Shown here in pieces: positions 1 through 64,000 of a stretch of DNA of 64,000 bases. A model generated the notes under the pieces. It worked only from the letters and a program-made list of their open reading frames with translations. It was not told where the DNA came from and ran no database searches. Each line of letters begins with the position of its first letter. Within the stretch, counting starts at the first letter, position 1. Both the position numbers and the translations under genes were made by a program. Source of the DNA: Octopus vulgaris (lineage: Eukaryota); assembly GCA_951406725.2 (NCBI GenBank), contig OX597834.1, positions 16,864,001-16,928,000 of the forward strand. Direction: 5' to 3'.

Positions 1-609
1 TGGTAACAGAGAAGGGAGGGAGGGCAGGTAGGTAGGTGTTTCTTCCTTTATAGACATTCATATGTGCATTTTGTGTCTTGTGTATCTGATTATAAATACA
101 AAGAAAATAAGAATGAAAAAAAATTTCACTCTGAAAATCCTGTTTTTTAGGATTTTCTTTTTAAAGTCTATTTGTGTGCACAGGAAGATCCTTAGAGATA
201 TTAGATAATTTTTGTTACTCTTTCTGTAAGTTATCAGGTTAGTGCCATGAGTGAACTGCAACTGAAATATGCAATTTATATGTGTAATGTGTACACTCTA
301 TCAAGCCATTAGCTTGCTGCAGATCACACCACAAAGTCAGAGCATCATCTCAAAGACAACAAACACAGATATATATATATATATGTACAATGGGCTTCTG
401 TCTGCCAAGTCCACTCACATGGCTTCAGTTGGCCTAAAGCTATGGTAGAAGACACTTACTCAAGGTGCCACACATTGAACCTGGAGCCATGTGGTTGGGA
501 AGCAAACTTCTTACCACACAGAATACTTTTCAAATGGTGTAGATTAAAATCGTATTGCAAAATGCATGAGGAAAAAATAAAAGACTACATGGGTGTGCAT
601 TGATACATA

Positions 610-1071
610 TTTATTTCTTTACTACCCACAAGGGGCTAAACACAGAGAGGACAAACAAGGACAGACAAACGGATTCAGTCCATTACATCGACCCCAGTGC
701 ATAACTGGTACTTAATTTATCGACCCGAGAAGGATGAAAGGCAAAGTCGACCTCGGCGGAATTTGAACTCAGAACGTAACGGCAGACGAAATACAGCTAA
801 GCATTTCGCCTGGGGTGCTAACGTTTCTGCCAGCTCGCCGCCTTAATAAATATATATTTCTTTATTGCCCACAAGGGGCTAAACACGGAGAGGACAAACG
901 GATTCAGTCCATTACATCGACCCCACGTTAACTGGTACTTAATTTATCGACCCCGAAAGGATGAAAGGCAAAGTCGACCTTGGCGGGATTTGAACTCAGA
1001 ACGTAACGGCAGACGAACTACAGCTAAGCATTTCGCCCGGGGTGCTAACGTTTCTGCCAGCTTGCCGCCTT
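610..1071 (-). mobile_element. Two tandem copies of tRNA-derived SINE family B
   Basis: Minus strand reads GGCGGCGAGCTGGCAGAAACG (A box), GAGTTCAAATTCC (B box), GCCTTTCATCCTT(T)CGGG(G)TCGATAAATTAAGTACCAG (Meta-domain-like core) and a GTAAAGAAAT tail; many other copies in window. Confidence 0.85.
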
Positions 1072-3099
1072 GATACATACTGACATACATCACAACTGTC
1101 TTCAACATTTCAAGTTTCATTTTGTATCAATATTAGTGATATCTGTTACTATGCATGTGTGCATGCCCACTTCCCCCCCCACACACACACACACACACAT
1201 TAAATTCCAATATAATCATAATTTACACTAAAGTGAACTAGTAGAAAATTTCATTGAAAAATCCGTATTTTTACAAAAGCTATAAAGAAAGAAATTCTGG
1301 GGGAAGGGGACACGTACATGACAGTCACGAACCTTTCTTCTAGCCAAGTGATTTTTGATGCTACAGTCCCCTACTATAATGAGGCACTAGCTGCTAGCTA
1401 TATGCCAGGCCCTAACACCTACAGAAGGAAGAATGGCAGAAATATAATTTTGTTTGCCCCGCTCCTCCGTCAACATAGAAATGTGTGTAGTTAGGATATT
1501 CCTTAGGGTAGCAGATATGGACATATTCATACGGCACAGAATGTTTTTACCTCAATAGACGTCATTGATTGGTTGAAATTGAAGAAGAAAAACAACAAAT
1601 ATCTTACAAACTATAGAATTTTCTCAATAAAGCCAAGAGAAAAAGATGTTTTATAAACACATTCTACCAGTATACAAAGTTTAAAATTTCTTAGTTACCT
1701 AGAAATTATGTTTAAAAACTGCCATTCAAACTGAAAACATCTGTTATCAGTGAAGTATAGAGTTCGCATGAGACTCGTTGACGTAATTTTAATAACACAT
1801 CTACATGTTCATGTAGGTAGGGATACATATTCAACAGACACAACCGAAGGGTTTCTTGTAGCTGCGCCCCTAATATTAAGAACATTCAAGGCCATGAACG
1901 GAGGTGGGATGCTCGTTCAGGCACCACAACAGAAGCCCAGTGGGAGGTCATTGTGAAACCAAGGGAGTCATCTATGAAGCTGAGGTGGTAGGAGCGACAG
2001 CCATGGCTTTTTTCAATGACTACTACACTAGCAGGAATGGCAGTATCGATAACAACCTGTACAGAAATAGCAGCAGCACCATTGCCAATGATAACAACAA
2101 CAGTGACAACATCAGCCACTGCGATAGCACCAATAACAGCACTGCGGACTCGCGGTTTCGATTCCCAGACCGGGCGTTGTGAGTATTTATTGAGCGAAAA
2201 CACCTAAACTCCACGAGGCTACGGCGGCGGGGGTTGAACCCCGCTGTACTCTTTCACCACAACTTTCTCTCACTCTTTCTTCCTACTTCTGCCACAAAGC
2301 AGAGGAACCATGGTGTAACCCAATACGGTGTGGTAAACTTTCAGACCCTAGTCTAGATTGCGAATCCTCTGTACCCCAGGATGGTTCAGTTCTCCACCCG
2401 TTAAAAGCTATCCTTTACGATTTATGGAATGAGGATAACAACGTAGCTTTCGCGCCCGTGCAACCGCCAGTCTATCGCGTGCGGTGGGTGAATCTTCAAG
2501 TTGCCGCACGCATTCTTCGTAGCTTAGGCTCGAATTAGAGATTATTCTCTGTGGCTAATGGCGTGAGTCTTGATTGGAAGAAGAAGACAACAGCACTGCC
2601 ACCGATGATGTCCCCTACCCCAGGATTGACAGCATCAGCACCAATACCAACATTAGCTTCAGCATCAACAAAAAGTGTTGCCAACACCCGTACACAGAGA
2701 TACACCTTCATGCAGTATTTTTCCAACCATAGATCCTCATTCAAGATCCCAGAGAGGAGATACGCTACGTCATTAGCCATCCATTTTTGGCAATTGAAAA
2801 TGAAGAAACTCTACACGTAATACGGAAGATCCTAGAAAATCCAGGCCACTACATCAATGGGATCAAACGTTGTAAGCTGTGCATAGCCGAACAGACGAGG
2901 ATATTAAAAGACTCCCTCGACCCATGGAACATCCTTAACTCCTGGACAGAAGTTTATGAACCCTGCTTGCACTTCAGGAAATTCCTTCTAACATCCTCGG
3001 ACCTACAAACCAACAGGTTCAATTACGGATCGCGGTCAAAGGGAAACAATCCCTCGTAGTTGAAATAACGAAGTCTTTTCCTCCCCCATTTTCAAGAGA

Positions 3100-3297
3100 T
3101 ATATATTTCTTCATTGCCCACAAGGGGCTAAACACAGAGAGGACAGACAAACGGATTAAGTCGATTATATCGATCCCAGTGCGTAACTGGTACTTATTTA
3201 ATCGACCCCGAAAGGATGAAAGGCAAAGTCGACCACGGGGGAATTTGAACTCAGAACGTAACGGCAGACGAAATACGGCCACGCATTTCGCCCGGCA
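3100..3297 (-). mobile_element. SINE family B, 5'-truncated, between two ~75-bp copies of Penelope 3' sequence
   Basis: SINE B core; AG(G/A)TTCAATTA(C/T)GGATCGCGGTCAAAGGGA...CCCCCATTTTC at ~3015-3092 and ~3297-3374. Confidence 0.8.
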
Positions 3298-3381
3298 GAT
3301 TCAATTATGGATCGCGGTCAAAGGGAGACAATCCCTTGTAGTTGACATAACGAAGTCTTTTCCCCCCCATTTTCCCATTTT

Positions 3382-3442
3382 AGGGTCTGAAGAAATATTG
3401 TAAAGCTTACCGCTTTATGGACGTGAAACCCTGCGTAACCCC
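3382..3442 (+). ncRNA. Degenerate type I hammerhead-ribozyme-like motif
   Basis: GGGT-CTGAAGA-[TAAAGC-ttacc-GCTTTA hairpin]-GAAAC-cctgc-GTA-ACCC at the 3' end of the Penelope fossil. Confidence 0.5.
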
Positions 3443-3583
3443 ACAGACCGACGATATCTATATACCCTGCTGCTCTATAACTTAGAATGTGCTTCTTTTC
3501 CGGATTTATGATTTACCGACGATATATATATATATAAGCCACACACACACATATACATGTATGTGTGTTTTGTTTATATAACA

Positions 3584-5769
3584 CTAGCAGTATCGCCCGG
3601 CGTTGCTCGGGTTTGTAAGGGAAATAACTATATAAGCATTTTTAGAGAGTTATAGCAAAAAAATGCATTAAAAATGGAAAAAAAATTATGGTAATTTTTT
3701 TTTTAATCGTTGACTCATCGTAGACATTTTTAGAGAGTTACTTCCCTTATATAATAGCGAAAAAATGATGGTAATTTTTTTTTTAAATCGTAGACTCATC
3801 GTAGACGCGCGCTAATACCCAGAAGGGCTCGATATGAATCACGACTATTATAAGATACCCGGTTTTGGTTAAACTGCACCGCAAAATGTGGGAGTAGTTA
3901 GGAATCTAAATCGTAGGAGACAGACACTCACACAACCTTACTTTTATATATAAAGATTTGTGCAACAACTAAAACATTCGGTTGTGCAAATTGTTTGCAC
4001 AGGAAACCTGCCCTGTGTGGGGGGTTTTGCCGTTTTTGTGGATCTGTTTCAGCTTTTTTAGCGATTTCTGTTTTGGCGACTTCAAGCCATGAAGTCTAAA
4101 AGAATGCTGGTCTCCTTGACAACGCTTTACGACGTTGATTTCCCTACCCTGCCTTCCCCACAGCTTCACGAGGGAGGGAAGAAGGGGAGGAGCTACACAG
4201 GTGCAGGTGCGAGCATGAACGCCAACGCCGCCGCCGACACACGAAAAAATTGTAAGAACCCAGACGACAGCTTCAGCCACCCACCACCACCACGACCAAC
4301 ACCATCACCACTACAACCACTACGCCCATGACCATCACCACCACCATCACGAAGACCACCACGACCACAACCACCACCACCACCAACAATAACACCACCA
4401 CCACCACAAACACGACGACCACCACGACCACCATCACCACTACCAGCACCACCGCCACCACCGCTGCCACTACCACCGCCTCCACCACCACCATACTATT
4501 ACCTCTGCTCTCCTTTTCGCTACTAAATCCATTACCATATTTCACAAGTACCATCGCCATACAATATTGCCTTCAAAAGTTTGTGCTTGGATAATATTTT
4601 TTAAGTAAAAGTTGTGCAACGACTAAAACATTCGGTTGTGCAAATTATTTGCACGGGAAACCTTCCCTGTGTGACGTGTTTCCCGATTTTGTAGAATTTG
4701 CTTTCGGGCTTTCTTAGCCATTTCTGTTTTGGTGTCTTCAAGCCATGAAGTCGTTGTTCTAAAAGAACGCTGGTCTCCTTGACAACGCTTTACGACGTTG
4801 ATTTCCCTACCCTGCCTTCCCCACAGCTTCACGAGGGAGGGAAGAAGGGGAGGAGCTACACAGGTGCAGGTGCAAGCATGAACGCCAACGCCGCCACCGA
4901 CACACGAAAAAATTGTAAGAACCCAGACGACAGCTTCAGCCACCCACCACCACCACGACCAACACCATCACCACTACAACCACTACGCCCATGACCATCA
5001 CCACCACCATCACGAAGACCACCACGACCACAACCACCACCACCAACAATAACACCACCACCACCACAAACACGACGTCCACCACGACCACCATCACCAC
5101 TACCAGCACCACCGCCACCACCGCTGCCACTACCACCGCCTCCACCACCACCATACTATTACCTCTGCTCTCTCCTTTTCGCTACTAAATCCATTACCAT
5201 ATTTCACAAGTACCATCGCCATACAATATTGCCTTCAAAAGTTTGTGTTTGGATAATATTTTTTAAGTAAAAGTTGTGCAACGACTAAAACATTCGGTTG
5301 TGCAAATTATTTGCACGGGAAACCTTCCCTGTGTGACGTGTTTCCCGATTTTGTAGAATTTGCTTTCGGGCTTTCTTAGCCATTTCTGTTTTGGTGTCTT
5401 CAAGCCATGAAGTCGTTGTTCTAAAAGAACGCCGGTCTCCTTGACAACGCTTTACGACGTTGATTTCCTTAAACTCCCTTCCCCACAGCTTCACGAGGGA
5501 GGGAAGAAGGGGGAGAAGCAACACAGGTGCAGGTGTGAGCCCTTTATTTAAAAAATATGCGTTAAAATGGAAAACAATTATGGTAAATTATTTTTAAAAT
5601 CGTAGACTCATCGTAGACGCGCGCTAATACCCAGACGGGCTCGATATGAATCACGACTATTATAAGATACCTGAAATTTGATTAAACTGCACCGCAAAAT
5701 GTGGGAGTAGTTAGGAATCTAAATCGTAGGAGACAGACACTCACACAACTTCACTTTTATATATATAGA
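3584..5769 (-). mobile_element. Composite non-autonomous Helitron (two 5' ends, one 3' end) with internal ~660-bp tandem repeat
   Basis: 5' A|TC(T/TT)ATATATAAAAG ends at 5769 and 3956; 3' hairpin CCCGAGCAACGCCGGG then CTAG|T at 3587-3584; AT insertion site, no TSD. Confidence 0.8.
3958..5540. repeat. ~2.4 tandem copies of a 654-662-bp unit with a CAC/ACC-rich block
   Basis: Unit start TTGTGCAAC(A/G)ACTAAAACATTCGG at ~3958, ~4612, ~5274; near-identical copies. Confidence 0.9.
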
Positions 5770-6182
5770 TATATACACACACACACGTGTATATTCCACG
5801 TGTAATAATATCCATCATACGATGTTTTGATATATGGAGTAACTTTACATTAAAAAATGGAACGTACAAATTCCAGTAATTTGGACCGATTTATGATCCT
5901 AGCAGACAAAATGCATCCTGGGGGATGGTGAGGGAGATTGCGTTGCAACAGCCACTTCGATTCACGGCGCTCGCACTTCGGAGGGTCATCTCTCCTGCCA
6001 CAGGCCTTACCATGGACCTGGCAGGGAGCGACCGATACTTTGACAGTTTGCTTTTCTTAGCCCGACGAACAATGGAAACTGGACTAGTAGCTGAACATAG
6101 AAAGTTGCTGCTTGTGTCACAGCAAGTGGAATCCCAGATGAGGCGACCTACCGTCACGGAACGGGAAAAACTGTTATACCAA

Positions 6183-7085
6183 TTTCTTTACTACCCACAA
6201 GGGGCGAAACGCAGAGAGGACAAACAAGGACAGATAAACGGATTAAAGTCGATTATATCGATCCCAGTGCGTAACTGGTACTTATTTAATCGACCCCCGA
6301 AAGGATGAAAGGCAAAGTCGACCTCGGCGGAATTTGATCTCAGAACGTGGCGATTACACGAAATATGTATTTCTTTATTACCCACAAGGGGCTAAACATA
6401 CAGTGGACAAACAAGGACAGACATATGTATTAAGTCGATTACATCGATTCCAGTGCGTAACTGCTACTTAATTTATCGATCCCGAAAGGATGAAAAGCAA
6501 AGTCGACCACGGCGGAATTTGAACACAGAACGTAACGGCAGACGAAAGACGGCTACGCATTTCGCCCGGCAGGTTCAATTACGAATCGTGGTCAAAGGGA
6601 GACAATCGCTTGTAGTTGACATAACGAAGTCTTTTCCTCAACATTTTCTAGAGATACCTATTTCTTTACTACACACAAGGGGCTAAACACAGAGGGGACA
6701 AACAAGGACAGACAAATGGATTAAGTCGATTATATTGACCTCAGTGCGTAACTTGTACTTATTTAATCGACCCCGAAAGGATAAAAGGCAAAGTCGACCA
6801 CGGCGGAATTTGAACTTAGAACGTAACGGCAGACGAAATACCTATTTCTTTATTACCTACAAGGGACTAAACAAGGACAGACACGGGTATTAAGTCGATT
6901 ACATCGACCTCAGTGCGAAATTGGTACTTTATTTATCGACCCCGAAAGGATGAAAGGCAAAGTCGACCTCGGCGGAATTTGAACTTAGAACGTAACGGCA
7001 GACGAAAGACGGCTATGAATTTCGCCCGGCAGGTTCGATAACGGATCGTGGTCAAAGGGAGACAATCGCATTTCGCCCGGCGTGC
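6183..7085 (-). repeat. Head-to-tail array of four truncated SINE B copies with Penelope pseudo-LTR pieces
   Basis: SINE B units at ~6183, 6365, 6655, 6841; AGGTTC(A/G)AT(T/A)ACG(G/A)ATCGTGGTCAAAGGGAGACAATC at ~6571 and ~7031. Confidence 0.8.
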
Positions 7086-7139
7086 TACAGAGAGGACTTT
7101 CTCTGTGACTCGAGTCTAAAGACGAGAAAATGAAAGCTT

Positions 7140-7345
7140 CCCCTGACATTTCACACTGCGCATGTGCAACGGGACGTCGATTTCCGCCACTGTCTTGGAA
7201 CCACTTTTCCAAAACAAGTCTTTTTATTTCGAAAGAAATCATAATTTACTGACAGAAAAGTCCTCATATTTATCCAGTATATTATAGTACATATATATGA
7301 CTACAATCACTGACTTCTTAGTAATCACTGTGATTAATTCGAGGT
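7140..7345 (+). promoter_or_regulatory. Candidate promoter and first non-coding exon of ZNF gene 1
   Basis: Homologous to 15350-15490 upstream of ZNF gene 2; TGCGCATGTGCA (NRF1-like) at 7157-7168; candidate donor GAG|GTAATT at 7344. Confidence 0.45.
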
Positions 7346-7599
7346 AATTTCTAAGTGTTTTTCTCTTCATCTTCATTAATATAACTTTTGGTGAATTTGA
7401 CGAATTACGGCGTAAATTCGAAGATATTGGGTCTGGTGGATAATTTTTGACGACTCCTACATTATTACTTCGTTCAATTAATACTTTTTCTTTCTTCTTA
7501 AGCCTGTCTTTACCTAAATGGGGTTTATTTCTCTTCCGTAGTGCACATTCTTTGACAATGGAAGTATTGTTAATTCTTAAATTAATAATAATAAAAACA

Positions 7600-7790
7600 T
7601 TGTGTACAGTGCTCGGGTGCACTACAACTCATCTAAAGTGTATATATAATCAGGTGTAGTTTCGGCGGATTTCGGAAAGCATGAGGGCCTTAAAGGATGC
7701 AGTGTCATGGCAGTCAACAACTGATGCAGGCAGTTTATTCCATGCTTCAGCAACTCTGAGCGTGAAAAAATGTTTCCGAAAGTCATGGAA
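7600..7790 (-). mobile_element. 3' end of CR1-type LINE
   Basis: Matches the 3' end of the element at 22105-22830 (FRKHFFTLRVAEAWNKLPASVV). Confidence 0.7.
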
Positions 7791-8271
7791 ACATTTAACT
7801 GCGAAACATTGTTACATCGTCAGATTGCGTCGCTAATTTCGTTTCGAAACGAGCACGAAATATTGTTTAGTTAAAGAGAAAATTTCGATTTGAAAACACC
7901 TGTGTTAGGGGAATAAAAAATACATTATAGTAAGTTATATTTGTTTAATGAAAAAAATAACGTTAAAGAAAACAAATGAAGATGGAATAAGGTATAGGAT
8001 TTAGGGGAAATAACGGATCTTGTATGTCTGCAACGACGTTCTGCTCTGAAATAACCCGAAGTTAAACAGTAATCGACCGACAACGAAGGACCTCCCTGGA
8101 AAGAAGGCTCCGTCTCCACTATTCTATGGTTTAACATAAATAATCTGATAGGGTTACGGTTAGCTGTGAAGTATAGAGTTCGCATGAGACTCTTTGATGT
8201 AATTTTAATAACAAATCTAAAGTTCAAATGTCGACATCAATCTTTATGTTTGCATTTTACATTTAAAGTTT

Positions 8272-8670
8272 CGGCTGTGTGGTAAGTAGCTTGTTTACCA
8301 ACCACATGGTTCCGGGTTCAGTCCCACTGTGTGGCACCTTGGGCAAGTGTCTTCTACTATAGCCTCGAGCCGACCAAAGCCTTGTGAGTGGATTTGGGAG
8401 ACGGAAACTGAAAGAAGCCCGTCGTATATATGTATATATGTGTGTGCGTGTATGTTTGGTTGTCTGTGTTTGTCCCCCTAGCATTGCTTGACAACCGATA
8501 CTGGTATGTTTATGTCCCTGTCACTTAGCGGTTCGGCAAAAGAGACCAATAGAATAAGTACTGGGCTTACAAAGAATAAGTCCCGGGGTCGAGTTGCTCG
8601 ACTAAAGGCGGTGCTCCAGCATGGCCGGAGTCAACTGACTGAAACAAGTAAAAGAGTATAAAAAAGAGTA
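8272..8670 (+). mobile_element. tRNA-derived SINE family A
   Basis: GGCTGTGTGGTAAG (A box), GGTTCAGTCCC (B box), central (TA/TG)n, tail GAAACAAGTAAAAGAGTA; more than 15 copies or fragments in window. Confidence 0.85.
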
Positions 8671-8702
8671 ACATAAAAACGTGGTAAATTTTCCATCGTT
8701 AA

Positions 8703-8990
8703 TTCTCATCATCATGTTCGACCATGGTCGAGACAATGGAATTTACCATGCTACGCCAGACTTCACGGTCCATCATAGCATTACGGAGGTCCTGTTGCTG
8801 GATGCCTGTATCCCTGGAGATTACATCAGGGTAGGAGAGTGTGCACCCTCTGGTATCGCGAGTAGATGGCTTCCAGAGGAGAAGAGTAGAAATTGCTTCG
8901 TTTTCAGCTCTACATCAATGTCCAGCAAACTGGACTCTCCTACCTTTCACAAAAGATGACACAGGTGGTAGTTTCCCATATATTTGTATG
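8703..8990 (-). mobile_element. 5'-truncated RTE/Proto2-like LINE 3' end with 11-bp target-site duplication
   Basis: TSD TCCATCGTTAA at 8692-8702 and 8991-9001; minus strand YGKLPPVSSFVKGRRVQFAGH*...LLLWKP...SRDTG...AMMDREVWR; (GAT)n tail; absent from paralogous intron at ~18480. Confidence 0.75.
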
Positions 8991-9088
8991 TCCATCGTTA
9001 AACCAATTTTTAAGCATCCCCACTATCTTACACCGTTTCTCTATTCTTTCAGAAATATCAAAGACGAAGTTGTCAGAGGAGAATAATT

Positions 9089-10279
9089 ATGGAAAACGAA
9101 CTCTGTGAGAAACCAGTTCGAATTAAAACAGAGTTTGAAAGCCCTGGTTTTCCCGATGAGATGTTGAAAGAGATAAAAGACACATCATACTCCTGTGATG
9201 TTTGTAGTAAATTGTTTTCTGAAAGTGGTCACTTAGATATTCACAAATGTGTTCATACAGGCGAGAAACCACACCACTGTGATATCTGTGGTAAATCATT
9301 CTCTTGCAAAAGTCAGCTACTTAGGCACGAACGTATCCATACACAAGAGACAGCATTTCACTGTGATGTTTGTGGTAAAACATTTTCTAAAAGCCATACA
9401 TTGAATACTCACAAATGTATTCGCTCAGAACAGAAGCTACACCAATGTGATATCTGTGATAAATTCTTTTCTAAAAGTGGTAACTTGAATTCTCACAAAC
9501 GTATTCATACAGGAGAGAAACCATATCATTGTGACATTTGTGGTAAATCATTTACTACAAGTGGTGCCTTGAGCACTCACAGACTTATTCATACAGGAAG
9601 GAAACCATACCGCTGTGAAACTTGTGGTAAATCATTCTCTGTTCCAAGTAAACTAACAAGACACGTATATATTCATACTGGAGAAAAACCATATTGCTGT
9701 GATTTCTGTGGCAAATCATTCTCTCAGAACGTTGACTTGAGCAAGCACATACGGGTTCACACAGGGGAAAAGCCATATCACTGCGATATCTGTGGTAAAT
9801 CTTGCTCTACAAGCAGTGACTTGATTAAACATAAGCGTGTTCATACAGAAGAAAAACCATTTCTCTGTGATATCTGTGGTAAATCCTATTCTTTAAGCAG
9901 TCATTTAAATACTCACAAACGTATTCATTCAGGAGAGACACTATTTCACTGTGATGTCTGTGGCAAATCATTTTCTAGAGGTGGGATCTTAAATGCTCAC
10001 AAACGTATTCATACAGGTGAGAAGCCGTATCATTGTGATGTCTGTGATAGATCATTTTCTACGAGTAGTTCCTTAAATGCTCACAAACGTTTTCATACAG
10101 GTGAAAAACCATATCACTGTGATATTTGTGGTAAATCATTCTCTGAAAATAGTAACTTAAATGCTCACAAACGTATTCATACAGGAGAGAAACCATATAA
10201 TTGTGATATCTGTGGTAAATCATTCTCTCACAGAAGTGCTTTTAACAATCACAAACATATTCATATTGCAGAAAAGTAG
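9089..10279 (+). CDS. Tandem C2H2 zinc-finger protein, 396 aa, 13 finger repeats (third lacks final His), no KRAB/SCAN/BTB
   Basis: Repeated CxxC-x12-HxxxH with TGEKP linkers; single coding exon after acceptor TTCTTTCAG at 9052. Confidence 0.93.
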
Positions 10280-10287
10280 TTTCTCTG

Positions 10288-10592
10288 ATCATCATCATCA
10301 TCGTTTAGCATCCGCTTTCCATGCTGGCATGGGTTGGACGGTTCAACTGGGGTCTGGGAAGCCTGAAGGCTGCACCAGGCCCAGTCTGATCTGGCAATGT
10401 TTCCCATGGCTGAATGCCCTTCCTAACACCAACCACTTCATGAATGTAGTGGGTGCTTTTTACGTGCCAGAAGAGGCTAGCAAACGTCCACGATCGGATG
10501 GTGCTTTTTACGTGCCACCGGCACCAAGGCCAGGCGAGGCTGGCAATGGCCACGATCGGATGGTTCTCTTATGTGCCACCGCCACTGGTATC
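10288..10592 (-). mobile_element. SINE family E ((GAT)n tail, internal GTGCCGGTGGCACGTAAAAAGCACC repeats)
   Basis: CCAACCCATGC(C/T)AGCATGGAAAGCGGA...GATGATG tail; further copies at ~14395, 14714, 21745, 27420, 30780, 36360, 40545, 42680, 44287, 57260. Confidence 0.8.
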
Positions 10593-11988
10593 ACAGTCTG
10601 TGACAAATCTTTCTCTTGCAATTTGCAGTTAAGTAGAGAGACACATCTTCACAGAGACGAGTAACCATTATCAACAAGATATTTTTGTCTACTCCTCTGG
10701 AAATGGGTGGCTTAATGTGATTCACACTTATCTATAGAGACGCCTGATATTTGAAGTAAGTCAGTTTCTGTAAATAGTGACTAAACAAGACAGAAAACAT
10801 TATGTGAGAAAGAAGCTAATATCACAGTGAAATCTGTGGATACAGGAGCAAACTAAAGTATTGTGATAATGGTATTGTAACATGTATTGCTCACGAATCC
10901 ATGGTGTGACCCTCATAAAGTGAGAATTGAGGAAAAGAGATGTCAAATCAAGGCCATGAATGCTTCCATAAATAAACGTTGCTTATTCTGTGTGCAATAC
11001 ATGCAACATGTATATTAACGTTATAGTTCAAACACTGCCTCAGACAACCTGATTTGAAAAGATCAACTTATGCATTTAATTGAAAAGAAGCCTTATTTCT
11101 CTGTCTCTCTTCCTCTCCTCTTTGCTTTTCTTTCTCTTTCTTATCCTTCCTATCTTTTTCGCTTTCTCCCTTTCTCCAAGAAACGAAATTTCGCCTCTTA
11201 TAAGCAAAAAACAAAACCCTCTTTTCGATTTATGTAAAAGGAGGAAGAATTTTTCTGTGCATTATCTTGAAGAGTTTGAACACCTGAAAGCGATAATAAA
11301 GAATTATTCAAAATTCTGCCTCCTTCTTCTTATACAATATCTGTACACCGCTTCAGATACTCTGTTTATATATGTATATAGAATACGAGGGGTTTAGTTC
11401 ACTTGTGATCTAAATGAATAGGTATGCTGTATAAGTGCTATAGTGGATCGACCATTAGGTTCCAAGATCACAGCTAAGGCTGGATCTAGGGATCCATGTT
11501 AGGGTTCTGTTATAGCATGTACATACTATATTAGAGAAAAAAATCAGAACCATGGCAGAATGAGTATCTCATTAAGTCATTTAATCCTTTCATTACTATA
11601 TTTATTTTGAGATGCTCTGTGTTTCTTTCAATTACTCTAAATATAACAAAGAATTCAATAAAATAACTTCGTTATCATTCAGCTAGTGTTAGGAACATAA
11701 CTTTTGAAGAGTAACTTGCAATTCATTGTAATTTTAGTATCGTACAAGGGGAGGCAACTCTTCTTTTCCACTCGGGCTGTTTTTTTTTTTTAATTCGGTT
11801 TTCAGTTCCAAACAGACCAAGACTATTTACCTCTATCAGTAAAGAGGCTATGTATCTCCAGCCACCATCTCTGAACAGAATTTTCTATATTGCCCAGTGC
11901 AATAGTAGACATGAAACAAATGGTAGCTTTCTGACTGGTTATATGCCATAACCAAGGATATATACTACCTTGAGTACACAAATGCATG

Positions 11989-12206
11989 TATGAGGGGGTA
12001 CTGAAAATTCCTGGCTTTAAGGGTATTATGAAAGGCCCGGTTAGAGGCCCAACCTTCCTGGTTGTTTTACAGGGCTTAGAAAAACTGAAGGACCGCTGCA
12101 ATAAGTGTAAATATGAGAGGAGAATATGATGAATAAAATTATAACCAACTGATCCGCTTGTATTTTCTTTTACCCAGAGCCAGGAACTTTTCAGCATTCC
12201 CTCGTA
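11989..12206. mobile_element. Tc1/mariner-type MITE
   Basis: TIRs TATGAGGGGGTACTGAAAATTCCTGGCT / AGCCAGGAACTTTTCAGCATTCCCTCGTA with TA ends; second copy at ~36932-37153. Confidence 0.7.
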
Positions 12207-12313
12207 AGTGTGTGAAAGGCTATGCTACTATGAGAGACTATTGAAGCAGGAGAATGGAAAGGAATTTTTCCTTTGTGAACCCAAAAGAGGGACCATCTAT
12301 CCTACATGAGAGT

Positions 12314-12653
12314 CGGAGACCCCCTTCGGTCACGACACAGACCATGGGATTGCACCTAGAAAGTTACCCTCCTAGACACAAGTCCGGGCGAGGTTGTTTA
12401 TGGAAGACCAGCAGTTGCCCATGCATACCAGCCTCCCCTCTCCATGCCACCAGTGTTATCCAAGGGAAAGACAAAGGTCGATACAGCTAGGCACCTGTGA
12501 CGTCGCAACTCATTTCTACAGCTGAATGAACTGGAGCAACGTGAAATAAAGTGTCTTGCTCAGAAACACAACACGCAGCCCGGTCCGGGATTCGAGCTCA
12601 CAACCTCACGATCGTAAGCTCGACACTCTAACCACTGAGCCATGCGCCTTCAC
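12314..12653 (-). mobile_element. tRNA-derived SINE family D, full length with TSD
   Basis: Head GTGAAGGCGCATGGCTCAGTGGTTAGAG...GAGCTCGAATCCCG; TSD ACATGAGAGT at 12304-12313 and 12652-12661; copies at ~15028-15290, 23636-23971, 27078-27381. Confidence 0.85.
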
Positions 12654-12659
12654 ATGAGA

Positions 12660-13580
12660 GTAGTATGATACATAAAGCTGTTAAAGCTGTGCCGACAGGA
12701 AAACTCTCGGTAAACAGGAGATACTGCTGAGATGCTTTAACTATGTGGTAGAGTAAGATATCGTCTTGTCACCTGTATAGTCAATTGGCCTATTGAAGAG
12801 GGCTCATTTCCAGTGACTGGTGTAGTGGTATTATAATCCGTTGTGACTAGGATAAGGGAGATGCCTAAGGAAGAAGTAATTATAGAGGCATTAAATTACT
12901 GGAACAGGTGATGAAAGTTACAGAGAGAGTTAGATTTGTCTCTCACTCCTTATATAAATTAAGTAGAAAATTAACATGTGGAATTATATATTCCATATAC
13001 AGAATTCCGAATATGATTAATCAGCCTAGTTGAAATGCAGTTTGGCCTTGTGCCAGGGAGAAGCACTACTGATGCTATTGTCATAGACAACTGCAAGAGA
13101 AGTATCTAGTTAAGAAGAAGCATACTTGGCATTTGTTTGAGAAAGCCTTCAACAGAGTACTTTGCTCTGTGGTATGGTGGTCTCTGAGGAAGCTAGGGGT
13201 TGATTAATGACTCAGTTCTCAGCATTTTCATATTCATCATCCTCCAGGACATTAGTGGGTAATTTAAGACCGGCAGCTTATGGGAACTACTATATGTTGA
13301 TGATCTTGCTCATAGGGCAGAATCTGTAACTGAACTAAAAAAAATTCTAGGTTTGGAGGCAAGACTTGGAATCAATAAGTCTTAAAGTTAACAAAGACCA
13401 AGGTTCTAGTAAGTAGAAAACAGATAGGACCCTACCCACTTCCAGTAAGTAGCACCAGTTGATGTGTAGGCAGGATTTCATTCAGTGTACCCAGTGCAAG
13501 CTATTGATACAAGAGGTACAGTGGTGTCACAGAAAGGTTAACAGAGGAAGTAGCGTTTGTGTGTGGAAGATGAACAGGAG
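12660..13580 (+). mobile_element. Decayed RTE-clade LINE reverse transcriptase
   Basis: EMQFGLVPGRSTTDAI (~13032-13080) and WELLYVDDLA (~13280-13310, YADD-type motif); many stops and indels. Confidence 0.7.
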
Positions 13581-13619
13581 CAATAAAGTTTGGGAAATTA
13601 GTGTGGAGCAACTCTTTGT

Positions 13620-14330
13620 ATCCTGAACCACAGTTTTGCCAGATGTCCTAGGGTGCTTGGGAGAAGGCTGACACAGGTGGAGTCGTGGCAAGATCCTTGC
13701 AGAAATCGTCTGCCAATAAGCACCAGTCAGTACCAACAAAGAATATCAAATTATCAAAGGAAGGTGACAAAGCTCCCAAGATGAAAATAATGGTAGGGGG
13801 CTTGTTTTCTGTTTTGCCTTTAGCTTCAGAGTAGGAGATGCAAGTGGACCTGAAGAGCAGACTTGTCTTCCTAGAGGAGATAGTGGTAACATCACTCAGA
13901 CCAGACATTCCTGCTCTCCAGGAGTACAAAAACAATTATCAAGGTCACACTCTCTGTATCCTGGGAGGACAGACACAATACTTCCCACCAGGTAAAGAAA
14001 AACTAAATATCAGGACTCAGTTGATTTGGCCCTTTTCAAGGGGATAGGAATGTAGTCTCATTCCCCCATTGAAGTCAGCTTCTGCTGCTTTATAGCTTGG
14101 TCAGTGTGCTGTTTCCTTCTGAAGAATGCTCTGGAATGAAGACAACTGAAGAAAGCTATGGAGATAGCACAACTAAAACAAGCTCAAGGTGGCTACAGTT
14201 GATGAGAGACTGCAAGTGGAAACCTTCTACAGAAGAAGGTTAGTTCTGTCATCGCTGTCTAACCCAGGCGAAGCATACAGGCTAAAGAGTGAAACGGTAA
14301 TGACCCTGAGATACCTGCTGATGATATGGA
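13620..14330 (+). mobile_element. Decayed 3' end of an RLE-endonuclease (R2/Hero-like) non-LTR element
   Basis: QVDLKSRLVFLEEIVVTSLRPDI (13841-13910) and PIEV (~14065) resemble the PD-(D/E)xK endonuclease region of Hero-type elements. Confidence 0.5.
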
Positions 14331-14394
14331 ACGGTTTCCATTACTGTGATGGAATCAGAATAGCTTATGCAGTTTCTGTGGAGTGAAAAGCATT

Positions 14395-15025
14395 TGCCTG
14401 GCTTCCGTGCCGGTGGCACGTAAAAAGCACCAACCGATCGTGGCCGATGCCAGCCTCCCCTGGCCCCTGTGCCGGTGGCACGTAAAAACCACCCACTACA
14501 TTCATGGAGTGGTTGGCATTAGGAAGGGCATCCAGCTGTAGAAACACTGCCAGATCAAACTGGAGCCTGGTGCAGCTTCCTGGCTTCCCAGACCCCAGTC
14601 GAACTGTCCAACCCACGCTAGCATGGAAAACGGACGTTAAACGATGATGATGATATATATATATGATGATATATATATATATGATGATATATATATATCG
14701 TCATATATATATATCATCATCATCGTTTAACGTCCGTTTCCATGCTAGCGTGGGTTGGACAGTTTGACTGGGGTCTGGGAAGCCAGGAAGCTGCACCAGG
14801 CTCCCGTCTGATCTGGCAGTGTTTCTACAGCTGGATGCCCTTCCTAATGCCAACCACTCCATGAGTGTAGTGGGTGATTTTTACGTGCCACCGGCACAGG
14901 TGCCAGGGGAGGCTGGCATCGGCCACGATCGGTTGGTGCTTTTTACGTGTCACCGGCACGGAAGCCAGTCAGGGCGGCGCTGGCATCAGCCACGTTCGGA
15001 TGGTGTTTTTTACATGCCACCGTCA
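14395..15025. repeat. Tail-to-tail inverted pair of SINE E copies
   Basis: 14395-14653 (+) and 14714-14965 (-) are near-complementary; spacer is (GAT)/(AT)/(ATC) low-complexity sequence. Confidence 0.85.
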
Positions 15026-15349
15026 CAAGACCCCCTTCGGTCATAAATGATCATGGGATTGCACCTATAAAGTTACCCACCGAGGCACAAGTCTGCGCAA
15101 GGTTGTTTGTGGAAGACCAGCAGTGACCCTCTCCATATCACCGATGTTATCCAAGGAAAAGGCAAAAGTTGATACAGTTTGGCAATAGTGACGTCGCAAT
15201 TCATTTCTACAGCTGAGTGAACTGGAGCAACGCAAAATAAAGTGTCTTGCTCAAGAGCCCAACACACTGCCCGCTCCGAGAATCGAGATCACTACACGCG
15301 CGCACACACACTTGCGTACCTCATTTTCACATGAGCAGACGCTACTTTC

Positions 15350-15490
15350 AATTCACATTTCACACAGCGCATGTGCAACCGGATATAATCTCCCGCCACC
15401 ACCTTGAACTATTCTCCTCTCGTGTTGACATTGATATCACTTCTGAAAACAATAATTTAACTTCGAAAGAAATCTGAATTTATTGACGGT
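15350..15490 (+). promoter_or_regulatory. Candidate promoter and first non-coding exon of ZNF gene 2
   Basis: GCGCATGTGCA at 15367-15377; donor ACG|GTAAAG at 15489; homology with 7140-7260. Confidence 0.5.
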
Positions 15491-15837
15491 AAAGTACTCA
15501 TATTTATACCGTACATGTATCTGTTTACTAACAACCTAGATCACTATCAATGACTAAATAATTACTGTGATTTATACGAGATATTTGTTCTTAATGTTCT
15601 CTTCATTCAATCGTTTTTCTTTTCTTTTCACTTTCATTAATCTAACTTTTGGTAAATGTGAAGAATTACGGCGTAATTTCGAAGATATGAAGAATGTATA
15701 AAGCATGACGTTTTACTTGAAACGAAATGGAAACATTGTTTACTACAGTCAAGATATTGCAGTGATGACAAACAAGTCTATAATTTCTGATACAGTTATG
15801 CATTAATGCATCTTAAAATTAATATATATCTCCCTTC

Positions 15838-16272
15838 TATCTATCTATCTATCTATCCGCTCAGTCGACGTCGACTCTCGGTTATTCGATGGATCAGTGT
15901 CCTCCAGTCAGTTCTATCCTGGGCCGCTTCTTTCAGACTGGCTACTTCCATTCCGGTATCACTCTTGATGGTGTCAAGCCAGCGGGTTCTTGGTCGGCCT
16001 TTTCCTCTCTTGCCACTGACCATTCCGAGCATGATGTCCTTCTCCAGGGATTTTCTCCACATTATATGACCGAAATATGCCAATCTATGCTTGGTGATCC
16101 TAGCTTCTAGCGACATTTTCGGCCTGATCTGCTTAAGAACTTTTCTCCATTGGTGAGCCTCGCTGTCCATGGAATCCGTAAAAGTCTTCTCCAACACCAA
16201 AGCTCGAATGCATTAATTCTCTTCTGGTGAGCTTTCTTTAGTGTCCAGGTCTCGCATCCATATGTTGCTGCC
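15838..16272 (-). mobile_element. 3' end of RTE (BovB-like) LINE
   Basis: YGCETWTLKK...AFELWCWRRLLRIPWTAR, then after a frameshift RLAYFGHIM...SLEKDIMLGMVSGKRGKGRPRTRWLD...WRTLIHRITESRRRL; (TAGA)n tail. Confidence 0.9.
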
Positions 16273-16655
16273 TTACTCTTTACTCTTTTACTTGTTTCAG
16301 TCATTTGACTGCGGCCATGCTGGAGCACCACCTTTTAGTCGAGCAAATCGACCCCGGGACTTATTCTTTGTAAGCCCAGTACTTATTCTATCGGTCTCTT
16401 TTGCCGAACCGCTAAGTGACGGGGATGTAAACACACCAGCATCGGTTGTCAAGCAATGCTAGGGGGACAAACACAGACACACATACATATATTTATACAT
16501 ATATACGACGGGCTTCTTTTCAGTTTCCGTCTACCAAATCCACTCACAAGGCATTGGTCGGCCCGGGGCTATAGCAGAAGACACTTGCCCAAGATGCCAC
16601 GCAGTGGGACTGAACCCGGAACCATGTGGTTGGTTAGCAAGCTACTTACCACACC
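16273..16655 (-). mobile_element. SINE family A abutting the RTE fragment
   Basis: Near full-length copy; its tail joins the RTE 5' truncation point directly. Confidence 0.85.
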
Positions 16656-17067
16656 TATATTTAAATAATTACTTGTTACCTAAATTGTTTTCTGTCTCCC
16701 GTAATACACATTCTTTTACAATACAGTTATTACTAACAATTAAACGTTCGTCGTTACGTGGTAAAATTGTTTTTTCCTGATTTCTTTTCAAAATGGAAAC
16801 GAAATATGTTTATTCTGAAGAGTAAATATTTTCATTTCAAAAGCACGTGTATTGCGAAGATGTTAAAATACGTTAAAGCAACTTACACGTTTTTGATTTA
16901 TAAACAGAGTTAAAGGAAATCGTAAGTGCAGATTGAATAATTTGTATGATTTAGGAGAAATAACGGATATTGTTATGTCTGCAACGATGTTCTGCTCAGT
17001 GAGACCTGACCTGGGGTTAAAGAATAATCGCCTGACAATGAACTATCTTGCTGGATAAAATTACAAA

Positions 17068-18310
17068 GTAACACCCGCACGATTTTCACTAAGAAAAAAC
17101 ATTTTTTTGCGTGGAATCAAGTACCCTGATCTCGTAATATGCTGTAAATGCCATATTTTGGTTCGGAATTAGTCCGGAATGGGGGCAGCCCCTCTCCCCC
17201 GGAATTTTCACAAAAAAAAACCTCTGATTTTTTTGCGTGGAATCAAGTACCCTGACCTCGTAATATGCTGCAAATCCCATATTTTAGTTCGGAATTGGTC
17301 CGGAAGGGGGGCAGCCCCTCTCCCCCGGAATTTTCACTAAATTCGTATTTTTTGCGTGGAATCAAGTACTCTGACCTCCTTACTGCAAATCCCTTATTTT
17401 GGTTCGTAAAAGGGGGTGGCGAATTGGATTTTTTTTTTTCGTTGAATGAATTCCTGTGACATGCTAACATAACCGATCCCAACAAGGTAGAAAACCCTTT
17501 TTGCGGTTCGAAAAATGGAGTGGGGTGAGCTGGAAGCCTCGGAAGTTTCACCCACTCACAATATTATACAGAAATAAAATTTCCAGGGTGTGAATTACAT
17601 GGTTCGTTATTAAACATATATAGAAATTGTGTATATTTGGTGTATATATATATATACATATATATAATATCGTGTGTGTAGACAGGTAAAATGTAGACAT
17701 ATATATAGATATATAATTATTTCTTTTTTTTTAACACAAACCCCCGTTTTCGGTTACGGAGAATACGAATCTGCTAGGGTTTGAGGGTTAGGTTTAGGGG
17801 ATAGGGAAAATGTCAAAAAGGAATGGTGGTGGTGGAGGGCAAATTTGAAAATGCCGATTTTTGGCAAAAACAAAAATTAAAATAAAAAAATTGGGGAGGA
17901 AGTCTTTCCAATAGCGTGCACGTGTATACAGACAGGTAAAAATTTACTTACCCTTTTGCTGTCAAAAAGATGGATCCATTCTGAACAAAATCCACTCTAA
18001 ACTAGCTAGTTCAATTGAGTGTTTTACGAAAAAAAAAAAAAAAACTCGTTCGCGCCCAGGTGGAGGCGGAGTGGGGAGACAGATGAACGATGTCTCATTC
18101 TCTGCTATATATAATGAGCCATTTCTTAAACATACACGATATAGTCTATAAATTTGGGATGTTTTTGAAAGATAATATATTTTATCATCAGAATATATAT
18201 ACATTCTCACACTACAATTAAGATATATTTATTTTAAATCGTTCATCTTTTTCCCCCCACCTCCATACCCAAAAATTAGTTTGGGCGCGGAAAATTTTTG
18301 TTTAAAGCCC
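17068..18310. repeat. ~1.25-kb unclassified insertion in ZNF gene 2 intron with three ~120-bp tandem units
   Basis: TTTTTTGCGTGGAATCAAGTAC at ~17103, 17229, 17348; homology to ZNF gene 1 intron stops at ~17065 and resumes at ~18315. Confidence 0.6.
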
Positions 18311-18892
18311 TATGTCCACTATTTTATAGTTTTGCATAAATAATGATAGCGTTACTGTAGTCTGTGATATATAGACCTCTCGTGAGGTTGTTTGATGTAA
18401 TTTTAATAACAAATTTAAAGTTCAGATGACGACGTAAATGTTTATATTAAGTTTTTCAATATGAAAATGTAACAAATTTTCCATCATTGAATCTACTTTT
18501 TAGTATCCCTCCATCTTATACCGTTTCTCTATTATTTCAGAAATATCAGATGACGTGGGCATAAAAGTATTGCTTACTTCAAATGTGTGGTCGATATTTA
18601 TCATCTTTTAAAAAGGAAGTTGTTCCACAGAATGGATATCATTCTGTTTCTATAAATTTGTGATAAAGTGGAGAATGTTTGTTGTGATTTGAGATCATTT
18701 GCAAAATTCTTCTACTTCTATGCCTGGAATATCTTCAGGAGTTGGTTGTTTTGTAATTAACCATGGAGAAATTTTCACAGGAGTTTGCAATATCTTCAGC
18801 CATCAATAAAGATCACGTTTTATGGAATTATAGCAGTAGAAATAATTGTAAAGAAAATACAGGAGAAACGAAGTTGTCAAAGAGGAATAATT

Positions 18893-20497
18893 ATGGAAAA
18901 TGAATTCTGTGAGGAGTCAATTCAAATTAAAACAGAAACTGAAAGCATTGATTATCCTAATGAGATGCAGAAAGAGAGAGAAGGAACATCATATACCTGT
19001 GATATCTGTAAAAAGTTATTCACTCATAAAAGCCACCTAACTGATCACAAACGTATTCATGCAGGAGAAAAACCATATCGTTGTGATATCTGTGGTAAAC
19101 CATTCTCTGCAAGTGGTGCCTTAAACACTCACAAACGCATTCACACAGGAGAGACACCATATCACTGTGATATCTGTGGTAAATCCTTTTCTGTAAATGG
19201 TAACTTAAATGCTCACAAACGTATTCATACAGGAAAGAAACCTTATCATTGTGATACCTGCGGCAAATCATTTTTTGACAGTCACACTTTAAATAATCAC
19301 AAACATATTCATACAAGAGAGAAACCATATCACTGTGATATTTGTGGTAAATCCTTCCCAGATAAAAGTAAATTAAGGAGACACATATACATTCATACAG
19401 GAGAAAAACCCTATTGCTGTAACATCTGTGGTAAATCGTTCTGTCAAAATGTTGACTTAAATAAGCACATACGAATTCATACAGGAGAAAAGCCATTTCA
19501 GTGTGATATTTGTGGTAAATCTTGTTCTAGAAGCAGTGACTTGATTATACATAAGCGTGTACATACAGGAGAAAAACCGTATCACTGTGATATCTGTGGT
19601 AAATCTTTCTCAGGAAGTAGTGCCTTACATATACACCGGCGTATTCATACAGGTGAGACTCCATATCACTGTGATATTTGTGGTAAATCATTTTCTGAAG
19701 GTGGTACCTTAACTAAGCATAAACGTGTTCATACTGGAGAGAAACCATATCACTGTGATATCTGTGGTAAAACATTCTCCAATAGGGGAAATATAAATGG
19801 ACACAAACGTATCCATACAGGAGAAAAACCATATAAGTGTGATATTTGTGGTCAGTCATTCTCTGGGAACAGATATTTAACTGAACACAAACGTCTCCAT
19901 ACAGGAGAAAGGCCATTTCACTGTGATCTCTGTGGTCAATCATTCTCTGTGAATAGACATTTAGCCAAACACAAATGCATCCATTCGGGAGAAAAATCAT
20001 ATCAGTGCGACATCTGTGAGAAATCATTCTCTACCAATAGATACTTAACTAAACACAAATATATTCATACAGGAGAGGGACCAAATCCTCATGACTTTTG
20101 TAACAAATCATTTTCCCATGGTAAAGCTTTAATTATACGCAAACACGTTGATACAAGTGAGAAACTATATCAGTGTGATATCTGCGGTAAATCATTTTCT
20201 CAACAATATTTAACTATACACAAACGCACTCATACAGGTGAGAAGCCATATCTCTGTGTTATCTGCGGGAAATCTTTCTCTCAAAACGTTCACTTAACTC
20301 TACACAAACGCACTCATACAGGTGAGAAGCCTTATCACTGTGACATATGTGGAAAATCTTTCTCTCAAAGAAGTACCTTGTCTAATCACAAATATGTTCA
20401 CAGAGCAGAAAAGCTCTACCTTTGTGACACCTGTGGGAAATCATTCGCCAGAAGTTTTCAACTAACTAGACACAAGCGTCTTCATACAGAGGAGTAG
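18893..20497 (+). CDS. Tandem C2H2 zinc-finger protein, 534 aa, 18 finger repeats (one degenerate, one shortened)
   Basis: ATG 18893 (MENEFCEES) aligns with the gene 1 start; acceptor ATTATTTCAG at 18540; TGEKP-linked fingers. Confidence 0.93.
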
Positions 20498-21895
20498 CCC
20501 ACAAGACAAAATGCTTAGTGGTATTTCATCTACCTTGGTGTTCTGGGTTCAAACTCTGCCATGCTTGACTTCCATCCTTTCAGGGTCTATTACAGTAAGC
20601 ACCAGTCAAGTACTGGACTTCATGAAATCAAACTGTTCCCCTCCCACAAAATGTCAGGCCTTGCACATATAGTCGAAAGGATATATTTTGGCAACTCCAT
20701 CTCTGGAATGGGTGGCTTCACATCACTCAGACTGATTTATAGAGAAGAGAAGCCATTTCAAGGTATTTCTGGTAAATGACTTTCTGCTGGAAGTCACTAA
20801 ACAAGACAGAAACACATTAAAATGAGAGAGAAGCAGAAGATAAACAGAACACTAAGTATCCAAAGAATAGTCCCTTCATCATCATCATTTACCCTCCGTT
20901 TTTCATGCTGGCATGGGTTGGACAGCTTAACAGGAGCAGCAAGCCAGAGGACTGTACCAAGCTCCACTATCTACACACACAGACACTTGTTTTTGTTTAC
21001 ATCTCCCAAACCAACTCACGTGACTTTGCTCAGCTGGAGCTATTGTAAAAGACACTTGGTGATGGTGCCAAGCTTGGGACTAAATCCAAGAACACGGTTC
21101 AGAAGCGAGCTTCTCAACCAGATGACTATGTCTGTGCCTGTTCCTCTACACTTACACACACACATATATTTAATCATCATCATTTCAGCAACCACTTTTC
21201 CATGCTTGCATGGCTCAGAGGAGCATATGTCAGGACACAGGTCTCCATGGCTTGAAGGACTTCCTGTTGTCCACTGCAGTTCTTTCCAAGCGAGGTAATA
21301 ATTTTCTATTCTGTTGAATAACAAACTTGAGAGAACCTAAAACAAACGACACTGTATGGATGAGCTTTTTGTTTATAGTGATGGTGCAACGTGTTAAGAC
21401 ATATTAAGAAGCGTGGACAATACTTTCACAGTGGACTGCAAGCAAACCAGCTCCATCAGAGAAGCCAGTGTTCACAATCAGCAAACATACATAAAAACAA
21501 AGGCAATATTATAAATGCATGCACTTCTGTATCTTATCTTTAATGTCAATTTTTCCATGCTTTTATGGGTCAGATAGAATTTATAGAGGCAGCTTTCTAT
21601 CCCTTCTGTTGCTTACTCACCTGTTTACAAGCATTTTTTTTTTCCATTTCTGCTTCCTCAGGTGGAGACATTTACAAGTAAAGAAACCCCAAGAAATTTT
21701 TTGTTTTTTGTTTGTTTAAATTTTTATTTCATTTTTTTTTTTTTTGGTGCAGCCATCTGGTTCGCCAGTCCTCAGTCAAATCGTCCAACCCATGCTAGCA
21801 TGGAAAGTGGACGTCAAACGATGATGACAATGATGATGATATGAAACTATTGCTTCTGTTCGGTTTTTTTTTCTCTCTCTCCAAGTTGATAGTCT

Positions 21896-22866
21896 TTAAC
21901 CCTTTAGCATTCACATAATTCTATCAAATGTAATGCTTATTTTTTTTCTCATTATTCAATTAATCAGCTTTATTTTGTAGCTTTGAGATTTTGATGAGGT
22001 AACTGTTAATTTTTAGAATGATATTGTGAGGTTGGTGTGAGAGGCTAGATCAAGCCAGTTTGAGCAGAAAGCAGATGGAATATTTTAATATAATATATAT
22101 AATGAAATTATTGCATACACTGCTCAGGTGCACCACAACTTGTCAGAAAGTGCATATAGAGTATATGCAGTAATGTACAAATGTCTGGAAAGTGAACAAT
22201 GCATGAGTCAGATACATGCTTGTGTGTGTATGGAGGGAGAAAATCAGGTGTAGTGTTGGCGAATCTCAGAAAGCATGGAAGTTTTGAAGGATGCAGTGCT
22301 CCGACAACTAACAACTGATGCCGGCAGTTTGTTCCATGCTTCAGCAACTCTCAGCGGGAAAAAATGTTTCCTAAAGTCATGGGAGCTGTGCTGTTTTCTG
22401 ACTTTGTAAATATGTCCATGGGTGTTAGATGGGTGGAGTTTGAAAAGGTGCTCAGAGTTATTGTTTGTACGATGGTTGATAATTTTATGGGTGTCTGCCA
22501 AGTCAGCTGCCAGACGTCAGAGTTTCAATGTGTCCATGCCCAGGGAAGTAAGGCGTTCAGAATATGGCAAATGCCTGATGGAGGGTATTCTTTTGGTTGC
22601 ACGTCGCTGAACGGCTTCCAGATGATTGATATCCTGGGCAAGATAGGGGTTCCAGACCGGTGATGCGAATTCCAGGTGAGGTCTTACCATAGCTATATAA
22701 AGCCACAGATAGATAGCCGGAGAGCGGCTCACAAAGGATTTGGTGAGTGATGCCAAGACACCCTCAGCCTTCTTGACAATTTTAGCGATGTGTTTTGTCC
22801 AACGCAAATCACTGTCGACGACAACACCCAGGCTGGATATGGCCGGTTTAAATGCTAAAGGGTTAA
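21896..22866. mobile_element. TTAA-flanked MITE (piggyBac/Kolobok-like) split by a CR1 insertion
   Basis: TTAA-CCCTTTAGCATT at ~21896 and AATGCTAAAGGG-TTAA at ~22851-22866; related copies at ~23349-23607 and ~52973-53185. Confidence 0.65.
22105..22830 (-). mobile_element. 3' end of CR1-type LINE
   Basis: LGVVVDSDLRWTKHI...VRPHLEFASPVWNPY...LEAVQRRATK...YSERL and RKHFFPLRVAEAWNKLP. Confidence 0.88.
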
Positions 22867-24538
22867 ATAATACTCATTTAGAAATATTATACAAATGTAA
22901 TGATGGTTATTGTGTTACTGCCAAAAGAAAACAAATATTACAGCAATATTACAATACAGATTATTTGGATAGAGAGACAATAAATGATTTATGCAAGAGC
23001 TATAAGAATGATAGATGCAATATTAATAGGAAAATTAGGGCGGCAAGCTGGCTGATTTGTTAGTATGCCAGGCAGAATGCTTTGTGGCATTTCATCAATC
23101 TTCACATTCTGAATTTCTGGCCATGTGCCAATATTTGAAACCATTATTAACAACTATATTTCTGGGAAGAAGGGAAGGCTGATAGTTAGGTAGTTGTTTC
23201 TATGTTTGAATAATAATATTTGTATATGATATCCTATGTATCATCTGAATTACAAATGCAAAAAAAAAAACATGGAATAACAAAAATGAATATATAAATT
23301 ATTTCATTAAACAATTGCTGAAAAGAACGTTTTTCAGAATTTTTTTTTTTAACCTTTTTTGCATTCAGATTATTCTCTCAAATGTCATGCTTATTTTTAT
23401 TTATCCATATTGTTTCGAATTAATCATGCATTATCTTGTGGCTTCAAAATTATAACAATGTCATTTCAAGAATAACTTTGTCCAGAAAGCTGTGGAAGGC
23501 TGGATCTGGCCAGTTTGAACACGAAACAGGTTTGGGCTGGATATGGCCAGTTTGAACACGAAACAGGTTTGGGCTGGATATGGCCGGTTTAAATGCTAAA
23601 GGATTAAAGCCTGGTACTTATGTATATGTAAGGGTAAAGGGTAAAGACCCCCTTCAGTCACAAATGACTATGGGATTGCACGTTGAAAGCTCCGCTCTGA
23701 GGCACAAGTCCAGGCAAGATTGTTTATGGAAAACTAGCAGTCACCCATGCATATCAGCCCCCACACCTCTCCATGCCACTGATGTTGTCCAAAGGAAAGG
23801 CAGAGACTGATACAGCTTGGCACTAGTGACATCGCAACTCATTTCTACAGCTGAGTGAACTGGAGCAACTTGAAATAAAGTGTGCTGCTCAAGAACATAA
23901 CACACAGTCCAGTCCACGAATTGAACTTACTACCTCATGATTGTGATCCCAATGCTGTAACCACTGAGCTATATATGTGTATATTATACACTCACAAACG
24001 AATGTATGCATATAGCATATTTGTATAAGTGCATCTGTGTATAATTAACCCTATCATTAAATCACCTGCTTTTCATCCCCTGAGAACACTAATTCCTGCT
24101 TGGATCTGCTCACATTGGACTTAATGAAATCAATGTGCCTGTGACAAACCTCCCCAACAATTTATCTTACACTAGTCACTGCATTCCCCCCCTTTCTATC
24201 ACCCACTCTCCTTTTCCACTCCTGCAAGCTTACCTTAACACAATCTGCCCCTAACAAATCTCTCCCCCACAACATCTTCCTAACACTCAATCCCCCTGTC
24301 CACTCTGGTCAAATTTGTTAACCCATGCCAGCAAAGAAAGCCGATGTTAAATGGTGATCTATTTGTTTCGGTCATTTAACTGCAACCATGCTGGAGAATC
24401 TTTAGTCAAATGAGTTGTCCCTAGCCCCTTGCCCTCTGCTTTATTTTTGTGAATCTGCTACTTATGCTGTGGGTCTCTTTTGCCAAGGACATAAACACAC
24501 CAACATTGGTTGTCAAGTAGTGGTGGGGGTTCAAACAC

Positions 24539-24698
24539 AGGCATGTGGCTGTGTGGTAAGTAGCTTGTTTACCAACCACACAGTTCCGGATTCAGTCCCA
24601 CTGCGTGGCACCTTGGGCAAGTGTCTTCTACTATAGCCTCAGGCCGACCAAAGCCTTGTGAGTGGATTTGGTAGATGGAAACTGAAAGAAGCCTGTTG

Positions 24699-24733
<35 letters not shown>

Positions 24734-24950
24734 ATGTTTGTGTGTCTGTGTTTGTCTCCCCCCCCCCCAGCATCGCTTGACAACCGATGCTGGTATGTTT
24801 ACGTCCCCGTTACTTAGCGGTTCGGCAAAAGAGACCCCGATAGAATAAGTACTAGGTTTACAAAGAATAAGTCCTGGGGGCGATTTGCTCGACTAAGGCG
24901 GTACTCCAGCATGGCCTCAGTCAAATGACTGAAACAAGTAAAAGAGTAAA
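24539..24950 (+). mobile_element. SINE family A
   Basis: Full-length match to 8272-8670. Confidence 0.85.
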
Positions 24951-24959
24951 TAGTAAGTG

Positions 24960-24996
<37 letters not shown>

Positions 24997-25084
24997 TTGT
25001 ATATATATGTGATTATAAGGAAAAGTTTTTCTCCATTGCATAGACTTCGCTTTGAAGTGCTCCAGATATACAAACCTGAGGTGT

Positions 25085-25765
25085 TAGAATAATGTAGAAG
25101 AATCAAATTTAGGCAAATCCAATTTACATATACATTTATATTTATTCAGCCCTAGACCCATCATGCATGAATTCCTCCAAAAGTATATTCAATACAACAA
25201 ACATATTAAGAGCATATGAAGTAATAAATACACTAAAAATGAACATGTAAAAATATATAAATATATACATTATATATTGTAAAAATAAATACATATATAA
25301 GTCAACTTAGAGATTATAAAACAAAGTCATTAAAAAGGGCTTTGTATCTCCTCCTCCAACCATTCAAAAATACTTCCACTCCCTGGTCTTTTGCATATAG
25401 CTCTATAAAAACACTCAGTAGGTAATTCCCATTAGAAAAACGTGGGACATTTGAGCCTTTCTAGAAATTTATTTTCCCTGATGAAGGAGATGGTGTCCAG
25501 TAATGAATGCAAATGTCTTTTTTATAACTGGACTCCCAGAAACGGCCGTAGGATTATTAACACCCAAACTTTTTATCTTATAGACTTTGTTTTATAATCT
25601 GTAAGTCGACCTATATATGTATTTATTTTTTTCAGTATATTTTTAATGTATATATCTATATATTTTTATGTTTGATGTATTGAATATACTTTGGGGGAAA
25701 TTCATACATATTGGGTCTATGGCTGAATAAATATAAATATGAAATGATTCTTACTTCTACATTAT
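25085..25765. repeat. Imperfect inverted repeat (~200-260-bp arms) enclosing a hammerhead motif; probable Penelope pseudo-LTR inversion
   Basis: TTATTCAGCCCTAGACCCA / TGGGTCTATGGCTGAATAA and AGATTATAAAACAAAGTC / GACTTTGTTTTATAATCT. Confidence 0.75.
25473..25555 (+). ncRNA. Type I hammerhead ribozyme-like motif
   Basis: TCC-CTGATGA-[GTCCAGT...ACTGGAC stem II]-GAAA-CGGCCG-TA-GGA; palindromic stem III. Confidence 0.65.
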
Positions 25766-26140
25766 ATATGTATGTATATATATAGAGAGAGATTCAGATG
25801 AATATGGTACTTAAGTTGAGGTACCAGAATTTAGTATGGTATTATCAATTTCAACATAAGGTGATTAAAATCAAAATAAGTTACAACTATGATGTTGGTA
25901 CAACATGTTCTTTGTCTGTCTCCTTAACTTCTTGGAGATTTTAGGTAAAATTATACTGTGTCCTTCTGTTCTAATTTAATTAAATTCTATGTCTTTGTGC
26001 AGCTGAAGATTGCTCTACATTTTAAACTGATGTGATGAAATGATTGCATTGTTCAATTAAATGGAGTTGCATGAAACGATCGTACTGCATTACCTCCGGA
26101 TATCCTTGTTACTTATTTTGATTATATATATATATATATT

Positions 26141-26265
26141 TTATTTTATAGAAGGAGCTTCTACAGGACTAGAACTGTTTCATTCAAAAGAAATCATCAG
26201 GAAGCTTGATGATTTCTTTTGAATGAAACAGTTCTAGTCCTGTAGAAGCTCCTTCTATAAAATAA
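26141..26265. repeat. Near-perfect ~59-bp-arm palindrome made of a hammerhead motif and its inverted copy
   Basis: TTATTTTATAGAAGGAGCTTCTACAGG...AAATCATCA / TGATGATTT...CCTGTAGAAGCTCCTTCTATAAAATAA. Confidence 0.9.
26157..26205 (-). ncRNA. Compact type I hammerhead ribozyme
   Basis: Minus strand GCTTC-CTGATGA-TTTC(TTTT)GAAT-GAAA-CAG(TTCTAGTC)CTG-TA-GAAGC: intact core, stems I and III fully paired, GUA cleavage triplet. Confidence 0.72.
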
Positions 26266-26332
26266 ATTAATTTACTCTGCTATGTATTAAGTACCTTATT
26301 TACTGTGGTTAACCCCGACTCAACCCGGGACC

Positions 26333-26369
<37 letters not shown>

Positions 26370-27721
26370 GGCAGGCTTCTTTCAATCCACTCAAAGATTT
26401 GGCCAGTCTAAAGACACTTGCCCAAGGTGCCACGAGGTGGGACTGAACCTGGAATCATGTGGTTGGAAAGCAAACTTCTTACCACACAGCCACGCATGTG
26501 ATGATGTTTCATTAGTAAACTGCTCCATTTCCTACAGCCTTATTATAATCATTGAGACAGATCACCTTACCCGCCTCTGAATGAAAGAATACCCTTTCAG
26601 TAGCACAACTGATGTTTAGTTTTATCCACCCAAGCCCCTGAGAGTATAAAAGGGTGGGTGATTGATTTGATTTGGGTTGGATTTGAACTATATAATATAT
26701 CACAGTTAGCTCCCTTTGTACAATTTTTTTTTTTAATCTGAAAACGATTTATATTCTCATTTTTGTTTTATAATCATATTAATAGATTCTAAAATGGAGT
26801 ATTAGTAATGTGTGTGTGAGAGAAAGAAAGAGATAAGAAGTGAGGCAAAAGAATAAGCTTCTACTGAATGATTTTTATCTGCTGTTGGCATATTTCTGTG
26901 CTTTTTCAGAAATACGCAGTGGAGGTGTGTGGCTTAGTGGTTAGGGTGTTGGACTCCTGATTGTAAAATTGTGGTTTCAGTTCCTGAAGCCTCACTAAGG
27001 ACATATCAAGCAACAGGTTGTTGTGGCAATTTACTGTACTTGAGAAGACACACCAACCTAAATAAAGCTATAGTGAGAGAAACCCTCTTCAGTCATGACT
27101 TACCATGGGATTGCACCTAGAAAGTTACCCTCCCAGGCAAGGTTGTTTGTAGAAGACCAGCAGTTACCCATGCATACTGGCCTCCCCTCTCCACGCCACC
27201 AATGTTATCCAAGGGAAAGGCACAGGGCGATATAGCTTGGCACCTGTGACTGAGTGAACTGGAGCAATGTGAAATAAAGTGTCTTCTTCAAGAACACAAC
27301 ACGCAGCCCGCTCCGGGATTCAAACTCACAACCTCATGATTGTAAGCTCGACGCTCTAACCACTGAGCCATGCACCTTCACGCATATAGTCATCCATACA
27401 TATAGGCATATTGTTTGCAGGTGCTGGTGCCATGTAGACGCCCTTGTGCCAGTGGAAGGAAAAAAGCACCCAGCACACTCTGTGAAGTGGTTGGTATTAA
27501 GAAGGGCATCCAGCCATAGAAACCAGCCCTTAAGCAGACAGTTGAAGTCTGGACAGCCCCTTTCAACATGCCAGCATGGAAAGCAGATGTTTAAGGATGA
27601 TGATGGTGACTGGGCTATGCATTGTGTTCTTCAACAACTGTGCTTTAGTCTTTTTTAACTGTCCCAAAGTTACGCAGTTTGTGACCAACTTTATTGAAAG
27701 CCTTTGCAAAGTCTACATATT

Positions 27722-28357
27722 AGGCACAAGCATGGCTGAGTGGTAAGAAGCGTGCTTCCCAACCACATGGTTTTGGGTTCAGTCCCACTGTGTGGTACCT
27801 CAGGCAAGTGTCTTTTACTAAAGCCTTGAGAGTGGATTTGGTAGACAGAACCTGAAAGAAGCTTGTCATATATAAGTGTTTGTGGCTGTGTTGACGTCTC
27901 CATAACATAGCGATTCAGCAAAAAGGACCGATAGAATAGGTACTAGGCTTTAAGTATAGGGGTCAATACAGTTGACTATCAAATTCTTCAAGGCAGTACC
28001 CCAGCATGGCCACAGTCTAATGACTGAAACAAGTCAAAGAATAAAAGATATGTCACAACCACATTCAGTACTCAGTCATAATACCGTTGAAGCTGTGAAG
28101 CAGCTCCTCCTTGGATGGAAGCCATGCTCTTTATATAAAATTTTCTTTTATTTGTCTGTCATCTGACTGCAGCCATGCTGGAGTACTGCCTTTTAGTTGA
28201 AGAAATTGACCCCCAGGACTTACTCTTTGTAAGCCTGGTACTTATTCTGTCAGTGTCTTTTGCCAAACCACCAAGTTACAGGGACATAAACACGCCAACA
28301 TTGGTTGTCAAGCGATGGGGTGGGGAGACAAACACAGACACAAAGACATAAATATAT

Positions 28358-28399
<42 letters not shown>

Positions 28400-28560
28400 A
28401 GCTTCTTTCAGTTTCCATCAACCACCTTCTTTCAGAAGGCTTTGATCAGCCCGAGGCTATTTAGAAGACACTTGCCCAAGGTGCAATGCAGTGGGACTGA
28501 ACCCGGAACTATGTAGTTGGGAAGCAAGCTTTTAACCACACAACCAAACCTGTGCCTATA
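27722..28560. mobile_element. Two diverged SINE A copies in opposite orientation
   Basis: 27722-28050 (+) and 28140-28560 (-). Confidence 0.75.
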
Positions 28561-28631
28561 TCTCGTATGATAAAAGGCAGATTTTCTCTGCCTGTGACTA
28601 TGTTTCTTTTTAATACAATTGTCCAATATAG

Positions 28632-29080
28632 AATTTCTTCAATTGGAATTTACCTATGATTTTTCAAAGTAGATTTGATTGGGTCATGGCATATAAATTT
28701 TTTTCACTTTGACCCCCAATTAAGCAAAAATTCGAGAAAACTAAATATCTTACGATTTGCCTCTCTCATTTCAAGTGCTTCACTCCTTCTGTTACCACAC
28801 TTTCTCCTACTTCTCTTTGCAAGTGTACCTTAAACCACTACTCAAAAAAAATAGAGGCAACAGAAACAAATAAATACATAACAATTTACTCCTCACACAA
28901 TTTCTTCAATTGGAATTTACCTATGATTTTTGAAGTACATTCCATTGGGTCATGGCATATAAATTTCTTTCAATTTGACCCCCAATTAAGCAAAAATTCG
29001 AGAAAACTCAATATTTTACGATTTCCCTCTCTCACTTCAAATGCTTTACTCCTAATTACCACACTTTCTCCTACTTTCTC
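28632..29080. repeat. Direct tandem duplication, ~267-bp period
   Basis: AATTTCTTCAATTGGAATTTACCTATGATTTTT at ~28632 and ~28899. Confidence 0.85.
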
Positions 29081-29702
29081 TTTACACACATAGACACGCA
29101 AACATATACATATATGACAGTGACAAACACAAACGTTTCAAACAACTACATACAAACACTCAAACACACACACGTATGTGTTTGTTATTAGTAAAAAAGG
29201 CGCCAAACACAATTCACTTTCTCATTTGAACACATTTGCAAACACACACCAACAATTCACTGACATATGGTGAGTAGATGCTAGCCGCTCACATTATGAG
29301 TTACACTATTACACCAATTGTACTGGGACTGTTGTCTACTTCCCGTTAGTTTTTAGTGTCGAGGAAACAAAACTTTCTCGAGAAAGAACAAGAAAAAACA
29401 CTCCTACATTTCACAAAGGACTTTAAGAAACGATAGGAAGTAAGTTCAGTTGAAGAAAAGAGACGGATTTAAGGAAATCAGGCAGTCGAATTGCCATGAT
29501 AACTCAACAGAAAAGGTAAATTGGTTTTTAATTTACTTTCTGTCGCTAAGTTTTCATAGTATTAATTTGCGAGCGTACTTCAGTTGTCAATTGTTGAAAT
29601 AAATAAATTGTAAGCTAAGGTGTGTGTGTGCGTGCGTGTGTCTGTAGGAAGTGAAGGATAAAAATATGGCAAGAAGTGGACAGATGTACATATATACATA
29701 CA

Positions 29703-29735
<33 letters not shown>

Positions 29736-29751
29736 TAATGTGTGTGTGTTA

Positions 29752-30144
29752 TCTCTCTCTATATAAAGCTGAAGTTGTCTGTGTGTGCCAGGTTTGGTAG
29801 CCTTCAACTAACACTATCTCCTCCGAGACCCTGCGGCGCAAGTTGACCAAAATTGAGAGTATGATACAAGAAGGGTTGCTCTTCCTTCCGTAGAAGATAA
29901 AATTGAAATCAGACCATGTTAACACCAAAAATTATTTACATCAAAAAGGTGCTTTTTTCTCTATGAAAATCCCTATTTTTTACGATTTTTTCACTGCTGT
30001 GTCGCCACTTTTCGGTGTATTTCAACCAGAAAAATGTTCACTTGAAGAGAATAACAAGCTACATAATGCAAAATTTTTACTTTTCAAAAATTCCAATTCC
30101 AGCGGGTCAAAACAAACCCGAGCAACGCCGGGCGATACTGCTAG
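29752..30144 (+). mobile_element. Non-autonomous Helitron
   Basis: A|TCTCTCTCTATATAAAG start; CCCGAGCAACGCCGGG hairpin; CTAG|T end. Confidence 0.8.
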
Positions 30145-30185
<41 letters not shown>

Positions 30186-32444
30186 CAGTTCAGTCTAATG
30201 AATGAAGGACATTTGCTCAAGGTGCCAAGTAATAGGACTGAACTCAAAGCAAGCTCTATAACCACAGTTAAACTTGTGCTCATAAGTGAACTAATTTCAA
30301 TAAAAAGAATACTGCCATTGAGGTAGCAATGAGTGACTCTGAGTAAGTTTTAGCAATGCCAACACAACTGGCCTTGAACTAGCCATGCAATCTGTTAGAA
30401 ATAGCAGTCAAATCACAACCTACTATATTAAAGAATGCAAAAGACTGGTTGATTTATACCTAGATACACTATCTAGCAGAAAAGTTAGTAAGATCACAGC
30501 ATGGAACATTTTCCATCATAGGTTTACTCAATTATGGTTAGCTTGGAATTAAATAATGAGTTTGCAGTGGAGTAAATCTGCAGCCAGTGAAATTTTTCTG
30601 AGAGTTAACTGAAAGCTGCTTCATATGAGACCTGCTCTCTCTCTCTCTTTCACTTTCACTTTCTGCAAGATGAGACTTACTTAAGCCCTTTGATCCCATA
30701 CAGAGTATAAGCCATTGATGATTCTGAGATATTTGGTGCCATGCTGTACTCAAGAAGATCTATTCACCTTAGCATAAGTGATGCTAGTACTGGTGCCACA
30801 TAAAAGGCACATGTGCTGATGCTGTGTTAAAAGCTCTGGTGCTGATGCCACATAAAAAGGACATCCAGCCACAGAAACCATGTCAGAACAATGGAGCCTG
30901 GTGCAGTCCCTGACCATATCAGCTCCGGTCAAACCATCCAACCCATGCCAGCATGGAAAATGGATATTTAACAGTGATGATGATCATGGTCTCAACTCTG
31001 GTCTACTCTTGCCCAGGTCTTGTTGGTTTTGAATCAACGTCAATGTGTCTGAACCTTGCTGCTTTCTTCTAGCTGGTTGTATAGGCCTCTAAACAAACCC
31101 ATTTCTACTTCTAGAAAGATGTGGCCCATATTAGTCTGGTTTTTATCCTTTGACCTGTGCAGCATGGGAAGCCCTAGAAAGAGCTTGCATATCACCGGCA
31201 TAGCTTTCAAGGGAATTGTGTGAACCAGCAGCAACACAGAAGTTTTTTTTACATGGCACAAGCACTTACAAGCCCAAAAGATGAAGAATGCTCAGCCAGA
31301 GAGGATTGATATCAGAGAATATGAGAGCTGACATTTGTAGGGATTTGGAGGGTTTTTTATTTAGTGTTGTTCAAGATTAGGGAGGACAAGCTATGACACT
31401 GTTTCTTTGATGTGAACAGTGGTTATCTTACTGTGTCATTGAATCAATCACAATACTCACCTGGTACTTATATTATCAACACCAGAAGCATTGAAGCAAA
31501 GTCTACTAAGATATAGACTAACAGGATCCTTAAATGAGATTAAAGAAGGTGAGGTATGAAACTGTTTCTTTGATATGAGCAGTCATTGAGTCATTGAATC
31601 AGCTACAGAACTCACTCCAGATATGGAAGCAAAGACAATTGAGCAGTGATTTGAGAACAGAAGAACTGGATTATTATTAATTATTGCAACATGTTTAACA
31701 ACTATTTTCCCTTCTCCACTACCTTAACAGAGGTTCTGATCAGAGATGTATCCAGGTTTTAAAGTTAGGGGAAGCGAGCACATAAAAAAAAAGGTGCTGT
31801 GACACATACCAAACAATTTTTACCTCATTTTTCTTATATTACATGAAATATTTCGTAAAGTATACTAGCCATCTCAATATGGCTAACCACAAAGGGTGGG
31901 TGTTACTGTAGCTTTTAGCCCCAGGAGATCATTGTCTCCAGCTGGCTTTAGGCACATTTTCTGCGCTCTTATGGTATTTGCAAAGGGAGGTCATCTTGTT
32001 CAGAGATTTATTATTGCATGAAATATTTTGTTAGTTATAAAATACATAATTGTATTCCACATGTATTAATTTCATGTTCCATTAACTTACAACTGCTGAC
32101 ACAGGTGTGATGTGAGAAAGAGGAAACTCCACAGCATCGTCCAGTGTTAAGATGTCTGGGTTTGTCTTGGTTCTTCAAATGTCAGCAGCCACCAACAGAT
32201 CACAGGAAATCAAGCAGACAGTTTAAAAACACAGGTGGGTATTCAAATAAAGTAATGACTCCAGAAAATTCTTCCAAGGCCATGTGATTAACAAAAAAAA
32301 AAAATTATAAAAAAAAGAAGATAAATGATGATAAAAGTATTTAAAAATTGTTGAAAAGGTGCCAATTTTGAAAAATGTCATGAGGAAGCAGTTCTCCCCT
32401 TGGTCCCCTATTAGCAATGCCATTAGTTCTGATATAATGATTAT

Positions 32445-32729
32445 CACATGACCAACCAGACCATCAGATGTTGCTACACATCGCTGGTCACAATGCGTTC
32501 GCATTGTTTTAGCCTTCGAATGACGCCACCCCGCTGGCTAAGCGAGCAGGCCAACAGAAGAAAGAGTGGTGAAGAAGTACAGCAGGGATCACCACCCCCT
32601 GCCGGAGCCTCATGGAGCTTTTAGGTGTTTTCGCTCAATAAACACACACAACGCCCGGTCTGGGAATCGAAATCGCGATCCTACGACCGCGAGTCCGCTG
32701 CCCTAACCACTGGGCCATTGCGCCTCCAC
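32445..32729 (-). mobile_element. tRNA-derived SINE family C with 11-bp TSD
   Basis: Head GGAGGCGCAATGGCCCAGTGGTTAGGGC...TTCGATTCCC; TSD ATAATGATTAT at 32434-32444 and 32730-32740; fragment also at ~2143-2284. Confidence 0.85.
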
Positions 32730-33299
32730 ATAATGATTATAATTATTACAAACTATATTTTCTATTAAGACACTTAGGAAATCTCTCCCTAGCTATGTTT
32801 TTCTTTTGCAGATGTTTTAAGGTGAATGTAGCCATATCTATCTCACCAGTCTTGAAGTACCTGAGTCTTAGAAAAAAACTAAACATATCTCTCTTACACT
32901 CTGTGTCAATCTTTTTTAATTAAATGTTTAACAGAATTAAGTTGCGATGGCAGTAAATACAAATATAAAAAACTGACTGTATAGTATTAAATGAAAAATA
33001 AAATGTTTTTGCTTCCCCCCCATCTATTTAAACACATAAACACCATGTTTTATATTTTTCTTTACTTGCCCTGTAGCAATATTGACAATTAACTTACACA
33101 ATTATCATACACACTTAAAAATACTGAATTGTGTATTTCGGTGTATTTTCGATTGAAGACGTGGTGTATAAATGACATGGAAGTAACGTAAACATACAAA
33201 TACAATATCATAAACAGGATGAAAAGGAAGAGGAGGATAAAATTCAGTTTTACTTAAATAAGATAGTGTTAAAAATAACTTTTGTTTAGGTCTCAATTC

Positions 33300-34631
33300 T
33301 CACCGATTTATTCTTCGTTTTTTGTTTTCAGTTCTTGAAGAGCTGTTATTATGTTTATTCCTAATTTTAGTTAACGTTTCATCCCCTAATAAACTCCTTT
33401 TTTTGGAAGGTTGCCCTGAAATATGTTCGCTTCCATGCTTAGTGCTAATGTGTGAAGGTGAGAATTTGTCCTTGGAAAATTGTTCTTCATCATGATCATC
33501 ATCACGATCATCATTACAATCATCGTCATCATTATCATCTTCATCGTCATCATCCTCATCATCGTCGTCGTCGTCACCATCATCATCATCGCTCACAATC
33601 TCCCCCTTTTCTAAGTCTACACACTCAGTTTCTGACTGTTCAGTGACTGTATGTAAATCACTTTGTGGCTGAGGAGAAAATGTTTTGAGAGAATTCTGAT
33701 CTTCTCTCAGACTGTCATTACTGCAATATTCCTCATCATGAGTCTGATAGATATCAACTAACTGTGTTGTATCTTCACAATCTTCATCTTGTTGCCTTCT
33801 GTTATGGGCAGCAATTTCTTGTGATAGTTTTTTTTTCATTTCATTCAAAAACTCAAGGCTGTGATTCTTTGCTAGTGTGTCATCTTGGATAGGATTTTCC
33901 ACTGATACTTCATAATCAGGTTTACTTGGTGAGAAAAGTTTACGAACAGAGGCTTTCTTCCTTGTCATGGAATCATCGCAGTCAGAATCTTTACTACTCA
34001 ATGATTCAGGTGCCATCGAGTTTGTCACACTGCTAGAAAAGCAAGGAGTAATTACAGAAGAACGAGAATCTTCTAAATTAGATTTGCCAAAACACTCAGT
34101 AACTATAGGTTCCTGATTATTCAATGTGACTGAGGTCTTTTGTGAAATAACAGGTGAGATGTTTCTATCACATTTAGTTGTCAGTTCTGGTGAAGTTACA
34201 ACTGGATCGCACACTTTACTGCGATGTTTGTCCGTTGGAGAGACTTTTCCAGTAGAAGATTTAGAGCTCTCTGCATCAGATCCTGCAGATTTTACTGACA
34301 GTTGTGTTACTACACTGATTGGTTCTACAGATTGCTGACAATCAATCAACTTAGAATCTTGTCTCTTGGCATTACCGAATTCACTGGAGTCATTAGATAA
34401 ATTGTGCTTTTCTTTGAGTGGAGCAGTATGAGATTTTGTAGTCTCAGACCTCAAAGATAATTTTTTTGTAGACGAAGGCATCCTTTGGCAGTGATGTTGT
34501 TTACTACCTTCCCTTTTATGTTCTCTTGAGGAATTTTCCATTTTTATATTTGAAGAATAAGTTTTATTTCTGGAGTGTCTTGATGGTTTCCTTTCCAATA
34601 ATCTATTATCTGTTGTTTCAGGCTTTTGCAA
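33300..34631 (-). CDS. CASP8AP2: 443-codon open frame, low-complexity S/K/D/E-rich; probable central part of FLASH, disconnected from the N-terminus (first ATG 34541, 413 aa)
   Basis: Same strand, downstream of FLASH exon 3; VDLEKGEIVSDDD resembles the FLASH ARS2-binding EEGEI motif; end may be the stop or a donor CG|GTGAGA at 33303. Confidence 0.6.
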   Translation of the reverse strand: MQKPETTDNRLLERKPSRHSRNKTYSSNIKMENSSREHKREGSKQHHCQRMPSSTKKLSLRSETTKSHTAPLKEKHNLSNDSSEFGNAKRQDSKLIDCQQSVEPISVVTQLSVKSAGSDAESSKSSTGKVSPTDKHRSKVCDPVVTSPELTTKCDRNISPVISQKTSVTLNNQEPIVTECFGKSNLEDSRSSVITPCFSSSVTNSMAPESLSSKDSDCDDSMTRKKASVRKLFSPSKPDYEVSVENPIQDDTLAKNHSLEFLNEMKKKLSQEIAAHNRRQQDEDCEDTTQLVDIYQTHDEEYCSNDSLREDQNSLKTFSPQPQSDLHTVTEQSETECVDLEKGEIVSDDDDGDDDDDDEDDDDEDDNDDDDCNDDRDDDHDEEQFSKDKFSPSHISTKHGSEHISGQPSKKRSLLGDETLTKIRNKHNNSSSRTENKKRRINR

Positions 34632-35194
34632 ATCTCAACTAGAATGTCATTCCTCATATCTTCATTCATTCTGCCTTTGTTCTCTTGAGCCAGAATGCTA
34701 GGAATATTTCCTATCACTTTCTTTGAAATCTCTTCAATCCCTGTAACAGTTGATTGTGATATGTTTACTGCCTCTTGAGTTTGAACATTTAATTGTTTTC
34801 TATAAGCTTCTTGTGATATTCAGTCAGGCAGGGAAGTTATATTTATGCTAGCAGGTTTTCTCAGGTCAATACTTTCAAATAATGGATGACGTACAAAGAC
34901 TTCTTGTAGGAACTTTTATCAGCAGCAGTTTTCTCTGTTTCACATTTAAAACGATTTAATTTTGAATTTGTAGAATGTGGGGTATTCAGTGTCTGTGAAG
35001 AAGTTGTAATATTTTCGAATGTAGGTGATCATACTGAATCAGAAGGCATCAACTTTGCACTTGGCACAGTAGGAGCTATGCAATGAGAATTGGGTTCAAA
35101 CCTGTTTTGATGATATAAAATACCTTCAGAAATTTTTGAAATAATAATCGAATCACTGGAGGTATAGGCGGAATGAGATTGTGTACGGAAGTTG
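34632..35194 (-). pseudogene. Decayed coding segment within the FLASH large exon
   Basis: Protein-like S/T- and R/S/E-rich translation needing two frame changes and containing 11 TGA/TAG stops. Confidence 0.6.
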
Positions 35195-35348
35195 TCAAAA
35201 TGAATACATGTGCGGGGATTTCTCTTTTTCATAAGAGTTACGTCTATAAGTTTGTGAAGGCTTGCTGTTGCTCTGATAATCACCGTTCCATTTTGAATAT
35301 CCCGACTGTCTTTTCTTCAGATAGTTTTCTTTTTCGTAAGATTCCAAT
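35195..35348 (-). CDS. CASP8AP2: FLASH coding exon 3, up to the first in-frame stop
   Basis: Acceptor TTTGTTTCACTTTCCAG|; phase-2 join gives Q-LESYEKENYLKKRQ...KSPHMYSF-TGA. Confidence 0.7.
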
Positions 35349-35509
35349 CTGGAAAGTGAAACAAAAATCAGAATATAAATAGGTGTGTTGCATTGTAAAA
35401 TTATATTTTCAACAATCAAGACACACAGACATTAAATAAGTTCTACAAATTAGTTGATTGGTTCCTACGTATTCAAGGAATTTTGTGATGAAAGATTTAA
35501 ATTCATCAT

Positions 35510-35808
35510 ATTTATTTCTATATTGCCCACTGGGAGCTAAACATAGAGGGGACAAACAAGGACAGACAGGGATTAAGTTGATTATATCGACCCCAGTGCG
35601 TAACTGGTACTTATTTAATCAACTCCAGTGCGTAACTGGTACTTATTTAATCAACTCCAGTGCGTAACTGGTACTTATTTAATCAACCCCGAAAGGATGA
35701 AAGGCAAAGTCAATCTTGGCAGAATTTGAACTCAGAACGTAATGGCAGACTAAATACCGCTAATCATTTCGCCCGGTGTGCTAACGATTCTGCCAGCTCG
35801 CCACCTTA
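35510..35808 (-). mobile_element. SINE family B with an internal 30-bp unit in three copies
   Basis: CCAGTGCGTAACTGGTACTTATTTAATCAA x3 at ~35593-35686. Confidence 0.85.
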
Positions 35809-35959
35809 ATTTAAATTCATCATATTATTTGCTTCGTTATCAGGCTTGTGACTTGGTGGTTAGGCTATTCGGTGTGACATGGCGCCATCCAGACCCCACC
35901 TGTCTGTTATAGAGTCAATAAAAGATATTACGAAAAGACAAATAGACCAACAAACTTAC

Positions 35960-36150
35960 TGTTCTCTTAAAGACTCAATATTATCGTTTTTCCTTTTGAT
36001 TTCTGTGCATGCAGTTTTGTACAGCATCGATATATTCTTCTGCAAGTATACGTTTTTCTTTTCCAGTAACTCCATAGCCGCAGTGCGTTCTTTCACAGTA
36101 TTTTCCAAAGTAGCAATCTTCTGCAGAGCTTCCTGGTATTTTTGTTGCAA
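35960..36150 (-). CDS. CASP8AP2: FLASH coding exon 2 (Lsm11-binding coiled coil)
   Basis: TTTGTTTTAG| and CA|GTAAGT; LQQKYQEALQKI...KNVYLQKNISMLYKTACTEIKRKNDNIESLRE matches the FLASH pattern N.SLKKNISALIKTARVEI.RKD. Confidence 0.9.
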
Positions 36151-37935
36151 CTAAAACAAAGAATAATTTCATTAGAGAGTCTCAAAAGTGGTTGGGCATC
36201 AAAGACATTAGCTATGGTATCTTTATTTTTTACTCATTCCAGTCACAGGACTAAGGCCATGCTGGGGCACCACCTTGTAGGATTTCTCTCTCTCTCTCTC
36301 TCTGTCTCTCTGTATATATATATTAAAATATATACATACATACAGATATACATATCTACATCATCATCATCGTTTAACGTCCGTTTTCCATGCTAGCATG
36401 AGTTGGACAATTTGACTGAGGACTGGCAAACCAGATGGCTGCACCAGGCTCCAATCTTGATCTGGCAGACTTTCTACAGCTGGATGCCCTTCCTAACGCC
36501 AACCACTCCTAGAGTGTAGTGGGTGCTTTTACATGCCACCGGCATGAGGGCCAGTCAGGCAGTACTGGCAACAGCCACACTCAAATGGTGTTTTTTACAT
36601 ACCAACCAGCACAGGAGCCAGTCGATTTAAGCAGGCCTAATCTGCAAGGATGAAACTGCAGCTAGCCATCAATCTCCAAGCTGAGCTGATTATCTCAGAC
36701 ATTTCCATGAACAGAAACCATGAAACTTTAGATTGATGCCCTTTGGTAAGCTATCATGGTAGGCTAAATTACAATACTGACCTCCATCATCACCAGTTGT
36801 GTCCATCCTTAATAACACTAACCAAGTCTACCCAAAAGCTGACCTTCAGCATATAAGTCACAGGGTGATTTTTTGAGGGAATTTCAAGGAAAAAAAGTGC
36901 ACTTTATATGCCAGAAGTTATGGTATCTATATATAAGAGGATGCTGAAAAGTTCCTGGTTTTGGGTGAAAGGAAAGACAGGAGGATCAGTTGATTATGAT
37001 TTTATTCAACATATTCCCCTTTCAGATTCACACACTTATTGCAGCAGTCCTTCAGTTTTTCTTAGCCCTGTAAAAGAACTCAGAACTTCGGGCCTGTAAC
37101 CGGGCCTTTCATGGTACCCCTTAAAGCCAGAAAATTTTCAGCACCCCCTAGTATATACATATATATAAAAGAGAGAGAGAGTGTGTGGCTTCTTTCAGTT
37201 TCTGTCAACCAAATTCACTCACAAGGACTTGGTCAGTCTGGGGTTTTGCACAGTGGGACTGAACCCAAAACCATGTGGTTGGGAAGCAAGCTTCTTACCA
37301 CACAACCATGGACATGTGATGTAAACAGATACACAATGGGCAAGAAAAAGAAAAAAACAAAGAGAGGGGCACAAGTTGTTGTTAGGGTTAGCCCCTTGAT
37401 ATAACAGATCTTCTATGGTCAAAGACATTCCAGCTGAGACCATCCTGTCTTTTTAGGAGTATCTAGTACTATTATGCGTTTGCCACAAGGTCCAGTCCTT
37501 GTTGCAGTATAGTGGTTTATGTGCTTCAATGACCCTGAGAGCCGTGGCACAAGCTCTTAGGGTCAAAGATTAAAGGCCAATCTGATATGGACTGCTTCTC
37601 CCCGGGGGTAAAAATAGGTTTGCATAGGGCCTATACCGGCAAATGAAAACTAACAAGTCTTGGGAGAGGAAGGATTTCCCATCACCCCATGATGCAGCAA
37701 CATCTGAAAGGCTTCAGAGTCAACTCCCCTTTTGAAGCAGGGATCCAACAGGAGAAGTAGAACAGACAGGTGAGGGTCAAGAACAGTGAAGAAAAGTCAT
37801 CAATGACCTATGATCCATAGGGAGTGGGGGATTGGAGTAAGTGAATAAGACAATATGTATCTAATTTTTCGGTCCTGATTTTAAGGGGTACTAACACTTC
37901 TAGAAGGAGGAATAAATATTTGTGTTTCCACCTAC

Positions 37936-38040
37936 CTCAGCAAGAGATTCCTTCTCACATGCAAAGTCTTCCTCGAGGATGTCATCATAAAGGTCAAGGT
38001 CACCAGTAGTTTGTCGATCAATGAAGTCTGATACACTCAT
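37936..38040 (-). CDS. CASP8AP2: FLASH coding exon 1 (LDLY motif)
   Basis: MSVSDFIDRQTTGDLDLYDDILEEDFACEKESLAE, donor GAG|GTAGGT, phase 0; upstream acceptor TTGCAG| at 38061; too short for the ORF track. Confidence 0.88.
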
Positions 38041-38227
38041 CTTTGCATGTCAGCTATGGACTGCAATGACAAATTGAAGCAACATCGTTAACAAAAGGAT
38101 AAAAACCCATCAAACAGAAGCAACCTTAGCTTCATATAACACACACATACACATAGTATACTGCTACACAGCTGTTTATACATACATGTACGCACTTCAC
38201 AGCAATAATGCTTTCAAATTTTGTCAC

Positions 38228-38760
38228 ACTCTTTACTCTTACTTGTTTCAGTCATTTTGACTGCGGCCATGCTGGAGCACCGCCGCCTTTAGTCGAGCAA
38301 ATCGACCCCGGGACTTATTCTTTGTAAGCCCAGTACTTATTCTATCGGTCTCTTTTGCCGAACCGCTAAGTGACGGGGACGTAAACACACCAGCATCGGT
38401 TGTCAAGCAATGCTAGGGGGACAAACACAGCAGACACACAAACACACACATACATATATATATAACGGGAAGCTTTATGAAAATAGACAAAAGACGAAGG
38501 CAGGTTTACGGAAATAAACAAAAGACGAAGGTAGGTGGAATACAAACAAACAATTGTATTAGTATGGCGCTCAGGAAATATAAATAAAACAAGTCTTTAA
38601 CGTTTCGAGCCTACGCTCTTCAACAGAAAGATACACAGAGAAAAAACACAGAAAGAAGGTGAGAAAAAAAATATGCGTGCAGAGGCTAGCGAATCAACAT
38701 GGCGATATATATATACATATATATATATATACATATATATATATACATATATATATATAT

Positions 38761-38841
<81 letters not shown>

Positions 38842-38932
38842 TACATATATACGACAGGCTTCTTTCAGTTTCCCTCTTCCAAATCCACTCACAAGGCATT
38901 GGTCGGCCCGGGGCTATAGCAGAAGACACTTG
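38228..38932 (-). mobile_element. SINE family A with a ~240-bp Penelope-type fragment in its central (TA)n
   Basis: SINE halves 38228-38463 and ~38850-38932; insert ~38465-38705; long (TA)n expansion. Confidence 0.75.
38594..38631 (-). ncRNA. Minimal hammerhead-like variant
   Basis: TCTTT-CTGTTGA-A-GAGC(GTAG)GCTC-GAAACGTT-AAAGA; core position A6 is U. Confidence 0.45.
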
Positions 38933-39519
38933 CACAGTATATTTTTCTTATTGAAGAGGGCATAAGAAGAATAGGAGGAGAACTTGGTAACTCACTCTTA
39001 TATGTATCAGCTCTCCTAACCATTTAGACCCTCTGGAGAAGCCTCTATCTACCCATCCCTACAGAACATTGAAGAGATGGAGGATATTGTGGCCTCGTGG
39101 CAGAAACGGCCGTAAGGAAGTGATCTTTTAATCTTTTACTCTTTTATGTATTACTAGTATATATTTGTGTAGCACACAGTCTTTGCATGTGTATGTATTC
39201 TTATAATACTTCCTTATGTTTTAGAATAAATAGACACAATAGAATGTCTACCAGCTAATGTACGTCAATTTTATATCCTCTCCATTTTCTTTTTTGCCTT
39301 ATAAATTATAATTAAATTTATATTTTTGCCTTATAAATTAAGGGTAAACCACTTTGTACACCCACCCGTATATGACGCCCGATTGTGAAATTGCCACGCA
39401 ATAACCAGCACTTGGGTATTAATAATTGGGTACACTACCAGCAGCATATTGGCTAGGTACTATCCCATAGTTGGTTGGCTTGCCAACCAATAAGTCCCAC
39501 GGAAATAAATAAATATATA

Positions 39520-42290
39520 TATATATATTTAGGCTCTGGGATTGAAATTCCCTGTGGACCAGTGGACCCTGTAAGTTTCATATTCAGCTTTGGACGCTGG
39601 TAGTGCAGCGCTTGGAAATTTTCAGCATTAAACTGCATACTATTATCCTTAGCCCATCTGTAAATTGAGTCCAACTCCTGCTGCAGATGTGCATCATCAC
39701 TGGGGTTCTGTATTTTCTGCGAGACTTTTGTATTGTCTGCATAGATTGTAAGGATGGCTATCTGGGCGTTTGAGGGCATATCTGAGAGAGCCACTATAAA
39801 CAGCAGTGGTTCCAAGACAGTGCCCTGTGGAACACCGCTCACTATTTATGTTTTCATAGAGGTGGCTCCATTAGCCACAACTGCCTGAGTCCTATCTTTC
39901 AACCGTATTTCGTCTGTCGTTACGTTCCAAGTTCAAATTCCGCCAGGGTCAACTTTGCCTTTCATCCTTTCGGGGTTGATTAATTAAGTACCAGTTACGC
40001 ACTGGGGTCGATGTAATCGACTTAATCCCTTTGTCTGTCCTTGTCTGTTCCCTCTGTGTTTAGCCCCTTGTGGGTAGTAAAGAAATATATCTTTCAGAAA
40101 GTCATGTAACCACTCTCCAAGTTTTCCAGCTATGCTGAGATCACGCGGTTTGTGGCGTATCATACCATGATCTACTTTGTCAAAAGCTTTTGCAAAATCA
40201 AGGTATATTACATCCACATTCGAGTTCTTGAGTAACTGCCTCAACACCCAGTCATAATGTTGTAAGAGCTGGGTGAGGCAGCTGCTGCCTGGTCGAAAGT
40301 CATGCTGGGTATCACTCGGCAAGTTATTTTCTTCAAGAATTGCGATTAGTTTCCCTCTGAATATCCGTTCCATGACTTTGCTGATGTGTGAAGTCAGAGA
40401 GATAGGCCTATAGTTTTTGGCATCTGCTCTACTTCCCCCTTTATGTATTGGGCATATTATTCCCTTCTTCAGCTTGCTTGGCAGTCTGCCATTTGCAAGA
40501 AAGCTCTGGAAGAGAATCTGGAGGGGTTTTACTAGGGCATGCTTCGCCTGGCCCCCGTGCCGGCGGCACGTAAAAAGCACAATCCTGTAGAAACTCTGCC
40601 AGATCAGACTGGGCCTGATGCAGCCTTCTGGCTTCACAGACCCCAGTTGAACCGTCCAACCCATGCTAGCATGGAAAGCGGACGCTAAATGATGATGATG
40701 ATGATGATGCTTACACAATTTGAGGAGGATTGCTGGGAAACCATTAGGACCAGCAGTTGAGTTTGCGTCCACCTCACCTATGGCTAGTAGTATATCTTTG
40801 CTAATGTCGATGTATTCCATTGTAACTGCGTTGCTGGTTATAGGTGAGGTGGCATAAAAGTCCACTGGTTCATTCACTTGTCCGTGTTCCAACGGGGTGG
40901 TAAAGACACTTTTGAACTGGTCATTCAGTTCCTCACTGATCATCGTTGGACTGTCTGTAAGGGAGCCATGCTTCTGGAAGAGGAGTCCTATTTTGCAGCG
41001 TACTGAGGCTGTTTCTTTCGCGTAATGAAAGAAGGCCCTTGGGTTTGACTTAATGTTTTTTATAACCCGGGTTTCTTTGTCTGCTTTCTCCCTCACATAG
41101 GATTGTTGCAGCCTTTTTTTCAATCTCTATCAGTGTTGTTTTTAAGTGGGCCCTTTTGTCACTTTTGGGATGTTGGTTGAGCCAATTTGCAACCTTCATC
41201 CATCATCTCATGAGGATCTTCCTCTCCCTTGGAATCTTGTTCCTATTTGTTTTGGCCTTGTGCTCTGGGACATATTTCTGGCATATGGCTTGCACAATAG
41301 ACATAAAACATTCTCGTTTCATGTCAATGTCTGGTGTGGAGAGACATTTCAGCCAGTCCTCTCTGAGGATCGCTTTTTGGATCGATTTCTAATCTGCTTT
41401 GTGGAAGTTCAGATTGGACAGATTTCGGGTGCTTCCTTTAGGCTGTATGTCTCTGGGTACTTTCAGCCCAAACATAGACAGCTCTATTATTTTGTGATCC
41501 GAGAGTAATGTCGGTGTCACTTTCACATCATGAATGATGTCCATATTGTTCGTGAAGCAGAGATCCAAAATGTTATTCGCCCTAGTTGGTCTGAGTACAG
41601 CTTGCTCCATGAATAGGGCATTGGTGAGGTTGAGCAGGGACTCCACCTGTGCTTGCTTGCAATGAGTCATTCCTGAGAGTACGAGACCTTCGGACCATTT
41701 GACGTTGGATAAACTGAAGTCACCCATAAGAAATATGGTCACGTGGTGTTCCAGTTTTATGAGAATTTCTTTAATTCTTGTGAGGCAATCTTCAAACTTG
41801 CCTATGTGGTTTGGTGCATCCAGTGGGCAATATGTATGGCATATAACTAGATTATGTTGTCTTGTGTATACAATTAGAGTGTCACATACCGAATTTGAGT
41901 ATGACAGTAAGAGCTGGGGTGTGAGGTCGCCACGGATGTATACAGCAACTCCACCATGGTTCCTTTCCCTTCTGTCTGTTTGCAGTATGGCATAGTTTGG
42001 TATGTGTACTTCTGCATCCTCTATATCAGGGCTGAGGTGAGTTTCCACGAGTGCTATGCATAGGGCTTGATTGCATACAGCAAGATCTCTCATGAAAAAA
42101 TTTTGCTTTTATCATGATGCAACAGGCCCCCAATATTTAGTAAAAGTATTGGTGTGACGACTGTGCAGGCATTAGGGGAGGCCATCCCATGTCTGTTGAC
42201 TGTGGTGGTCTTGCACAGTGGTGGGCAAGATTCTTTATTTGTGCTTGGTATAGCCAGGACAGCTGCTGCACAATTTTTTGCACCATGTAT
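39520..42290 (-). mobile_element. CR1-group LINE, APE endonuclease plus reverse transcriptase, defective, with two SINE insertions
   Basis: VETHL, GGVAVYI, MGDF, PTRANNILDLCFTN, SDH; NYRPISLTS, VIYLDFAKAFDKVDH, SGVPQGTVL, IYADNTK; SINE B at 39902-40087 (TSD TATCTTTCA); SINE E at 40545-40706 (TSD ATGCTT). Confidence 0.92.
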
Positions 42291-42443
42291 ATACATATAT
42301 AGATATTATATACATATATTATATACCTATATATATTATATACATGTATATACATATATATATTATATACATGTATATACGTATATATATTATATACATA
42401 TATATATATATATACACATACATACACACACACACATATATAT

Positions 42444-42528
<85 letters not shown>

Positions 42529-42852
42529 TACACACTCTTACTTGTGTTGAGGTCCTGAAGGCAAGTTGATAAAATGGGAAAATACTTCTATAACTTATGT
42601 TTACATTAACAATCCAGTAGTTTTTTTATACACTCTCTCCTTGCAAAATTTTTTTTTAATATACACCACAAAGTCGGACAGTTAGACTGAGGTATGGAAA
42701 ACCAGTGGCTGTACCTGGCTGCAATCTGATCTGGCAATATTCCTACAGCTGGATGCCCTTCGTAACACTAAAAACTCCAAGAGTATAGTGGGTGCTTTTG
42801 GCATCGATCACATTTGGATAGTGCTTTTTACATGCCACCAGCACAGGAGCCA

Positions 42853-42905
<53 letters not shown>

Positions 42906-43164
42906 GGGATAATTACACACACGCACATCGGCAACATTCGTCAATTTCTTGAAAATGGGGTCATAACCCCAAAATATTGAATACAAGTTAAGTCTACATT
43001 AATTCACATTTTTTCTTGTGATTTACTTTGCATTTACTTCACACTGTTTTAGCCTTACCCACGATCTTTTATGCAATATATATACACACTATATATATAT
43101 ATATATATATGTACACTTTGGTCTCATATATACATATATATATATATATGTACACTTTGGTCTC

Positions 43165-43209
<45 letters not shown>

Positions 43210-43211
<2 letters not shown>

Positions 43212-43596
43212 GGCGCAGGAGTGGCTGTGTGGTAAGTAGCTTGTTTACCAACCACATGGTTGTGTGTTCAGTCCCACTGCGTGGCACCCAAGGGCTGATG
43301 TCTTCTACTATAGCCTCGGGCCGACCAAAGCCTTGTGAGTGGATTTGGTAGACAGAAACTGAAAGAAGCTCGTCATATATATGTGTGTTTGTGTGTCTGT
43401 GCTTGTCCCCCTAGCATTGCTTGACAACCGATGCTGGTGTGTTTATGTCCCCGTTACTTAGCAGTTCGGCAGAAGAGACCGATAGAATAAGTACTGGGCT
43501 TACAAAGAATAAGTCCCGGGGTCGAGTTGCTCGATTAAAGGCGGTGCTCCAGCATGGCCGCAGTCAAATGACTGAAACAAGTAAAAGAGTAAGAGT
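43210..43596 (+). mobile_element. SINE family A
   Basis: Full length from AGGCGCAGGAGTGGCTGTGTGG to the AAAAGAGT tail. Confidence 0.85.
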
Positions 43597-44286
43597 ATAT
43601 ACATACATACATACATACCCACTTTCTCTATCTCCTTCCATTCTGGTCACTTCAGAAATGCAACCACATGTGGCCCATTGGTGATTTTCTTTAGTTTTTG
43701 TTTGGACTTCTCCCTTCTTCCCGACAAGCCATGCTCGAAACATTAAAAACTCTCTCCTTTCTTCCAAATGTCAAACTAATGTCTTGTGCATGTACTCATG
43801 TTTATTTTGTATTCATTTCATTTTTATTTTGATTGTTCGTTCATTGAATTGACAAGATATATATGTACTCACACACACACATAAATATATATACTTGTAT
43901 ATATATATATATATAAGTACATATATATATATATATTTATACATATGTAACCATATTGTTCTTCAAAAGAGACCAATAGAATAAGTATTAGGCTTACAAA
44001 GAATAAGTCCTGGGTCGGTTTCTTCAACTAAAAGGCAGTGCTCCAGCATGGCCACAACCAAAATGACTGAAACAAGTAAAAGAATATATATATACATATA
44101 TATAAGTATATATATACAAATATGTGTATACATATATATAAATATATATATGAGTGTATTTGCTTATGTGTTTGCACACATGGCTGTGTAGCTGTGTCTG
44201 GATGTCACATGATAGTTGTTTAATGAGCATCATCATCATCATCATACAAACGAGATTGTTTTCAGCCTTCTGTGAAAATATGTCTG

Positions 44287-44707
44287 ATCATCATCATCAT
44301 TTAGCGTCCGCTTTCCATGCTAGCATGGGTTGGACGGTTCAACTGGGGTCTGTGAAGCCAGAAGGCTGCATCAGGCCCAGTCTGATCTGGCAGTGTTTCT
44401 ACAGCTAGATGCCCTTCCTAACGCCAACCACTCCGTGAGTGTAGTGGGTGCTTTTTACGTGCCACCCGCACAGGTGCCAGATGGAGCTGGCAAACGGCCA
44501 CAAACGGATGGTGCTTTTTACGTGCCACCGGCACGGCTGGCAACGGCCACGATCGGATGGTGCTTTTTACGTGCCACCAGCATGGGGGCTGGGCGAGGCT
44601 GGCAACGGCCACGAATGGATGGTGTTTTTACGTGCCACCAGCACGGGGCCCAGGCAAGGCTGGCAACGGCCACGAACGGATGGTGCTACGTGCCACCAGC
44701 ACAGGGG
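44287..44707 (-). mobile_element. SINE family E with five internal repeat units
   Basis: GGTG(C/T)TTTTTACGTGCCACC-type unit at ~44447, 44510, 44559, 44621, 44682. Confidence 0.85.
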
Positions 44708-44723
44708 TTAGAGGAAATATTAA

Positions 44724-44902
44724 CCCTTTCATTACCAACCCGGCCAAAACCGCCTTTAAAATCTTCCACCAAACCTTAGTCACATTTCATGTTTCTAACA
44801 CTAGCTTAATGGTAACTAAGTTATTTTACTAAATTCTTTGTTATATTTAAAATAATTGAAAGAAACACAGAGCATCTCAAAATAAATACGGTAATGAAAG
44901 GG
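44724..44902. mobile_element. TTAA-flanked piggyBac-like MITE
   Basis: TTAA-CCCTTTCATTACC ... GGTAATGAAAGGG-TTAA. Confidence 0.8.
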
Positions 44903-46338
44903 TTAAACAGCTTGCCAACAGGTAAGGCATCCAGCTGCAGAAAAATCTGCCTCAGCAATTTCTGTTTCACCCATGCAAGCATGAAGAAGTGGACATCCAA
45001 TGGTGATATAAATCAGATGCAGCTGTGTGGTGTAAAATTTGCTCTCAGGTTTAAGCCCACTGTGGCACCTTGGGCAAGTGCCTTCTACTATACCCAAAGG
45101 CCAACTAAAGCCTTTGGAGTGGATTTCATAGACAAAACTGCAAGAAACCCATCATATATGTTTTTGTGTTACTACTGTCTTGTCTTGTCTTAAAGAAATA
45201 GTTGTAAAACAAATGTCACCATCTTGCAATTTGTAAACATGAAAACATGTCTGGTCATCAGTAAATATTATCTTACTTGGAAACAGGTGAGGGTTGACAA
45301 CAAGAAGGACATCTGGCTGAAGAGAAATTTGCTGCAACAAATTCCATCTGACCCCACACAAACGTGGAAAAGTGAACATTAAATGACGACGAATGGTTGA
45401 AATTAACAGAGACAAATTTGGAAAAGTGTTTCTGTACCATGTTGAGACATGAATTCTGTTGCGAACCGACAAAATAGCTGCTAAATTAGCAGTTGCAAAC
45501 ATAGGCGGCCCGCGAGTCAAATTTGGTGCACAAAAATGTACAAGCTACCACTGGCTCAATTTTACTAAATAAAAAATATTGTATTTTAATTTTAAAATAT
45601 TCTGCATAGTACTTTAGCAAGATTATTCTACTATCCGCCTCAGGCCGTTCAAAGCCTTGTGGGTGGAACTGATAGTAACTGAAAGAAGCCCGTCGTACAT
45701 ACATACATGTGTGTGTGTGTGTATGCTTGTCCCTCACCACCGCTTGACAACGGGTGTTGGTTTGTTTACATCCCTATAATTTAGCAGTTAGGCAAAAAAA
45801 ACACCCGACAGAATAAGTTCCAGGCTTTATAATGTACAGCTGGTATTTATATGCCTCGAACGAAATCGTTTTTATCTGACTTTAGTTTAAAACTTATGAA
45901 AACAAAGATCCTCCGTGAAATAATCTCACTAACCATTGATATTATCAAATATGTTTCTAACAGGCAGGATGAGAAAAGACTGGACGACATCGCAATTTTC
46001 TCATACAGAAACGTCTTCCACCCGGGGTGCGACATGCTGTGTTACCTACCGTTTCCATTGGCAACCTGGTGAACTCTGCCACAGAATCGGGCTTCGTCAC
46101 TAGGCAGGGGTGATGGATCACATCACAAGTTCTCTCAGACAGGTTTCTTTTTGAATCTAAAGCTTTGGAACCGCCCAGCGTCCTGCTCTACGCCCCTAAC
46201 CTTCTGAACCACCTCTCTAGACATTTTAATTGACATAAACACTGCCATTTTTAGGAACAACTAGCATGATGTGGAATGACTTTTTCAAGCTCTTCTACCT
46301 CGCCATTTTATCTGCTGAGATTGTAAGGCATTTTACAC

Positions 46339-46652
46339 TAGTGGTTCTCACCCGGATTCGATATAAATTTTTGCGGGGGTTCACGTAACAAAAATCATAA
46401 ATTGGGGATCCACAAATGTATTTTAATGGTTCCTGAAAAAAATGTTGCTTTAGATGTGTTGCAAGGAACAACTAGGTTCCTTTCTCCAACATTTTACCTA
46501 GTTCACCCTACACAATGTGTGAAAAACAAAATAGAAATTATAAAAGAAGTTTCTATAAAACAAGTTTTTCAATACCGAATGGCTATGGGGTACACCAGAA
46601 TAAAATAGTAATCAAAGACATCTCTAAATAAAAAGAAATGGTTGAAAACTGA
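46339..46652. mobile_element. hAT (Charlie-like) MITE, degraded
   Basis: TAGTGGTTCTCA ... GGTTGAAAACTG ends. Confidence 0.5.
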
Positions 46653-46685
46653 TTTATGCGACTCACTGCAATGCTTATTTCACAA

Positions 46686-47046
46686 TAGGCGCAGGAGTGG
46701 CCCTGTTGTAAGTAGCTTCCGGGTTCAGTCCCACTGCGTGGCACCTAGGGCAAGTGTCTTCTGCTATAGCCTCAGGCCGACCAATGCCTTGTGAGTGGAT
46801 TTGGTAGACGGAAACTGAAAGAAGCCTGTCGTATATATGTATGTGTGTGTCTGTGTTTGTCCCCCTAGCATTGCTTGACAACCGATGCTGGTGTGTTTAC
46901 GTCCCCGTCACTTAGCGGTTCGGCAAAAGAGACCGATAGAATAAGTACTAGGCTTACAAAGAATAAGTCCTGGGGTCGATTTGCTCGACTAAAGGCGGTG
47001 CTCCAGCATGGCCGCAGTCAAATGACTGAAACCAGTAAAAGAGTAA
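46686..47046 (+). mobile_element. SINE family A
   Basis: Near full-length match. Confidence 0.85.
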
Positions 47047-50000
47047 TAACAAAGCCATCTGTGTATATTTCATGTTTATATACACTGACTATAAGTCTTG
47101 CATTTATCTAGAGATAATAACATCTTTTATAGACCTGCTTAATTATAAACATAATAAATATCAGAGAGACGGAATTAGAAACTGGCCTAGCATAGTGTAA
47201 ACATTAAGTATGTATGCTACAGATCATAATAAACAGGCTGGGAAGATTATTTCACTGAGCCTATCTCAGTAAGTTTTACACTAAAACCAAATAAAAACGA
47301 TTGTTAAAGGATCACAAAAACGAACCATTCTGCCCCTAGTCCTTTTTTTGTCTCTCCACTAATATTATTATATTGTGTGTGGTATATATTTTTGTAAATA
47401 TTCTAAGATATCTAGGTACGAGTAGCGTAGTAGATATCTATAATCCCACACAGCTAAACTAAAAAATAGAGTGTAGTTTTAGATTTAGCGCGCTCTTTCA
47501 CAGCGAATGCTTTCTATCATGCAATAAGAGACGACTGCTAATCTTATAGTTAGGTCCCCTTTGTGTTATGAAGACCGCAGAAATGACCAAAAGTTACAGT
47601 AAAATATTTTTAAAGAACGTAATCAATTGCTTCTGATAGCGTCCTTGATGAATTGTCGTTTAGCTCCAACTTAACCCTGGTCGAGTAGACCTATGATCAA
47701 CGATATTCCAGCCATAGTTTATCACGTCTATTTTGTACATCCACGTATACGTTGTCTAAAAAAAAGTGTGGTTTTCAGGGAAATTATTAATTAATTACAT
47801 GGTGACTGTCTCATTAGCTCGTGTCCTTGAATGGAGTCAGCATGTTGCGAAGTCGCAAGTCTTTCCAAAAGATATCGGTGACGTAAATGGAAAGAAATGA
47901 TTTCAACCAGACACAACCGGACACCTTACTTCATTCAGTATAGCTTTTAATGGTTCAACTTCAGTTCCGCATAACATTATGTACCAATGATTATTGTTTA
48001 CATAAGGGTTTTACTTTGAACTCGGCCTGTTTTTTTATTTTGATTCAACGATAATAATTTTGTTGGTTGGGTTCGATGCATTGGTTTACTTACTAATAAA
48101 CTGGATGAGTAACGCATAAATGCGAAACGGTTTCAATTGGGAATCGAAATCGGTTTGTCGACTGGATTCCGCGAGATTTCAAATGCCACATCGCAAGGAC
48201 CCGCAAAATACCAGTAAATCAATCAAACGAAATAAAATACAAAATAGGGTAAAAATACGAGAATTTTTAGCTGGGGTGGGGGCTTTATAGTACATACCTG
48301 AGAATTTGCGCAGTGTTTCGAGATCTATTTGGTATTCATGTATACAGTAGTCATGAGAGATTGGCAGAAGATTGATGTGGTGGTGGTGATTATAACGTAG
48401 ATACAGTCATCGGTATTAATTATGAGACATTAAAATTATAAAGATACAAATGCAAGTAAAAATGGAGTAAAATCATTCGATGGTGATGACTTGAGTTGAC
48501 AAAAATGATATTTAAAAATCAGATGATGGTAATATTCCCAGTAAACAACAGAGAATATACATCTATATGCTTTGATTTCCGCAAATCCATAATTGTTTGC
48601 GTTTGTTTCTTCCGTTGATCCATCCCCCAACCTCAATACGCGCCTTATTTATTTATTTTTTAAAGTCCAATACATTAGCCTCGTTTTAGAAATATTACAA
48701 TATCGCTTAGTTTCTCCATACCGTATGTGTGTGTGTATTTCTTTATATGTGTATGTGTATCTGTGTCTGTGTGTATTTCTTTATATGTGTATGTGTATCT
48801 GTGTGTATGTGTCTGTATTTCTATATGTGTGTTAGTGTATATCTGAGTGTGTGGTTGTAGTTGTGTGTACGTGTTTGTGTTTATATCTATGTGTGTATTT
48901 ATATGTAGTTGTGTCTATGTATCTGTGTATATGTGTATGTGTATCTGTGTGTGTGTGTCTGTATTTCTATATATGTGTTAGTGTATATCTATCTGAGTGC
49001 GTGTGTGTGTGTGGTTGTAGTTGTGTGTACGTGTTTGTGTTTATATCTATGCGTGTATTTGTATGTAGTTGTGTCTATGTACCTCTGTGTACGTGTGGGC
49101 GCATCTGTATGTGTATGTTGTCTCATGTCGAATGAAATGGGTCTTAATATTTCCATTTTTCATTAAAATTTCTCCTCCCTAATAATAAACGGTAAAATAT
49201 TCTCTCTAAATCGTACAGCCATTCACATAAGATATTTTAAAGACCGCACAGCTCGTACAGAAATACTGACAGGAATCGCTTAGTTAGGGTTGCCATGTCG
49301 AAGACAATGAACCCCAATCAAGAACCGAAGTACTTTTTTTAAAACATTAATTTCTGCTCTGCTAAATATAAAAAAAACAAGTTTGCAACAACAATCTTTA
49401 TCACGTTTGAATAAAATAATGCAAAAACAGCAAATTTATTCTGGGAGTTTGAAACAATTTAACGTAGTCACACGAGCCTGCGGCCCGGTTTCGATTCGAC
49501 TTCACGTCTTTTGTTAATCACTATGGCTTAGAGATAAAATGCTGGGGGCTACTGTTCGGTTAGTGTATGAGTGTCATATATGTAACAGAACGAGTTGAAA
49601 TATTTCGATCATTTGAGATGGTCCTAGCAATTGGTAAGTACAAATTTTAGTTGTGTTAAAAGCTAAAAATAAAAAAAGGTATTAGTTGATCGAACAACTT
49701 ATAATCTTTTCTGTTTCTCTATTGTCCACTATTGTTTAAACTCTCTCTAAACAATTTTTGGTTGCATTGTAGCGTGCGGTCAACCTAACCATTTACACTT
49801 TAACATGCAGTCTAAATCTAACTCTGAGCCCTAACTTGACCTTAGTACTTAACACTAACCCTAATCCTAAACCCGAATCCTGACACTCATCCAGATCAGG
49901 TCATTCCACAACGTATGCTACGGATATTGCCACCGAGTGCATCCAATTTCCTCTGGTTTTCAAAGAGCTTTGATTGACTTCTCAGTTTATTCCCGAACTA

Positions 50001-50320
50001 TCAAATATTAAGTAAAAGTCGTTGTTTAGCTCCTGGTTGACTCTTGCTCAGCCAAACTATATTCAGATGCTTAACAATCGTGACTAACTCATGTTATGAA
50101 AAAGCCATAAAACTACATGGTGTAAGATATCGGTTTCAAATTTTGGCACAAGGCCAGTGGCTAAGTCGATTTCGTCGACACCAGCAACTGTTACTTATTT
50201 TATCGACCCTGAAAGGATGGAAAGCAAAGTCGACCTCGACGGAATTTGAAATCAGGCCGTAAAGATAGATGAAATGCCTCTAAGCATATTTATTTCTTTA
50301 CTACCCACAAGGGGCTAAAC

Positions 50321-50499
50321 CAGTGCTTTTAAAACTTTTTGCTGGAGCGGAACCCCACGGAAACATTCCACTGGCCCGAGGAACCCCTGTGCAATAATTT
50401 AATAGTCTTATGCACACATATCTGCACAGGAGACTTAAAAATTACTGCCGACTTTAGCAGTTTTGTAACTTCTTGCGGAACCCTGGTTGAAAACCACTG
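50321..50499. mobile_element. hAT (Charlie-like) MITE inserted in a SINE B
   Basis: 8-bp TSD GGCTAAAC at 50313-50320 and 50500-50507; TIRs CAGTGCTTTT / AAAACCACTG. Confidence 0.85.
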
Positions 50500-50669
50500 G
50501 GCTAAACACAGAGAGGACAGACAAAGGGATTAAGTCGACCTCGGCGGAATTTGAACTCGGAACGTAACGACAGACGAAATACGGCTACGCATTTTGTCCG
50601 GGGTGCTAACGATTCTGCCAGCTCGCCGCCTTTACGTGGTGGAAGATATTGCTGTATCTTTCATTTATC

Positions 50670-52492
50670 TTTTGCTTATTTCAGCTATTGGATTGTGGTC
50701 ATGCTGGGGTATCATCATCTCGAAGGGCTTAATCGAATAAATCGACCCTCGTACTTATTTTTGTCAAGCCTGGTACTTATTCTATCAGTCTCTTTCGTTG
50801 AACAATTAAGTGGTGGGGAAGAACACACATACAACGAGCTTCAGTTTCCGTCTGCAAGATCCATTCACTAGGTTTTCGTTGGCCCAAGACTAAAGTGAAA
50901 GAGACTTGCCGGGACTGAACCTGAAACCATGTGGTTGGGAAGCAAACTTCTTACCACATAGCCACGCCTGCGGATGGTTAAGCAGGTCTCAATACAGTTG
51001 TGTTATTTCAACTTCAATCCGGCTACATGACCCCCCTTGGGCAAGTTCTTCTATCAAAGCTTTGAGTTAACTAATACCATTTGAGTGGAACTTAATTTAA
51101 GGAAGGTATGCAGAAGTTCATCACATATGTAATATATCATATCTTTTACTTGCTTCAGTCATTAGACTGCAGCCATGCTGAGGCACTGCCTTGAAGAATT
51201 TTAGTTGAACAAATCGACCCATATATCTTTTACTTGTTTCAGTCATTTGACTGCGGCCATGCTGGAGCACCGCCCTTAATCGAGGAACTCGACCCCGGGA
51301 CTTATTCTTTTTTGTAAGCCCAGTACTTATTCTATCGGTTTCTTTTGCCGAACCGCTAAGTAACGGGGACATAAGCACACCAGCATCGGCTGTCAAGCAA
51401 TGCTAGGGGGACAAACACACACACGCATATATACATATACATATATACGACAGGCTTCTTTCAGTTTCCATCTACCAAATCCACTCACAAGGCATTGGTC
51501 GGCCCAAAGGCTATAGCAGAAGACACTTGCCCAAGATGCCACGCAGTGGGACTGAACCCGGAACCATGTGGTTAGTTAGCAAGCTACTTACCACACAGCC
51601 ACTCCTGCGCCTATCTCTCATATATATATATATTTCTTTTTTACTTTTTCAAACCTGGTACTTATTCTGTTGGTTTCTTATGCCAAATTGCTAAGTTACT
51701 GGGACATAAACACACCAACACAGGTTATCATGCAGTGGTGGAGGACAAATACACACACACACACACACTCATACAACAGGTTTTACTATAGGCTTCTTTC
51801 AGTTTCCATCTGTCAAATCCACTCACAAAGCTTTGGTTGGCCCAAGGTTATAGTAGAAGATTCTTGTCCAAGGTGCCACACAGTGAGACTGAACCTGGAA
51901 TCATGTGGTTGGGAAGTAAACTTCTAACCACACAGCCACGAAGCTAAAAATTTCACAACAAACAAATACTTTTTACTATGATTTCTCTTTCCACTCCAGT
52001 GATTAAGTTGAGAAGACTGTAACATTTGAGTCCATTGTTCAATGTCCTTGACCTCTTCTATGGTATTTTCACAGGGAGAAGGTTTTGTTAGGTAGGTCAA
52101 ATAAAGAGTCAAAATTCCAAATTTTTAATTCTTTTTCTGACCAACAAATATTTTGACTATAATTGTTTCTTTCATGCTTTTGTATTCATATATACTGTTG
52201 ATCTGGTCTCAAATTCATGTTTATTTACAAAATCAATCTATTTGACCCTTTATCATTCAGATTACTCAGTTACTTACTTTTACTTTACTTTACTTTTACT
52301 TGTTTCAGTCATTTGACTGCGGCCATGCTGGAGCACCGCCTTTAGTCGAGCAAATCGACCCCGGGACTTATTCTTTGTAAGCCCAGTACATATTCTATCG
52401 GTCTCTTTTTGCCGAACCGCTAAGTGACGGGGATGTAAACACACCAGCATCGGTTGTCAAGCAATGCTAGAGGGACTAACACAGACACACAA

Positions 52493-52539
<47 letters not shown>

Positions 52540-52705
52540 CATACGACAGGCTTCTTTCAGTTTCCGTCTACCAAATCCACTCACAAGGCTTTGGTCGGCC
52601 CGAGGCTATAGTGGAAGACATTTGCCCAAGATGCCACGCAGTGGGACTGAACCCGGAACCATGTAGTTCATAAGCAAGCTACTTACCACACAGTCACTCC
52701 TGCGC
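50670..52705 (-). mobile_element. Cluster of co-oriented SINE A copies
   Basis: Copies at ~50670-50970, 51140-51220, 51225-51613, 51650-51940, 52270-52705. Confidence 0.8.
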
Positions 52706-53300
52706 AAAGAGTTAAATGTATTGCTTATTTATTCACATTGTTTTGAATTAATAATGCATTATCTTGTCGCTTCGATGTTTATTTATTGAACGACATTGTA
52801 GGATATATATGAGAGATTGGTTTTGGCTGTTTTGAACATAAAACAGGTAGAATATTCAAACCTGATATGGCTGGTTTAATCCTTTTGTTACCATATTATT
52901 TTGAGATGCTCTGTGTTTCTTTCAATCAATTTTAAATATAACAAAGAGTTTAGTAAAATAATTTAGTTATCATTAACCCTTTAGTGTTCAGATTACTCTG
53001 TTAAATGTAATACTTTTTCAGTTAAATTGTTTTGAATTAATCATGCATTACCTTATAGCTTTGAGGTTTTAATGATGTGACTGTTTATATTTAGAATGAC
53101 ATTGTAGGTTAGGTGTGAGAGGCTAGATATTGCCAGTTTGAATATAAAACATGTAGAATATTTGGGCCAGATATGGCCTATGTTTAGTAAAACTAATTTA
53201 GTTATCATTAAGCTCGTGTTAGGAACATAGATTGTGACTAAGGTTTGGTGGAAGATTTTCATTCAAAACTTATGAAAACACGACATTAACAGCAGACCTT

Positions 53301-53400
53301 GAAGTTCTGATGAAATTATCCTCATATCACATAAATGCAAATTTAATCTACAAATTTGTAATTAAATTATTGAGTATTAATTGAAACGGCTGTAAGAAGT
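53301..53400 (+). ncRNA. Degenerate hammerhead-like motif
   Basis: CTGATGA-AATTA..CTCA...TGAG..TAATT-GAAA-CGGCTG-TA; stem I weak. Confidence 0.45.
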
Positions 53401-53476
53401 GAAGATGACCAATTTGTTAATTATAAATAATTGTTAACTACCTTATCTCCATTTTCTTTTAACTGGATATAATCTA

Positions 53477-53965
53477 TATAAATGCAGAAGTGGCAGTGTG
53501 GTAAGTAGCTTGCTTACCAACCACATGGTTCCTGGTTCAGTCCCACTATATAAATGCAGGAGTGGCAGTGTGGTAAGTAGCTTGCTTACCAACCACATGG
53601 TTCCTGGTTCAGTCCCACTGCATGGCACCTTGGGCAATTGTCTTCTACTATAGCCTCGGTTTGACCAAATCCTTGTGAGTGGCTTTGGTAGACAGAAACT
53701 GAAAGAAGCCCATCGTATATATGTATATATATATATGTTTATGTGTGTGTGTGTGTATGTTTGCGAGTCTGTGTTTGTTCCCCCAACATCATTTGACAAC
53801 CGATGCTGGTGTGTTTACGTCCCCGTAACTTAGCAGTTTGGCAAAAGAGACCGATTGAATAAATACTAGGCTTACAAAGAATAAGTCCCGGGGTCAATTT
53901 TCTCAACTAAAGGTGGTGCTCCAACATGGCCACAGTCAAATGACTGAAACAAGTAAAAGAGTATA
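53477..53965 (+). mobile_element. SINE family A with duplicated ~72-bp head
   Basis: TATAAATGCAG(A/G)AGTGGCAGTGTGGTAAG...GTCCCACT twice. Confidence 0.85.
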
Positions 53966-54204
53966 TGCTTAATATGTACCTATTGTTTTAAGGGAATTTC
54001 ATTCCCCAACAATACTAGGTATTGAACCCGTATTTCCTCGGATGCAACTGAAATGCTCCTGAGCATTTTATCAAGCGTGCTAAGGATTCTGCCAGCTCAA
54101 CACCTATCAACAGCTTAATAATGAAATAATGAAAAGGTGACTTTATCTTATTAACTCTTTAGTGTTTAACCCTTTTGATACCAACCTAGCTGAAACCACC
54201 TCTG

Positions 54205-55570
54205 ATCAACTTTATCAAAAGCTTTTGCAAAAGTCCACATTTGAGTTGTCGAATAACTGCTTCAACACCCAGTCATATCATAGTGCTGTAGGAACTATGT
54301 CAGACAACTCCTACCAGCTCAAAAAACATGTTGGGTATCACTCAGCAAGTCATTTTCTTCAAATAATGTGATTAGTTTCCCCCTGATAGGTTTGCTGATA
54401 GGTGAAGTCAGAGAGATAGGCCTATAATTTTTGGCATTTGCTCTGCTTACTCCTTCATGGATTGGGCATATTATTCCCTCCTTCAGTTTACTTGGCAGCT
54501 TGCCATGTGCAAGAAATCTCTGGAAGAGAATTTGTAGTGGTTTTACCAGGGCACGTTTGAACAATTTGAGGAGGATTGCTGGGAAACAATCAGGGTCAGC
54601 AGCTGATTTTCCATCCACCTCATCTATGGCTAGTATTATATCTTCTTCCCCAATGTCAACGTAATCTATCATAACTGCCTCTCTGGTTATAGGTGAGGTG
54701 ACAAAGAAGTCTACTGGTTCATTCACTTGTCTGTGTTCCAAAGGGGTTGTAAAGACACTTTTGAACTGGTCATTCAGTATTTCACTGATCTTGGTTGGGT
54801 TATCTATGAGGGAGCCATCCTTCCGAAAGAAGGGTCCTATTTTGCAGCATACTGAGGCTGTTTCTTTGGCCTAACAAAAGAAGGCCTTTGGGTTTGACTT
54901 TATGTTTTTTATAACCCAGGCTTCTTTGTCTGCTCTCTCCTTCACATAAGATTGTTGCAAGCTTTTTTCAGTCTCCATCAGTGTTGTTTTTAGGTGGGAC
55001 CTTTCACTACTTTTGGGATGTTGGTTGAAACAATTCGCAACCTTCATCCATCATCTCATGAGGATCTTCCTCTCCTTTGGAATCTCATTCCTTTTTGTGT
55101 TGGCCTTGTGGTCTATTTTGCAGCATATGGCTTGCATAACAGACATGAAATACTCTAGTTTCATGCTAATCTCTGGTGTGGAGAGACATTTTGGTCAGTT
55201 CTGTCTGAGGATCCCTTTTTGGATCGATTTCCAATCCGCTTTGTGTAAGTTCAGACTGAAGAGATTTCAGATGCTTCCTTTAGGCTGTATGCCTGTGGCT
55301 ACTTTTGGTCCATACTTAGACAGCTCTATTCTGTTGTGATCTGAAACTAATGTCGGCATCACTTTCTCATTATGACCAATGTCCATATTGTTTGTGAAAC
55401 AGAGATCCAATATGTTATTTTCCATGGCTGGTCAGAGCACAGTTTGCTCCATGAATAGGGCATTGGTGAGGTTGAGCAGGGACTCCACCTGTACTTGTTT
55501 GCAATGAGTCAGGCAAATGGCCTGAGGACACTGGGTAAGTTGAAATCACTCATAAGGAACATATTCACGT
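54205..55570 (-). mobile_element. Second, more decayed copy of the CR1-group LINE at 39520-42290
   Basis: FPAILLKL..RALVKPLQILFQ...NYRPISLTS; collinear nucleotide similarity; lacks the SINE E insertion. Confidence 0.88.
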
Positions 55571-55718
55571 GTCTTGCTCAAAGACAACACGTCGCTGGAA
55601 ATTGAACTCATAACGTTACAATCATGAGCTGAATGCCCTAACCACTAAGCCACGTGCCTTCACTATTTAACCACACTTCTAGTATTATTTCTTTGTGAGC
55701 CAAGGAAGAATCTTCTTA

Positions 55719-56106
55719 AGGTGCAGGAGTGGCTGTGTGGTAAGTAGCTTGCTTACCAACCACATGGTTCTGAGTTCATTCTCACTGCGTGGCACCTTGG
55801 GCAAGTGTCTTCTACTATAGCCTTGGGCCGACCAAAGCCTTGTGAGTGGATTTGGTAGACGGAAACTGGAGGAAGCCCGTTGTATATATGTATATATATG
55901 TTTGTGTGTCTGTGTTTGTCCCCCCCCCACCATTGCTTGACAACCGATGGTGGTGGGTTTACGTCCCGTAACTTAGCGGTTCAGCAAAAGAGACTGATAG
56001 AATAAGTACTAGGCTTACAAAGAATAAGTCCCGGGGTCGATTTACTCGACTAGAAATGGTGCTCCAGCATGGCCGCAGTCAAATGACTGAAACAAGTAAA
56101 AGAGTA
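55719..56106 (+). mobile_element. SINE family A
   Basis: Full-length match. Confidence 0.85.
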
Positions 56107-56466
56107 TTTGTGGTTCTCAATCATTTCTGGCCTGTGGACCCTTTTGATTCCTATTTTACTCTATTGGACCCTCATAGACATTCAGGCATAGCTGTGTAGT
56201 AAGAAGCTTACTTCCCAACTACATGGTTCTGGGTTCAGTCCCACTACATGGCACCTTAGGCAAGTGTTTTTTACTAGAGCCTTGGGTCAACCAGAGCCAT
56301 GTGAGTGGACTTGAGAGATGGAAACTGAAAGAAGCCAGTTGTATATATATACATATATATATATAAAATTTAAAAATTAAATAAGGGTAGAAATTGATAT
56401 TAATCAATTAAAACCAGTGGCCTAGCATATTATTTTGAAAAATCCGAAGATTAAAAATTTTATACA

Positions 56467-56803
56467 TACAAAATTTAGAGTAATGACCACTAATAGTGGA
56501 CAGCCTGTATGCTAGATATAGATGTCAAACTCACCATTTACCACAAAGAATGTGTTCTCAAAAAAATTCAGCAAAAACCAAAGTTTAAAAATAAGACAAA
56601 TGAAAATATACAGAAATAAAAAAACTAATTAGTACGTAGGTAATGGTTTTTTTATTTTCGTATATTTTCATTTGTCTTATTTTTAAACTTTGGTTTTTGC
56701 TGAATTTTTTGAGAACACATTCTTCGTGGTAAATGGCGAGTTTGACATCTATATCTAACATACAGGCTGTCCACTATTAGTGGTCATTCCTCTAAATTTT
56801 GTA
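56467..56803. repeat. Near-perfect inverted repeat (~160-bp arms) inside a SINE A (56185-57060)
   Basis: TACAAAATTTAGAGTAATGACCACTAATAGTGGACAGCCTGTATG / CATACAGGCTGTCCACTATTAGTGGTCATTCCTCTAAATTTTGTA; ~20-nt spacer. Confidence 0.92.
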
Positions 56804-57783
56804 TATATATATATATATGTATATCTATGTGTGGATGTCTTTCTTCCTATGGTTGTCCCCACCACCACTACCACTGGACAACCACTGTTTGTGTGTTTGC
56901 ATCCCCATAACTTAACAGTTTGGCAAAAAAGATTGATAGAATAAGTACAAGGCTTTAAAAAAAAATAAGGTACTGGGGTCAAATCATTTGACTAAAAATT
57001 CAGGGCGGTGCCCAACATGGCCACAATCTAATGACTGAAACAAGTAAAAGTTAAAAAATAAAAGATTGTATTTTTATAATTAAATATAATTACAAATTGT
57101 ATAAAAAAAAATTGTTTAGATATTTCGTGGTTATTGAAGAAGTATAACTGGCCTACAGTTATCCCTCACCATATTGTGGTTCACCTCTTGCAGTTTATTA
57201 TTAATGACTTATGTCGATTCCTCTATGGTGTTGTTTTGCATTTATTATAAAATAAATATCACATAAAAAGCACCAACCGATTGTGGCCGTTGCCAGCCCC
57301 CTCTGGCCCCTGTGCCGGTGGCACATAAAAAGCACCCACTACACTCATGGAGTGGTTGACGTTAGGAAGAGCATCCAGCTGTAGAAACACTGCCAGATCA
57401 GACTGGAGCCAGGTGCAACCTCCTAGCTTCCCAGACCCCGGTCGAACCGTCCAATTCATGCCAGCATGGAAAGCGGACGTTAAATGACGATGATGATGAT
57501 GAAATTTTTTAAATGATTAAAAAAAATACACTATAGTACTGTTTCTACTTAGTAGATTTTCACCTGTTGTGGGTGGTTTTGAAATGTAACACCTGCAATA
57601 GTCAAGGGATTACGGTACTGCACATAACTTTTAACAAATAAATCTTCAATCTGCTAGAAATAGCAGCCAAACTTCTCTTTCAATTTTCACCCTGCCAACT
57701 CAAAATAAAGAATACATTATATAAGTGTTGTACAAGGTGCACTGTGCCTGAAAAAAAATGTCTGGTCAATTATATCTGGAATA

Positions 57784-58076
57784 TCTTTATATATAAAAGT
57801 AAGGTTGTGTGTCTGTCTCCTACGATTTAGATTCCTAACTACTCCCACATTTTGCGGTGCAGTATAACCAAAACCGGGTATCTTATAGTCGTGATTCATA
57901 TCGAGCCCTTCTGGGTATTAGCGCGTGTCTACGATTAGTCTATGATAAAAAAAAATTTACCATCATATTTTTCCATTTTAATGCATTTTTTTGCTACTTT
58001 TTGGCTATAACTCTCTGTAAATGCTTATATAGTTATTTCCCTTACAAACCCAAGCAACGCCGGGCGATACTGCTAG
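57784..58076 (+). mobile_element. Non-autonomous Helitron, same family as 3584-3956
   Basis: A|TCTTTATATATAAAAG ... CCCAAGCAACGCCGGG ... CTAG|T. Confidence 0.85.
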
Positions 58077-58662
58077 TCTTTGATAATTGCTTCATCAAAA
58101 AAGACATGAAAATGAACGACATTGTATTTTCGTATCTTATGTTTTTTCTCATAATAATTTAATGATGAATAATGTGAATTGAGATTGTACTCAGTTACTA
58201 AACACCATCATCATCATCACCATTGTCGTCGTTTGTGATCATTGTTTTAATGTCCACTTTTCCATACTAGGATTTGTTGAAGCAGACATTTTCTGGCTGG
58301 ATGCCCTTCTTGTTGCCAATGTCTACCAGTTGCAAATAAGACAATAATTTCCCTATGACCCGGACATGTTGTTTCCCTGTTTATTGGAAATGAATGATGC
58401 TTGTTTACAACTGTTATGCAGTATCAAGAAAAAACACCACACACACACATTATGCATCTATTATAATGCGATTTGCCATGTAGCTCCTCTTTTCCGTTCT
58501 GGACCCCTTCTCTCATTTTCTATTAGAGAACCACCTGGTACTTAATTTAGCGACCCCGAAAGGATGAAAGGCAAAGTCGACCTCGGCGGAATTTGAACTC
58601 TAATGTAGCATCACTCAAGTGAAGTAAACCTTAGTCTTACACGCTGCATGACAACCTCACAG

Positions 58663-58900
58663 TACTTATTTCTTTACTACCCACAAGGGGCTAAACACAG
58701 AGAGGACAAACAAGGACAGACAAACGGATTAAGTCGATTATATCGACCCCAGTGCTTAACTGGTACTTAATTTAGCGACCCCGAAAGGATGAAAGGCAAA
58801 GTCAACGTCGGCAGAATTTGAACTCACAACGTTACAGCAGACGAAATACCGCTAAGCATTTCGCCCGGCGTGCTAACGATTCTGCCAGCTCACCGCCTTA
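58663..58900 (-). mobile_element. SINE family B, full length
   Basis: Complete head to tail. Confidence 0.85.
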
Positions 58901-59394
58901 ACCACATGATTGGGAAGTAAGTGTATCGAGGATAAAAGGGTAAAGACCCCCTTCGGTCATGAATAACCATGGGATTGCACCAAGGAAGTTCCTCTCTGAG
59001 ACACAAGTCTGGACAAGATTGTTTATGTCTATATCTCTTTTGTGTTTGCCACCCCCCGCCCCACTATTGCTTGACAACTGGTATTGGTTTGTTTATGTCC
59101 CCATAACTTAGGAGTTTGGCAAAAAGAGACCACTAGAATAAGTACCAGGTTTTAAAAACCAAGTACTAGAGTAAATTCGTTCGATTAAAACTTATAAGGT
59201 GGTGCCCCAGCTTGGTCATAGTGCAATGACTGAGGCAATTAAAAGGTAGAAGATACTCTTTAAAGTGGTTGATATTAGAAAGGGCAGCCAACCGTAGAAA
59301 GGAAACCAAAGCTGATTGGAGATGGACGCAATAACACTGTAACCCATATATGAGCGTAGAAAGTGAAAGGATAATGCAGCTGCTGATGAGAGAG

Positions 59395-59590
59395 GGATAG
59401 CTAGGTAGGTAGGTGGGTGGGTAGGTAGATAGATAGATAGATAGATAGGTATGTAGGTAGATAGATAGGTAGGTAGGTGGGTAGGTAGGTAGATAGGTAG
59501 ATAGATAGACAGATAGATAGATAGATAGGTAGGTAGGTAGATAAGTAGGTAGATAGATAGGTAGATAGATAGATAGACAAATAGATAGAC

Positions 59591-59624
<34 letters not shown>

Positions 59625-59676
59625 GTAGGTAGGTAGATAAGTAGGTAGATAGATAGGTAGATAGATAGATAGACAA

Positions 59677-59709
<33 letters not shown>

Positions 59710-59810
59710 CAGATAGATAGGTAGATAGATAGATAGGTAGGTAGGTAGATAGATAGAAAGAAAGAAAGCCGGACAGACAGGCAGATAGATAGCCGGATAG
59801 ACAGATAGAT

Positions 59811-59843
<33 letters not shown>

Positions 59844-59960
59844 AGATAGACGGAGATAGATAGATAGATAGACAGGCAGATAAACAGATAGAAAGATTAT
59901 CAGGCAGACAGCCGGATAGATAGACAGATCAATCGATAGATATAGCGAGAGAAAGAGAGG
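59395..59960. repeat. (TAGA/TAGG)n microsatellite
   Basis: Direct reading. Confidence 0.95.
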
Positions 59961-60414
59961 GGAGAGATTAGATATATACAATTTTAGTCTTGACGTAATG
60001 AATCTGATTTATCCTAGTCGTTCTTCCTAGATTAGGATAAATTTTTTTTTTAATTATACCTGACATTTCAAATTGTCAGGTACAATTCATTAGACACATG
60101 TATACATGTGTGTGAGTTTAAAAAATCAGTTTTATGACGAAACGTCGAAGCCACTGTTGGCAAACATTTTAAAACATCAATATTTATCTTAATATTTAAA
60201 GGGAAATATTTTAAGTCAAGCAAAAACACGTGACAGTGTTACGAAACGTGTAGAGATAAACTCAGTGCCTTGTTTAAAAATAGGAAAATGCAAAGCTCAT
60301 CAATTTAGTGACTAAAGGGAGAATACCGTAGCTTTAACGCAGTACTTTCCCTTTAGCAACTTCCTGTGACTAATCCTCTCCTCCCCCTGTCTGTCTATAT
60401 CTGTATCTTTTTTT

Positions 60415-60782
60415 CTCCTCTCTCATTGAATTACTCTATCTTTTTTCTCCTCCTCTCATTGAATTACTATATCTTTTTCCTCCTGTCATTGAATTACTAT
60501 ATCTATTTCCTCCTCTCATTAAATTACTGTATCTTTCTCCTCCTCTCATTGAATTACTGTATCTTTCTCCTCCTCTCATTGAATTACTGTATCTTTCTCC
60601 TCCTCTCATTGAATTACTGTATCTTTCTCTTCCTCTCATTGAATTACTCTATCTTTTTCCTCCTCCTCTCATTGAATTACTGTATCTTTCTCCTCCTCTC
60701 ATTGAATTACTCTATCTTTTTCCTCCTCCTCTCATTGAATTACTGTATCTTTTTCCTCCTCTCATTGAATCACTGTATCTTT
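60415..60782. repeat. 30/33-bp minisatellite, ~12 units
   Basis: CTCCTCTCATTGAATTACTGTATCTTTCTC repeated. Confidence 0.95.
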
Positions 60783-61204
60783 TCGTCATCCTCTTTCATC
60801 CAATACATGTATCATTTTGTCCTTCTCTCTATCTCTCAGCTTCTCTCCCTCTTCTTCTACAGCTCTGTCTCAATCACTTTATCTTCTCTCATTGTATGAT
60901 TGTATCTTTTTTCTTCATCTTTTCCTCGTTCTCAAGCTATATCCTTTCGTTCATTTCTTTCTCTAATTCCATAGCTGTAACATCTCTTTCATTGTGTAGA
61001 CAGCTTTCATTTCTCTTTTTATTTCATTTTTTTTTAAATATCTGTATATCTTTTTATCTTTCTCTCTCACAATCAATTTGTTTCTATCTCCTTTTTGCCC
61101 CTTTCTCTCTCATTCAGATTCTATACCCCTTTTGTTCTATGCTCTCTCTCTCTCATTCGTTTTTGTCCTCCTCCATCATTCTATATAACTAGAACCTTTT
61201 ATTC

Positions 61205-61700
61205 TCCTCTTTCTTTCTTCCTTTCTCTGTCTGTCTCCCTCTTTCTTTCTTCCTTTCTCTGTCTGTCTCCCCCTTTCTTTCTTCCTTTCTCTGTCTGTCT
61301 CCCTCATTCTTTCTTCCTTTCTCTGTCTGTCTCCCTCTTTCTTTCTTCCTTTCTCTGTCTGTCTCCCTCTTTCTTTCTTCCTTTCTCTGTCTGTCTCCCT
61401 CTTTCTTTCTTCCTTTCTCTGTCTGCCTCCCTCTTTCTTCCTTCCTTTCTCTGTCTGTCTCCCTCTTTCTTTCTTCCTTTCTCTGTCTATCTCCCTCTTT
61501 CTTTCTTCCTTTCTCTGTCTGTCTCCCTCTTTCTTTCTTCCTTTCTCTGTCTGTCTCCCTCATTCTTTCTTCCTTTCTCTGTCTGTCTCCCTCTTTCTTT
61601 CTTCCTTTCTCTGTCTGTCTCCCTCTTTCTTTCTTCCTTTCTCTGTCTGCCTCCCTCTTTCTTTCTTCCTTTCTCTGTCTGCCTGTCTCCCCCTCCCTCT
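61205..61700. repeat. 32-bp pyrimidine-rich minisatellite, ~15 units
   Basis: CTTTCTCTGTCTGTCTCCCTCTTTCTTTCTTC repeated. Confidence 0.95.
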
Positions 61701-61759
61701 CTCTCTCTCTCATGCCATAGCGGTATCTTTTTTATTTATTTATTTATTTATTAAAAAAT

Positions 61760-62350
61760 ATCCGTGAGTAGTCGGAGTAATTCGAATGAATGCTTTTGCT
61801 GAACGGAAATATCCGGAAACAGTCGAAGAATAATTTATTGAGGTTGACTTTTTGGGCGCTCGAAAACAGCCGACTTTAACCGAATTTAGTTTAAGGTAGA
61901 AGCCGCCATATTTGATCTCTATCTAAAGGTTAGTACGATTTTCCGCTTTCTTTTCGAAAATGTGTTACCTTTATCGCATTATTTCCTCTTAACAGTGTCG
62001 CAAGTTGTGACAGTAATGTAGACGAAACGTTCGGCAAGAGCTTCGTTCGTCTTTCGGTAGCTTTACAGTGTCGGTTGACATGTTTTCCCTTGCGTCAAGT
62101 CGGAGGGGGGTTTGAAAATTTTTCAGCCGTTTTTTCCTTTCCCGTGTGTGTGTGTGGCATGTTCTTTCCCCCGACACTCGCTTACTCGGTTCGCCACCAT
62201 GTGCTTCGTTTGACATGTAAACCCTTTTCTCTCAGCCACTCGATGGACACTTTTTTTTCAAACATGCACATCTTTTGTTGGCTTTTTGGCGGGTGGAGGA
62301 GAGGACACGCAGAGGGGGGGAGCCGAGTTTTTTTGGCGAGAAACAAAAGA
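61760..62350 (+). promoter_or_regulatory. CpG-rich promoter-like region with possible non-coding first exon
   Basis: Repeat-free and CpG-retaining; CCGGAA (ETS-like) ~61813; GCCGCCATATT (YY1-like) at 61902; donor-like AAG|GTTAGT at 61929. Confidence 0.45.
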
Positions 62351-64000
62351 TGCATCGTTTTTTTATTATTTAGTATTTAATATTTATTTATTATTATTCC
62401 ACACCATTAATCATGCCTACCTACATAAAATATATATATAATATATGAGACATAATACTTTCTAATTGCCTAGCTTTGTTATATTTCTTTCTTCTCTATT
62501 CTTCCTCCTTAACAATAAATCATTCCTAATCTTCCAACTGTGAAAGAAAAGGATTTAAATACAAAAAAAGGGGGGTTTTTTCTCCCCTAATTCTTATTCT
62601 TTTTATATATTTTACATAATTTTAAGCTTTGTTTCAATTCTTTTAATTTTATATATGTATATATATATATAATTTATTTTAATGGTTATAATGAAATGTT
62701 CTATCATCATAGTTTAACAATCATTAAAATTAAATTAGATCGGATACAAAAAAAGAAAACTCTACCAAAATCTTCAGCATTTTTGAAAAAGAAACTTATT
62801 ATTCTTGATGGCAGCAGGTTTCATCTTCCCTTGAAGAGAGAAAGGACAGAAACATTGAAAGAAAATCTCTAGAATTTAAATTTTGCTTGGCACAAAATGG
62901 ATAAAAGACCAGTAACAGAATCGGGTATTCTTATGGATGAGGATCTTAGATTAATTAGTGTTAGATTAATTAGTCTTGTTCATCATCATCATCATCATTC
63001 CGTGCGAACATTTAAGTTAGGTCCCTCTTGAGGAGGGGTTTTATTAAGTTCAAATCTGGCCGGAGTCCACTTGGCTTTGCCATTTCTTGTGTCGATGACA
63101 GAAAATAGAAAAAAATGTGCCATAAAGTATACCGAGGTCAGTGATAAATAAATAAACCTGTGGTGGTGAAAATTATGGTTTTGGGGGGGCCAAATGTCGT
63201 ATAATTTTAATATTCTTTTTTTTTTTTTATTAAATATTTATTTTCCCATAATTTAGATTAAAACAAAGAAATGCCGTCGTCCCTCGATTCTTAATTTACC
63301 TGTCACGTGTGTGTAATGCAAATGTATATCTCTTTCTCTTACATACTTTCTCTTTGTGTAACTCACGTATTACATACACGCATATGTAAGGACACACATA
63401 TATATATGTGTATATATATATATATGTATATATATTTAGAGAGGCATACGTATTGTATAATATTATATTTTGGTGTCTCTCCCTTTGTCTTTTCTTCATT
63501 GTAGCCACCTTTTCTGTTTGATCCATTAACAAAGCATTTTGTCGGCGATCTGAATATGATATTTAATCTAGACAGATCCTCCAATATACATCCACGCACA
63601 TTTGCTCGTTATATATATATACGACATTGTGTAAAAATGCGTGCATTAAAATGTGGTTGTGTAATGCCTATATGTACCGTACGTATATAATATACATACA
63701 TACATCCACACGTCATTTTGTGTGTATAAATTCTCACATTTTAAAACGTTTTGCCAATTTCATTTTGTGAATTAAGTTTTTAAAATGTTACATTATGTCT
63801 GCTCTCTCCTTTATATATATGTATATACATATATGAGAAACTGATTCTATGTCCAATTTTTCGCTAATGGATTCCTCATCTAGTCGTTAAGCCAGCCAGA
63901 GAGAGAGAGACGAGAGCGGAGACGGCATTGAAAGGCGGATTCATGTTATATGCCGGCCGGTATCAACCAGTCAGAACAAAAAGTCGAAAATTCATGTCTT

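What the first reader, a model, noticed from the sequence alone, without database searches (positions are those of the whole stretch)
33300..38040. Split FLASH/CASP8AP2: a ~149-aa mini-FLASH plus a separate 413-443-codon downstream ORF
Seen: three canonical exons (38040-37936, 36150-35960, 35348 onward) give a 149-aa protein with LDLY and the coiled coil, ending at TGA 35195. About 560 nt of broken coding-like sequence follow, then an uninterrupted 443-codon frame with an ATG in good context (AAAATGG, 34541) and an ARS2-binding-like motif. Established: the N-terminal ~140 aa of FLASH (LDLY plus Lsm11 binding) is the part needed for U7-dependent histone pre-mRNA cleavage, while ARS2 binding and the NPAT-binding SANT/Myb domain lie further C-terminal in one long protein. 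Inference: both flanking ORFs look maintained while the linker decays, which suggests gene fission (bicistronic mRNA, re-initiation, internal promoter or exon-internal splicing). I saw no SANT/Myb exon downstream. Alternative: a duplicate copy that is becoming a pseudogene.
Basis: partly seen in the sequence, partly recalled or inferred. Interest (0 to 1): 0.85.

Follow-up and report, generated by a model that had tools for sequence, protein, structure and literature searches.

The report
Octopus FLASH gene split in two
In this octopus, one copy of the gene for the histone-mRNA processing factor FLASH is transcribed as a spliced RNA holding two separate reading frames, a short one with the processing domain and a longer one that is nearly unchanged between species, so it likely makes two proteins and is likely the working copy, while an unbroken duplicate nearby is changing much faster.

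Summary
Observation confirmed. Three exons give a 149-aa FLASH N-terminal protein ending at TGA 35195; a 413-codon ORF starts 653 nt later. RNA contigs from five runs carry the spliced message with the stops in place, so this is no assembly error. A second, unbroken 627-aa copy lies 390 kb away, but it is that copy which drifts: against O. bimaculoides the downstream ORF differs at 9 of 413 residues, the unbroken copy at 47 of 399 (p 4e-8), and only the split copy keeps three near-invariant residues of the Lsm11-binding helix. O. sinensis has both ORFs annotated, O. bimaculoides the downstream one, and Argonauta a 140-aa model like ORF1. Best reading: the working FLASH gene has undergone fission into two selected ORFs on one transcript. 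Translation of ORF2 and its route are not shown (19 upstream ATGs). Corrections: the missing SANT/Myb domain is also missing from 4 of 4 long mollusc models, and the ARS2 motif (EKGEI) fails the consensus. Most novel reading: an old octopod fission, with the 'intact' copy a later re-fusion.

The parts
48298..48670 (-). Probable non-coding first exon (5' end approximate); donor CAG|GTATGT at 48298/48297
37936..38060 (-). First coding exon; ORF1 ATG at 38040; LDLY motif; a 3-codon upstream ORF (38048) whose stop overlaps the ATG
35960..36150 (-). Second coding exon: coiled coil with the Lsm11-binding helix NISMLYKTACTEIKRK (ORF1 residues 74-89)
32904..35348 (-). Last exon of the major transcript, holding the end of ORF1, the linker, ORF2 and the 3' UTR (ATTAAA at 32920)
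35195..35197 (-). ORF1 stop codon TGA (149 aa)
   Evidence: unchanged in RNA contigs; identical 149-aa protein annotated in O. vulgaris and O. sinensis
34542..35194 (-). 653-nt intercistronic linker, stop-poor remnants of an older frame, 8 ATGs; about 450 nt of it absent from the paralogue and found once in the genome
34544..34669 (-). 41-codon small ORF whose TAA ends 2 nt before the ORF2 ATG (TAA-AA-ATG); also present in the paralogue as an overlapping frame; selection on it not shown
33300..34541 (-). ORF2, 413 aa, Ser-rich and acidic with a basic tail, no Pfam match; homologous to residues 218-627 of the paralogue
33575..33860 (-). Tract nearly identical between the two copies (dS 0.105, dN 0.014 over 88 codons, against dS 0.35 elsewhere): gene conversion, strong constraint or both
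33597..33611 (-). EKGEI, a degenerate counterpart of the ARS2-binding EEGEI motif; EKGGI in the O. sinensis protein
23234..23244 (-). Alternative 3' exon start (strong acceptor) that accounts for the end of the annotated 276-aa ORF2 isoform P0006
   Evidence: inferred from the protein model, not from reads

Best explanation
This is a transcribed, spliced FLASH/CASP8AP2 gene whose last exon is broken into two conserved reading frames, and it is likely the octopus's working FLASH, likely making two proteins from one mRNA. ORF1 (149 aa) would dimerise through its coiled coil, bind Lsm11 and recruit the histone cleavage complex through LDLY, which is all that the known processing chemistry needs. 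ORF2 (413 aa, the old C-terminal end of the long mollusc FLASH) is under protein-level purifying selection and is most likely translated from the same mRNA by re-initiation or internal entry at its strong ATG, possibly helped by the 41-codon ORF that stops 2 nt before it. The unbroken 627-aa duplicate 390 kb away is relaxed or re-purposed. Shown: sequence, splicing, stops in RNA, conservation contrasts. Inferred: that either protein is made, Lsm11 binding, the route of ORF2 initiation.
For: Stops and both introns are in RNA contigs of 4 of 4 runs, with no gap in the long exon-3 contigs, and no joint inside 34250-35420 in 2 of 2 deep runs. Only two N-terminal domains were found in the genome. 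ORF1 keeps S76, E85, R88, found in 47, 49 and 50 of 50 homologues whose helix could be read (50 of 54); all three paralogue proteins have L, T, G. With Argonauta as outgroup, 11 changes fall on the unbroken copy and 2 on ORF1 (p 0.022; 12 sites unresolved). ORF2 versus O. bimaculoides: 9 of 413 differences; unbroken copy, same region: 47 of 399 (Fisher p 4e-8). Low-depth contigs of a related octopus show 4 synonymous and 1 non-synonymous listed change in ORF2 (p 0.011), but 5 changes and a 1-nt insertion in 200 nt of linker. Four stops lie in the 25 codons upstream (34700-34635) where the paralogue has sense codons, none in the next 444 codons. O. sinensis has both the 149-aa and the 413-aa protein annotated, O. 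bimaculoides a 418-aa protein from the same Met. The ORF1 stop is in the last exon, so junction-dependent decay would not act on the major form (established NMD rule, recalled).
Against: No ribosome or peptide evidence. 19 ATGs precede the ORF2 start, 8 of them in the linker, which makes scanning or ordinary re-initiation poor; the 300 nt before the ATG have no unusual fold (z -0.08) and no UGGGA restart motif (motif recalled). The 41-codon ORF shows no codon-position bias against the paralogue (9/8/7). A contig across two ORFs does not prove a single transcript. The annotated 276-aa model begins at the second ATG, which may point to a separate transcript. The ARS2 motif fails the consensus and is further changed in O. 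sinensis. The two residues shown by experiment to be needed for Lsm11 binding (human L118, I119; PMC5636114) have counterparts L78, Y79 in both copies, so loss of function in the paralogue is not shown. The homologues used for the motif count were found with ORF1 as query, which favours ORF1. No O. bimaculoides ORF1 protein was found (1 hit among 26 candidates), so its split is inferred from a protein model. The related-octopus contigs have depth 2.5-5.7 and 3 of their 16 differences were not listed.
Confidence: 0.5

Rival explanations
1. Fission is real and both proteins are made, but ORF2 comes from its own minor mRNA (a start site in the linker, or a 5' exon spliced directly into ORF2), so the long message serves ORF1 only.
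For: 19 upstream ATGs; the O. vulgaris model P0006 starts at the second ATG and uses an alternative 3' exon; ORF2 conservation is explained equally well; poly(A)-like hexamers lie in the linker at 34960, 34793, 34568.
Against: One unbranched contig runs through exon 3 in X1, X5 and X7 and through 34250-35348 in X9, with no loose end or joint inside exon 3 in X5 and X9; contigs drop rare forms, so this is weak.
Confidence: 0.28
2. Only ORF1 is translated; the rest is a long 3' UTR in which the old frame has stayed open through slow local mutation, gene conversion or constraint on the RNA.
For: No translation evidence; hard-to-reach start; degenerate ARS2 motif; weak codon-position bias between the copies in ORF2 codons 1-225 (36/39/48); an 88-codon tract looks homogenised.
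Against: Frame open over 413-418 codons in three species with only whole-codon length changes; 4 synonymous to 1 non-synonymous change in a relative while the linker takes a frameshift; five times fewer amino-acid changes than the unbroken copy, also outside the homogenised tract (6 of 224 against 33 of 225).
Confidence: 0.12
3. A rare splice form removes the linker and restores one protein, for example exon 2 joined in frame to an acceptor in ORF2; the two-ORF RNA is a regulated or unproductive form.
For: 21 AG sites between 34634 and 33900 would join exon 2 in frame, three with pyrimidine tracts as strong as the true acceptors (34032, 34029, 33924).
Against: No such joint among the listed joints (15 listed, 267 not shown) and none in 34250-35420; no fused split-copy-type protein among the database hits.
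Confidence: 0.06
4. The copy is a duplicate decaying into a pseudogene and the unbroken 627-aa copy is the working FLASH.
For: An unbroken paralogue exists 390 kb away; the linker carries several stops and frameshifts.
Against: The split copy is the more conserved in both ORFs, is expressed and spliced, and its ORF1 is identical in O. vulgaris and O. sinensis.
Confidence: 0.04

Closest known systems
Vertebrate FLASH / CASP8AP2 (PMC5636114, passages and Introduction read; PDB 6ANO, 6AOZ)
   Same: N-terminal LDLY plus coiled coil with the Lsm11-binding helix; ORF1 matches the solved domain at E 1.4e-8 and spans the counterparts of human residues 55-139.
   Different: One protein of about 1400-2500 aa with EEGEI and a C-terminal Myb-like domain (14 of 25 proteins scanned had PF21227); here the N-terminal domain is a separate 149-aa ORF and no Myb-like domain was found.
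Long mollusc FLASH models (Potamilus 3424 aa, Gigantopelta 2706, Solemya 2028, Patella 1915)
   Same: N-terminal domain; a late acidic GE[IL] motif followed by a Lys/Arg/Ser-rich tail; no PF21227 match.
   Different: Single long ORFs with a consensus [ED][ED]GE[IL]; no significant sequence similarity to ORF2, so the likeness of ORF2 to their ends is architectural only.
Unbroken Octopus paralogue (G000:C21:17291262-17295329, +; P0004, P0001, P0002)
   Same: Same three coding exons and phases, same stop, similar 3' UTR and upstream region; dS about 0.35-0.6.
   Different: One 613-627-aa ORF, lacks about 450 nt of linker and the poly-Asp run, has L/T/G at three near-invariant helix positions, and evolves about five times faster in the ORF2 region.
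Argonauta hians 140-aa model GAB1606835.1 (P0010)
   Same: Same short length and intact helix NISMLYKTACAEIKRK.
   Different: Only the protein model was seen; no downstream ORF was found for it among proteins of 227-924 aa.
Engineered miniFLASH (PMC12305476, passages)
   Same: A shortened FLASH that keeps the N-terminal domain.
   Different: An artificial fusion of residues 1-200 and 1751-1982 that keeps the C-terminal targeting domain; ORF1 is natural and lacks it.
Animal dicistronic mRNAs (SNURF-SNRPN, Drosophila stoned and Adh-Adhr; recalled, not looked up)
   Same: Two selected ORFs on one spliced, capped transcript.
   Different: Here the two ORFs are the two ends of one ancestral protein, and translation of the second is not shown.

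Membership tests
FLASH/CASP8AP2 | LDLY motif (binds the cleavage complex) | tested here: met
   ORF1 residues 15-18; role from PMC5636114 Introduction
FLASH/CASP8AP2 | Coiled coil homologous to human residues 55-139 with the Lsm11-binding helix | tested here: met
   E 1.4e-8 to 6AOZ; helix motif intact
FLASH/CASP8AP2 | Binds Lsm11 as a 2:1 complex and supports histone pre-mRNA cleavage | not testable with these tools
   Needs biochemistry; the octopus Lsm11 was not sought
FLASH/CASP8AP2 | ARS2-binding motif [ED][ED]GE[ILV] | tested here: not met
   EKGEI in ORF2 and in the paralogue, EKGGI in O. sinensis ORF2, ESGEI in the O. bimaculoides paralogue; consensus from PMC9402713
FLASH/CASP8AP2 (vertebrate architecture) | C-terminal SANT/Myb domain PF21227 | tested here: not met
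   No Pfam match in ORF2-type or paralogue proteins; also none in 4 of 4 long mollusc models, so not defining in molluscs. Genome searches were empty without a positive control
Split gene (fission) | Both parts homologous to consecutive parts of a single-ORF relative, in order | tested here: met
   Paralogue residues 1-about 130 and 218-627
Split gene (fission) | Both parts under purifying selection | tested here: met
   ORF2; ORF1: (dN/dS 0.34 against the paralogue); no orthologous DNA for full dN/dS
Bicistronic mRNA | Both ORFs on one molecule | tested here: inconclusive
   Single contigs span both in 3 of 4 runs; contigs are not molecules
Bicistronic mRNA | Second ORF translated from that molecule | not testable with these tools
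   No ribosome profiling or proteomics available
Pseudogene | Neutral evolution with lesions spread over the former ORF | tested here: not met
   Lesions confined to 35197-34635; ORF2 and ORF1 more conserved than the unbroken copy

The most novel reading that the evidence does not exclude
FLASH split in an ancestor of argonauts and octopuses into a 140-150-aa processing protein and a separate C-terminal protein, both translated from one bicistronic mRNA; the gene was then duplicated in the octopus line and one copy re-fused by deleting the linker, so the apparently intact gene is the derived one. Octopods would be the first animals known to process histone mRNAs with a natural N-terminal-domain-only FLASH that has no built-in histone-locus-body targeting domain.
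Probability: 0.25. Interest if true: 0.82.

Novelty: new variant of a known kind. Interest (0 to 1): 0.63.

Why it matters
Work in mammals and flies ties histone mRNA cleavage to FLASH's first 140 residues and its concentration in histone locus bodies to the far C-terminus of the same long protein. A lineage whose best-conserved FLASH N-terminus sits on a 149-aa protein is a natural test of whether that tether is needed in a living animal. It would also be a conserved case of gene fission caught on one transcript, with a strongly selected downstream ORF behind 19 ATGs, which points to an unusual initiation route. Annotation hides it: the three products are named 'uncharacterized', 'PFC0760c' and 'CWC22 homolog', and a longest-ORF rule picks the wrong copy as FLASH.

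Tried and rejected
Assembly error: rejected, RNA contigs of five runs match the linker with 0 gaps. Insertion of a repeat as the linker: one match in the genome, and its stop-poor frames (1 stop in 120 codons, p 0.006 before correction) look like old coding sequence; the exact point where ORF1 leaves the ancestral frame could not be fixed because the paralogue has short repeats there. A-to-I recoding of the ORF1 stop: rejected, that frame has 9 more stops before ORF2 and ORF2 is in another frame. A loose contig end at 34409 in run X19, a possible ORF2-only splice form: it matches another contig of the genome, so a chimera. Selection on the 41-codon ORF: 3 of 4 listed changes in the relative are synonymous in its frame (p 0.04), but no codon bias against the paralogue; left as a lead. 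RNA structure before ORF2: none; Rfam: 0 matches in the window. Complex prediction of an ORF1 dimer with ORF2 residues 190-325: no answer, score 0.02, not evidence either way. SANT/Myb elsewhere in the genome: not found with PF21227 or with one vertebrate-type domain, without positive control. Tree of 14 N-terminal domains: the three paralogue proteins group (100/100), the position of Argonauta is unresolved. Unbranched contigs through stretches identical in both copies (6 blocks of 33-88 nt) hint that the paralogue is little expressed in X1, X5 and X7, but contigs cannot rank genes. Literature: no paper in the held library with CASP8AP2 and octopus; searches showed no natural split FLASH in their listings; PMC3096045 was not held. 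Look-ups in this scan's earlier notes gave nothing relevant.
Full report
What is there. On the minus strand three exons (38060-37936 with ATG 38040, 36150-35960, 35348 onward) give a 149-aa protein that ends at TGA 35197-35195. It matches the solved human CASP8AP2 N-terminal domain (E 1.4e-8). After 653 nt an ATG at 34541 opens 413 codons inside a 444-codon open frame. An identical-length contig and identical proteins in public annotation name the genome as Octopus vulgaris.

It is real and expressed. Of 24 runs listed, 18 hold at least half of the sampled words ('RNA' is a guess for most). In 4 of 4 runs laid, contigs join both introns, which shows they are spliced RNA; three have one contig over the whole 2.4-kb exon 3 with 0 gaps and 1-3 other letters (15 joints listed, 267 not shown). 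A narrower look at 34250-35420 found no joint and no difference in X5 and X9. The stops are therefore not assembly errors, and the main message keeps the linker. Contigs drop rare forms and are not molecules.

There is a second copy. A search with ORF2 found a 70-78% identical match 390 kb away on the other strand; searches with exons 1 and 2 found two loci each. That copy has the same exons and one 627-aa ORF. It lacks about 450 nt of the linker, which occurs once in the genome and has stop-poor frames like old coding sequence. Between the copies dS is about 0.35 in ORF2 and 0.6 in ORF1, dN/dS 0.50 and 0.34, with an 88-codon tract at dS 0.105.

The split copy is the conserved one. O. sinensis has an identical 149-aa protein and a 413-aa protein; O. 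bimaculoides, put at about 34 million years from O. vulgaris (10.1101/2023.05.16.540928, passages), has a 418-aa protein from the same Met. ORF2 differs from it at 9 of 413 residues, the unbroken copies differ at 47 of 399 over the same region (p 4e-8); outside the homogenised tract the counts are 6 of 224 and 33 of 225. Two low-depth runs of a related octopus (depth 2.5-5.7; 13 of 16 differences listed) show 4 synonymous and 1 non-synonymous change in ORF2, and 5 changes plus a 1-nt insertion in 200 nt of linker. In the N-terminal helix, 50 of 54 non-octopod homologues could be read: S in 47, E in 49, R in 50; ORF1 and the Argonauta model keep all three, the three paralogue proteins have L, T, G (the homologues were found with ORF1 as query). 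With Argonauta as outgroup 11 changes map to the unbroken copy and 2 to ORF1, 12 unresolved. Against over-reading: the residues shown to be needed for Lsm11 binding, human L118 and I119 (PMC5636114, passages and Introduction), have the same counterparts in both copies.

What ORF2 is. It has no Pfam match and no relative outside Octopus among proteins of 227-924 aa. Four long mollusc FLASH models (1915-3424 aa) are single ORFs ending in an acidic GE[IL] motif and a basic tail, without the Myb-like domain that 14 of the 25 proteins scanned carry (24 of the 56 hits plus the query). ORF2 has that end architecture, without significant sequence similarity. So the missing SANT/Myb domain is a likely mollusc trait, not a result of the split; the Pfam model may also miss divergent invertebrate domains, since two insect hits lack it too. 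The ARS2 motif is [ED][ED]GE[ILV] (PMC9402713, passages); ORF2 has EKGEI and the O. sinensis protein EKGGI, so ARS2 binding is doubtful.

How it likely works. ORF1 covers what is needed to bind Lsm11 and recruit the cleavage complex, is first on the message, and stops in the last exon. It is likely the functional processing factor. ORF2 is under protein-level constraint and is likely made as a separate nuclear protein; its job is not revealed by sequence. Its start is hard to reach: 19 ATGs lie upstream, 8 in the linker. A 41-codon ORF ends 2 nt before it, a geometry that suits stop-restart, but it is also present in the paralogue and shows no codon bias there, and the region has no notable fold. 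I give 0.5 to translation from the shared mRNA, 0.28 to a separate ORF2 transcript (the annotated 276-aa model starts at the second ATG and uses an exon at 23244), 0.12 to an untranslated remnant, 0.06 to a rare restoring splice and 0.04 to a pseudogene. About 0.8 in total that the fission yields two proteins.

History. Argonauta hians has a 140-aa model of the ORF1 type. The two Octopus copies are closer to each other in residues 13-70 (47 of 58) than ORF1 is to Argonauta (36 of 57), which suggests the duplication came later; the tree does not resolve it. If the Argonauta model is complete, one old fission plus one in-frame deletion in the duplicate is the shortest history, and the unbroken copy is a re-fusion. 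If it is a truncated model, fission after duplication fits as well. Short FLASH-like records are common (25 of 56 hits are 213 aa or less), many unnamed and possibly fragments or non-animal, so a short database entry alone is weak evidence.

Novelty. No paper in the held library contains both CASP8AP2 and octopus, and searches listed no natural split FLASH. A 2026 survey of the pathway does not mention molluscs or cephalopods in its main text (10.64898/2026.10.14.759114, passages); its supplements were not seen and may list these proteins. 'miniFLASH' in print is an engineered fusion (PMC12305476, passages). PMC13552480 and PMC7026596 (passages) added nothing. Most subscription papers are outside the library. 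Verdict: a new variant of a known gene, interest 0.63; the main gaps are translation of ORF2 and DNA of the relatives.

Noticed in passing
window 9014-10279 (+) and 18761-20497 (+): Two single-exon C2H2 zinc-finger arrays (421 and 578 codons open), typical of the octopus zinc-finger expansion, downstream of the FLASH gene on the other strand.
   Followed up: no
window 39453-42108 (-) and 54319-54870 (-): Broken LINE-type endonuclease and reverse-transcriptase fragments; the first lies in the probable first intron of the FLASH gene.
   Followed up: no
L009 9481 (G000:C21:17299481, +): The unbroken paralogue also has an alternative 3' exon, spliced from a donor just after the EKGEI motif, matching the annotated 557-aa isoform P0005 that drops the basic tail.
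   Followed up: partly
window 33299-33100 (-): The first 200 nt of 3' UTR differ by only 8-9% between the two copies, less than most of the coding region: conversion or a regulatory element.
   Followed up: no
window 33590-33490 (-): A poly-Asp run of about 30 residues is specific to the split copy and kept, with small length changes, in all its relatives.
   Followed up: partly
window 38048-38037 (-): A three-codon upstream ORF whose stop overlaps the FLASH start codon is present in both copies.
   Followed up: no
runs X19, X20: Two runs labelled insect metagenome hold low-depth contigs of this octopus gene at about 96-100% identity, probably cross-contamination.
   Followed up: partly
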